From the NCBI GenBank assembly GCA_009103225.1, contig RHPI01000773.1, forward strand, positions 148,003 through 212,002: a DNA stretch of 64,000 bases, written 5' to 3'. The notes below the pieces were generated by a model, which worked only from the letters and a program-made list of their open reading frames with translations, had not been told where the DNA came from and did not search any database. Source of the stretch: Chlorokybus atmophyticus. Lineage: Eukaryota > Plantae > Mesostigma and Chlorokybus algae. The position numbers and the translations under genes were made by a program. Of this stretch, positions 1 to 64,000 are shown in pieces. Positions within the stretch are counted from its first letter, which is position 1, and every line of letters starts with the position of its first letter.

Positions 1-1551
1 GAATACTCGCTATTGAGTGAGGTAAATCTGCATATGCCATATGCCATGTGCCGCCTATGGATAGTTATTAATTTGCAAGTATGTGCGTCAGCTGCTTGGT
101 GGTTTAGCGGGCAACCATTATATTATAAGCAACAGTGCCGCTTGAGACTCTCAAGTGACACTAGTTTGCCTTTTGTAACACAATGTTATGACGTCGTAAC
201 ATTGTCAAGCAAACTTTGCAAATGATGCATCAATTTAATGGGTGTTGCAAATGTAGTCACTCTGATTATAATCAATGCTATGAAGCAATCCAACAGAAGC
301 TTGGCATGAATAACACTCAAGAAATATTAGCTGGCTAGATCACATAACAACATAATAACTGTGATGGTTATTTTTGCTTATTTGTAACGACTCGGGATAT
401 GTCAAGCCATGTGCACATCAGGAGAACCACATTTATGCATGAAAGCCGATGATATGGATTTCGATGATGTATCACCGATTCGATAAGCATAAGGTGCAAG
501 CTACGCAACAATTATGTGCGTCTTGTTTTACTCACGTGTTGATCGATCATTAATAATTTATATACTTGATTCTATTACACGCTTTTTTTACCCAATCGTG
601 TGACGATTCCACACTTACCTGTTTGCTGAACACTTGGCAAACTTATGCACAAGCACTAGGACTTACAGCACCCCGTAGATGGAAGTCCCTCCAGCCCAAG
701 ACACTCAGGGAGGAGCCCAAGATGACATAAGCTCACCTCCAGCTCCCAGCGCGCGCACACACGCACGCACGCACGCACGCACACTAGGTGGCACACATGT
801 GCACGTACATGTAGCACACACACTTACACTGAGTGGTGCACAATCACAGACACACCACCTGCCACATGGGATGGTAGGGAGAGCCCCTTCAACAGCTACT
901 AGCCAGGCACCCCACACACAAGTGGTAAACTACCAGTGCACACATGATGCCCACTAACAGCTACAACTCAGCTACTTATACCCTTGTTGCTCTCCAACCT
1001 GACACATTAACCAATAGCTCACACGAGCCTTGATAGTGTGCGCTGAAATGTCAGCACATGCTAACATATTCCCTACCTGGAGAATATTAACCCACCTCGG
1101 GAAGATCACCTGTCACATCACTTATACCTCGGGAACATTAAACTTAGCCCTGAGAGTGTATAGACATTAGCTGCCACCAACAGTTACTTACTGCCCACAG
1201 CAAAAATACAATGGCAATCTTTGTCACCATGACATCAACTTGACATTATCTGCCAGTGGCAGTGCACAACTGCTATGGGACTACCATATATGGCAATTCT
1301 TGTCACAACACTGTAACATGAGGCTCCATAGTGGTAGACATTGAACAGCTCTGTGCTAGCGCATATCAATGCCCTGTGTAGTTCTGTGTTCATGAATCCC
1401 AAGGAGACAAGGACGTGTCCGTGTGGTTCGACCTGTCCAGCACTACACGGCTTGACAAGTGATAAGTCCACATGGGCTATGTAATCCACACGAATAGCAC
1501 ACTTTCACACTCTTACCATCAAAGTAAGTAAAAGAGAGTGACTTTTGCCAG

Positions 1552-2965
1552 TGTTACGGCCTAGCTACTATAGCTGGTCATGTACAGTGTATATATAAGT
1601 TTAACTAGCGAGAGACAAAAGTCTAATAATCCTTGGTTGGATTATCTTGGTTTGTTATACAAGCTTTGAATGCGTGTGTTTGTGTTTGAGCTTTAACACG
1701 AGTGCAATGAATCGCTAATTATAGGCCTGGCTAGTTAGAGAATTTTAATGCATCTAATTAGAAGTGGTTGACTAGGAATGACCCTATTCATGTATGTATG
1801 GGCGTCTTGAGTAGGAAGATAAAAGCACATGGCTTTGGTATAATGATTTATTAACGCGATGTGGGCTTATGGGGTTAATCGCGTGAAACATCATAGGAAA
1901 AAGCATGTGTAATTATAAGGTTCATTTAGGCCAATCCAAGGCAGCTTATTTGGATCAGTTGACTAGAGCGAAGTAGCCTACCTAGGTTCGCTGATAAGTG
2001 AATTAGCGAAAAGCATAAAATAGGGTTAAATACCCCATTGCCGAATGAATGCGGACTTCGCGAAATCGCTAAGTCCGCTACACGCATAAGTGGGGGTCGC
2101 AACCGCGAGTGGGAAACACGGGGTGCGAGGCTAAGCAGGTAGGAGGACACTTCGCGAGTATTAATCCTCGAATTGGTATTAGGGTGAGCAAAAAGGTCTT
2201 TGCGAAATGAGTTCGCGAGGGGGTTGGTTCACCTGAGAAGTGGATCAACATAGTGAACTAAATTACAACATCAACTAAATTAGTTCACTAGGGGTTCGTA
2301 AGTGAACTAAGTGAATCACCCTAATATGAGGGGACTAATAGAAGAGAGAGCCAAAAGTGAATCACTGGTGAACTGAGTTAGTTCACTAGTAGAGTGATTC
2401 TTAATGCCGATAAGGAAGTGAACTAAGGTTGATTCACTAGTGAATCAACTATTAGATCACTTCGCGACGCGATGTCGCGACAGAAAATCGGCTAAGGCAT
2501 TGGCCCCCTCCCGCGTGTGCCAATACGCAGCGCTATGGCAGCGCCGCCTACCATCGCCGCATGCACAAAAGTTGCGGATACGCATTGTTGGTCACTTTGC
2601 AGAATGCCAGTGAACTAATGCCGGGTGAACTAAACTAATCACTTGGGTGAGTGAATGGGGATCTGGTAGAGGGCTTTTGGCCAAGTAGGTCTTAGCCAAG
2701 ATAGTTCCTAGTAAAGCTCACGGCGATAGATTTCGCCATAAAAAAAGAGCCAGTCGCGGGTGGAGGGTAGCCGCCGCGCGACTTGAGCTCTGGGCTTTTG
2801 GGGCTAAGGTAGGGGTACCTAAGCTAGGTGACCATAACCCTTAAGTTACCAAGTAGTTGTTCATTCAACGAAAGGTGATTAAGGGAATGTACACTCACTA
2901 CATGAAAAAGTGTGTGATCAATGTACATAGTTTTTGGTGTGATTTCCCCTCCGCGCGTCGTAACA
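1552..2965 (+). repeat. 5' LTR of element 1
   Basis: Starts TGTTACG, ends CGTAACA. Followed by a PBS-like TGGCCTCGGAGC at 2968-2979, which resembles the tRNA-Met PBS TGGTATCAGAGC with 3 mismatches. Confidence 0.92.
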
Positions 2966-3009
2966 GCTGGCCTCGGAGCTTGGACATACGATTTTGAACC
3001 ACTCAGGCC

Positions 3010-4269
3010 GTGGTTTGGGGCCACTTTGATTCGGAGATTCGCTTTCCGAAGTGCATGCCGAAACAACGCCGGATTGGAAATTATCACAAGTGGCGTAAGA
3101 CTTTTAACAGTAGCGCCAGTGAAGAGGATTACCGCGAAATAGAAGCCTATTTCGAAGAAAAAAGGCTAGTCGCGGCAATGGCGGAACAGGCGGAAGCTTC
3201 GAATCCACCGATTTTCCAACTAGGGAAAAAGATGCATCGGAGGATAGCCAAGTTGTTGCCAAAATATAAGAAGATAGCCTTGGCTTGTTGCAAAGAGGGC
3301 AAAAAGGCCAAGCAAGGCATCTTGAGACTTGTAAAAAACCTCGAGAAGAATGAGGAGGAGCTCACGCGCCTCCGTGTCCTTGGGGAGCAAGAAATGAAAG
3401 AACTCGAGGACAAAATAGACTCGGTCCAAGTAGGACCAAGTACCAAGTTTCTAAAAATTCCCCCGGCATGGACAGGCAAAAAAGGGCAGGATATAGACGC
3501 TTGGTGGAACCAAGTCGAAGTGACTTTGGCTACGGTTCCGGAAAGGCAAAGGTTGGGTTTTGCCGCGGGATACTTTAGTTGTGGAAGGACCATAGGTCTC
3601 ATTTGGTTGAACCCACCTTTGAATCCCTAAAGGAGTTTTTGTTTAGCCAATATAGGACAGTGGACCCCGGGCTTGATGCCAGGGATAAGCTATCCGACTT
3701 GAAACAATCGGGCAAGTTGATCACGGAATTTGTGAGCCAATTCAACCTGTTAGCGGCTCAGGCTGCAAATGGGGGAAGGCCACTAAGCCTGATTGAGAAG
3801 GCCAACCTATTCATTCGAGCCTTGGATTCTAAGCTCCAAAAGCAACCAGATATTATGCGGTTGCAAAAGACTGATATAGAGTGGACTCAGGAGAAGTTCG
3901 CGGAGCTTGAGAACACGGCAAGATGGGTCGGCCGGAATTTGGCTAGCATTAACAAAAGGGATAGAGAAGAGGGTGGAGACAAATCCGGGGGAGGAAAGGG
4001 AAAGAAAAGAAAAGGATTTGCCCCCCAATCGGAGATGGAAAATCCGGTTGAAAAGGAGAAGTCTTCAAACCCCTCTAAAGAAAAAGGGTAAAAAGCCGTT
4101 TGGCAAGAAACCCTTTAAGCCAGCCTTCCAGGGCAAGGCAAGACTCTCCAGTGAAGAGAAGGAGACAAGAACTCGCGAAGGTTTATGCTTCAATTGTGGC
4201 GAAAAGGGGCATATGGCCTCCAAGTGCCCGAAAAAAGGAGCAAAGCCAACCGAGGATCCCGCCAAGTGA
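3010..4269 (+). pseudogene. Frameshifted gag of element 1
   Basis: Overlapping ORFs 3010-3630, 3579-4091 and 3907-4269 give a retrotransposon gag-like core (DPGLDARDKLSDLKQSGKLITEFVSQFNLLA) and a CX2CX4HX4C knuckle. Confidence 0.85.
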
Positions 4270-5085
4270 CGGTGTGGGGTGGTTGCTTGTATAGGAACGG
4301 CGCCAGAGGAGGAGCAAAGTAGTGGGCGACTTAAGAACAACAGTTGTATAGCTACAACGATGAAGTTGCGCATGAAATGCGATGTTTGTTTTGAGAATGA
4401 GTTTGAAGATTTGCTAACAATTAACTCACTTGAGGTAGAGCATGAGCGAATTCTCATATGCGTGCCACTTCGTGAGTTAACAAATACTGTGACAAATTAT
4501 TAGCAATCAAAGCAAACTAACCCCGAAATTAAGGCGTCTGTTCGAACACCTAAATATTATGGTAAGTGGAAAAGGTTGTTAGGCGGTATGCGCCGTATGG
4601 GCACATTACCAAGGGCCAAATCACCTTTTGCCACCGACCTGCAAATGTGGTGTGATGATGCAAGTGATCGCCGAGGTACAGAAATAAATCCTAAACTAAG
4701 TATGGTCTTCGATGCATTGATGAATGATAGGGCATGTGGTGTGGTCTTAGTTGACGCTGGTGCCTTAGAAAATTTCGTAAGTGCCGAATTGGCAAAAAGG
4801 GTCTCGGCCACCATTGAGACTACCAATGCTAGGGCAGGCCTAGTAGGTGAGTTACATTGAAAAGTAAGTGGCGTGACAGGGTTGCTAATTCGAATGGGGG
4901 ATTATAGGGCCAAAATAAAGCTATATGTGGTCAAGTCCCTCATTCCAGGCATAGATGTGATATTAGGTGATAGTTGGCAAAAGCACGTGAAGTTAGAATT
5001 AACAAGCGTGCCCCCTTCTATTACAATCACACAAGGTGACAAGCGTTTTGCTTTGACACCTAGTAGGAACCGTAAGCCTATGCAA
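4270..5085 (+). pseudogene. 5' part of pol of element 1: MTase-like linker plus aspartic protease, with in-frame stops
   Basis: Frame 1 continues from gag through stops at 4501 and 4858. Contains VVLVDAGALENFVSAELAKR and IPGIDVILGDSW (retropepsin motifs). Confidence 0.8.
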
Positions 5086-5256
5086 CGCTTTCACAACACC
5101 TTAAAGGATCTGCCGCATTTATCCTACCTGGCCTATATTCCCAATCAAAATCATATCGCACGAAATACTCATGCCACCTTACTTGGCGTCGCGACAAATT
5201 AGGTTGCGTATTTAGGTGTACTAAGGGGTTGTGATCAGTTATCACCTTATGCCTCC
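5085..5256 (-). pseudogene. Inverted RNase H C-terminal fragment of a gypsy pol
   Basis: Minus strand reads [48 protein letters not shown]. This aligns directly with [48 protein letters not shown] in element 2. Confidence 0.9.
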
Positions 5257-5389
5257 CCGTGTGGTTCGACCTGTCCAGCACTACACGGCTTGACAAGTGA
5301 TAAGTCCACATGGGCTATGTAATCCACATGAATAGCACACTTTCACACTCTTACCATCAAAGTAAGTAAAAGAGAGTGACTTTTGCCAG

Positions 5390-6803
5390 TGTTACGGCCT
5401 AGCTACTATAGCTGGTCATGTACAGTGTATATATAAGTTTAACTAGCGAGAGACAAAAGTTTAATAATCCTTGGTTGGATTATCTTGGTTTGTTATACAA
5501 GCTTTGAATGCGTGTGTTTGTGTTTGAGCTTTAACACGAGTGCAATGCATCGCTAATTACAGGCCTGGCTAGTTAGAGCCTTTCAATGCATCTAATTAGA
5601 AGTGGTTGACTAGGAATTACCCTATTCATGTATGTATGGGCGTCTTTAGTAGGAAGATAAAAGCACATGGCTTTAGTATAATGATTTATTGACGCGATGT
5701 GGGCTTATGGGGTCAATCGCGTGAAACATCATATGAAAGAAAATGTGTAAATATAAGGTTCATTTAGGCCAAATCAAAGCGGCTTATTTGGATCAGTTGA
5801 CTAGAGTGAAGTAGCCTACCTAGGTTCGCTGATTAGTGAATTAGCAAAAAGCCTAAAATAGGGTTAAATACCCCATTGCCGAATGAATGCGGACTTCGCG
5901 AAATCGCTAAGTCCGCTACACGCATAAGTGGGGGTCGCAACCGCGAGTGGGAAACACGGGGTGCGAGGCTAAGCAGGTAGGAGGACACTTCGCGAGTATT
6001 AATCCTCGAATTGGTATTAGGGTGAGCAAAAAGGTCTTTGCGAAATGAGTTCGCGAGGGGGTTGGTTCACCTGAGAAGTGGATCAACATAGTGAACTAAA
6101 TTACAACATCAACTAAATTAGTTCACTAGGGGTTCGTAAGTGAACTAAGTGAATCACCCTAACATGAGGGGACTAATAGAAGAGAGAGCCAAAAGTGAAT
6201 CACTGGTGAACTGAGTTAGTTCACTAGTAGAGTGATTCTTAATGCCGATAAGGAAGTGAACTAAGGTTGATTCACTAGTGAATCAACTATTAGATCACTT
6301 CGCGACGCGATGTCGCGACAGAAAATCGGCTAAGGCATTGGCCCCCTCCCGCGTGTGCCAATACGCAGCGCTATGGCAGCGCCGCCTACCATCGCCGCAT
6401 GCACAAAAGTTGCGGATACGCATTGTTGGTCACTTTGCAGAATGCCAGTGAACTAATGCCGGGTGAACTAAACTAATCACTTGGGTGAGTGAATGGGGAT
6501 CTGGTAGAGGGCTTTTGGCCAAGTAGGTCTTAGCCAAGATAGTTCCTAGTAAAGCTCACGGCGATAGATTTCGCCATAAAAAAAGAGCCAGTCGCGGGTG
6601 GAGGGTAGCCGCCGCGCGACTTGAGCTCTGGGCTTTTGGGGCTAAGGTAGGGGTACCTAAGCTAGGTGACCATAACCCTTAAGTTACCAAGTAGTTGTTC
6701 ATTCAACGAAAGGTGATTAAGGGAATGTACAGTCACTACATGTAAAAGTGTGTGATCAATGTACATAGTTTTTGGTGTGATTTCCCCTCCGCGCGTCGTA
6801 ACA
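5390..6803 (+). repeat. 3' LTR of element 1 (flanked by GCCAG on both sides)
   Basis: Direct copy of 1552-2965 at offset 3838. GCCAG occurs at 5385-5389 and 6804-6808. Confidence 0.92.
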
Positions 6804-8299
6804 GCCAGCCCCATGGGCATGACAAGTCACCACTCTGAGAGCGATAATTGGTCGCAACTGCGACTTGCTGTTGCGATGTTATGTTGAAACCGTTGGTAAT
6901 TGCTACTCGTCTGCCCCAATAATTACATTGAATGTGACACCATCAGCCACTAGCCGCCATCAACTCCTGGTAGGTGCACACCGCCTGACGTTCAAGCACT
7001 ATGAATGGTACATCTCTTGCAGTGGAATTTGCTTTTGCTAATTGAATTTAGAGTAACATGAGCGGTCTGTCTGTCATTAATACGTATACATGTACGCAAA
7101 GCATATTGGTGATCACGCTTATCAATCTACTTGACATGCATGCAAGATTGATTGATCGAACTTGCATTTCATATAGATCGAGATAAATAACGCAATTCAC
7201 AAGGATGTGCATGTTGCAAACATTGCAAACATCATCATGATGCTTGTCGCCAGATCGATCAAACGAGTTGTGTTTGTTAATGTGTACAGAGCCAGCCTAT
7301 ATGGCATATGCTTGTACATTCAATGAGCAATGTACAACACACCTCACAACTTTAACTCGGCACTTTTGCGTATATCAAACATTAATACTCTGGTTGCATG
7401 GCTCTACGTGTTGAAACAACAAGCGGGATTAGGTGTGTGTAAAAACCATACTGCTTGTGAACTCTTGAGACACACTGTCCTTAGCAGAATCTCATGTATT
7501 TACAAATGTGAAGCGATGTTGACATGTCTCGTTGGATCTCCCTTATAATCTCCACCGTTGCTGCTTGTTTATAAACATCGCAATCCCGCCCCACATGACT
7601 ATAGGTGGACTATGTATGACGGCCGTCGATGGCAGTCCAACATGTCGCTGGCAGTTAGCTCAGGTACTGAGTGTCCGATGCCCGTTACCGATCAACGACG
7701 GCGGACGGCCTCTGTGACCTGCCGTGCAGCGCCGCCCCAAGGCTGACCGACATCTGTGGTTGTGCACCTTCGACTAATGGTAACCTGTGGGGTATCCAAA
7801 AATATAATTGGTTAGCTGCAAGGTAACTTAAGGCGACGAAGTGGTGCTTGTTGGGAAGCTGAAACTTATGTCCGTTAGCTTAAAAGCGACTTCTTATAAC
7901 AACACAGCATCTATTAACCACCTGAAAAACCATGCAAGTTAGCTCCTGATTGACTGAAGATAACCGCGGATAACCTGCAGTGTAATTCATCAATTGATAA
8001 GTTACGGTGGCGGTTTTGCTGAAGCCGCCGCTAGTGGGCCACGTACAAAGGAACGTAGCTTACCTTGAACCCGAAGCACGCAAAGATACGTAGCTCACGA
8101 ACAGCATACGGTATGCACATGAACTAGATTCGCGTATGCGAGTTTAACAATGCCCACTGCCTTGCTATCTTGGCAGGCCATGCTGGTGTGCACACATCAT
8201 CTGAATTCAATACGTATGCATGTTGCCACCATATAATGGTTGCGAAAGCGTTCATGTGCCCCGGGCAATGTTTGCGGTCCCCCCACCCCGCACCCCGAT

Positions 8300-8301
<2 letters not shown>

Positions 8302-8351
<50 letters not shown>

Positions 8352-8476
8352 CGAGCATCNCGGACATATGGAGCTGCTTGCGCGTATATGTAAGACAAGA
8401 CGTGTCCATGAGCATGCCTACATGCAGTCAGCACGAGAGACCGTGACCTATCCCAACACCCTCTGAATAAAAAGAC

Positions 8477-8516
<40 letters not shown>
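8302..8516. repeat. (CT)n and (AG)n microsatellites upstream of family copy 1
   Basis: Runs at about 8302-8346 and 8478-8516. Confidence 0.95.
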
Positions 8517-8518
<2 letters not shown>

Positions 8519-8728
8519 CGCGCTGTGGTGCAAGACGTCCCAGCCCTGAAGCAGCTGCGGCACGCCTTGCCCGCTCCCTTCCAGGAGGCGGGAGCTTCTA
8601 CGAGGATCATTTACCCCCCCCCCCCCCGCCCAATCCCGGCAAGAGGCCCTGAGGAGCCTTATGCATCCCAAGTTGGGATGCATGCCGCCAGCGTTCATCC
8701 CCAGGACGTTGACTCACTGACGGCTGTC

Positions 8729-8782
8729 GTGGGGCATGCCCCACAGCTGTCAGTCAGTGCGCACACTGACTGACAGCTGTCA
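8729..8782. promoter_or_regulatory. Tandem palindrome/hairpin upstream of family copy 1, including TGACAGCTGTCA
   Basis: 16-bp palindrome GTGGGGCATGCCCCAC (8729-8744), 17-bp stem 8743-8759/8764-8780, and TGACAGCTGTCA at 8771-8782. A regulatory role is inferred only from position. Confidence 0.55.
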
Positions 8783-9230
8783 CATCTTGGCCCGCCTCTT
8801 ACCGCCTAAGAGAGAGCGGCGGGGAAGTGGGAGGTGGCAAGGGTTGCTGCGTCGGGTCGGCGAGGCGAGGAGAGGCGAGGAGAGGCGAAGGCGAGGTGTT
8901 GAGCGGCATCATCCCAGCGGTGCTCAGCCTCTGCCTGGTGCTCCCGGCCTATCCAGCTGAGGTAGACGCCCCGGAGCGGTGTTGAACATGGTCGCAATAG
9001 TTGTCAATTAGCGGTGCAAGCAGAAGCCTGCATGCATGCAGTCAGGCAGAAACGTGTGCATGCATGGATCATGCATGCAAGAGTCAACACGAAGGTTGCA
9101 CCAAAGGCTCTGCGCCCACCCTTCGCAACACCCTCAATACCACTCAGTCATCCTCAACCCCCCCACACAGTAGCATCACATCTCTCTCTCGCACACGTGC
9201 AGCAAGGATAGCTTCCATCTCGTCGAGCAG

Positions 9231-10376
9231 ATGGCATTCACCCGCGCGGTCTGCAGCTCCATCACCACCAAACCCCCAACATGTGCGGCGCAGCAGCAGC
9301 TGCGCCGCAGCATCGTGCAGCTGGTGGCAGGCAGAGGCCACGTTACGCGTAGCATCAAGCCTTCCGCAAGCATCAACAGGCCTGTGTCAAAGCTCGCCAT
9401 GGCAAAAAGGAAGGTGCTCCCGCGCCTGACCAGCACAGTCAACAACTCCTCCGCTTCCAATCAGCCAAAAGAAGACGGTGGCCGTGCGAATGATGGTGAG
9501 CTCTAAGCATGGGTAGTTGTTTCAACGTCTCTTTTCTCTGTTGCTCACTGTGCTCGCTCAAACACTGCTTGCATTGGGTTGCACTTAGTTCAACCACTCA
9601 AGTTGATAGTACCCTCTTGCTCGTTTGTGGCAACGTTTCACCTCACAGTCACATGACAAGTTTGCAGATGTTCCTGTTCTGGTGAAACAGAGCCCAGCTG
9701 TTGTGCTACAGCAGCCGAGCACACTTTCTTCTGTGTGAGACCGGGGCAGCTTGAAGCGCATATGCTGTCATCAGGAGTTACCTGTCACCTCCCGCGATGG
9801 AATAGGTTCTCACACCCCCTGTGCGCGGTGCTGGCAGGGAGGGGATTCGAATCTGACTGGGTCATCCTGGATCCTCTTGAAGACAGCACAAGCCCCCAAC
9901 TCAGGTTCGTCAAGAAGAGTGAGCTACAGGCTGAGCTCGCATGCGTGGCGTCCGACCTCCATGTTGTGAGCCGCTCGCTGCAGCGGCGTGTGCTGCTGGA
10001 CGCAGTGAAGGCCGAGTGCATCAGTAAAGACAAGGCGTGCAAGTTGTATGACAACACGGTGGTGTGCACGGGCCGGGTAGACACGGATCAGTTACAGACC
10101 CACCTCCGCTGGCATCCAACACGCCTTCACACCAGCGTCGGCCATGTTAACTGCACGCTGGCTGTTGCATTCGCCAGCCCGCTTGAGGTGGAGACCGTCG
10201 AGGACGCGGCCCAACTCAGGTCGCTCATGCAGGACGTGGACGGGTACAACGACGTCGTGGCGTCGCTTGTGGTCCTCATGAAAGTCTACCACATAATCCC
10301 TCTGGAGAAAGCCCCGGAGTGGCTGAGTCGCGATCAGGAAGGCAATTGGAGCGTCAATCCAAAGGCCTCAGATTAG
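9231..10376 (+). CDS. Unknown-function protein, family copy 1 (exons 9231-9495, 9775-10376), putative organelle transit peptide
   Basis: ATG follows an AG acceptor of a probable 5' UTR intron (8962-9230). The phase-1 GT-AG intron 9496-9774 restores a continuous frame of about 290 aa. Exon 1 is S/T/A/R-rich and exon 2 is conserved in three other copies. Confidence 0.75.
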
Positions 10377-12755
10377 CGCTAGGTCTTCAATTGGTATAAG
10401 GGTGCAAGTGCAGAGTTGCTAGTAGAGCAGGACTAGGAGGAGGCAGAGTGCGGTACGTACGACTTGAGGGGGGTTGCCACAGTGTGCGAGTTACTCAACC
10501 ACATTGGATGTTGGTGTGAAAAACCGCATGTTTATTGGACAAGTGTAACGTGCCACTAGTGGGAGTGTGCGTAGCTGTGGATCAACTTGTAAGCTTGCGC
10601 TTTGCGCCGAGCATACACAGCAACAGCCGCGTTTATAAGGATGATGCTGATCATGGAACCTACCTGCAGTACACTCTCTCTCTCTCTCTCTCACTCATGC
10701 GCGGACAACTTGTTGGGTGCTTTGCTCATATGCACTCGAGTTCCCCTCCACATCCCAACCAGAGAGCTCTCATTTTGATATGTAATTGTTGGAAACGTAG
10801 CTTTGCCGTGGATAGATACATATGTGTGGCATTGCATGTATGGTTATGGGCATGCCCACACTATGAGCGGCTTGGCTATTGACGCCCATGGCCCCAGTGG
10901 CCATGGCAAAACTACAAGTAGCTTTGTTCCGCATGCGTCACCATCTACTACGTGGTTGTTGTTGTGGTGGCAGTGTTGCTTATGTCGCCATTAACAACAG
11001 TGGCAATATCCAATAGCGCGATCACGAGCGTTTAAGCCAAAGAGCTGGAGGACGATCATCCTTGCAACCTTGCCCAGCCAACAAGTGCATGTGTGTGTCA
11101 GGGTTGCACTGCTGTCAGCGCAATAATTTTACATGTATTTACATGCATGCTAAGCGACGCCCGGAGTGGCACTGGTGGGCCACGTACAAAAAAAGGCAGC
11201 TAATCTTGAACTAAAGCACACCAACATGGATAGCTCACGGACAGCGTATGGTATTTGCATTAACCAAGTGCGGTGCGAGTTCAACTATGCCAACTGCCCT
11301 GCTATCTTGTGGCAAGTGTGGCGAGTTCAACAATGCCAACTGCCCTTGCATTTTGTTGCTGATTTTGTGAAGTACAGGTGCCTGTGTTGCTGTGGGCTTG
11401 TTCTCAAGCAGTGCTCTGCCCTGTAGGACATTGCACCAGAATGGATGCAATATCCTTGCAGCGACATAAACTCTACGACTTTCATAATGGAGGTGCTGGC
11501 AATGGAGTTTCCAGATCTGGCGGCCAGTGCACAGCTGTTTCATTGATCACACTTGCGTCCTTCCTGTTTGTTGATAACCACACGCTTAACAGTACGTCGT
11601 TCCAACTTCAACAGGTATTGACTGGTGATAATCATCTTTGGAAGTAATGCCACCAACCCTGCTGCCAGCATGCGTGCACTTAAAAGCCTCTTGAAGACCG
11701 TAAAGTACCATACTGACAGTCCGAGACAGTTTTACACACAACCAACCTTGCAGTCCGAAGCTGCCCCATTAGCATAATGAAGATCAGCAAATTGAGCGAT
11801 TAGCAATGTGCCATCCCGCCAAAACTTGAGTCTCTTGTCAATGCGCGGCAACGAACTCCTGTATGGAAACCCAAGTTCAGATTCGAATGGGCAAATCTAA
11901 GTGTGAAGTGGCTAACGTGCTGGCAACTGTAACTACGCACGTGTTTGTTACTTCAGCAATGGGTTGCTCCCTCGGCAGCACCCACAGTATCAGCGTCGTC
12001 CAGCCCATTAAGATGAGTATAATAAGGAGAGTTCCAAGTGCACACCTGTACACAAACCGGCATGTTGTCGCAGACGGCACGCATGCAACGGGGAAGTGCG
12101 GTTGATACATTTGCCTTCAACTTGCTGACGCTCTTTAAATAGTTTTGGAGCACAACAGTGAGAGCATAACAATAAAGTTGGGCTGTATATACCGCCACTA
12201 CTTGATCATCACATCTTCATGACTACCCATCAATGGGTCACTCATTATCATGGAAAGCCGCAATGCTTTTCTGAGTGCCACAATCTATGCAATGCTTTCG
12301 GCACAGTTGCTGTCGCGGCAACTTCTGGCTTTGGTTAATTTGTTTTTAAGCAATTGCTGATTGAGAGGATAGTATTTATGCAAGGATATGCTAACACCGA
12401 CACTTTATGACATGTCACACCTGCGTTAGCAAGTGGTCACAACGAACGTCATCAGTTCATTGCCCCCCCCCCCCCCCNACGCGCACCCCGATAGGGCATC
12501 TCTACCATTGCCAACATCAGGCCTCTCTCTCTCTCTCTCTCTAAAACGAGACGTGTACTTGAGCATGCCTACATGCAGTCAGCACGAGAGACCGTGGCCT
12601 ATCCCAACACCCTCTGAATGAAAAGACAATGAGAGAGAGAGCGTGCGCGCTGTGGTGCACGACATCCCAGCCCTGAAGCAGCAGCGGCACGCCTTGCCCG
12701 CTCCCTTCCAGGAGGCGGGAGTTTCTACGAGGACGCTGACTTGCTGACGGCTGTC

Positions 12756-12807
12756 GTGGGGCATGCCCCACAGCTGTCAGTCAGTGCGCACTGACTGACA
12801 GCTGTCA
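12756..12807. promoter_or_regulatory. Tandem palindromes upstream of family copy 2
   Basis: GTGGGGCATGCCCCAC (12756-12771), perfect 36-bp palindrome 12770-12805, and TGACAGCTGTCA at 12796-12807. Confidence 0.55.
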
Positions 12808-13273
12808 CATCTTGGCCCGCCTCTCGCCACTCAAGGGACAGCGGTGGGGAAGTGGTAGGGGGAGAGTTTGCGTCGGCGAGGCGAGGCGAGGCGAGGTGAA
12901 GGCGAGGTGGTGAGCGGGATCATCACAGCGGTGCTCAGCCTCAGCCTGGTGGCTCCGGACCTGTCCAGCTAGCAGGTAGACGCCCCGGAACGGTGTTGAC
13001 CATCGCCATGGTCGCAGTGGTTGTCATGTCAGTGAGCGGTGCAAGCATAAAGCCATGCATGCAGTTAGGCAGTAACCTGTGCATGGATGGATCATGCATG
13101 CAAGAGTCATTTGGGAGATTGCACCGAGGAGCTCTGCCCACCCTTCGCAGCACCTTTACCTCCACTCAACAAGCTAGCTGTCCCTTCAACACCACTCATT
13201 CATCCTCAAGACCCACACACAGCAACATCACACACTCTCTCCCGCACAGGTGCAGCTAACATAGCTTATTATC

Positions 13274-14379
13274 GTGGCTCAGATGGCAGTCACCCGTGCG
13301 ATCGGCAGCTCCATCACCCCAACATGTGTGGCGCAGCAACAGCTGCGCAGCATCGGGCAGCCGGTGGCAGGCAGCGGCTACGTTACGCGTAGCATTAAGC
13401 CTCCCGCAAGCAGCAACAGGCCTGTGTCCAAGCTCGCCGCCATGGCAAAAAGAAAGGTGCTCCCACGTCTCACCGGCACAGTCACAACCTCCGCTTCCAC
13501 TCCTCCGCAAGGCAACATTGACCATGCTGATGGTAAGCTCTAAGCATGGCTTGGCCAGTCGTTGTTTCTGTTTGCTGTTTTGCTCACAGTACTCTCTTGG
13601 ACAATGCCTGGACGGGCTGAGACACCTCCCTCTTGCACGTTATTAGCCACAATCAACCTTCATGCTAAATGGCAAGTCCTCAACATTTCCAATCATGTTA
13701 CTGGTCTGGTGAAACTGTGCTCAGTGGTTGTGCTACAACAAGCACAGTTTATCAGTATAAGTCCAAGTCACTTTGAGCTGCAATTGCTGTCGTCAGGAGT
13801 TGGGTCGCCTGCTTTTCACACCTACAACTGGCAGGCAAGGGTTTTGATCCCGACTGGGTCATCCTGGAACCGCTTGAAGACAGCACAGTCCCCCACCTCA
13901 GGTTCCTCAAGAAGAGTGAGCTTCAGACCAATCTCGCAGGCGCGGTGTCCGATCTCAGGGTCATAAGCCGCTCGCTGCTGCAGCGTGTGCTTATGGATGC
14001 GGTGAAGGCCAACCGCATCACGAAAGAGAAGGCGTGCGAGATATATGACATCGCGGTGCTGTGCACGGGCCGGGTGGACACGGACCATGTGAAGACCCCA
14101 CTCCGCTGGCATCCAGCGCGCCCTCGCACCAGCGACAGGCATGTTACCTGCACGGTGGTTGTTGCATTTGCCAGCCCGATTGAGAAGGAGACCATTATGG
14201 ACGCGGCCGAGCTCACGTCGATCATGCAGGACGTGGACGGGTACAACGATGTTGTGGCGCCAATTGTGATCCTTATGAAAGTCTACCACATAATTCCTCT
14301 TGAGGAAGCCCCGGAGTGGCTAAGTCGCGATCAGGAAGGCAATTGGAGCGTCAATCCGAAGGCCTCAGATGAGCTCTAG
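13274..14379 (+). pseudogene. Family copy 2, apparently frameshifted at the start of exon 2
   Basis: Exon 1 is 13274-13532. The homologous acceptor at 13795-13796 leads into a frame different from the conserved DWVILEPLEDST...VDGYND frame, which is blocked upstream by TGA at 13774. An alternative acceptor cannot be excluded. Confidence 0.6.
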
Positions 14380-14670
14380 GCTCTTCAACTGGTATAAGGG
14401 TGCAACTTTGGTGTTGCTAATACTGCAGGACAAGGAGGAGGCAGAGCGCGGTACATACAACGTGAGGGGGTGCCACAGTGTGCGAGTCAGTCAATCACAT
14501 ACATTGGATGTTGGTGTGAAAGAATGGCACGTTTACTGGACAAGTGTAAGTGCCACCAGTGGGAGTGTGCATTGCTGTGGATCAACTCCTAAGCGGTCTG
14601 CGTCAAGCACACACAGCAACAGCCGCGTTGTTAATGCTGATGCCGATTATGGAACTCACAATAGCTGCGG

Positions 14671-14851
<181 letters not shown>

Positions 14852-15174
14852 NTGCTCAGCTCATGTGCACTTGAGTTCCGCATCCGCATCCGTTGTAAGA
14901 GAGCCCTCGTTTTGCTTTGGAAAATGTCGGAAACCTAGCTGAGCTTGCGTATATTGACTTTGCCACTACTTGCAGAATGGACACAGGATGCAGCAGCTGC
15001 CTTTGTTATGGGTGGCCCAGCTCGGGTCATTTGGAATGCGATGACGGTATCGTCAAATCGCCCGATAGCTGTTGGCGATATTCAGCATCTTGCAGTTGGA
15101 TATAGTATACGCATGGTGACTGCAACTGATGAACTCGAGTAATTACTCCATGACAAGCCCTCCGTCCCCCCCTG

Positions 15175-15298
15175 NNNNNNNNNNNNNNNNNNNNNNNNNN
15201 NNNNNNNNNNNNNNNNNNNNNNNNNNNNNNNNNNNNNNNNNNNNNNNNNNNNNNNNNNNNNNNNNNNNNNNNNNNNNNNNNNNNNNNNNNNNNNNNNN
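15175..15298. other. Assembly gap (N run)
   Basis: Ns flanked by C-rich runs. Confidence 0.99.
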
Positions 15299-16526
15299 CC
15301 TCCCCCGCTGGTGACTGGTGACTGGTGCATGTGTCGTGTGTGTGGTGTTGGTCACATGCACAGCATTGCATATATCATACACATAGCACCCCACACACAC
15401 ACACAAAGCAAGTGCAAATGGTCAGAGGGTTGACACCCGCTGCATTATTGATTGGGTCTTGATTCAATAGTATGCTCGCACGTTTTGCACTCAACTGCAT
15501 GATAGTTGAGTACGTGACAGGTGCTTTTCCAGTGTAACCAGCATTGCTCTTGAACTTATGTCAGGGTAGTATTGTTACCATCATCACAAGAGGCAAAGAG
15601 GCAAAGCGGGAATTGGTAATATGGTAAGTGCTTTGTTGCTCTGGCTTACACGTATATACCTATGCTTTCTGGAGATTGATATGCTGTGCGCCATCACCAC
15701 CATCAAGTTGAGTCGCTGTCGATTGAGCATGCAGGCGCCTGCAGGCCTCACAGTACATAAAGCCTGTTCACAATCTACACGCTGTTCCACAGCTACAGAC
15801 CAGCTCCAGCAGCCGCTGCGCCACGCCTTGCCCGCTTTTCTTCGAAAGGCGAGGGTCACCCCCACTTCCCCTCTTTCCCCCACCTCCCTCCGCCCGCAAG
15901 CCAGCAAGCGCTTAGAGCTCATAGCTTTGGGATGCACGCCGGCAAGGCGGAGGAGTCTATGCAAAAGGCGCTGACCCACTGACCGACCTGTCGTGGGGCA
16001 CTGACAGCTGTCACCTCTTGGCCTGTCATGTCTCTCTCTTTCTCTCTTACTGACTGCTTGAGAGAGCAGCGAGGGAGTTGGAGGGGGGCGAGGTAGGTTG
16101 CTGCATAGGCGAGGCGAGGCGAGGCGAGGCGAGGAGTTTGCGTGGCTGCCCCATCATCCAGGCCCGCTATTCCGGGCCTGCCCCGCTGAGGTAAGCTTAA
16201 ACACCCGGCCGACCAGGCCGACCTGCCCTGCCACGCGTTGCCCTACCTATTGTTCAGTCAGCGGTGCAAGCATTACCCATGCATGCAGTCTGTCAGTACC
16301 ATGTAGATGCACAGATCATGCACGCAAAAGTCGTCAGGGAGGTTGCGTGAGGGGCTCTGCGCCCACCCCTTAAGTCACAACCCTTAGATCAACCTTTCCT
16401 CCATTCAACAAGCTAGAAGTCCCCTCAATACCACTCAGTCAGCCTCAAACCTTACCCACAGCAGCTTCATACTCTCTTCCTCACACGCGCAGCTTAGAAG
16501 AGAAGCTTTGATTTCTCTATGCGCAG

Positions 16527-17749
16527 ATGGCGTTCACCCGCGCTGTCTGCAGCTCCCTTTTCCCAACATGTCTGGTAGCAGGCCGAGGCAGTGGATGCGT
16601 CACACGCCGCATCAAGCCTCCTCCAGCAAACATGAGCAGGCCTGTGTCAAAGCTCGCCATTGCAAAAAGGAAGGTACTGCCGCGCCTCACCGGCACAATC
16701 ACCACCTCCTCCGCTTCCAATCAGCCGAAAGGCGACGATGACGGTGCTTATGATGGTAAGCTCTGCATTGCTTAACCTTTATGGATATCTCCTACGCCGC
16801 TACAGACGTTACAAAAAGGGGATACACAGCAGCAGCTAGAATTATTGGCTTGGCCAAGCATTGTTTGAGTCTCTCTTTGCTTCCTGTTATGCTGACAATG
16901 CTCGCTCACACCGTGTGAGCGAGCACTGTCACACGTTGAGTCACACATAGCTTGAACTGGCTATGTACCTGTAAGTTCCTCTCGCCTTATCTGTAGCTAC
17001 TACAACTCACCTTCATATAACAGCACAATTTGTGATGTTAACCTGGAGTCAACATTTCCAATGTTGCTGTTCTTGGAACTGTGCTCAGCTATTGTGGCAC
17101 AGTGTGCACTTGGAGGTGCATTTGCTGTCAAGAGTTACCTCCCGTAACATGGGAGCTAATTAAAACCAATCTCTCACACCCACTGCGCGTGGTGCTGGCA
17201 GGAAAGTTAGACCCCGACTGGCTCATCCTGGAGCCCTTTCAAGACAGCACAATCCCCCACCTCAGGTTCATCAAGAAAAGTGAGCTAGAGTCCCAGCTCG
17301 CAGACGTGGTGTCTGATCTCCGCGTCCTGAGCCGCGCACTGCAGCAGCATTTGCTGCTTGCTGCGGTGAAGGTCAAGCGCATGAGTAAAGAAGAGGCGTG
17401 CGAGTTGTACAACACGACATTGCTGTGCACGGGCCGAGTGAAACCGGAAGGGCTTGAAGCTAACCTACAGTGGCATCCATTCCGCCCACGATACACCGAC
17501 AGCGATGGCCGTGTCTCCTGCACAATAACTGTTGCGTTTGCAAGTCAACTCGCGTCGGAGACCACCAATAATACATGTGAGTTCGCCAGGCTCATGATGG
17601 ATGTGGACGGGTACAATGACCTCGTGTTGCCACTTGTGGTCTCCATGCACATTTACCACTTGATTCCTCTTGAGACAGCCCCGGAGTGGCTGAGTCGTGA
17701 TGAGGAAGGCTATCTGAAGTTTAACTCGCGGGCGGTAGATGAGCGCTAG
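16527..17749 (+). CDS. Unknown-function protein, family copy 3 (exons 16527-16755, 17133-17749)
   Basis: Same exon structure as copy 1. The phase-1 intron 16756-17132 gives an open frame ending APEWLSRDEEGYLKFNSRAVDER*. Confidence 0.75.
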
Positions 17750-19083
17750 GTGGTTGTCTTCAATTGACGACAAGGGTGCAACTTTGAGTTGCAAACAGAG
17801 GAAGACCGCGCTACACATTGCAGGGATGCCACAGTGAGCAAGTCCACCAATGTAGGAGAACTCCACGTTTTGACGTTTTGGATCAGAATCTGTACTAGGG
17901 GCCATAAAATAGTGAAAGAGGCATACAGTCTACTGGTGGTACAATGGGAGTGTGTATTGCTGTTGCCGCAAATTAGCATGTCATGGACTCGCGCATGAGT
18001 CTGTAACATAATGGACTTGTGCATGTGATAAATGACACTATGCATGAGCAATGACGTAGCGCATTTTGTACAACATGTAGGATGCAGGGATGTGTGCATT
18101 GTGCGCAAGCTTGCATTGCGACCTCAGCCAGGATGCGAAACTCTTGACTGTGACAGCCGCTACCCTGGTGTGGGTACATGTCCGCGCTACTGTGAGATGG
18201 CTGTGGGTTTGGCACCAATGCCGAAAAGACTGTACAGCAAGAATGCTCAAGATATTGTGTAGTCATTGAGCCAATGCTGGACGTGTGGTCGCTGATGATA
18301 AGCTGGTATAGTTATCACATGTGAGTGTACATGATGAAGAAAACACGCTTGACAGCGTGCTTGCTAAGGGGTTGACGTTCAATGACATCGACTATTGGGT
18401 CTTGCTCGACACTGCATGCGCACCTTCTGGTCAGATAATTTGAATCTAGAAACCATGTAACATGTATTCTTCTAGCAAAAAACTATTTTTACAACTACAA
18501 ACCACCATTCGACGCATGCGCCTCCATAACACTTGCACTGAGGCTGCAAATCGAGTGCTAGTGATGTTTCTACAAGAATATCACACCCCTTGCTGCACTA
18601 GCTGGCACAAGCAAGATTTGCAATTGATGCCTAGCTCTTGACTGACTTGGTGTGGTTGTAGGTGGGTTACAACAAAACACCAAGCATGCCAAGCAAGCTG
18701 AAAAACAAATGATAGCATGGCTACCTGCATGCTCTCATGCCTGTGCCCCAGTCTCTCGCTTCTTCCACCCGTCCCCCTTCCCTCTCACTGCCTCCAGCAT
18801 ACCCATGTAATGACCCAAACCTGCAAATGCCGCAACCATCCAAGTTTGGATACAACATTCCACACCTCACCCACAATACCATAACATATCTGTACCCTTA
18901 ACCTACTGCGCCTCTTTTGTATATACAGCTGCTGAACCTGTGCACAATTCTGCAGAGATATATAGCATGCCCGCTGAGCTTCAGGCTCACACACACTCTT
19001 CAGGCGCATGCCTCTGCGACAGCTTCGTCTTGATCTACAACTTCAATACCCTCAAAACAAAACGGAACCTGAGGCAAAACCCC

Positions 19084-19799
19084 CTAAAACTTCCCTTTCA
19101 GAAAGTTCTCAGTCGAATTGCCACCCCCAAAGAATATGTCATCCTGCGAGCAAACGAGCTGTCAGTGCAGCCGACAACACTGGTATGACCATCCACTAAC
19201 ACACCAGACAGCTGCTGTATGCGCATGACATAACAACAAGCAAAGTGGCCGTTGTTGCATGCTACTTGGTTCAACGCAACAAAGCTGCTTACCACCGACT
19301 GCCCTTTGCTGGCGGGCACAGCGCCGCAGTCACATCTGCGGTATGCTGTTGCAAAGGGTATGAGCTTGGAACCTATCCATTCAATCCGCCCAGTGCCGTT
19401 GCACTTCTTGCACACTTCCTGCGGGATAACACCAGTACACGAGTGTGGGTGACATACAACGTGCAACTCAAAGCAACGTGCAAGCACACTAAGAAGACGT
19501 GCATAGCCAGCAGCTAGACGAGCTGCAAGTGGCGGTAAAGCAAGCAAACTAGCTGCGGCAAGGACATAAGTACAACCAAGCATGAAGCGCACGCCAACCT
19601 TGGGCTTCTCTTCCTCCTCCTCCTCCTCGGAGGGTGAAGGCCCCTGCTGGCCCTGAGAGCTCTCTTCAGCGGAGGCTCGCACAGCGAATGACGCTCTCCT
19701 GCTGCGGGTGCGTCTTCCCAGTCGCCTTTGCGACCCAGACAAGCGGCCGGGGAACACTGCCACCGACGACACCGAGGACACCGCCGCCGCCGACGCCAT
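19084..19799 (-). CDS. Small plastid-targeted DnaJ-type (DnaJE-like) cysteine-rich zinc-finger protein
   Basis: Exons are approximately 19799-19600, 19418-19293 and 19143-19084, all phase 0. Transit-peptide-like N-terminus MASAAAVSS...FAVRASA. Motifs CKKCNGTG and RRCDC, ending KGQSVDDIFFGGGNSTENFLKGKF*. Confidence 0.7.
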
Positions 19800-20076
19800 G
19801 CTGCACTCCATGATTGGCCTGAGTAAAATCCGGAATGGAGCAAGCAGCAAAAAAGATTGAATATCCCAATTCGTTCGACAGAACGCACAAACACGGATCC
19901 GAGGAAACTCCAAAAGCCTGATCCGGTTTTAACACTACAGGATTGCAAGAACGGGATTCAGCCGAAGCATGTGACGCGCACTGCGGTGTACTAGCAGAGC
20001 ATGCGGCGGGGCATCTCCACGGGCTGTGGTGTAGCCACGTAAGAGCAGCCAGCTTGGCATACTGCCACGTGGTGCA

Positions 20077-22578
20077 ATGACGTGCACCGCAGCTGCGGCG
20101 GCGGCGACGGTGGTCGCATTGCACAGGTCGTCAGCATGCCTGCGGAGCTCTGCGACACCGTCGCCTGCCAAGGCTCCCGCACGGTCCAGGTGTGGGAAGC
20201 TTGCTGCGCCGCCAGTGGCCCAGACCAGGCGCACCAGTCTGGTCGCTGCCGCCACCGCCGCCACGGATGTGGGCCGCATGCAACCGGAGGCGGAGAAGGT
20301 CAGCGATGACAGTCACAACGACGTTGGCATTACGCTCGAGAGCGATGCCAAACGGGAGGTTGTCGCCACAGAGGCCCAATTGGAGGCATGCAAAAGGTGC
20401 TGACGACATGTGTGTACCGAGCCTCAAGACATAAAGCCTGCAAAGTTGACTGAACTGCATAAGTTGATCTTGCAACGTGTGCAAGTCAATTCACTTCAAG
20501 TTTACACAGTCAAACCCTCACACTCACCTACACACATGCGTACGCGTGCGTGCGCTTGCGTGCGCACGTGTATGTGCGTGCATGCATGTGTTGGCTGTTG
20601 GCTTTGATTGAGCGCCCATGCATGTATTACACGCAGGGCGATTGAGGCGCACATGAAGGAGGTGCGTGCACACCCGCACTTCCGTGGTGAGAAGTCCGTC
20701 CCGACCTACCGCTTCCATCCCGCGGGGACAGCGGTCCACGGCACCTGCCTCCTCTTCCACGGTAGGCTGGCTTACTGAAGACACGTGTGCTTGCAATCGT
20801 TGTTGTTGCCGTGAGATTACCACAATGCACTCATACTTCTACCCACCCACTTACATATTTAGTACTTCAACACAACCCACGACAAGCGTTCGCCCTCTTG
20901 TTTGTTGACACCATGTACACTCGTCGCTGGTTTAACATGTGTGCATGCGCGTGTCACTTTGCCAATGGTGTGGCTTGTTAATCTTTTTGACAGGTTACGC
21001 TGCGACAGTCCACCAGTTTCGGGTGTTGACAGACTTCTTGTTCAAGGCTGGGTTCAACGTGTACAGCTGCGAAATCGCCGGACACACTTGCGTGGTGAGC
21101 CGGCACAGGCGTGTGAGTGTGCGTGTGTGCATGCTTACGCGCGGTTGTCGGCATGCGTGCATGCGTGCACGTGTGGATAACCGAGGACGCTTGTTATGTG
21201 TGATGGCAAATTTCCAAATGCTTTTGTCTCTCAGGAGGCGGCGGAGACATGGCCTTTGACTGCGCTGCAGCCGGACATTTTTCTAAGGCTGGAACAGAAA
21301 GTCAAGGCTGATGAGGTGCTTCTGAAGTTCTTTCGCGAGCTAAAGGAAGCCAAGTCAGCAGGCAAGCATTGTGCACTCATTGCTCGACTCATTTGATAAG
21401 TATTACGCTCACACGCTCTTACAAAGGTTTACTTGCGTGAAGATGAAGCGCCGAAGCCAGGCATCATCGGCACGCTCGACCTCCTGCGGCGCTTTGCAAC
21501 ACTCGACTCGGAGCTGCCGGCCATTATCAAAGCCATCGAGTCGAATGGCGACCCCAACTTTGACAAGTACTTCGAGTCCACGCACTTGCGGTACCTCACT
21601 GAAGCTGAGGACCGACTCAGAGAAGTGGATGCCATGCCTGGCCCTATCTATACACTGGGCTTGAGGTACATTGCACCACCTTGTCCATCCAACATGTGCA
21701 CACGCATTCGTGTATTGTTACATGTATTGAATGCACATGCGCACTATCGCGCGTACAAGCGCTTTTGCACGCATCCACAGCCACACACACAGCCCCCGTG
21801 CCGGCGCACACGCCTACCCTTGTGTTTGTGACCCACTCACCGCCTGTCCATCTGTCCTCAGTGTTGGCGGGGCTGTGGCGCTGGCCCTGGCACAGTCTCA
21901 CCCAGAGCGTGTAAAGCGTGTGGTGGCCTACGCCCCTTTGCTCCGCGTGCACGGCTCTGCTGAAGACCACATTGTCGCCCTCCTAGGACCCCTAAACATC
22001 TCTGAATCAGGTCCATGAGAGCTTCATTCACAAGTGTATGCAGTATGCTTGCTGTCAATGCTTACATGAACAACAACACTTGCTTCTCTTCTAGGTTGGG
22101 ACCCTGAGCTGCAGTTTCCGCTCGGGTGTTTCACTGCGGCGAGAGCTTTTGGAGGCTTTGTGCGCACCCCCGAAAGGACTGAAGTGCTGAAGAAGGTCCC
22201 CACGTTGTTCGTGCTCACGGAGAACGAGGATGCAGCATGCGTGGACACCAACCGCGACGTGTCAACGGCCCTCGGGGATGAAACGGACAAGCATTTTCTC
22301 CATGTGTTCTCCGCTGCGCAGGTGGGCAACCTTGTAGTTGTTGTGTGCATTTATGTGGTTTATGAACAGAGAAGTGATTGTATCTTGTGTATCAGATGGT
22401 GCCCCACCCGATGATTGACCCGGCGGAAGTGTCGCAAGACATGAAGAACTTCTACTGGCAGAGTCTGTATCAAGAGACGTACCGGTTTCTTGTCAAGGAA
22501 GAGTTTGACGCGGCAAACATGCGCACATTGCAGCAGGACCTCTCAGGCGGCGTGCCGTATGTACCGTTATCGTTCTGA
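20077..22578 (+). CDS. Alpha/beta hydrolase (esterase/lipase-like) with transit-peptide-like N-terminus, multi-exon
   Basis: Spliced exons give CLLFHG, YSCEIAGH, the nucleophile motif GL|SVGG (split by intron 21666-21861), RVVAYAPLL, LTENED and VPHPMIDP. Some internal splice sites are uncertain. Confidence 0.82.
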
Positions 22579-24769
22579 TTGAATAGCTTGCTTATATATA
22601 TTCTATGTGTAATTGTGACTTATCCGTTTGATTATTGTAGGCATTGCTTGCAACTTTGTATAGACTGAGTCACACCATGCTACAGACAGCCAGGCGATGC
22701 TGGTGATGGCAGGGGAGTCACGCGTGCATGTGCACACAAGTGTGGTCAACTGTTGAAAATATAATGCCTAATGTTGCTTGAAAATCAGGAACGGTTGACT
22801 AGAGCTTGTGTATACAACAGAAGCAATAGCTTATGCGTTCGCAATCAGACAATGCAATATCCGGTTTTGTGCATGCTTACACATGCGGATATTTATGCAC
22901 CTAAGAGCATGCGTGCATTTGTGACTTTGGAAGAAGCTCGGCGGTAGAATGATGGATATGATGGCAGTAATTGGTACTAATTGTGTATCATAGTTGTCAC
23001 CTCTTTTTGAATGGCATTATGAGCATGAATCTTCATCCAATAATATTCGCCTTACAATACCAAGGCCAACTTGGAATGGGGCCCTTGTACGTAATATGCG
23101 CGCTATGCAGGATGTGATAAGTTGCAAAGCAATGTACGCATGTATGTGATGTACATATGTTCTTTATGACGAATATGTTATGGAGACAACAACATCAAGC
23201 TGAAACATCTTACAATGATAGCGTCATCAGCCAATGGTTGGAAGATCGCTTTGCACATGGTCGAAAGAAGCATTGCTGTAATCATCAACGTAAACATGTA
23301 TACGATTCAAAGCAAAGTAAAACCACATTATAACATATTACCCATAAACATCATTTAGCCTTATTCGATAAAGCAAATTATATCGTACAAAGGCGATGCC
23401 AATTCTGCACATCGGACCCATGTAAGCAATCACAACCCTCACTAAGGGTTGGCAACAGCGCAGCGAGCTTCAGAGCGTTTGTTAATCTCAGAGCCCAAAC
23501 TTGATGCAAATGCCGATATCTCAGCAATACCGCCGCATCAAGGCTTAATGGGCTTGTGGTCCAAGTAGTGAGCATGCATGCTTTCCTCTACCTTCCTCTA
23601 CCTACCTTCATATTGCAAGGTCCTTGAAGGTCGCCTTTCTCGCCGCAAGTGACACCCTGCATATTAAGAGTGAGCTAGCTCTACCACACTCCATGTGCTA
23701 ACTCTATCTCTCGCAACCACACTATGGGATTCGGAGACTACGAACCAAAACACTATTGTTGGCCTTTTGTATCTAACCATGTTGATGTCATAAAACATTG
23801 CAGAGACATTCAACTATGTGGTTACCGCCTGGCACGCGGTAGTGATTGAGGCCATGATTAGCCCATAACTTGGATGGAGATGCACATTACAGCATGCATG
23901 CTTGTGTGACTGACGGGGCAGGCAGGTAGTGATAGTGTGAGAGATGTCGTTAGTAGCCGCTACTTCTATCTCCACTACCTGGCCAGTGCTGAAGTGGTGA
24001 TCTGTCTGGTTGTGACCGGCTGTGTGTACAAGAGATGGCTACCATGTGGTCACTATAGTGAGCACATGCATGTGCGGTTTGCTTCACACCATGTACATTG
24101 ATGCACCATGTTGTAGGCGAGACAGATTCATGCAATGCCTCAAGTTTGCATAAAGCACATGCTTGGAGTGCTGATTGTATGAAATACAATTGAGCGGTTA
24201 CTTACGCCTTTGCAAGTGCATGTGCACGCACGAGGTTATGTACACGCTTGCCAAGTATGCTTTGGAATGTTCGTCTGCTTGCACACAAACATGCACATGT
24301 GTGTGTGTATGCATAAGGGTGGTGGAGTACATGTTTGCGTACGCGTGTGGCTGGGCGGCTGGTGGGCCGGCCAGCAAGTGGGTTGGTGTGTGAGTTTGAG
24401 TGCTGGGATGCATGCATGCGAATCTGTGCAGGCTGTGTGGTCACACATGCAAGCGAGTGAATGCATATTTGGTCCTTCGCATGCTCATGTGGTTGTGCAT
24501 GTGTGTAGGCTTGTGGTACTCATCCCATGAATACGTGCGCCCATGCACAAGTACATGCAGTCACTTGCAGACAGTCCTCTCGCATTAACATTAATGGACT
24601 CTCACGCTGTGGCACCTTGCAAGTTGTGTAACGCTGTTCCTCCGTATTGTCCTCAACTTGACCACGCACCCTTGTTGTTAGTTGAAGACAACCACCTAGA
24701 GCTCAGCTCGGGCTTTGGAATTGACTCACGAATAGCCTTCCTCATCGCGACTCAGCCACTCTGGGCTTT

Positions 24770-25812
24770 TCATAGGGGCATAATGTGGTACATGTTCATA
24801 GCGACCGCGAGTGGCGGGACGACGTTGTTGTAACCATCCACGTCCTGCATGAGCTTGGTGAGGTCGGCTGAACAGGTGACGGTCTCCTTCTCAAGCTGGC
24901 TTGCAATTCCAACAGCCAGCGTGCAGGAGACATGGCCGTCGATGATGTGTCGCGGGCGCGCTGGATGCCAGCATAGCTGCTTGACCTTTAGCTCATCCGG
25001 GCGCACCCGGCCCGTACACACCATCGTTGTGTCATACAGCTTGCACGCCGTCACTTTCGTGATGCGGTTGGCCTCCACCGCGTCCAGCAGCACTCGCTGC
25101 TGCAGCGAGCGGCGCATGACATGGAGATCAGACACCATGCATGCGAGCTCAAACTTGAGCTCGCTCTTCTTGATGAACTTGAGGTGGGGAAATGTGCTGC
25201 CTTCAAGAGGCTCCAGGATGACCCAGTCGGGATTCAAATTCCCTGCCACCATACACAGTGGGTGTGAGAAGTTCCGTTCCATTTCACAAAGCGGGAGGCT
25301 ACTCTTGATTTCTGATGACAGCACATGCACCTCAAAGAGTGTCGCTTCACACCAGAAAACTTGTGCTCAGCTGTTGAGGCACAACAGCATAGTTTCACAA
25401 GAACAGCAATATGGAGAGCTTGTCCTAGGACACAGTAGTAATGTGTGGCTACAATCAAGGCAAGAGGGAGGTATTCTCTGAGGCCACTCCAAGCAGTGTT
25501 GAAGTGATCACTGTGAGCAAAACATGAAGCAAAGAGAGACTAACACAGCGACTGGCCAAGCCATGCTGAGAGCTTACCATCACCAGCGCGGTCACCGTCG
25601 CCTTGCTGAGTGGTCGCGCAGGTGGTGACGATGGCAACGAGGCGCGGGAGCATCTTCGTTTTTGCCACGGTGAGCTTTGGCATAGGCGTGCCAATGCTTG
25701 CGGGAGGCTGCGCAGCTGCGTGCCACATCCTCGGCCTCGGCCTGCTACCAGCTGCATGATGCGCAGCATGTGCCGGGGAAAGGGAGCTGTAGACCGCGCG
25801 AGCGAATGCCAT
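24770..25812 (-). pseudogene. Family copy 4, inverted (exons 25812-25578, 25311-24770), C-terminally truncated
   Basis: Same exon layout and motifs. A 1-nt deletion after YHIMPL creates TGA at 24772-24770. The conserved EWLSRDEEG continues out of frame. Confidence 0.65.
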
Positions 25813-26318
25813 CTTTGTGTGAGAGGCAGAGGGAGAGGGAGAGGGAGAGGGAGAGAGGGAGCGAGGGAGAGAGGGAGAGAGGGAGATGCTGCTGTGCCTG
25901 GGCTTGAGGCTAATTGAGTGGTACAACGGGCCGTTCTAGCTTGTGGAGTGGAGAGTAAGGGTGTTGAGCTAAAGGGTGGGCGCAGAGCCCCTCTCGCAAC
26001 TTCCTCATGCATGCACAGGTTGCAAAGGACTGCATGCACGCATGGCGCATGCTTGCACCGCTGACTGAACGACAACTATGGCAACAGATGGCAACGCCCC
26101 AATGACAGCAACGCAGAGCACCCTGCCTGACCCGACCACTGGTCTGTTGAGCTCCCGGGCGTCTGTCTACCCCAGTCGGGAGGGTCGCAGCAGCAGGCAG
26201 AGGCTCAGCAACGCTGGATGATGGATGGGGAAGCCGCGTAACACCTCCTCGCCTCGCCTCGCCGCAGCAACCCTTTTCGTAATGCTCTCGACTTAGCAGT
26301 CAGCTTAAGCTTAAGCTT

Positions 26319-26358
26319 AAGCTTAAGCTGAGCTTGAGCTCAAGCTCAGCTTAAGCTT
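26319..26358. repeat. Perfect 40-bp palindrome within an AAGCTT-type array, upstream of copy 4
   Basis: AAGCTTAAGCTGAGCTTGAGCTCAAGCTCAGCTTAAGCTT equals its own reverse complement. Confidence 0.9.
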
Positions 26359-28538
26359 GGGCTGAACGTGACAGCTGCCTGTCAGTGCCCTGGGGTTGGC
26401 ATGCACGCCGGCAGGGCGGCGGCGGCAGGCGCTGGGAGAGTAGGGGGTTGAGGGGATGGGGGCAGTCAGGGAAAAGAGACTCTTGCCTTCTGGAAGGAAG
26501 CGGGCATGGCGTGGCGCAGCTGCTGCTGAGCCGGTTGGTGGTGCTGCACAGGTACCGCAGTTCTGGCGGGAGAGGTGACATTCTCTCACTTTCGCGCTGG
26601 AGCCATGTACGCATGCTCATGTTGTACATGTAATGTTTACTCAAAAACATGCGTAAGCGTCTGCAAAGCTAGTCATGTCGTTGCCGTGAGTAAACATCCC
26701 CTTCACAACAAATGCTAGTAATCCTGGTGCTGCTATGCTACACAGGATTCTCTCACTGTTTTGCAACTATGCTACGTGCGTTGCTGTTCTATCTATAACT
26801 TTGCAATTGTCTCGTTGTCGCGTGCTCTTCAAAGGCTCCATCCATCCCCACTGCGTGATAATGTGCTTCTCTCTCGCTCGCTCTAACACACGGAGGTGTA
26901 AATTTACAAACACACGGACATGCTCACCTACGCTGATGTGAAAATATGCCAGTCTTTGGAGCAGATAACCATACTACAGAACCTGTTGCCAACCATTGCC
27001 AGTGTGACAACGCTAACTTATGTCGCGTAACAGAAGGGGTGACGGTGCAGAGGAGTCCAAGACCAGCGATGGTTGTGACGCATGCCGGAAATGGCGCTGC
27101 CTGGCTGAACCCTCTGCTCCCATCAGGTAGTTAACGTACTACGCGGCAAGCAGCCGGTATTGTCTATGTATATGCCTATACACGTGTGTGCAACTGTGTG
27201 CGCTTGCCAAGTACACTTGCGCAGAGTCACGGGCGGTCCTGCACATGCAACTGACTGCACACGCATGCGAGGATGCGCGCATGTTGGCTGATAAAACTCC
27301 TTTGCACAGTTTTGTTCTACAGGCTATACATACACCGTGTATAGCCTGTGTGTATGTTGGGCCATCATACACAGGAGCCCGTGTGGGCATGTAACTTGAA
27401 ACCGCATGCACTTACTTGCATGACTCACGGGGTGGTAAAATTGGTAGAATAGTGATGTAGTTGTGCCCGGTGGTTAACCTTAGGACGCTGTAGGTAATGA
27501 TAGTTGCTTTGCTCATCCCGTGTTTATTGCATGGTCTATGCATGTTCACTACGCATTTCATGTACAAACATTCACAACATTAAAATCAAGCGGAATTCTC
27601 AGCATGTTCCATATGTTATTTGTCACCTATCAATCACTGTGACCACTCAAGCACACAACTTCCCGACCCTCCACTTGGAGTGCTTGTTGCAAGTGCATCT
27701 GTACTGCGCCTCGCCATAGCACTTGTCTAGCTTCCGCTCATGTGGTAGATTTGCACGATTGCATATCGTTTTGAAAGCCCGGGTGGGACCCCAGGTGACC
27801 AAGCGTGTATATATAAGGGGTATGGTACGGTGGCAGCATGCATGGTGTGGACAATGCGAATGGCATGCATCAGCACAAGCATGCACACGCTATGCACATG
27901 TGTACAGAAAATGCGAGAGGGGTATGTGGGAGGGAAGCCTTCCCCCAGCTAACCCCCTGAGGAGGTCAGCTCTCCCTCGCATCACGTTGACATAGGTCTC
28001 CGCTACATCCATGAGGCAATCCTAGCGCAAGTGCAATATGCCAAATACTTGCTTGTTGATTAAGCGATGCAACCGTCGCATACATCTGCTACGCCTCTTA
28101 TGTTACGCATGTTGGCGCAACTAGAATAGTATCTTAGATTGTTTTACACATAACATGTGCATGTGGGCAAAACTTCTTGGATTGCACCGGCATGCAGATG
28201 TATAGGAGCACACATAACATTTAAACTGTGTGATGCAATGCTAGCATTGAACACAACGAGCGTACGAGCACAACGAACTTATTCTTTTTAGCCACTTCCA
28301 CAACAACTGATCGGTTGTTATTACTGCAATAGCCATCATTGTGCACGTCAATGAACCATATGAAGCAATACCTTCTTGCAACTTCCTCGCCATATATTGA
28401 ATCACATGTTCATGTACTCAAGCAACAACCACATGTTTATACGGCTGAGTGCATGTGCACTCAATTAAATGACGTAAGCATCAATATTGCAAATAATAGT
28501 TTTTTACGTACTTGTTTTGCCTAGCCCCGTTCCTACTC

Positions 28539-29064
28539 TGTAACGAGAGCAATAATAATAGGGGTATTATTGCTACCTGAATAACACATTTTGTATGAAT
28601 AAGTATTTAAATATGCTTATTTATACCTCTTTTCTACGGTTCCTCGCTTATTAAAGGCTATGATGCTTTATCATAGCTTAAATAAGTCCCAGTGGGTGTA
28701 GAACCGCTTATTCAAGCCTATTTAGTGTCACATTCGATATAATGTGATTACTATCTCGTTAGGTACCTTACGATAGGTATCTTTGGATAGGTACCTTATC
28801 GATAGGTACCTTATCTGAGCTGTGATTGGCTCACGCTAGATTTCCTAACTACCCTATCTGTAGGGTCGATATCTAGTTGTGAGTTAATTATCGAGAGTTA
28901 TATAGTTGATATACTCTTGATATAAAAGGTCACATCAATCTGATGTGGGGACTTTCAGTTCTCTGCTCAGTGGCGGCCACGCCGCTGAAAGGCTTGTCAT
29001 AGGCGGTGTGGGTGTTGGGGTAGAGGATTGAAGGGGCATCACCGGCGACGGTGGTGCTGTTACA
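28539..29064 (+). repeat. 5' LTR of element 2 (526 bp)
   Basis: The first 186 bp are repeated at 35036-35221 with 3 substitutions seen by eye. Confidence 0.93.
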
Positions 29065-29979
29065 TTGGTATCCAGGAGCTGGGGGGTGACGTGGGTACTT
29101 ATAGGGGGCGGCGACCTGCTTTCGGCCAATCAGGAGCGTCGGCGGCGGCCTCCTATTCGTCCACGCAGCCCAAGCTTCAAGTTCGCTTCCCCGCGTTACC
29201 TCCACGTTGAAGCCACCTATCAAAGAGGCGGCCTCTCCACGTGTGAGGTACCATCACACGTCGGTGACTTGCCTGCTTGCCTGCTTGTCAGCTGCTTGCC
29301 AGGTGCTTGCCAAGTGCACGTGTGTACTTTCATGCACATCACACAGTGGCTTGCCAGTGCACTATGATTGCTTGCAGTAATTGCCTGTCATTGCATGCGG
29401 TGATTGCGGCTTGCTAGTGTGCCATCACTGTTTGTCACACTTAGTGCGCTGTTATTGCTTGCAGTGATTGCCTGTCATTGCATGCGGTGATTGCTTGTCA
29501 TTGTGCTTGCCAGTGCATGTCACAGTTAGTCACCGTGCGGCTTGCCTGTTGCATGCCTGTGACGTACCTGTGACCTGCCAGTGGCTTTGCCGGGTCGTTT
29601 GACCCGGGTCCGTAAGTTCCAAACCAAACTGTTCCCAAACCCTCCTCCTCTGGCTTCGGCCTGGAGATCGGGACTTGGTTAGGACAGTTGTGGGGAGGTT
29701 CTAGGACAATCTGTTCCCAAACCCTGTTGATCTGAAACCCTCCCCCTCTGGCTTCGGCCTGGAGATCGGGACTTGGTTGAGGACAACACAGGGTTAGGAC
29801 GTTTTGGTCCCACTCAGACTTGTTCTGTTTGGTGACACTCCAGATCCAACCTTTCCTATTTTAGGACTGGTTTGGACTCCGTTTGGGACTTTTACAACTT
29901 GGGGTCATTTTGATCCTCTCGTTGAACCTGGTCCATTGGTGAGGTTCTCACCATCCCATTCTGCCTGTTTTGCAGACAA

Positions 29980-31107
29980 ATGGAAGAAAACTCGGTTCCC
30001 ACCTCAAAAGGGGAGAGCTCAGAAAAAGAGCAACTTTCCCGTGAGGAGGAATTTCCATCCATGGAAGACATTCCGAATCCGGATGATGCACCTGATGAGT
30101 CTCAAGCTGCTAAAGCTGCGGAAGCTTCAGTGGATGATAGATCACCTTCTATATTCCCTGAGTTTTCTATTCGCATGACACAGCAGGACTTGATGGAGCA
30201 TTTCCTTAGCACCTATGATCAGGACCCTCGTGAGGCAATTGTCTCATTCGTGAACTTTCTCTTCCTATTGGCAGAAAAAGTTTTAAAGCTCACCACCTTT
30301 ATGGGGCGAGATTGGGAGGGGCAGATGGGTGAAGGCAAACGTGTTCTGAATATGATCGAGCGTCTGCAGCGTGCTGACGGTGGTCCACCTGTTCAAGCAC
30401 TTGCTCGTCCTGCCGAGTTTGTCCCCAACAAGCAAGCGGCCATTTTTGACTGGCTTGTGAAGTTGCGACACTATGTCGATTCCCTTCACATTTCTGAGGA
30501 GGGGAAATTGCGTGTAGCTGAGTTGCTGATCCCAAACGATGCTCTGGCAGAGTGGTACCGCCGTAAGCAACGGGATACAAACCTCGGGCGGGAAATGAAT
30601 CAGTTGTGCTTTTTCATGGAGCAGCGCTATGGTGGCGCAGATCCTGCCCAGGTTGCTCGCAACCAGCTGCACAACCTGCGTCAGAACGGGCGTCCGGTTC
30701 AGCAGTATATCCAGGATTTTCAGTCGTTTGTCAGCAAGATCAATGCTGGCAAACTACCTATCAGTGATGCTGATCAGCTGGATATGTTCAGGCGTGGCTT
30801 GGACACAGATCTCGTGCAGCATGTGGCCGTCAACCCCGCGAGTTTGCAAGAGTGGGCCTCGACGGATTTACCAATGCTGATGCAGATGGTTGCTGCTGTG
30901 GACAGTGTAAAGCGCTCTCACGCCAACATGCAAACCACGGCAAAAGAGGCAGCCCCGGTTTCAGCTGCAAAGCGCCCGGCCACTGGCAACAAACCTTTTG
31001 TGAAAAAGGCGAAACCATCTCATCCTGCTGGCCCCTACAATGCGGCCAAATCCATCATCACTTGCAGTTTCTGCAAGAAGACAGGTCATGGGGAGGCTAC
31101 GTGCTAG
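29980..31107 (+). CDS. gag: Gag of element 2
   Basis: 375-aa ORF with retrotransposon gag core (DPAQVARNQLHNLRQNGRPVQQYIQDF) and terminal CSFCKKTGHGEATC knuckle. Confidence 0.88.
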   Translation: MEENSVPTSKGESSEKEQLSREEEFPSMEDIPNPDDAPDESQAAKAAEASVDDRSPSIFPEFSIRMTQQDLMEHFLSTYDQDPREAIVSFVNFLFLLAEKVLKLTTFMGRDWEGQMGEGKRVLNMIERLQRADGGPPVQALARPAEFVPNKQAAIFDWLVKLRHYVDSLHISEEGKLRVAELLIPNDALAEWYRRKQRDTNLGREMNQLCFFMEQRYGGADPAQVARNQLHNLRQNGRPVQQYIQDFQSFVSKINAGKLPISDADQLDMFRRGLDTDLVQHVAVNPASLQEWASTDLPMLMQMVAAVDSVKRSHANMQTTAKEAAPVSAAKRPATGNKPFVKKAKPSHPAGPYNAAKSIITCSFCKKTGHGEATC

Positions 31108-31158
31108 GCCAAACAGAATGCACAGAAGGCCAAGCAGCAGAGAGACAAGAAATAGGAA

Positions 31159-34100
31159 TTGTCCGTGGTTGGTAGCTTAGTCGAGCAGAACGACTTTAAA
31201 AACTCTGTACTTCTTGATAAAGTTTCCTCTCTTTGCGATGTATCAGATGTATGGACTGATATGAGCACACCACCTGTGTTGAGAAATGCAAACGGTTGTG
31301 TTTTAATCAATGTTCCATTCTCTGAATTAGTAACTGCTGTTAAGCACTTACACGAGTTGCAATTACAACATGCTATCACTGCATGTGTAGTTATCCCTCG
31401 ATATCATGGCCCGTGGTCGCGATTGTTGAAAGGGGGAGAAGTAATCATGCAACTCTCACGCAAAGATACAGGAGCTTCACCATTGCAAGTGATCTTTATC
31501 AAGTCTGCTACCAATCACGGCACTCCGACATTAGCTACATTTGATGGTCACTCAGTGCCACTCAAATGGAGATTTGAGAGTCAACTTATGGGTACACCAT
31601 GTACAGCATTGATTGATACTGGTGCAAACCATAACTTTGTTGAACATGCTTGGGTGAAACGTAATAACATTCCTTTCACACCAGTCACGTCATATGTACG
31701 TGCTGCTGGTTCCACTCTCAATGCAATGGGAGAGGTAAAAGGGCGTTTTGTTATTAATGGCCATATAACCCGACCAGCCTTCATCGTGGTGGATATTGGT
31801 ATCCCCGGGGTGGATGTTGTTTTAGGGGAACAATGGCACACTGAAGCAGGTTTACAATTAGACTCTCGAGCCAATACGTGCACCCTTCGTAAAGGGAAAC
31901 GTAGGATGACTTTAACAGCATCTGTACCCGCACGTATACCACGCGATAATGTTCCGCTCCTCTCTGCTATGCAATTGAAACGTTGCATGCGTAAACGTGA
32001 GGACGTATACTTACTGCACTTACGACAGGTGGAAACACCTGCTGAACAGGCTATCAGTGACCCTGTGGTGCAGTCACTTACGGAACAATACGCAGATGTA
32101 TTTCAGGATGAACTCCCAGAGTTGCCTCCCGATCGAAACATACATCATACCATTCCGTTAGAAGAGGGGGCAAAGCCACCTTGGCGGCCTATATACAGGC
32201 TAAGTCCCTTAGAACACGCGGAGATGGAAAAACAGCTCAAAGAGTTATTGGACAAAGGTTTAATAACAAAGAGCATATCTCCTTTTGGTGCACCAATTTT
32301 GTTTGTGCCCAAAAAGAATGGCAAGCTACGCATGTGTATTGATTACCGTGCGTTGAACAAGGTCACTGTGAAAAACAGATACCCTTTGCCTCGGATTGAT
32401 GACTTGTTTGATAAGCTGTCAGGTGCAACAGTGTTCAGCACGCTGGATTTGACCAGTGGTTATCATCAAATCAAAATCCACCCGTCGGATATACAAAAAA
32501 CTGCATTTCGCACCCCACTAGGACACTTTGAGTATATAAGTGTTACCGTTTGGGTTAACAAATGCACCGGCTACATTTCAGACAGCAATGAACACGGTAT
32601 TTGCTGATGAATTGTACAAGTTTGTACTGGTATATCTAGACGACATTATTGTGTTCAGCAAAACTCGGGAGGACCACCACAAACATGTGGAATTGGTTCT
32701 AGCTAAATTACGCGAACACAAATTCTATGCCAACCTGTCCAAATGCAACTTTGCAAAAGATGAACTACCCTTTTTAGGGCATGTGATTGGCAAAGAAGGA
32801 TTGAAACCAGATCCTCAAAAGGTGTGTGCGGTAAAAGATTGGCCACCACCCAAGGATGTCCATCAGTTACGTGCTTTCTTGGGGCTAGCCAATTATTTCC
32901 GCAAGTTCATGCGAGCATATTCTGGCATGGCAAACCCTTTAACATCTTTACTAAGAAAAGATGTTAAATTTGTGTGGACGGAGGCACACGAGGTTGCTTT
33001 TACACGCATTAAAGATGCATTAACACAAGCCCCTGTGTTAGCCTTCCCCGACCACACCAAGCCTTTTGTGGTGATCAGTGATGCTTCCACCATTGGGTGT
33101 GGGGCAGTCCTTCTACAAGATGACAGACCATGTGCATATGAAAGCAGAAAGTTCATTCCTGCTGAACGTAATTACACAACCACTGAACAGGAATTGCTCG
33201 GGGTGGTGCATGCGCTGCGCACATGGCGTTGCTACTTGGAAGGGGTGGAGTTTTCAGTGATTACTGATCACAACCCGCTCACATTCTTTCATACGCAAAA
33301 AAATCTGTCGAGGCGGCAAGCTAGGTGGAATGAATTCATTTCTCGTTTCACTTTCACTTGGCAATACCGTCCGGGTCGCACCAATGTGGCGGATCCACTA
33401 AGTCGCAGCCCTGCTCTTTTGGCACTTACGCGCTCTCGAAGTACGCGTAATGTACAACAGCCTGAAGATCCTTTCTTAAAGGAAGTGTCCGCAGGTTATA
33501 ACTCAGATGTTTGGTTTAGCAGTCAAACCAACTTACAACAGCTTACTGCTGTTAGCAATCTGTGGTATAGAGGGGAGCAGTTGGCAATTCCCAACTCGGG
33601 CGACTTACGTAAGCAATGCTTACATTCAGTGCATGACCCGCCGTATGCTGGGCATTTAGGGAAACACAAAACACTCAAATCTGCGCAACAGGTATACTGG
33701 TGGCCGTCAATGTCAGCTGACGTGGATCAATATGTTCGCACATGTGACGTGTGTCAACGTAATAAGCCACTACGACAAAAACAAGCGGGATTGCTTAAAC
33801 CATTGGCAATTCCAGAACAAAAGTGGGATAGTGTCAGTATGGATTTGATTACTGACCTACCTGAAACAGCAGCTAAATACACTGCTATTGTGGTTTTTGT
33901 CGACCGTTTGACTAAAATGGTGCATTTTGCCCCGTGTTGCACAACTGTAAGTGCACGGGACTTGGCACACTTATTTGTGTCCACGGTCTTTCGCGTTCAC
34001 GGTATACCGCGTGAACTCGTCACAGATCGTGATCCTCGTTTTGTCTCCAAGTTTTGGCGCGAAGTCTGTGAATTGTTGGGGGTAAAACAAAGCATGTCGA

Positions 34101-34888
34101 CTGCTTTCCACCCGCAGACGGATGGTCAAACTGAGCGAGCAAATCAAATACTGGAAGAAATGCTTCGCCACTATGTGGCTCCTAATCATGCTGATTGGGA
34201 TAGGTACTTGCCAATGGCAGAGTTCGCTGTGAACAACGCGTGGCAAGAAAGTGTTAAGGAAACCCCATTTTTCTTAAATTATGGGATTCGCCCGAACACA
34301 CCAGCGTCATTGCGTGTACCTCGCAATGCCCTGACTGTGCCAGCGGCAAAGGAATTTGCCACTATTATGCAAGAAACTTTGGCTCGAGCCAAGCTGTGTC
34401 TGTCAGAAGCACAGGACAGGCAAAAAGCTTATGCTGATACACATCGAAAAATGGCCACTTTCGATGTCGGCGATAAAGTTTTGCTTAATGCAAAAAACAT
34501 AACCATCAAAGGTACGGGTGCTCGCAAGTTGCTGCCCCGATGGTTAGGTCCTTTCTCTATCACTGATAGAGTTAGTACGCACGCTTATCGACTGCAATTG
34601 CCCCCAAGTGTGCGTATACACAACGTGTTTCATGTAAACTTGTTGAAACCTTACCGCTCAGACGGTAGAACACAGCCTCCACCACCGCCAATTGAGGTGG
34701 ACAGCGAGCTCCAATATGAGGTGGAAGCTATATTGAACCATAAGCTAAATGGTCGAGGACGCGCAACTCGCTATTTGGTGAAATGGAAAGGGTATGGCCC
34801 GGAACATAACAGTTGGGAGCCCGACAGGCATCTTACGCACTGCCGCGAGTTGCTTCGAGCTTATTGGGATTCATGTCCTGTCCCATAA
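31159..34888 (+). CDS. pol: Pol of element 2 (protease, RT, RNase H, integrase, chromodomain) with one +1 frameshift near 32536-32539
   Basis: [10 protein letters not shown] (PR), [11 protein letters not shown] and YLDD (RT), ITDHNPL (RH), HHCC zinc finger, [14 protein letters not shown] (IN), and EVEAIL...[17 protein letters not shown] (chromodomain). Confidence 0.95.
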
Positions 34889-35035
34889 ACTGTGGGCTTG
34901 GTTTTATGACAGACTGGCAGTGCAGTTTCATTACCACCCTGTCATTTCCTGCTATCTCACTGGTTACAATTACTCGAAATCAAGCCTGATCAACTTGAGT
35001 TCAACGAGGACGTTGAAAACCTAAGTGGGGGGGAA

Positions 35036-35221
35036 TGTAACGGGAGCAATAATAATAGGGGTATTATTGCTACCTAAATAACACATTTTGTATGAATAAG
35101 TATTTAAATATGCTTATTTATACCTCTTTTCTACGGTTCCTCGCTTATTAAAGGCTATGATGCTTTATCATAGCTTAAATAAGTCCCAATGGGTGTAGAA
35201 CCGCTTATTCAAGCCTATTTA
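35036..35221 (+). repeat. 3' LTR of element 2 (truncated by N gap)
   Basis: Copy of 28539-28724, preceded by AAGTGGGGGGGAA. Confidence 0.93.
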
Positions 35222-35538
35222 NNNNNNNNNNNNNNNNNNNNNNNNNNNNNNNNNNNNNNNNNNNNNNNNNNNNNNNNNNNNNNNNNNNNNNNNNNNNNNN
35301 NNNNNNNNNNNNNNNNNNNNNNNNNNNNNNNNNNNNNNNNNNNNNNNNNNNNNNNNNNNNNNNNNNNNNNNNNNNNNNNNNNNNNNNNNNNNNNNNNNNN
35401 NNNNNNNNNNNNNNNNNNNNNNNNNNNNNNNNNNNNNNNNNNNNNNNNNNNNNNNNNNNNNNNNNNNNNNNNNNNNNNNNNNNNNNNNNNNNNNNNNNNN
35501 NNNNNNNNNNNNNNNNNNNNNNNNNNNNNNNNNNNNNN
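35222..35538. other. Assembly gap (N run)
   Basis: Ns followed by a G-rich run. Confidence 0.99.
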
Positions 35539-37891
35539 GGGGGGAGGGAGGGGGGCATGTAGCAAACTACTTAATCACGGGAAATCCCAACATTTGTACA
35601 CGTATCCATATATATAGCTTCAATAAACCGCTTCTCGCTTTCATAAAACTACACCCAATACAAACAGGGTGAGGCCCAAAAAAACGACCAAGCTAGGCCG
35701 CAACCTGGCCTACACACAAGAGTAGCGTATGCACGCTCAAGTGTGGATATCAAAACGTGAGGCTCTCGTTGCCTAACTTGTTGGCAACGCCCTTATGTAC
35801 TCGTATGTTGCCCAATATGCACACTGTGCTTATTAGGCAATCAGTCATTTGGCAAATACCTCAAGATGTTGTTAAATGACAACTTGTAGGTATAGAGCTA
35901 GGTGTAAGCCTTATCACTTGTCACAATGTTGGAAATGTGAGGGGTCCTTAACCACTAAGCCACGGTAGCAAGACTTGCTATCAAGGGTGGAGGCATATGC
36001 CTCAAATCTGTTCCATATGATATATGTGACATCACTGATGTTTAACCTTGGTCTTGCATCAGAATGCACATGCATTCTTTGAATGTCGGTGTCTACTACA
36101 TGGCACCACTTGCAAAATGGTCATAGCATGTCGCAGCGGCATAAACAGCCCTTTACAAGCCCTGTGCACTTGTCTCATGCATAATTGGTACATCATAAGC
36201 CGGATTTAGGCCGTGACGCGCTGAGACTTGAGCGCGGGCTTTCAAACGCAGTAGTGCACTTTACAAGCACTACACAAGTTCGATTGTCACACAACCGATG
36301 ACCCTACCATTATTTTAAGTCGTATTCATGCAATACGCCCCGCCCTACAAGTGCGATTGTCAAATCTATTCGTTGGCAACTCATAAGCGCGTGCTGCGCG
36401 CGTTGTAGCATAAAATGTTTATGCAATGTTTTTTTTGTGATTACTCTCAACCCCAGGGATCACGTGCGTTGCAAGCTTGATGAATATCACACTTAAAAAA
36501 TTGATTATATTCACAAAAATACATTGATAAAATCAGTGATTGCGTTTCCCGAGTTGCAATAATAACACTCTTATTCAGTAAAGTTGTCACATAGTAGCAA
36601 CATAAATGGACTACGGGTACCTTTTCATAAACGTTTTAACGTCACGATCAATCACTATGCAGAAACCGCAGCTGTATTACAGTAAAGTAGTAAATGGTAA
36701 TACCTACATCATTATACAAAGTAAATGGCGCTACTGCATTTACCATAAACATGGTATTTTTAATATTGCAATAGCTCATAAGGGTAATTGATAAAAAAGA
36801 TATTGATTAAGTAAAAAGTACAAATTGCGACATGCAAGATTAAACAATCCATGCTTGCAACATGCGACATCATGTTAAATCACACTTAACAGGCACCGGA
36901 GTTGTTGATCAACATCTGTGCTAGTGTAGTTCATACTGCCTTATGACCATTCAGTCAGTATGTATGGCACCATAGATTGAATACCTACATGCAGATTATG
37001 CAGCGAATTCAGATTGCCACCTTCTCTGTTGCATTATAGCCTAGGTTGGACTTACATAGCCAAGGACCAAGGAAGCTGCACAGCAAAGTGTAGCGCGAAA
37101 CTCTGCGGCAAAGCCCCTCAGCTGGTCACGCACGTCCGGTGAGCCACGCAAATCACGTGCCGTGGCCCACGGAGGAAGTTGTTGTCCACATTGCCAGCAA
37201 AGTGCGTCCCTGCAACTCCTCAGGCGCCACACTGCAAGCAACCACGTAATGTTTTCAACCACACTGTTGAGCCCCGTAGCCTACGCCGCGCGTATATGGC
37301 GGGAAGAATCGCTGGGCGACACTCCACGGTCACATCCTCTGGTGCACAGCTTCGCAGGCCGTCCGCCTGCTTGCTATCCGTGCGATGGACAGCGCGGCGT
37401 CTGCAGTGCAGGCATGGCACCGAGGGCCGACGCGCGTGTAGCAATCACCAGTCCAAGAACAACTTGCAACCCCACTATCATTGGAACGTGACGTTGCATT
37501 GGTTTTTTCTGTGTCAGCAGCTTCTGCTCACTACAGGTCATTTCTGCCGGTGCGTAGGGCGTGTTACCAATCCTTGTCAGCTACCTGCGGAGCAGAAAAG
37601 CGCGTGCACCAACCGACAAAAGCGAGGTTGACTGGCAACGTTCGGCTTTATGCAAGCATAGACTATGAGGCGATGTATAGTTTCATTGATGTTGGGAGAA
37701 ACTGTGACACCAAGATGGTGTTTGGCTGGTGTAGCCGGTGAGCAGTTGCACGGCGACAGATTCAGACACACACAGAGGATTATTATTAACAGCAGTTGGG
37801 TGCACGTCAATTGCCGTCAATTGGGCGTTGGGGAGAAGGCGGAGGAAGAGGCGGAGGCGGCGGCGGTGGGGGCGGCGGGTGGGGAGAGGGA

Positions 37892-40800
37892 ATGGCTGCG
37901 GCTGTGAGGGGTGCCTGGCTTTCCCCTCTTCCACCTCACCATCGGTATGCCGGTCGAGGGCGAGCTCGGTGTCCAGCGCCCCCGCCGCCGCTGAGGACTG
38001 CTTGTCACACTGGGGGAGACGCCCCTCACTCCTCCTCCTCCTCCTCCTCCTCCGCCTGGCAGGCGGCGGCCCTGCGGAGCGTCAGGACAGCTGTCGCCGC
38101 CGCTGCCGCCGCAGCCACCGTCCTTGTTAGCCCCTTCCCCCAATTGGCCTACGCCAGGCCCAATGCACCTTCCTTCGAGGTCAGCTACACCTGCCTTGCC
38201 ACACAGTAAATACAGTACAGCCCAGTTGTGAGCAATGCGGCCAACTGTGAGTCAAATCTGTAGCCAGTGTTGCTTCTGGCTTGTCTTGCCTGCCAATGTG
38301 GACTTGCGTGGGCAACTTAGCTGATCCAACGTTGGGAGAATACTTGCATGAGCTGGGGTGAATTGTGCTGCATTGCAAAGCAATTGTACAACAGACTGCA
38401 ACGCAACGTTGCAATGTGACCCAAGGCATAAGCCCTATTGCAACAAGTCAGCGACAAGACTGATTGCTATTCAATTGTCATTTCCGAAGAGAGTGAAGGG
38501 CCTGTATTCTTGTGGCTGTGTGACATATTGAGCAAAGGTTTTGTTGCCAAGAAAGCACTTGTATGTTGAAAAGGGGGGNNNNNNNNNNNNNNNNNNNNNN
38601 NNNNNNNNNNNNNNNNNNNNNNNNNNNNNNNNNNNNNNNNNNNNNNNNNNNNNNNNNNNNNNNNNNNNNNNNNNNNNNNNNNNNNNNNNNNNNNNNNNNN
38701 NNNNNNNNNNNNNNNNNNNNNNNNNNNNNNNNNNNNNNNNNNNNNNNNNNNNNNNNNNNNNNNNNNNNNNNNNNNNNNNNNNNGGGGGATGTGAACGTGC
38801 GTGCCTGTGCTCGTCTGTGTGCGTGTGCAAACAGCTGAAGTGTATGTGTTATTATTGTGTGCCCACAGTCAGTGGAGTCGGTGGCGCACATGGCCACGGA
38901 GGCATGGTCGATAGTCCGCGATGTGTACGTGGACCCCACCCTCAACCACCAGGACGCCGACGCCGCCCTGACCACAGCCATAGCTTCTATCCGCTCTGCA
39001 CCAGACACCTCAAAAGCCTTCAAAGATGCCCAAGTAAAAAAATTGCACACAAGTAAACATGAAGAGACTGCGTGCGCGCACACATCACTGCGAGTTGAAA
39101 CGCGTGCTGCCCTTGCAGGATCTACTGAAAACGCTGTCGGACCCGTACACGCGCCTCGTAGCACCGAAAGACTACGACGATTTTCGCGTGTCCAACGCGG
39201 GTGCCCTTGAGGGTGTTGGCATGGTGCTCGCCAACGACCCTAACAGCAACCGCCTGGTAACTGATTGTCGTGCTTGTGCGAGTACAATAACAACAAATAG
39301 TTCAACCAACACGTTACAGGAGCGATAGAACTCTCAATTCAACACGCACACGCAGGTGGTGCTTAACCCCATTGAGGGTGGCCCCGCGGCCCGAGCAGGC
39401 ATCCTTGCCGGAGATGAGATTCTCGGCATTGATGGTGAGTGTCACACGTACACACGCGCACAAGCGGCAATGAGTCACATGCTTGTGTTGGGCAGATATA
39501 CCTGTCGGCGGGTTGAGCAGCGAGGAGGCCGCGAGACGCCTGCGTGGCAGCAGCGGGACCACTGTGAGGTTGACAATCGTCCGCCGCAACCAGGCATGTG
39601 TGGTTGTCTTCGAGTCTCGACGTGACAAGATGTCCACATATTGTGCCACACGCTGACCCCACACTTTCATGTTGTGTCACGCAGGGTGCTGCCTCAGGCT
39701 CCGATGTGCGCGTGACACAGGACCTCCAGATGATCCGTGAGCCAATATCGCTCAGCCCCGTCCTCGCCACCGCCCTTCCTAGCCACGTCGGGTGAGTGGG
39801 CATGTGGGTGTGTGGTTCACAATGTCACGCAACAGCCTCAGTGACTGACTGGCTGAGTTGTGTCACAGGTATGTGAGGCTCAGTTCCTTCACGAAGAACG
39901 CCCCCGAGGAGTTGGCACGCGCCCTGAAGAACATGCGGGAGGCGGGTGCCGACCGCTTTATACTTGACTTACGCAATAACCCGTGAGTGCTTACTTGGCG
40001 TATGTTGTTGGATGTGACCAGCATGTCGTTTCAGCATGCGTTGGTCATGTACAACACACGTCAAGAGAAGGATTTGGCACGCATTGAGGTGGCATGTGTC
40101 ACGCACAAATTGCACACATGTTGCCTTGATGTGACCGATACATCATCTCAAAGCATGTTGGGACTGTGTTGCTCGCCGAGGTGTAATGTAAACATGTTGT
40201 GCTGCGAGCATGCACTTAGGGTGAGTTGACCGAGTTGACTTTTGTGTTGCAGTGGCGGATTGGTGAAGTCTGGTTTGGCGATCGCTTCGCTCTTCCTCCC
40301 CGCGGACGATGTTGTCCTTCACGCCGTCGACCGCGACGGCCACGCCCGAGCCGTCACGGCCGTCCGGTCGGAGAACAACTACGTGCCCATGAGCATGGAC
40401 GGTGCCGCAGCCAACAGGAAGGACTCCCGCAATGCAGTCCATGAAGATGCACCGGTCAGCGAACAACTTGTCGTGCTCGTTAATGGAGGGAGCGCCAGCG
40501 CCAGTGAGATCCTTGCCGCCGCCCTGCAGGTTGGGATGCACTGGCAACCTATTGTGCGTGCGTATATGCGTGTATGTGGGTGTGCAAGGATGTGTGGGTG
40601 TGATTTGCGTGGTGTGTGTGTATAAGTGTATTGGTGTACGTGTTTGCACATTGCCACTGCACAAATGCTTTTTTGTGTGTGCATGTGTGCATGAGCGTGC
40701 GTGTGCACGCGCCGCCCAGTGCTCATATACTGACTTGGGGTTGCTGCATCAGGATCATCACCGTGCAGTTCTGCTAGGTGAGAAAACCTTTGGCAAGGGC

Positions 40801-41046
40801 AAGATCCAGAACATCTTCGAGTTGTCCGACTCCGGGTCGGCATTGTTCGTGACCATCGCAATGTACACATCCCCTGACCACCACCAGATTGACAAGGTGG
40901 GCATTCAACCCAACATAATGTGCACGCCGGAGGCGAAGACCGCCCCAGCAAAGCCACGCTCACCGGACCCGATCTCCATGATCGCATTGCTGGAATCCGA
41001 TGAGTGTGTGCGTGCAGCCGAACACCAGCTCGGTGTCGACTTATAA
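37892..41046 (+). CDS. ctpA: Plastid C-terminal processing peptidase (S41, CtpA family, most similar in motifs to plant CTPA3-type), multi-exon
   Basis: Transit-peptide-like exon 1. DPYTRL, PDZ motif PAARAGILAGDEIL, ILDLRNNP|GG, catalytic GSASASEILA and TFGKG, and C-terminal ESDECVRAAEHQL. Confidence 0.92.
38579..38782. other. Assembly gap in ctpA intron 1
   Basis: Ns flanked by G runs. Confidence 0.99.
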
Positions 41047-44000
41047 GCTCCATTCATGAAGAAGCATATATTCTTCATCTGTACAGAAGATTGAGATTCT
41101 TGTAGCAGTAGCAATAATCGCAGGTACGGGGTTATGTGCATACCTAGATGGTGCCAGGCGCCCTTCCACATTGGAAGCGTGTGGCGACCGCAATCCTGTG
41201 TGTATATGATAGGAATAACACAGCATAGACGCCTGCAGCAGGCCACCCCACCATTCATAATACGAGTGTACATGTGTTTCTTTTACTGAAGTCGCCCTCA
41301 CTCTGCTCTCTCAATGCCAGATGAATATCATGTATGTAAGTGCGAGCAAGACGTAGGGTATGGCATTGCAAGACCAACAGCATGCAAAGCCTTTGATGAG
41401 CACAAGTGCAGAAAGCAGGCCAGCAACGTTTATTCACAGCCAACACCTGCCTCGCGCATATCCTGTACACAACCTAACTATGGGGCTGGGCTATGGGCTA
41501 TGTGCAAATGCTCTTAGCATTGGTAAGCATGACCACGGGTAGAGAAGGCGCCTAGCTCATACTTGGGCAAAGTAGTAGGACGAGGACAACATGCAACAGC
41601 CTGGCAAGTACTGTTGATGCCTTCCCCACGGAACTTCTTCTAATGATGATGAACAGAGGTGATGCACCAAGGTATTGCTTCGCTGCTTGTTGGAGACTGT
41701 GCGAATGCTGATATGTTGGGCTGGTGTTGTTGGCTAGCTTGAGGTGTGAATCAACCCGTTGTTACCTTGAAGATGCTCTCGGCCTTCAAACTTCTTGCAT
41801 TGTTTGCGTTTATCATGCGTGTGTGACGATGTATATGCATTCGAATTGACAAATGCAAAGGCGTGCCGTGCACAGTCACACACATAACACACTCAACAAC
41901 AGAATGTATGACATTGCATGTGCACCATTATGTATGCTTGATTATGTTGGTGAAATGTAACAGGTGTAATAGCTGGGTGGGGAGGGGTGGTTTCTGATCA
42001 TCGCTTTGAAGTTCAAAAGCTAGTTTGGTTGTCCTTAGTCTACAGGTAGTCTCGCTAAGTACTCATGAGTTTTGCACTTGGTAGACTCCAATCTTGACGA
42101 TTTTTAACGGAGTATAAATGTTTTGCGGTCTTGTGATGGCCAGACCCGCCTTGTATACCAACGAGAGCTTGTACACTGAATTCTTGGTAGTTTAGACGAT
42201 TGTTTAAGGATAAGGGGACGTCCACACACGGTTAACATGGATCATGTGCACTGAGTGGCAGTTTGCTTGTGCTTGAGTGTGGTGGCGGCGAAGGCCTTAG
42301 GCGCGGTTTGGACTGAGTGGGTCCGACGTGGCCTAGTCTATTCTTTACTGCTTGCACAGACGGTTGGAGGGTGGTGTGTTGTGTGTGAACGGCCAAAAGC
42401 TTGCACATTAGTATCACTGGGCCCACTACGATTTCACTACGTGCGACAGTGCTTGCGTGTGTGTGCGAGCATTTGTACGCGTGTGTGCATGTGTGTGGCC
42501 TACACACATCGGGTGCAGATGCCTGGGTGTGCATGTGTGCAAATACCCGCGTGTGTGTGTGTGTGTGTGCATGTGCGTGTGTGTGTGCAAGTGTGTGCAT
42601 GCGTTGTGTGTGCTGTCATCTGATATCATCATTGAGCTGAGTGAGCACAACCAACTTGATTGTGCTTGCTATACCTTATGCTTGGCAGGTCAATCTTAAG
42701 CGATATTCAGTGTTCATTAAAGTTGGTAAACTTCAACTTGTCAAACAACCATTGCACCTTGTAAGGGTATATGCCAAGTGGCATCGGTGTAATACATCTT
42801 TGTGATAGGTGAAAGTTTATCACTCATATAACTGATACAAGAAACCGCTAATAAGAGTGATATGTATGAAAGTTTGCACATACCAGGCTGATTGTGTACG
42901 ATGATTGATATTCATGCAAGTCATGTGAATATCATCATACCCATGAGACATATTGTCACGCTTAACAAGCAAGGCCTAGTCACTCCAAGGCTGCTATGCT
43001 GTCAGCATGACTTCACGGTGTGGAGTCTAGCACCTCGGATGCACAGTACGCAAGTGGCTCACTCATACAATTATTCCTTGTGCTCATGCAGTCATATATA
43101 AATGGTACGAATTGTACACTTCACTAATAAGCACTGCTCATCGGTAAAGTGTGCAGTCCTTGTGCTCATGCAGTCATAGACAAGACGAACTGTACACTTC
43201 ACTACTAAGCATGAGCTCAATTGTGAAGTGTACAGTTACTAGCTTTGTGCTGCGGCAGTACAGAGCTAGTCACCGGACATGTCACACAATGCGACATGGA
43301 CTTGAGTGTTTTGACTATATAAGAGTCTATGCTCCCGAGGCACACTTTGTTCACAACGGTTGAGACCTGTGCGGCTAAAAGGTGCCACACCTTCTGGCCG
43401 CATTGCGAACATTGAAGGTCAGCACACGTGACCGAGAGACTACATACTTTAAATAACGTGTGACCAGATGGGAAGGCAACAGAGGGAAGTACTTCAGGCT
43501 TAGCTAGCATGGTGGTGATGACTCGACTTGTTTAGGGTTACCCTTAGCTTTATGGGAACTCTGCCGGGTGCCAACTCGTTGTGTGTATGGGGTGCCAGGC
43601 TTAGCCAAGTTAGCTCTTAAAGGGACCTTCTTTGTCCACATGTGACAGGTTGGTGCTGCGGCGCGGCGGGGAGCAGGGGTCGGTCTGTGACTAAAGGAGG
43701 TCTTGTTGACAACCGCTACAAGCGGATCAAAGCCTCTTTCAACTGGTCAGTCAATTGTGCATTGTGCTTAGCTGTATTGTGCATTGTGCACCTTGTTGTT
43801 GCAAGCGTGCCTTGTGTTATGTTACATTGCCTCATTAGGCACTAACACGCTGTATGTGAAGACACGGTAGTGCCAAACAAAATAAAAACTTTTTTGAAAG
43901 CGATCATTATTCAATAAGTGTTACATCCCAAGGTGGAATGTAAAGGCCGGGAGTACAAGTGGACACAACATATCACCAATGATCATGCAGGTCATATTAC

Positions 44001-44821
44001 ATGATAATGGGAACCAATTCATAACTAGCATGTATTTGACAATTTTCGGGACCATCATATGGTCGAAAAATATATCAGATTAGTTACCACAAGCAACTAA
44101 CACATTATACAGGGGAAATGGAGGGGCCGGGGAAAACAAGTAGACGACGTTCTACTCACAAATATGCAAACGATATAGTGGTTAGCATGTGCCGCGCTGT
44201 ATAATGATTATCAATTGTGATATGATTGTATGACGTATGACCGACGTTATTTGTTAAAACACCAACTTAGAAGATGAAATAGAGGGGCGAGTGGGGTACA
44301 GCCGGACATATCACAATGTTAATGTATGAGACACAGAGCAACAATAAACACCCAACGAGACAATGACCACAAAATTATATGATAATGGATGGTTTACCTG
44401 TTGCGTATGGTGCTAAACATGTATGTACGGTGCATGTGTGATGGCACGATGAAATAACCACATCAATTATCATATGTAGCGCCATTGTTCTTGCCGAGCA
44501 CGACCCAGTTATAATCCTTGCCATTATAGATTATGTATAACTCATGCATAACTTCAATTATGAATGAAATGCATGAAATGCATTGCTAGTCTTGTGTGTA
44601 CAACAACACAATTTCATGGCAAAGGTATCAACATTATTATTATACTTACATTAAATTATCGCACATCGCCATTGTGTATGTACGCAGTATACATAGTATA
44701 TATAATGAGACTGTCCGTACGCGGTGTAGTTGAGATTGCATTAACATGTAGATTGCGTATGCCAGCATCTTTGTCACTCACGCATGCAATGTCAATAATT
44801 AGGCCAAGTACACAACTCGCA

Positions 44822-44823
<2 letters not shown>

Positions 44824-44900
<77 letters not shown>
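44824..44900. repeat. Compound (GT)n(GA)n microsatellite
   Basis: Seen directly in the sequence. Confidence 0.95.
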
Positions 44901-44908
<8 letters not shown>

Positions 44909-45386
44909 TCTGACGAGCATGGCTGGCATGCGCAAAACGGCCTTAGATGCATGCCATCCAACGGCTTGCCTCGCGCGCGCCTCTTCCATGCCCAACAGGC
45001 ATCGAGGACGAGGCACAAAATTCTCTCGGGGCCGCGACACCAGCGCACGCACGTACGAACCCAAACACCCGCGCGTCCCCGGCGACCGCACGTTGATTCT
45101 GTGCTGTCTGACCGTACCTTACGTGCATTATTGCCCCGCGGACATTCCTCTCACGTTATTCTCTCCCCAGAAAGGCAAAGCTTGGACCGGCCAGGCTGGC
45201 TGGCTTTGTGTTTGTTTCAAGGCAGAGGCAGCTACCCTGGCAGGTGTGGCCGGCCTGGCGGCCTGGCCTGGCCTGGCCTGGGCCGGGAGGCCTGGGCCTG
45301 GGCCTGGGCCTGGCCTGGCGGCTACAGCCTGGGAGCAGCAGGAGCAGGAGCAAGGAGGAGGAGGAGGAGGAGGAGGAGGGGCGAGC

Positions 45387-47406
45387 ATGCAAGTCTCTGG
45401 GGACGGGATGTACGTGGCGTCGTCCATGGCGGAAGCAATGGCCTTAGCACAGCAGCAGGCGGACGCACTCCTACCGCTGGTTGTCCAGCACCACCACCAG
45501 GCCAATGAGCAGGGTGGAGGTGGTGGCATGGTCAATGGCATTATGGGCTGCGGGGATGGTGTCGTTGGAGGCAGGAATGCCACCTCAATTGGCATGAATT
45601 CTCACATTCATCGACACCCACACCATCAACGTTTACAAGAACAACACCAACAACCACACCAACACCAGCAGCATCAACAACAGCATCACCACCAACATCC
45701 ACATCATTATCAGCAGCAACACCATCAACAGCAACACGAACAGCAGCATGAGCAAAGGAGCAAGCGGAAGGTGAGGCATGTGGCGCTTGAGATGGACGCC
45801 GCCGCTCACCACAAGTTGATGAAGGTGGTGGCGGAGAAGCACGACGGCTCACTGGAACGCTTTATGGCGGATGCTCTCCAGCATGTTGATCAGTCAGGCG
45901 AAGGAGCTGTACCGTCTCACCTTCACCAACATCACCATCATCCACTTTCTGCTCCTCTGGCTGCTCGTCCTGACAGTGCTTCTTCGCTGTTGCATGATCG
46001 TGAAGCCAACGCTGCACCAGCCTCATCCTCTGCGCCTCCTCCTGAACCCAAGCAGCGCAAGACCAACCAGAAGAAGCCGGCTCTCACCAAATGGAAGCGC
46101 ATCAAGTGAGTTGGTGTGTACGCATGTGTTTAAAGAGTGTCAGCAGCCTTACGTACCAGTTCAACATACAGTTTGCATGAGCAAACCAGTGACAGCGTTC
46201 TGAGCAGTGGAACTGTTAGTGTTGATATAGCAGAAGTGTAGCAGCTTCCACACAGCATGCACTCAAGTCTGTGCCACTGACCATAGCATGCCTACTCTGT
46301 AGGTGGTTTCAAAGCTTGTGTACAACAATGCAGCCAGCATACTTGTTCACTGGCTGCTTGCTTGCATTTGACTGTTTCACATTCCCTGAGCTTACAGCTT
46401 ACAGCTTATGTCTGAATGGCCTCTTCTCATCAACCACCTTCCTGTCGCCTTCTTGTCAAGCTGGCAGCTGACAAGAAGGCAGACAAAAGTGGAAGCTCCA
46501 ACTCACATGTTTATATGTATATGTGTGTGGCGCAGATTCGAGCAGCTGCGTGGGACGGACATGGAGGAGTTGGCGGCAGCGTACAGAGCGCTGGCACGGC
46601 AGGTGCAATCGCAGCAGCAACAGCAGCTGCCACAGCAGCAGTCTCTGCCTGTGTCGGGGAACCTTGCTAGCGTGGCGTGGGAGCAGCTGACCATCCCGCA
46701 GCTGGAGCACATGTTGGAGGAGGTGAAGCGTTTCCTCGGCGTGTTGGAGAGGACACATGACTGTGATGTGGACGGCTGCGGCCGACGCTTCGGCACGCCC
46801 GGAGCGCTGCGCGATCACGCCAACGAGCACACGGGCGAGAGGCCGTACGCGTGCCAACATGAAGGCTGCGGCGAGAACTTCGCCTCAAAAGCACTCCTCT
46901 GCCGACACGTCAAGAAGCACGAGCGCGCTCACATGTGCATGCATCCGGGCTGCAACAAGCGCTTCGCCTTCCGCGAACGATTGCAGGTGTGGGTTTTGGC
47001 AAACAACCCAACATTCTGCTTATATGCCCCTCATGTACGCAATCCAACATTGTGCCCATATGCCTTCCTGCAGTAGTAGCTTCTGCTTGCCAACAGTGGG
47101 GCCACATCTGCACAGGTGCACCAACGCACTCATTGCGATCAAAGGCCTCTCGTGTGTCCATGGGAGGGTTGTGGAAAGACCTTCAAGTGGGCCAACAGTC
47201 TTCACGGCCACTTGCGTACGCACACCGGAGAGAAGCCTTTCCAGTGCAATTTCCAGAACTGCGGTCGATTGTTTGGGTACAAAGTGGACCTCACTCGCCA
47301 CATGCGCACGCATTTTGGCCAACCCGCGAGGGCCACGCCGTCAACCTCCTCATCCGCGCATCACCACCAGACAATGCAGAGCCAGCAGCAACATCAACAA
47401 CAATAA
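45387..47406 (+). CDS. C2H2 zinc-finger transcription factor with five CX4C fingers and Q/H-rich N-terminus (exons about 45387-46106, 46536-46986, 47116-47406)
   Basis: Fingers CDVDGC..H..H, CQHEGC, CMHPGC, CPWEGC and CNFQNC with TGERPY/TGEKPF linkers. The phase-2 splice joins KWKRIK to FEQLRG. The start codon is uncertain. Confidence 0.85.
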
Positions 47407-48481
47407 CAGCAAGGCTCGCAGCTCCCTCAACACCCGCAGCATGCATTGTCTGTGGTGAGCCCCTGATTATTTTCATGCCTCATGACCCCGCGCGCTAGTA
47501 GTCCTCCTCAGCGTTTCCCTGTGTAAAAAGCACCTTCCCCATCGTTCAATAATGGGTTGCGTATAGCTGTGCACCCACCCCCAACATTCATGTTGTCTCT
47601 GTGTATAGCATTAGTGGCAGATTCAGGCGACGATGTACATTCAGTTGCGTTGTGAACTTGTACCAAAACCGCGATACTAGCGTAGTGGTATTTATGTAGT
47701 TAGCTTGTATGTAATGTTAAGGCTACAGCCTGCAGGCTTGTCTATGTGTCATGTGAATCTGGCGTCTGGCTGTGCGTTGCGTATGCGAAGTGACTATGTA
47801 TAAAGTTACGCCGCGGTTCCTGCCAGCAGCACCACCGTTGCAACTGCTCTATTTGTCTGGGTATGGTGGGTGTCCGCTCCCTCTGGACATGTAAGCTTTG
47901 GTTATGATTGTGCCCGCCATTACGAAGTTAGATGTGCGCATACGCTGATGTGCGGGTGGGCATGTGTACTTGCCAGTTCGTTGTATGTTGGTATCAACTG
48001 CATGCCCGGTAGCCAGATTGTGTTGAGCTAACAAGTATGATACAGCCTCTATGTGGTGTGCGCATGGGCGTGCTGATCACAGCAAGCCATGGCGTCTTTG
48101 CAAGGTGCTTCGAGCCGTGCAGAGCGACACTTTGCAGTGCAGTATATAGATAGCAACACTGATTGTCACCGACAACGCCAACTACATGTGACCTCTATCA
48201 TACTACTATACAACCTACTGCGTTACAGTGGTAGGCTGGAAGCCGGCTGCCAAAAAGGGCGGGAGCATGTGTGTGATTATGGGCGGCACGTGTAAGCCAC
48301 CACGTGTTGGTTTGCATGGAGGATGTCCTCCCATGTTGTACCCTGCCACCACGCAGACGCGTCCCAGGCAAAAGAATCATCTACGTATAATGTACTCGCC
48401 CTACTACTGATGTTATGTAAAACTGGAAGGTGTGCAAACTGTCGACATGTCATGTCATGCGCGAGGACACACATAACCACA

Positions 48482-51400
48482 TCAATCCTGCCACGCCCAC
48501 GGCCCACGCGAGGGTTCTTCCCAGTCGCTTCCGCTGCTGTAGCGTTCCAAGCTGGGACCGGCCGAGGGACCGGACCCGCGCGGGGTGCGTGGGGCGAACC
48601 CGTCGCTTGAGTGGCTCTGTCGGGGAGACACCATGCCGGGTTGTTGCGTTGGGTACCCGTACGCGTCCACACCAACGCACCCGCCACCCCCGCCACCCAA
48701 CAAATCCAAGTGAGCACACGCCTGCTGAGCCGCCTGCCGCAGACGCACACGCGCACCCAACGCGGTCACGCCCAACGCGCGAAGGTTGTCGTCGCTCATT
48801 GTCGCAAGCAAGTCCACAGATACATCCTCCTGTACACACACACATGCGCGCGCGCGCGCGCCCACACACATGTGAGCCTCCAGTTGAGACTAGACTTGCA
48901 TACAAAAGGCAGGCACACGCAAAGGCGTGCCAACTTACCCGTGCGAGTGCGTCAAAATGTTGTTCGAGTCCCGCTTGTTGCAGGACGTGCTGCAGATCCG
49001 CGAGCCAGTGCGGGTTGGCCATGTCGTGGTGACGTGGGGCGAGAAGCGATAACGATGCACTATTGGCCGCGGACCGCGGGGATCCTCCCTGCGTGCACAG
49101 CATGGACACGTCAACAACTCAGAGCACATTACCACAACACAACACAACACAGGCTGAATTCACATGTGCATTCTAATTCATGTTGTACAACAGCACACAC
49201 GTATGCCCGCACACGCACGCGCACGCGCACGCGCACGCGCACACGCCCACACCCACACCCACGCCCACGCGCACATACCTGAACAACTCCATAGTGTTGC
49301 CCTTGTGCACGCAACGACAGCCTCCTCTGCCGCACGTAAGGGCTGCCGCTGCCGTCGTCCGAGTGGTTCGGGCTCGGCGTGCCGCTGAACGAACGCTGAA
49401 CGAGCGCCGCACCCGGCTGGACCCCAACCCAACCCACTTGGACACCCGCCTGCATGTCGCGCGCTGCTGCACCCGCCTTTTGAGGTGACAGGACGTAACG
49501 CCCTGTGTGTGTATGTGTTACGACACATGGAACATGCTCAAGGCCAAGTAGACACGCACACACGCACAGACACACACGCACGCGCACGCACACCCACACG
49601 TACATTCGGGCACACGCACATGCACACGCTCACGCTCACGTACACACGCGCGCGCACGCACGCACGCACGCACACACTCTCTCTAAAGCCAAACGTATGT
49701 GTTCTGTACCTGGCGAGCTTGATCTGCTGCTCACACTCGTGCGTGCGCTTCCTGCCAGTTGCTGCGTTGGCTGCCCCGCAGACAGGTGTCTTCGATGCTG
49801 ATGCTGCTGCTGCTGCTGCGGGTACTGCTGGCCACTACCGTTCTGCTGTGCTGTTGGTAATGTGTGCATGTGCCGTTGAGCGGATTCCATCGCGCGCATG
49901 TCGTCGGGGATCATCAAGGCAGAGCCCGCGTCCATGTGACGGTAGTCCTCGTGCATGCGCGGTGCAACCCTCTGTAACACACAACCGCGCACACGCACAC
50001 GCGCACACACACACACACACTGTCAGCCTGACCCAACTGCACCAAATGATTTTGAGCGTATACGCGTCGATTGGTTTCTTTACCGGTGAAGGCGAGTCCA
50101 ACGCACGCTCAAGGTCCTCTTGCATTTGCGCCACTCTCGCAAGCATCTGCACAGTCAAATATGTGTGCGTGCGTGCGTGTGTATGTATGTGTGCAACATC
50201 ACAAAGTCCAAAGCAACATGTGTGTGTGCAACATGTGTGCCTACGTTCGGGTGCATGTGGTCCGCCTCAGGTCGCGCTGCGTTTGTCGGGCTTCGTGACG
50301 TGTGCGCACCCAACATCTCCACGGGGTGTGACCGCCTCGGTGGCGACACGGACCCACCGTTGTTGTTGTGTTGATGTTGGTGTTGTTGTTGTTGGTGGTG
50401 TGCATTGTAAGACGACGCATCATCGAGATGCATCTCAGGCACGTTGCCCCCCTTTTGAATAAACATCCGCTGCATAGACTGTAGCACAAGTGAGTAGTAT
50501 GTTGGGTTGGTCGTCGTAGAGTGGGTTTGTTGCATAATGTGTACGTACTTGTGGTGAGGGTGGGCTTCGGAAGCCCGGACTGCTTCTGTTGGAACCCGAG
50601 TCGTGCGAGTGAGAACGATGCTCGGCTTGTTGGGAAATCGCCACAGTGAGAGAAGAACGCTGCGAGGAAGGGAGCCATGTTGGGTTATGTGGTGTTGTGT
50701 TCTTTGATGCGAGCAAGGGTGGGCGCACTGTATATATGGGCAAAGATGTGTGTCTGCGCGCACGTGTGTGCGTATATGTCTGCACATGAGCGCACATGTC
50801 TGTGCGTACGCGCACGCGCGCACGTGTGTATGCATGTGTACGCATGTGTGTGTGTGTGTGCGCGCGCGCGCATGTGTATGTGTATGCAAGGATGCACACA
50901 CAAAAACGCACGCGTGTGTGCGCACACTCGCATACACGTGTATGTGTGCGTGTTCTCACCTTCTTCTGCGCTTCAGGAGAGCGACTGCCATACTCCATAG
51001 ACGATCGTTCCTTGCGTTGTACATACTTCTGCTCAAACTGTGACGAGGTGGTCCCATCCCCAACTTGGTTGTTGCTCTCGCCGTTAGCAAGACCGCTTAA
51101 CGCTTGCGTGGGGCTCCCAACAGGACTCCTCAACTGCTTTGAGGACACACGATACACTCAATCACCACATGAGCTTTGTTGAGTCGTGTTGTTGGGTTGT
51201 TGGGTTGGGTTGGGTTGTGGTGCAAACACACGTACCGGCTGTGGTGGTGGTGACGCCGTTGTGGTTGATGCTGATGTTGGGTTGTCGGTTTGAGTTGTGT
51301 CTTCTGTGCTGGCAGGCTTTGCACGTGCTTGACTCGATGAGGCGGCGATCGAGCTCGGCGTGATGAGCTCGCATTGAAGACCCACAGTGGCCTGTGTTGG

Positions 51401-54400
51401 GTAAGTATTGGTGACTCTTTACACAGGGTGTTGTTGTGTCGCACACACAAGCCCACACTGCAACAACTAACCTTTTCGATGGGCGTTGTTGTTGTTGTAT
51501 CTCGCGCTGCAAGCGCTGCCATCGCCTGTGCCTGCAACGACATTGATCAAAGTTATTGATACTATGTTATTGTTGTTGTTGTTGTTGTTGTAAACAGTGC
51601 TAGTGTTACCTTGTGCAAGGCTTCTTCCCAGAGTCCGCTTTTGTGCAGGAACGTCCGCATGATGCCCTTGCCCTTGATCTTACGCGCTCCGCAAAGCACA
51701 AAGTCATCGGGGTAGCTGTGACGGAGAGTTGCATGTAAGTTACATGAACAAGGGACAGATCTTGCAAAGAATTTTAAGCTTACAAATATGCATATGTACG
51801 TCACTCACACCCGCGCACATGCACACCCACACGAGTATGCATTCACGCCGTGCACGTGCACACACGCACACATGTGTCGACGTGTCTCGCGCTTACAGGT
51901 ATATGAGCCGCTCGTATGTCTGATCGCTGCAGTGGACCGCCATCGGGAAGCCGTTGCTCTCCATGCGACTGTCGAGCCACCCAACACATATCAACATGCG
52001 GACCACGCCACGCATCCCACACGTGTACTTGACTCGCGGTTGTTACTTTTTGCAACACTCTCTTGACAGTTGCATCAACCAACACGTGACATGCCTGGCG
52101 GTGTTGACGGTGTCGCCGAAAAAGCAGTATCGCGGACACTTGGCGCCGATCACGCCCGCATAAGCAGGACCAGAATGCATGCCAACGCGAATCTGGTGGG
52201 AGACAGCATGGTTTCAGTTCCCAACGTGTGTCTCTGTGTGTGTGTGTGCGTGCACACGTGTGCGTGTGTTCTTTTGCATGCGTGCGTGCACGCACATGTG
52301 CCTGCGCGCGTGTGCGTGAGTTCTTCTGAGTAAATGTGCATGCACGTGCACGTGCGTGCGTGCACCTGTGTGCACGTATGCATGTCTGCGTGCGTGATGT
52401 GCGTGGGTGCGTGTGCATGTGCGTGCGTGCGTGCGTGCGTGCGTGTATGTGTGTACGTGTACCTGAACCGGTGGCATTCCCGCCGGTAGGATCAGTTTCG
52501 ACACCGCCTCGATCATGTCGAGCGCAAGATTGAGTACTCTTTCCGCGTGGTTGGCTGCGGAGCACTCCTCGTGCCCCGCAACCGCCATGTACGCGTCCCC
52601 GATCGTCTCCACCTTGTACACGCCGTGCTTGTCCACCAGACCGTCGAACGCAGTGAACATCTCGTTCAACATGTGGATCACGGACATCGTTGGCGTGGAT
52701 GAAGCAATCCTGGGAGAACAACGATCACTGATGACATACAGCCCAACATACGCACATGCACACAACTATACACGTGCGTTTGTACAGATGTTGCGAGTAA
52801 GGCACATGTGTACTCAGTGTAACATGTTTACACAATCACAAGTGTTGAAGCCAAGCACAGCAACATGTTGCTGTGCTTGGCTTCAGGTTAAGGTCCAGCC
52901 ACGAGCACATAATCAATGATGTTGTTTGACAGGAATGTGTGTGCGTTGTGCGCGAGTGTACTTGGCGCGCATGCACAGAGGAGATGTGTTGCACTGTTGT
53001 TGCGACAGTCTTTGCACACAAACTCACGTTGTGAAGCCGACGATGTCTGTGAATAGCACCGTGACGTCCTCGTGCGAGTCGCTGATCATGGTCTGCCCCG
53101 ACTGCAGGCGCGTGATGATGGGCATGGGCAGCATCTTCTGAAGCAGCTGCACGTGACGCGCCGCCTCAACCTGCGGGGTGGGATGTTGGTGGTGAGTAGG
53201 TGGTTATGTGGGACTTGATGCAGTATACACACATGCAGACGCACACACTCACGTGCTGCTTGCACGCACTGCTTACACACACATGCGTGCGCACACGTGC
53301 ATGTGCGTGATGGCATATGCACGTACGCACACGCGCGCGCACGCGCACGCATACGCACCTGTGCGTGTGCATGCACACACGAACGCACATACTTGAGCAA
53401 ACACGCACACTATATTGCGATTGTGTTGTATCATCACACCTCGATGCGCCATGCGTCTTTCAGTTTGAGCTGCGTCTGTATGCGCGCGAGCATCTCCGTC
53501 CTGTTGAACGGTTTGGTGACGTAATCATTGGAGCCGGCCTTGAGACCCTCCACGATGTTCTTCTCCTGGGACTTGGCAGAGATCATGATGATGGGGATGT
53601 TGGCCGAAGGGTACAGCTTGCGGATCTGCTCGCAAACCTCGTAACCGGACATCTGCACACAGACACAAAGTCCACGCCATCAGTAAAGTGGCATGGTATG
53701 GAAATACTTGTGAAGGCTAATGTGGGACTAGTTGGAGTTGAGGCATGACGCGTGTGCTTGGTGATGACACACAGATGCACACGCACACCCATGACCACAC
53801 GCACACGCGCACGCGCGCGCATAAACCCCCCCACACCACTCACCTTTGGCATCATAACATCCAGCAGTATCAAGTCCGGGAAGCTCGTCGCTTTGCTTAT
53901 ATACTCCAGCGCCTGTATCCCATCCATCGCCTGGGTCACCTTACACTTGAGCGGTTGCAGTAGTGACTCGATCACCATCTGGTTGATGGCGTCGTCATCC
54001 ACTGAGAGTATCTCCACGACGCCGTGAGACTCTTTGTGTGTCCTTCTAGCAGCAACAAGCTCAGAGGCGGTGCTAATGGCTGCAGTGAGAGGGAGGAGAG
54101 GCTCGTTGGTGGACACGCCGTCACGGGTTGTACTCGACACGGCGGGTCCACTTGGGATAGATGCAATGGTTGCTTTGGTGAGGTTGTTGTTGGCTGCGGT
54201 GAGGGCGGGTCCACCCGAGGTGGGTGGCTCTTTGGGGCTAGTTGGGTCCCTTGTTGTTGTGCCTGTGCCTCCCGCTGTTGTTGTTGCTCCTGTTGTTGTT
54301 GTGTTGGTCTCCTGTGGGCTGTGCGGGTGCGGGGCGTGAGAGGACTCCTTCGAGGGTGACTCGGGAAGAGTTATTAGCTGAGGGGGACCGTGGTGAGACT

Positions 54401-57400
54401 TTCTCGAAACGGACCGAGCGGGGGCAAAGGGCTTGGGTGTGGGTGCAGCAGCGGTGCCCTGCAAGAAGAGTGTGTGAGTGCGTCTGGGCATGCGTACGTC
54501 CGTGCTCATGTGTACATGCGTGCTCATTTGTGCGTATGTGTGCACCGATATGCATTCACACACGCGCGCACGCGCCCACGCGTACATACGCACACGTGTG
54601 TTAGTGTGTGTATGTGCCTGCGAATGCGCGCGCGCACGCGTGTGTGTGTGCGTGTGCGCGTGCGCGTGCGCGTGCGTGTGTGTCCCTGTGTGTAGATGCG
54701 TGTGCATGTGTACGTGCGTGCATTTGCGTGTGGGTGTGGGTGCGAGTCCACGCGCAAACGTGCCAGTGTCCATGTTGAGGGAAAGCATGATACATGCTTC
54801 AATCTCTCTATAAACAACATAACAGTAACTCACCTGCGGTCTCTCAAACGGCAGCGTGACGGCGAATGTTGTGCCCTGTCCGAACGTGGAGTTGACTGTG
54901 ACGGTGCCGCGGTGCGCGAGGACGAGCTGCTTGACGAGGCTGAGGCCGAGACCCGTCCCGCCGTACTTCTTACCCGTCGAGGCGTCCGCCTGCTGGAACG
55001 CCTCGAAGATCACATTGATCTTGTCCTCGGGGATGCCGATGCCCGTGTCCGTCACACTGACAAAGACAAAGGTAAAGGTAAGCACACACTTGTGTACACG
55101 CACCTGCGAGCGGGTGCAGGCCCACACGCAACGTGCGCGAGCGTGCGCATGCGCACATGCACAACCACAACCACAACCACACATGTACCTGATGGCTATG
55201 GCAGTGCCATTCTGTATTAGGTCCGCCGACACTGTGATGGAACCTGCAGCACGGGCGATACATTGTTGTAGACATCGTACAACATGTCTTGCCAACACAC
55301 ACACGCACAGCATGTTGTAGAGCAAAGCTCTCACCTTGGTGGGTGAACTTTGAAGCGTTGCCCAACAAGTTGAACAGTATCTGCAGTATACGACCGGTGT
55401 CACCCAGAAAAGGCGGTAAGGACTCCGGCACTTTGCTGATAAGCTGAATCAAAACAACCCCACATAAGTGAATTGCACACACGAATCCACACGCTGTCGT
55501 CGACACGACGTGCACATGTGCAGGATGATTACCTGCACATCCTTGGCGACGAGGATTTTGGTCAACTGGAAGGCGTCGTCAACAAGCTGCTTCAGCATCA
55601 CCGGCTCTTGCTTAATGTAGAGAGCGTTCTCGTGCAGGGAGGCGTTGTCAAGGATATCTGTTGCAAAGGTTTTCAGCATGGAGATATAACCAAAGAGTAA
55701 CTTACATCAACAGTTGTGGTAAGTGTTTGTTGCAAATGGGAATCGTTACAGTAGTATATGTGTGCTTACCACACACGAGAGCCATGAGTCGGACACCGCT
55801 GATCTTGATAGTGTGCAGAGTCTTGTGCAAGTTGTCTGGCACAGCTCCACATGACCCCTGCAAAGCAATAACAGTCACATACAATTGTTGCATGCCACAT
55901 ACACACATGCGCACCCACACACGCACACATACCTCGAGTGCGCTCTCAGACAATCCAATAATCCCATTGAGTGGCGTGCGCAGGTCATGGCTTATAGTTG
56001 CTAGGAACTTGTCCTTCTTATTTAGCTCATTCTCCAGCTCTTTGATGAGTTGCACGCGCTTGCCCTCTTCCATGTCCATAAAAGCATTTAACCGTCTCTG
56101 CTCTGAGGTGAGAAAGTTGCCTCTCAATAATGAGGACGTGAAGGCCACTTTGGAGAAGAAGTCGCAGAATGTGTACGCGCTCTCTTCTACTGTGGGTGTC
56201 ATAAGGTGCAATGCCGCAGCCACCCATATGATGGGGAATGCCGACCACGCCGCCACGGTGTATATCTTCAAGTACTCCATGTTGGTTGTGAGCTTGCGTT
56301 TCCCGCCAGGAGCGTGAGACGACGAACCCAGCATGTGCCACATGGCGTAGCTCACGTGGCAGAAACACAACATGGAGATGCATAGGGAGATGGCTCCCCA
56401 TGGTGCCCACTCGCACCACGAGGCGGTAAAACCCGTGACGATCATGATCACGTTGGTGATGTACGTGGCGAGCTTGCGGTTGGCGGAGTAGTCCGACACG
56501 AGTCCACACAAGAACAACATTGCCACGGTAGAGTGTCCCCACGCCACGAAACGTTGTGGGTATAATCTCCTCCCTCTCACATCAGATAAAACCGGAGCCG
56601 CCCCGGGAAAAGCCGCGAGTAGGAAATTAAAACACGCGGTGAGGTTGATGAAACACACGATACAATCGAGACTCATTCTCCCCGGGTCCCAATCGAAAGC
56701 CATGGTGAGGATATTGATGACAAGTTGTGTACCAAATGCCATCACGGGCCACAATTGAGCCTGCTCGGCCTCGCCGAAACGAGACACGTCGGATGATGCG
56801 AACACAACCGAGGAAATGTATGTCACGGTGAAGTAGGAGACCGAAGCAAACACGACAAACTTCAAGTTGCCAATCAGCTGCATCTGACCGGAATCCATGT
56901 AAGCAGGCACCCTCATCTTCCCACCCTGCAGAATCAACAACAACAACAACACATCACAGTCAGCGTTCTCACACACGCGAGCACAACAGTTCTGCACTCC
57001 CCTCCCCTCCCCGCAACAACAACAACTTCAGTCATTGTATATTAATGCTGTTTTACGCAATGGCGACGATAAGAAAACAAATATTGTTTCTGTGCTGCCC
57101 TACCCTTGATGCAATGCTTTGTATGCCACCCTTGCTGAACACAAGCAGAGTGTGTTGACAATTCAACGTAGGTGTCCTACTCTTGCCTGCTGCGGAGCAT
57201 AACACAGCCAACAATAGTATGCAACAGTGTACAATGTAAGGTCTCTGACACTGGCAACGGGAGCTCCTATTGAGTCACACTGATTACTTATCCAACGATG
57301 AAAAGTATGTGCGTTGTCACAAGCTGTTTTAGGTGGCCAACCAGCATAGCTTTAACTCAAATGCTGTCCCATGCCATTACATGAATTGGAAGCCAGCTCA

Positions 57401-57887
57401 CAGCCACAAGCATTGCTGACGGAGTTGAACTGCGAGCGAGGACACTATGTACCAGCCCACTCCTCATTCAGAGTGTGTTGTTTGACCAAGGGATCCACAC
57501 TTTGCTTCTGGGCTGCGCAAGCTTTATATTGCTATTCTCAATCAATGTGCATGATATAGCTTGTGCAAAACAGCAAGGTCAAACTGCGCTTCTAGCACAA
57601 CTTCTGCTGATGACCAAAATGGCAGTTGACTGCGATCAGTCAGTGAGTAGGCTGGCTGAAAATGTATGCTTGATACGGAAGATCAGACGATTAGGGTGAG
57701 AAAGCCCTGGCTGGAAGCGGGTCAGCTTGGACCTACTACCAGATCAGACCAGCCGGACCAGACCACTAACCTTCAACCGTGGGCTCCCAGTGGCATCGTC
57801 TCCGCCGCCGCTGTGTGTGGCCAGCACATTGCTGTGCTCGCTGCTGCGGCGGCGCCTCAGGTTCGCCGCCATGGCCTGATCCCCCAT
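48482..57887 (-). CDS. Histidine-kinase rhodopsin / 2c-Cyclop-type protein: 8-TM microbial rhodopsin - HisKA/HATPase - receiver - guanylyl cyclase - low-complexity tail - SAM; about 24 exons
   Basis: Traced exons include 57887-57771, 56925-55933, 55857-55770, 55657-55533, 55443-55335, 55243-55189, 55056-54834, 54458-53844, 53652-53440, 53170-53028, 52709-52463, 52192-52095, 51968-51897 and 51715-51610. Motifs: DFFSKVAF (retinal Lys), [81 protein letters not shown], and SAM-like [41 protein letters not shown]. Confidence 0.93.
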
Positions 57888-58603
57888 CTCGACCGCCGCC
57901 CCTCCCCCCTCCTCCTCCTGCGCCTCGCCGCCCTATCTGGCGGGGCGCCCCTGTTAGCCCATCACATCACGGAGCCGCCTCCGCCGCCGATCGCCCCCCT
58001 CGCTGCCGCCTCGCCGCCGCCTCCTTCCCCACGCCATGGACCACGTCGTTGTCGCCGGCGTAGGCGTCGTCGGCGGCGGCGGCGGCAGGGCCCCTCTCTA
58101 TTGGGCGACCGCCACGTGGTCGTTTCTCTGTAGTCGGATCGGTCCGGCTTCCAAACAGGGTCACGTGATTCCAACATCCCCAATCCATTGCACGATCATG
58201 GACAGTACCAAAAAAGGGTCCCTCATGTGAGATGGTAATTTGAGTTTGCGTACATGACCAACCGACATTCGCGTGTACCTCTGCCACCGCAGGTTACGAA
58301 TTGGTCCAATGTAACGGTTCGGGTTCGCTCACATCATGAGTGCTGTGTCGCGTACGATGATGGGGTGGACGCCCAACAGGCTGCTGGTGAAAAGCGACGC
58401 AGCCGGAGTGTCCATGCAGTTTGACCCATTCGGTAGTCACTCCCGCGATATGAGTGTATTGTCTCATTGACGAGCTTCGGTCTAACCTGGATAATGGCAT
58501 ATCCTGGACTACCGGTGGTAATCTGGCCGTCACAGGTCTTGGGGCCTCCGAATTTGGGGGGTAACAGTTATTTGGTTGCGCACTACCATATTTGCCCGGA
58601 TGG

Positions 58604-58875
58604 AAGCCCCCACCTCATTCTATTAGGGGACCTTATATTCGGGGGGGGCTTCTTATGGAAAGGGGGGCTTCTACTTGGCGCGAGGTATCAATTGGCTGAG
58701 ACGCGCGTCAAGTGTAATTCGGTACTTGACGCGCGCGAGCGCGCGAGCGCAATACAGCGTAACTCATGCGCGTCAAGCGTAACGCAAGCGGCGCAATGGG
58801 CCCATTGTGTCATGTGGGGGCTTATAAACTGTCCAGGGGGCTTGTAGTGTTTACATAAGCCCCCCAGGGGGGCTT
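58604..58875. repeat. GGGGGCTT/AAGCCCCC motif cluster with hairpins
   Basis: About seven copies of the motif in both orientations, a 12-bp stem at 58702-58713/58724-58735, and a palindrome at 58857-58875. Confidence 0.6.
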
Positions 58876-60279
58876 GTATTCGGTTTTGATTTGGTAGTTC
58901 GGGCCCTTAACGGAGTAAAATACACCGTCGGGCAACATCTCCGAGGAAAACGTCCATGCTACAATATGCATTAAATGCACTGTCTGCAAAAAATAAGTTA
59001 ACACTGAATATTGCCATTTCATTATGGATGAACGACGCCGGCGATTGAGTATGTGTGATTTTAGTAATAGTAGTATGCTAATAATGCAGTACTGCACCTA
59101 TCGCATGCTGCGTATCTCGCTTTCCTCATCACGTTATCACGCCATGCTTGTCACAAAAGTCCCTCTTGGCTATCATGCTCAATAAGTACAACACAAAGAT
59201 TTTTTTCATCATAAGCTTGGCTATTATTAGCTTAAGATAAGATTTTGTTGATCTTTATACACAAAATATCGCGAATTTAGCAACAAGTTTGCGAACCAAG
59301 TATCATTAATGTATGCACCCTGCAATGACTGCCTACGCCGCTTGTAGCAGCAGCACCCACCAATTCAGCAAAAATTGCGTAAAAAAAAGCAAGAAGGGCA
59401 GGGAGGCGAGAAGAACGAAAGGGAAGAATTTATTATTGGAGTTGTGCATTTGATCCAACAGCTCCCCGCCAGGTTTATCAATACATTAATTAACGTTAAA
59501 CATCCATCAGAATAATTTAATGTGTCCTTCTCAAAACGATCCATTCACATTTACACAGATTTTGCGGCACTACAGTACGCGTGATGCATGGCGAACATGT
59601 GCCACAAGCTCTCTTGACCATTTTGCAAAGATAAAGAATGTAATGCAATTATATACCTGGCATACAAACAGGGTCGCCATAGCAACATCAACAACACCTT
59701 GCGCTCTATGTTATTTTAAAAGTTTTAACAACAGTACCCGTGATATGTTAATCAATTGTGTTAGCAATGCAAGACTCGTAAGACTTAACTCCATTACATA
59801 AGGACATTACGTGGTGTACTTAGATGTTCACTCGTTATGCTAACAATTCATCACGCGGGAGTCACCATTTAATGACATTGGTAATGTTATGAAAGCAACA
59901 CCCAATGGCACGACGCGTCCGGCTGCGGCGGATGTTAAATGAACGGCGTCGTCACAAATGCCATTCGTAGTATAACAGCTCCAAACAACACGTCTTTCAA
60001 AAACCATTTATCAGCATCTGCTACAATATAAAAACAAGGTGGTTTAGGCCACGGCACTTGAATGATTGTACATAAAAATTTCCGCACAAATACATATGTA
60101 ACCATACAATCACACATGTGATCAATTGCAATGAAAACCATAACTGATATTGCAAGAACGCTAGACGCCGATATTAAATATCTTTAAAGTATATGCGTAC
60201 CAGCATACATGCCTACACGTATTATCACAGCTTTTAAAACTTGAAAGAGCGATCCCATTGACGTCAGTGGTATCCATGC

Positions 60280-62150
60280 GTGGTCTTGAAATGTGCGTGG
60301 GCTGTACTCTCCACACACCACATTTGAAGCCTCGCGCAAAGATGTTATTTTCTTCCGCATGCATCACCTCGCTCAATCAAAGGTGCTTCCATATTGCAAG
60401 AAATCAAACTTATTACCTCATCCTCTGCTGCTTGGCTTGCGCGATATGCATGGTAGGGAGGCTCCATATGGGCCCCTACGGATGGCACAAAAGGGGATGT
60501 ACCTATCCTTTGTAAGCAGAATGGCAGCTAGCAGTCATTGGCTCAGGAGTGGCTGATCTTCATCATTGATGTTGGTTCGCAAGTCATGGAGCAATAATGT
60601 AATCCTACATCATCAGTGTGTACACACCATCCAATCATTCAGGAAAAGGAATCTTTCTCGCTTTATTGCACGAGGTTCTCCCATATGCAGACCGTCATCT
60701 CTTGTGCGGTGATTACAACTGTGTTCAAAAAGAATTTCATGGCTGCTCCCATTATAACAGACCAAGTGGCGGGAATGGTCAACCAAACTCTCACGTCTCG
60801 CTTGTGCGCTGGCTTTGTGTGCACAATTACATCGGCTACACTTACATTTACGGAGTTTGCTATATGCAACTTTTGTGTGATATGTCATATAAGCGGCAAC
60901 CCTTGAAATGAAAGGACTTTCACCTGGGACAACCGTAGGAAAGGCACAACACGTCATCTGGCTCGTCTCGACTGCTTTCACACTTCCTCTACTCTTCTCT
61001 CCTTAGTCATCATCACAGCAGAGTGGGCATTGGATTACAAGCCCGTCCACATAAAGCTCAAAGCAATTAATCCAGCAACAAGAGGCGGAGGACTTTGGAG
61101 GGTTAACGCAGCCCTTCATGTTGATGCCCGCTTTATCACTGATCAGTTATGAAGTTGAAGAATTATGGAGCATGCGTGGATCGGAGCATCCGCGCATCGA
61201 TCCTTCTAACATCACCCCCCCTCAACCCGCAAGACTACATCAGCTGGTTTAAGGACGCAGTTACAAAGAATGCAGGCAGTAGCCAAGCAACACAAGCGCA
61301 AGGACACACGGCACCGCGCCACTACTCTTACGAAGTTAGCAATAGAGCTCAAGAACGTAGAGACCCCGGGTGAGGCTCATGTCACTCTCTCCAGAAGACA
61401 CATCACTGCACATGGACTATAAGCGCATTCATCTTTCCTTGCAAGAGGTACATGCAACAAGTTTTTAGCATGCCTCATTGCGGAGAGCCACAAAATGGCG
61501 TCCAAAGGGAGAACGAAGGACAGCTTCCTTCTTCAAGCTGAGCAAGTCAATCTCATCCATAACTTATATGCAATTTATCACTCGAGGAATAGGTTCCTTC
61601 TTCCCTCCTCTTACCGACCCACTAGCAATGTGCGAAGCCGGAGCACACCTCTACATTAAACTCTTCTCTTCTTACTCACGTGATGAAGAGGACGTCCACG
61701 TAGCCACATCAGAGTGTTTGGACTTAACTTTAGCCCGCACCACACCTATTAAAGCTGAAGCTTTGAAAGCCCCTCTCCTCCTTGCTGAGGTGACAGCGGC
61801 AGTCAACAGCATGTCACCCCAAAAAGCACAAGATGACGATGGGTGGTCTCCCGTTTTGGCAATGTTGGGAGAGCAATACTTGAGCTACTGTCAGCACGTC
61901 GTGGACTCCGCCTAGATGGGGGAACACGACGATTAGGCGTGGTGATTCTTCTCAACAAAAAATGAGGTATGCTGCGCAACTGGAGTCCCATCACCCTTCT
62001 CCGTGTTTTTTACAAATTCTTGGCCAAGGCACTCGCTCCAAGGCTAATCCGCACCTTCCAGCATGCATCCATCCCACACAATTCGGGATTGTACCTCATT
62101 GTTGCATCCTCAACAATGTGTTGATCATAATGGACGCCATGGCCACATGG
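60280..62150 (+). mobile_element. Decayed L1/Tx1-like LINE fragment (APE endonuclease and start of RT)
   Basis: Scattered in broken frames: NVRGL, DVIFF, VYTP, LCGDYNC, SRLDCF, DYKPV, GLWRVN, GERRTASFF, LLLAEVTAAVNSMSPQKAQDDDG and IHPTQFG...ILNNV. Confidence 0.8.
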
Positions 62151-64000
62151 CAATTTTCCCGCGGACTAATACTGGGCCCGACATACCGGACCAGTATCCT
62201 TTAGCATGTCCACGGGGGCCGTGGACTGGTCTCAAGATTGGTCTGGATTGGCAGGGACCGATACTGGTCCCCGATCCTTGAACTGTCGTGGTGGGCCGCG
62301 GCAATTTTCAATCATAATGTTGGTCCATACAATGCATTCCAATAATGGTCTAAAAAAGGACCAATAGTTATAAATTTTAACTCATCTGTGGTTTCAATAT
62401 TAGTACCAATTAATTCATACATACAATGTTATAAATGGTTATGTGAACCAATACAAGACCAGTACCAATAACGGTACTGATCTTTGAAGCTACTATTTAA
62501 CATGCACATCACGGGCGCAGTTGGAACAGCATTATCGATATTTACACATGAAATATAACCTGCACTGAATGGGAAGCACCAAAGCAGTACTCACTACATC
62601 ATTGACATTCATATCATTTGAGCCATCAACCACAACAAACTACATCAGATCCTGCATACAACTTGTACGCGGTTGTAAGTGGCACACGCTACAGGCCTGC
62701 GCAAGTGTACGTTCAAAAAGCCGGCCTAAACACTTAAAGCTCTTCACGCCTGAAAGGGCTGTTTGTGTGCGGACTCACATGCGTGCATGTGCACACGCCT
62801 GGGCGCCTGCAAGCCCAACGCATGTTGACTGCCTGAACAACGCAACATCATAATGCCTACAGGGTACCATGTGTGTGCGTAGCCACGCGAACGGCATGCG
62901 CATATCTGAACTGTAGAGCCAGCCACACCTGGGCGATATGTGTGTTGGTGTGCGTGTGCGTGTAACGCATGTGTGTTGCATTAAAAAACAAATGTCTAGC
63001 TAAGCTGCAATTGTCAAGCTTCCACCAGCGCGTAACACCAGAGAGGTTTGACATTGCTGTCGGCAAGTGAAACTAACAAAGTACCTATGCGACTGGAAAG
63101 CCTTGCAAAACACTCGCTGCAAAGCATGGTACTAGGTAAGGAGGAGCAGGCGGCATAGCAAACCTCCAACCTACTTGTATGCAATAGCCCTATTTGTAGC
63201 TTGTGGACTTGCATGCAACGGTAGAGAAAGGGAGGGTCACAAAGACTACTATGTACCGCTAAGAGATAAGCAAGTTAACCTTCATTGCTAAACTTGTGGA
63301 TACCTTAATCAATGGCCAAGCTACAGTGCAATAAAAGCAATTGCACAGTCGCACCTTGCATTGCAAGCTGTAGACAGCGAGGCAATGTTAGGCCGAACCT
63401 TTGGCCTGTACATGACTGCAGCTTAGACTTCAAGCTGTAAACAGCTGCAGCATGTCTGCTCATCAACAACAACAGTAATTTCAACAATAACTGTCAACGC
63501 CCATGAAGAACAACAAGGTAACACCGGTAATACTGAGACCCCCGATATTCTGATTATTCACGAAAAATGGACTGAATATTTAGTCCATTTGCCGTTTCAC
63601 GCGTGTATCGCTTGAAGATTTAGCTATAGTCGTACATTCTGTGCAATGCCTGCCGAGACGAAATCGCGGTTTTCATCCTTGCATGGACTGAATTTTACCG
63701 CCGTCAACAATTGCTGTTAGCGCTGCGAATTTTCACGGCAAATGCTCTAAAAATTTACTGATATTTACGTTGTGTTGGATCAATACTTGAGTACGTAGGT
63801 AAATGCCGTTAATTTTCAACAACACTATCATTATTCACGTTGAAAGGGCCTGAATAACCATCGATAGTTGATTGCGATCAATTGTAAAGCTTTATGTAGT
63901 GCAAATGCCGTTCAACTATATTATTGATAACGGCATGGCGCCGCCAGAGTAAATGACGGGGGTTAGCTGTGTATGTAAATTGCAAGCACCGTAGTAGGCC

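What the first reader, a model, noticed from the sequence alone, without database searches (positions are those of the whole stretch)
48482..57887. Complete light-to-cGMP phosphorelay in one polypeptide (rhodopsin-HK-REC-GC-SAM)
Seen: eight hydrophobic segments, retinal Lys, phospho-His, all HATPase boxes, receiver Asp/Lys, both cyclase metal Asp residues, and the guanylyl-specific E (KVETIGD) and C (RYCFFG). Established: Chlamydomonas and Volvox 2c-Cyclop proteins have this core and are ATP-dependent, light-inhibited guanylyl cyclases. Inference: a new, apparently intact family member and optogenetic candidate that is easily mis-annotated because it is split over about 24 exons.
Basis: partly seen in the sequence, partly recalled or inferred. 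Interest (0 to 1): 0.75.

Follow-up and report, generated by a model that had tools for sequence, protein, structure and literature searches.

The report
Algal light-sensor fused to cGMP-making enzyme
This Chlorokybus gene encodes one intact, expressed protein joining a rhodopsin light sensor, a histidine-kinase relay, a guanylyl cyclase and a SAM domain, but it belongs to a known family and is already in the public annotation.

Summary
On the minus strand, 57887 to 48482, 24 coding exons give one open frame of 4986 nt (1661 aa). The order is 8-helix rhodopsin, HisKA/HATPase kinase, receiver, class III cyclase, long low-complexity linker, SAM.

One 5313-nt spliced contig of a public run matches without mismatch. 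It joins exons 8-24 exactly, and its length and word share fit exons 2-7.

It is not new. The public Chlorokybus model jgi/Chlat1 Chrsp38S05552 (1622 aa) is 99.75% identical. A 2023 survey lists "ChlatRh HKR" with motifs that occur in this protein. The same architecture with SAM occurs in predicted proteins of Mesostigma, Klebsormidium, Myrmecia and Chlamydomonas eustigma.

What is added here:
- A GC-AG intron that the public model misreads, putting 3 extra residues into the cyclase catalytic loop.
- Ala at the BR-D85 position.
- A tree position with the Mesostigma proteins, outside both characterised clades (Cop5, Cop6).

The function, light-regulated and ATP-dependent cGMP synthesis, is inferred. 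The sign and colour of the light effect are open. The scan noted this same stretch once more (s1-183851), not on other DNA.

The parts
48482..57887 (-). Coding span of the gene: 24 exons, 4986 nt, 1661 aa, stop at 48484-48482. The transcript contig runs on about 317 nt past 48470 (3' UTR).
   Evidence: Frame check; spliced contig; public model P0280 99.75% identical over 1622 aa
57771..57887 (-). Exon 1 (aa 1-39), predicted N-terminal cytosolic stretch. Uncertain: the public model starts at Met43 (56916-56914).
   Evidence: In-frame ATG, stop 16 codons upstream with no ATG between, GT donor. The contig holds 115 nt upstream of exon 2, which fits exon 1 but also fits retained intron.
55933..56925 (-). 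Exon 2 (aa 40-370): 8-helix rhodopsin (TM0 plus 7 TM) running straight into the DHp helix with the H-box.
   Evidence: Pfam Bac_rhodopsin 3.5e-21 and HisKA 7.4e-9 in one ORF; AF2 pLDDT 91.6; Foldseek top hits 7d7q/7cj3 Rh-PDE
56149..56151 (-). Lys298, retinal Schiff-base lysine (BR K216). Asp294 (BR D212) lies at 56161-56163.
   Evidence: Alignment to sensory rhodopsin II and other solved rhodopsins; family alignment K in 46/48
56542..56544 (-). Ala167 at the BR Asp85 (helix C counterion) position. Arg164 (BR R82) is kept.
   Evidence: RFVAW against RYxDW. In 48 HKR-type sequences this column is Q11 M10 E6 T5 C4 S4 and others; Ala only here.
55987..55989 (-). His352, phospho-accepting His of the H-box ([11 protein letters not shown]).
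   Evidence: Pfam HisKA; H, E/D, L, P nearly invariant in the family alignment
54834..55857 (-). Exons 3-7 (aa 371-570): rest of HisKA and HATPase_c with N box (N470), G1 (D499), F box and G2 (GGTGLGL).
   Evidence: Pfam HATPase_c; collinear tblastn to four homologues; all GT-AG. Junctions predicted; they agree with P0280.
53440..54458 (-). Exons 8-9 (aa 571-846): 165-aa T/A/P/S-rich linker, then the receiver domain (D724/D725, D770 at 53859-53861, S800, K822).
   Evidence: Pfam Response_reg profile 1-54 and 55-111 on the two exons; junction shown by the contig
51610..53170 (-). Exons 10-14 (aa 847-1068): helical linker and class III guanylyl cyclase domain. Residues: D888 (53045-53047), E928 (52607-52609), D932, R997, C999 (52124-52126), N1006, R1010, K1047.
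   Evidence: Best solved sequence matches are guanylyl cyclases: 6sir, 6ao9, ANP receptor, GC-C, 3et6. Alignment with Cop6, Cop5 and others. All junctions shown by the contig.
51969..52094 (-). Intron 12, GC-AG. The transcript form gives GDTVNTASRMES. The public model uses a GT donor 9 nt further on and reads [13 protein letters not shown].
   Evidence: Joint 51968/52095 with ends CT..GC; shifts tested; difference to P0280 located
49279..51531 (-). Exons 15-22 (aa 1069-1496): S/A/Q/P-rich, probably disordered linker between cyclase and SAM.
   Evidence: All junctions from the contig; composition; no Pfam match
48482..49088 (-). Exons 23-24 (aa 1497-1661): SAM domain split over the two exons, then a Gly/Pro-rich tail and the stop.
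   Evidence: SAM_1 31.1 bits on P0280; half-domain 21.5-22.4 bits on exon 24 alone; alignment to SAM of the Mesostigma, Klebsormidium, Myrmecia and C. eustigma proteins

Best explanation
This is the Chlorokybus member of the histidine-kinase rhodopsin (HKR, two-component cyclase opsin) family, an intact and expressed 1661-aa membrane protein.

Most likely mechanism:
- The 8-helix rhodopsin binds retinal at Lys298 and passes its light state through the directly continuous DHp helix to the kinase.
- The kinase autophosphorylates His352 with ATP and passes the phosphoryl group to Asp770 of the receiver in the same protein (in a dimer, possibly in trans).
- The phosphorylated receiver switches on the homodimeric class III cyclase through the helical linker, and cGMP is made from GTP.
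- The C-terminal SAM domain, on a 477-aa flexible linker, probably serves self-association or docking.

Shown: gene structure, splicing, open frame, domains and catalytic residues. Inferred from Cr2c-Cyclop1 and Vc2c-Cyclop1: the phosphorelay logic and ATP dependence. Open: whether light inhibits or activates, and at which wavelength.
For: - One spliced 5313-nt contig (0 mismatches) covers exons 8-24 and the 3' UTR. Its 1708 nt upstream of exon 8 fit the 1710 nt of predicted exons 1-7.
- Run X1 holds 0.46 of the sampled words of 51500-57499. The expectation is 0.452 if exons 2-15 are all present and 0.215 if only exons 8-15 are.
- The frame is open over 1661 codons.
- All six Pfam domains pass their cut-offs on the public model of the same gene.
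- The cyclase exons match solved guanylyl cyclases best. Glu928 aligns with the specificity Glu of the rhodopsin-guanylyl cyclases (6sir, 6ao9), which is Lys in entry 5oyh. Cys999 aligns with the Cys of RYCLFGD in GC-A, GC-C and CYG12.
- In the alignment with Cop6, the active Cr2c-Cyclop1 (activity per PMC6284317), every metal, base, ribose and transition-state residue is the same. Cop5, reported inactive and degenerate (PMC8006352), differs.
- The rhodopsin model is confident and 8-helical, nearest to the enzyme rhodopsin Rh-PDE.
Against: - No biochemical data exist for this protein or any streptophyte HKR in the papers searched.
- The rhodopsin is only 29% identical to Cop6 and lies outside the Cop6 clade.
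- The helix-C counterion is Ala, a residue not seen in 47 relatives, so chromophore behaviour may differ.
- Cop5 shows that this architecture can lack cyclase activity.
- Exon 1 and the junctions of exons 1-7 rest on prediction, arithmetic and the public model, not on laid reads.
- Run X1 is labelled RNA only by guess. Its RNA origin is inferred from the 16 introns cleanly removed between exons 8 and 24.
Confidence: 0.75

Rival explanations
1. Same protein, but a bistable photochromic switch like Cop5/HKR1 rather than a green, light-inhibited enzyme like Cop6. A UV-A-absorbing state with an unprotonated Schiff base and a blue-absorbing state would interconvert, turning an intact cyclase on and off. 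That would be a natural counterpart of the engineered switch-Cyclop1.
For: - Highest rhodopsin identity is to the Cop5-type clade: 40% to C. eustigma g4227 and 36% to the C. incerta Cop5 orthologue, against 29% to Cop6.
- The pocket has a non-carboxylate residue at the D85 position plus Asp at D212, as in Cop5 (M/D). Cop6-type proteins have Q/N.
- The Cop5 opsin can drive the Cop6 kinase-receiver-cyclase part (PMC8006352).
Against: - The tree does not place it in the Cop5 clade (96/87 support without it). It goes with Mesostigma at 92/82.
- Ala is not Met, and no spectroscopy exists.
- Similarity of two pocket residues does not predict bistability.
Confidence: 0.2
2. The cyclase works mainly as a partner in heterodimers, for example with a second Chlorokybus HKR whose cyclase looks dead. 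Alternatively the kinase signals to other receivers, so the protein alone is not a self-contained light-to-cGMP relay.
For: - An unchecked scan note (s1-186436) reports another HKR with a degenerate cyclase in this genome.
- Mesostigma has one paralogue with an intact rhodopsin, a degenerate cyclase and SAM, and one with an intact cyclase but no retinal Lys in my alignment.
- Heterodimer function was proposed for Cop5 (PMC8006352).
- SAM domains mediate association.
Against: One chain here carries all residues that a homodimeric class III cyclase needs, and its own kinase and receiver are intact. Nothing requires a partner.
Confidence: 0.12
3. It is an adenylyl cyclase or a catalytically silent relic.
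For: Pfam PF00211 covers both cyclase types. Several HKRs (Cop5, C. eustigma g4227, Mesostigma Mv16792) have degenerate cyclases.
Against: - The Glu928/Arg997/Cys999 triad is the guanylyl type; adenylyl cyclases have Lys/Gln/Asp (established knowledge of class III cyclases).
- The best solved matches are guanylyl cyclases.
- Both metal Asp, Asn1006, Arg1010 and Lys1047 are present.
- The frame is open and the gene is transcribed.
Confidence: 0.05

Closest known systems
Cr2c-Cyclop1 (Cop6) and Vc2c-Cyclop1, two-component cyclase opsins (PMC6284317)
   Same: - Order of parts: 8-TM opsin, histidine kinase, receiver, guanylyl cyclase.
- All cyclase catalytic and GTP-specifying residues are identical to Cop6.
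- H-box His and receiver Asp are present.
- Many small exons.
   Different: - The rhodopsin is only about 29% identical and lies outside the well-supported Cop6 clade.
- Pocket A167/D294 here against Q/N in Cop6-type proteins.
- 1661 aa against 2549 and 2210 aa.
- Kinase-receiver insert of 165 aa against about 500 aa.
- Activity not measured.
Cop5 / HKR1 of Chlamydomonas reinhardtii (Cre02.g074150; P0166)
   Same: Same domain order. Non-carboxylate residue at BR-D85 with Asp at BR-D212. The rhodopsin is more similar to this clade (36-40%) than to Cop6.
   Different: - The Cop5 cyclase lacks metal, base and transition-state residues and shows no activity (PMC8006352). Here all are present.
- Met in Cop5 against Ala here at the D85 position.
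- Not inside the Cop5 clade.
Mesostigma viride HKRs Mv16792 (P0004) and Mv16781 (P0016), and Klebsormidium nitens KFL_004210020 (P0204)
   Same: - Streptophyte-alga proteins of the same architecture.
- The Mesostigma pair is the nearest group in the rhodopsin tree (92/82).
- The REC-GC part of the public Chlorokybus model is 62% identical to Mv16781.
- SAM aligns with Mv16792 and Klebsormidium.
   Different: Mv16792 has a degenerate cyclase. Mv16781 has Gln in place of the retinal Lys in my alignment. The Chlorokybus protein has both halves intact. None of these is characterised.
Fungal rhodopsin-guanylyl cyclases (BeGC1/CaRhGC; PDB 6sir, 6ao9)
   Same: Best solved sequence match of the cyclase core exon. 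Same Glu/Cys specificity pair. Described in the literature as 8-TM enzyme rhodopsins (PMC8006352).
   Different: There the rhodopsin is fused directly to the cyclase, without kinase or receiver. They are light-activated (PMC8006352).

Membership tests
Histidine-kinase rhodopsins (HKR) | Microbial-type rhodopsin with the retinal lysine on helix G | tested here: met
   Pfam Bac_rhodopsin. K298 aligns with the Schiff-base Lys of solved rhodopsins, shown residue by residue for sensory rhodopsin II and in the family alignment.
Histidine-kinase rhodopsins (HKR) | Rhodopsin followed in the same polypeptide by HisKA (H-box His) and HATPase_c (N, G1, F, G2 boxes) | tested here: met
   Rhodopsin and H-box lie in one exon; HATPase_c 100 bits on P0280; motifs located.
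Histidine-kinase rhodopsins (HKR) | Receiver domain with acidic pair, phospho-Asp, Ser/Thr and Lys | tested here: met
   Response_reg 100 bits; D724/D725, D770, S800, K822.
Two-component cyclase opsins (2c-Cyclop) | Eight transmembrane helices (type Ib) with an extra N-terminal helix | tested here: met
   The AF2 model has TM0 plus 7 TM. The best solved match is the 8-TM Rh-PDE. The side of the membrane on which the N-terminus lies was not testable.
Two-component cyclase opsins (2c-Cyclop) | Class III cyclase domain with complete catalytic set and guanylyl-type Glu/Arg/Cys | tested here: met
Two-component cyclase opsins (2c-Cyclop) | One transcript and one open frame covering all domains | tested here: met
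   Spliced contig and frame check. Exons 1-7 are supported by arithmetic and by the public model.
Two-component cyclase opsins (2c-Cyclop) | ATP-dependent guanylyl cyclase activity, inhibited by light, needing the His and the Asp | not testable with these tools
   Needs expression and enzyme assay as in PMC6284317.
Two-component cyclase opsins (2c-Cyclop) | Orthology with the Cop6/Vop6 clade | tested here: not met
   In the rhodopsin/DHp tree the Cop6 clade has 98/97 support without the query. The query groups with Mesostigma at 92/82.

The most novel reading that the evidence does not exclude
The Chlorokybus protein is a natural bistable (UV-A/blue switchable) guanylyl cyclase: a Cop5-like photochromic rhodopsin with Ala at the counterion position, coupled to a fully competent kinase-receiver-cyclase chain. 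So far this combination exists only as the engineered chimera switch-Cyclop1. It would also show that a complete light-to-cGMP relay was present before chlorophytes and streptophytes split.
Probability: 0.2. Interest if true: 0.55.

Novelty: new member of a known kind. Interest (0 to 1): 0.3.

Why it matters
Only two proteins of this family (Cop6, Vop6) have measured activity, and Cop5 is inactive. A compact (1661 aa), fully intact member from one of the earliest-branching streptophyte algae is a reasonable candidate for expression. It could show how the retinal pocket (Ala at BR-D85) sets the colour and sign of regulation, and it could serve as an optogenetic cGMP tool.

The practical gain here is the corrected coding sequence. 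The transcript uses a GC-AG intron, so the catalytic loop reads TVNTASRMES and not the public model's [13 protein letters not shown]. Anyone cloning from the public model would insert three residues between the catalytic Asn and Arg.

The gene itself and its family are known, so it does not open a new question.

Tried and rejected
- Volvox origin. I first suspected Volvox from the CA/TG-rich introns and about 55% G+C, so that this might be Vc2c-Cyclop1 itself. Rejected: that gene spans 22.8 kb and encodes 2210 aa. The public model jgi/Chlat1 Chrsp38S05552 is 99.75% identical, which fixes the organism as Chlorokybus, as scan notes said.
- Representative search. The search of protein representatives with the exon-2 ORF gave at best 42% identity and did not return the public Chlorokybus model. 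That blank was misleading. The model appeared only when a Mesostigma relative's REC-GC region was used as query.
- 'Cop5-like' as a clade statement. Rejected by the tree and kept only as a similarity.
- The look-up of encoding contigs for P0280: nothing on record.
- Supplement of PMC10865886: not held, so ChlatRh is identified with this gene only through the motifs GKRKL and VSPR, each occurring once in the model.
- I spent it on 48470-54469, the least predictable part (cyclase to SAM).
- Joined model. It was built only inside the closed script machine, for the frame check, residue coordinates and a local comparison with P0280. It was never sent to a search or fold tool. Searches were made exon by exon by reference, or with P0280.
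Full report
WHAT IS THERE

The region 48482-57887 holds one gene on the minus strand. Six-frame ORFs already show collinear pieces of a rhodopsin, a histidine kinase, a receiver, a class III cyclase and a SAM domain.

Pfam on these pieces, given by reference, returns:
- Bac_rhodopsin (3.5e-21) and HisKA (7.4e-9) in the same ORF.
- HATPase_c (2.2e-21).
- Response_reg in two pieces.
- Guanylate_cyc in several pieces.
- SAM_1 (1.6e-4).

tblastn of four full-length relatives gives hits in the same order along the strand, including the C-terminal SAM.

GENE MODEL AND EXPRESSION

A public run (X1) holds 0.46 of the sampled words of 51500-57499. Laying its contigs on 48470-54469 shows one 5313-nt contig on the minus strand. 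It has no mismatch and no gap, and it skips 16 introns between 54458 and 48470. Thirteen skips come from joints or adjoining contig pieces, each ending GT..AG or GC..AG on the minus strand; three were placed from record numbering.

After allowing the permitted shifts and solving the three junctions not listed from the record numbering, I obtain 24 coding exons:
- 57887-57771, 56925-55933, 55857-55770, 55657-55533, 55443-55335, 55243-55189, 55056-54834, 54458-53844
- 53652-53440, 53170-53028, 52709-52463, 52192-52095, 51968-51897, 51715-51610, 51531-51472, 51391-51236
- 51133-50960, 50659-50549, 50478-50245, 50146-50084, 49971-49710, 49502-49279, 49088-48939, 48829-48482

They give 4986 nt with no internal stop, that is 1661 aa. 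Twenty-two introns are GT-AG and one is GC-AG.

Exons 8-24 are read directly from the contig. Exons 1-7 are predicted from homology and splice signals. The support for them is indirect:
- The contig has 1708 nt upstream of exon 8, against 1710 nt from the ATG to the end of exon 7.
- The expected share of wholly exonic 31-mers in 51500-57499 is 0.452 with exons 2-15 and 0.215 with exons 8-15 only. The observed share is 0.46.

The run is labelled RNA only by guess. A contig without 16 introns must derive from spliced RNA.

Exon 1 itself is not proven. The 115 nt upstream of exon 2 in the contig could be exon 1 or retained intron. In the second case translation would start at Met43 (56916). The domains are the same either way.

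PUBLIC RECORD

A search with the REC-GC part of a Mesostigma relative returned P0280, 'jgi/Chlat1/5711/Chrsp38S05552', 1622 aa, with all six Pfam families. It is 99.75% identical to residues 43-1661 of my model. So the window is Chlorokybus, as earlier scan notes said, and the gene is already annotated.

The only internal difference is at the exon 12/13 junction. The public model reads [13 protein letters not shown]. The transcript contig uses the GC donor at 52094 and gives TVNTASRMES, the canonical motif.

Pfam on P0280 gives:
- Guanylate_cyc 171 bits
- Response_reg 100 bits
- HATPase_c 100 bits
- Bac_rhodopsin 73 bits
- HisKA 50 bits
- SAM_1 31 bits

PMC10865886 (2023) lists 'ChlatRh HKR' of Chlorokybus atmophyticus CCAC 0220 with the motifs GKRKL and VSPR. 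Each occurs exactly once in this protein, at aa 247 and aa 1613. This is most likely the same gene. That paper gives no analysis of its cyclase.

RESIDUES

Rhodopsin. Alignment to solved rhodopsins puts Arg164, Ala167, Trp168, Ser171 and Thr172 at BR R82, D85, W86, T89 and T90. Asp294 and Lys298 fall at D212 and K216. The retinal Lys and one counterion are therefore present, and the helix-C counterion is absent.

This absence is usual in the family. Among 48 HKR-type sequences the D85 column is Q (11), M (10), E (6), T, C, S and others, and never Asp. Ala occurs only here. PMC7693036 reports the same variability, and also that Cop5 and Cop6 work without Asp85.

An AlphaFold2 model of exon 2, built with 47 relatives, has pLDDT 91.6. 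It shows an N-terminal helix (TM0), seven further helices, the B-C hairpin and a 57-residue helix carrying the H-box. Its best solved matches are the 8-TM Salpingoeca rhodopsin phosphodiesterase structures 7d7q and 7cj3.

Kinase and receiver:
- Kinase: H352 (SHDLRTPLN), N470, D499 (DTGIGI), the F box and GGTGLGL.
- Receiver: D724/D725, D770 (LLDVMMP), S800, K822.

Cyclase. The two core exons match solved guanylyl cyclases best: the rhodopsin-guanylyl cyclases 6sir and 6ao9, ANP receptor, GC-C and Chlamydomonas CYG12 (3et6). Glu928 aligns with the specificity Glu, which is Lys in entry 5oyh. Cys999 aligns with the Cys of RYCLFGD.

In an exon-wise alignment with Cop6, Cop5, Klebsormidium, Mesostigma and others, the query shares D888, E928, D932, R997, C999, N1006, R1010 and K1047 with Cop6. 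Cop5, C. eustigma g4227 and Mesostigma Mv16792 are degenerate at these places.

SAM. The domain is split over exons 23 and 24. It aligns well with the SAM of the Mesostigma, Klebsormidium, Myrmecia and C. eustigma proteins.

RELATIVES

The exon-2 ORF finds 690 proteins. The best is 42% identical (C. eustigma GAX76781), followed by the C. incerta Cop5 orthologue and Mesostigma Mv16792. Several relatives have the same six-domain order including SAM. P0166 is Cop5 (CHLRE_02g074150) and P0250 is chlamyopsin-6.

A maximum-likelihood tree of the rhodopsin/DHp part (48 rows, 323 columns) places the query with the two Mesostigma proteins at 92/82. That branch is below the tool's threshold for strong support. 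The query lies outside the Cop5 clade (96/87) and the Cop6 clade (98/97). It is therefore a streptophyte-lineage HKR and not an orthologue of either characterised protein.

MECHANISM

By analogy with Cr2c-Cyclop1 (PMC6284317; review PMC12558739), the kinase phosphorylates the receiver with ATP, and the phosphorylated receiver activates the cyclase. Light acts on the kinase through the rhodopsin.

All parts needed for this are present and intact here. That is the best-supported reading, and I give it 0.75.

The direction and colour of the light effect cannot be read from the sequence. The pocket (A/D) resembles Cop5 (M/D) more than Cop6 (Q/N). A bistable UV-A/blue behaviour is therefore a real possibility, at about 0.2.

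SURROUNDINGS

- Downstream, a C2H2 zinc-finger gene on the plus strand (about 46.4-47.4 kb) converges on the 3' end.
- Upstream, 58-64 kb is poorer in G+C and has no clear ORF.
- The plus strand of the gene region holds only low-complexity ORFs that arise from CA/TG-rich introns.

LIMITS

- The joined protein model was used only in local scripts and was not sent to any search or fold tool.
- No experiment exists for this protein.

VERDICT

It is wrong as to novelty, and unproven as to Cop6-like behaviour.

Noticed in passing
window 51969-52094 (minus strand): GC-AG intron. The public Chlorokybus model (P0280) instead uses a GT donor 9 nt further on. That replaces Ser with Arg-His-Val-Thr between the catalytic Asn and Arg of the cyclase.
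   Followed up: yes
window 46408-47406 (+): Multi-finger C2H2 zinc-finger gene, with motifs such as HTGERPYAC and HTGEKPFQC, converging on the 3' end of the rhodopsin gene.
   Followed up: no
P0016 (Mesostigma viride Mv16781), helix G: In my alignment this relative has Gln where the retinal Lys should be, yet its cyclase is intact. Its paralogue Mv16792 keeps the Lys but has a degenerate cyclase plus SAM. This division of labour could point to heterodimers, or it could be an alignment or gene-model artefact.
   Followed up: partly
window 56302-56316 (aa 247-251, GKRKL): The 'nuclear targeting signal' GKRKL that PMC10865886 assigns to ChlatRh lies in the short loop between the sixth and seventh of the eight modelled rhodopsin helices. 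That makes a role as a nuclear signal doubtful.
   Followed up: partly
window 48900-55200, introns: Most introns are rich in imperfect CA/TG (ACACGC-type) microsatellites. These create long spurious His/Thr/Arg/Cys-rich ORFs on both strands.
   Followed up: no
search tools: The exhaustive representative search with the rhodopsin exon did not return the public protein of this very gene (best hit 42%). The word-index search with a relative's REC-GC region did. A blank in the first search is not evidence that a protein is unannotated.
   Followed up: yes
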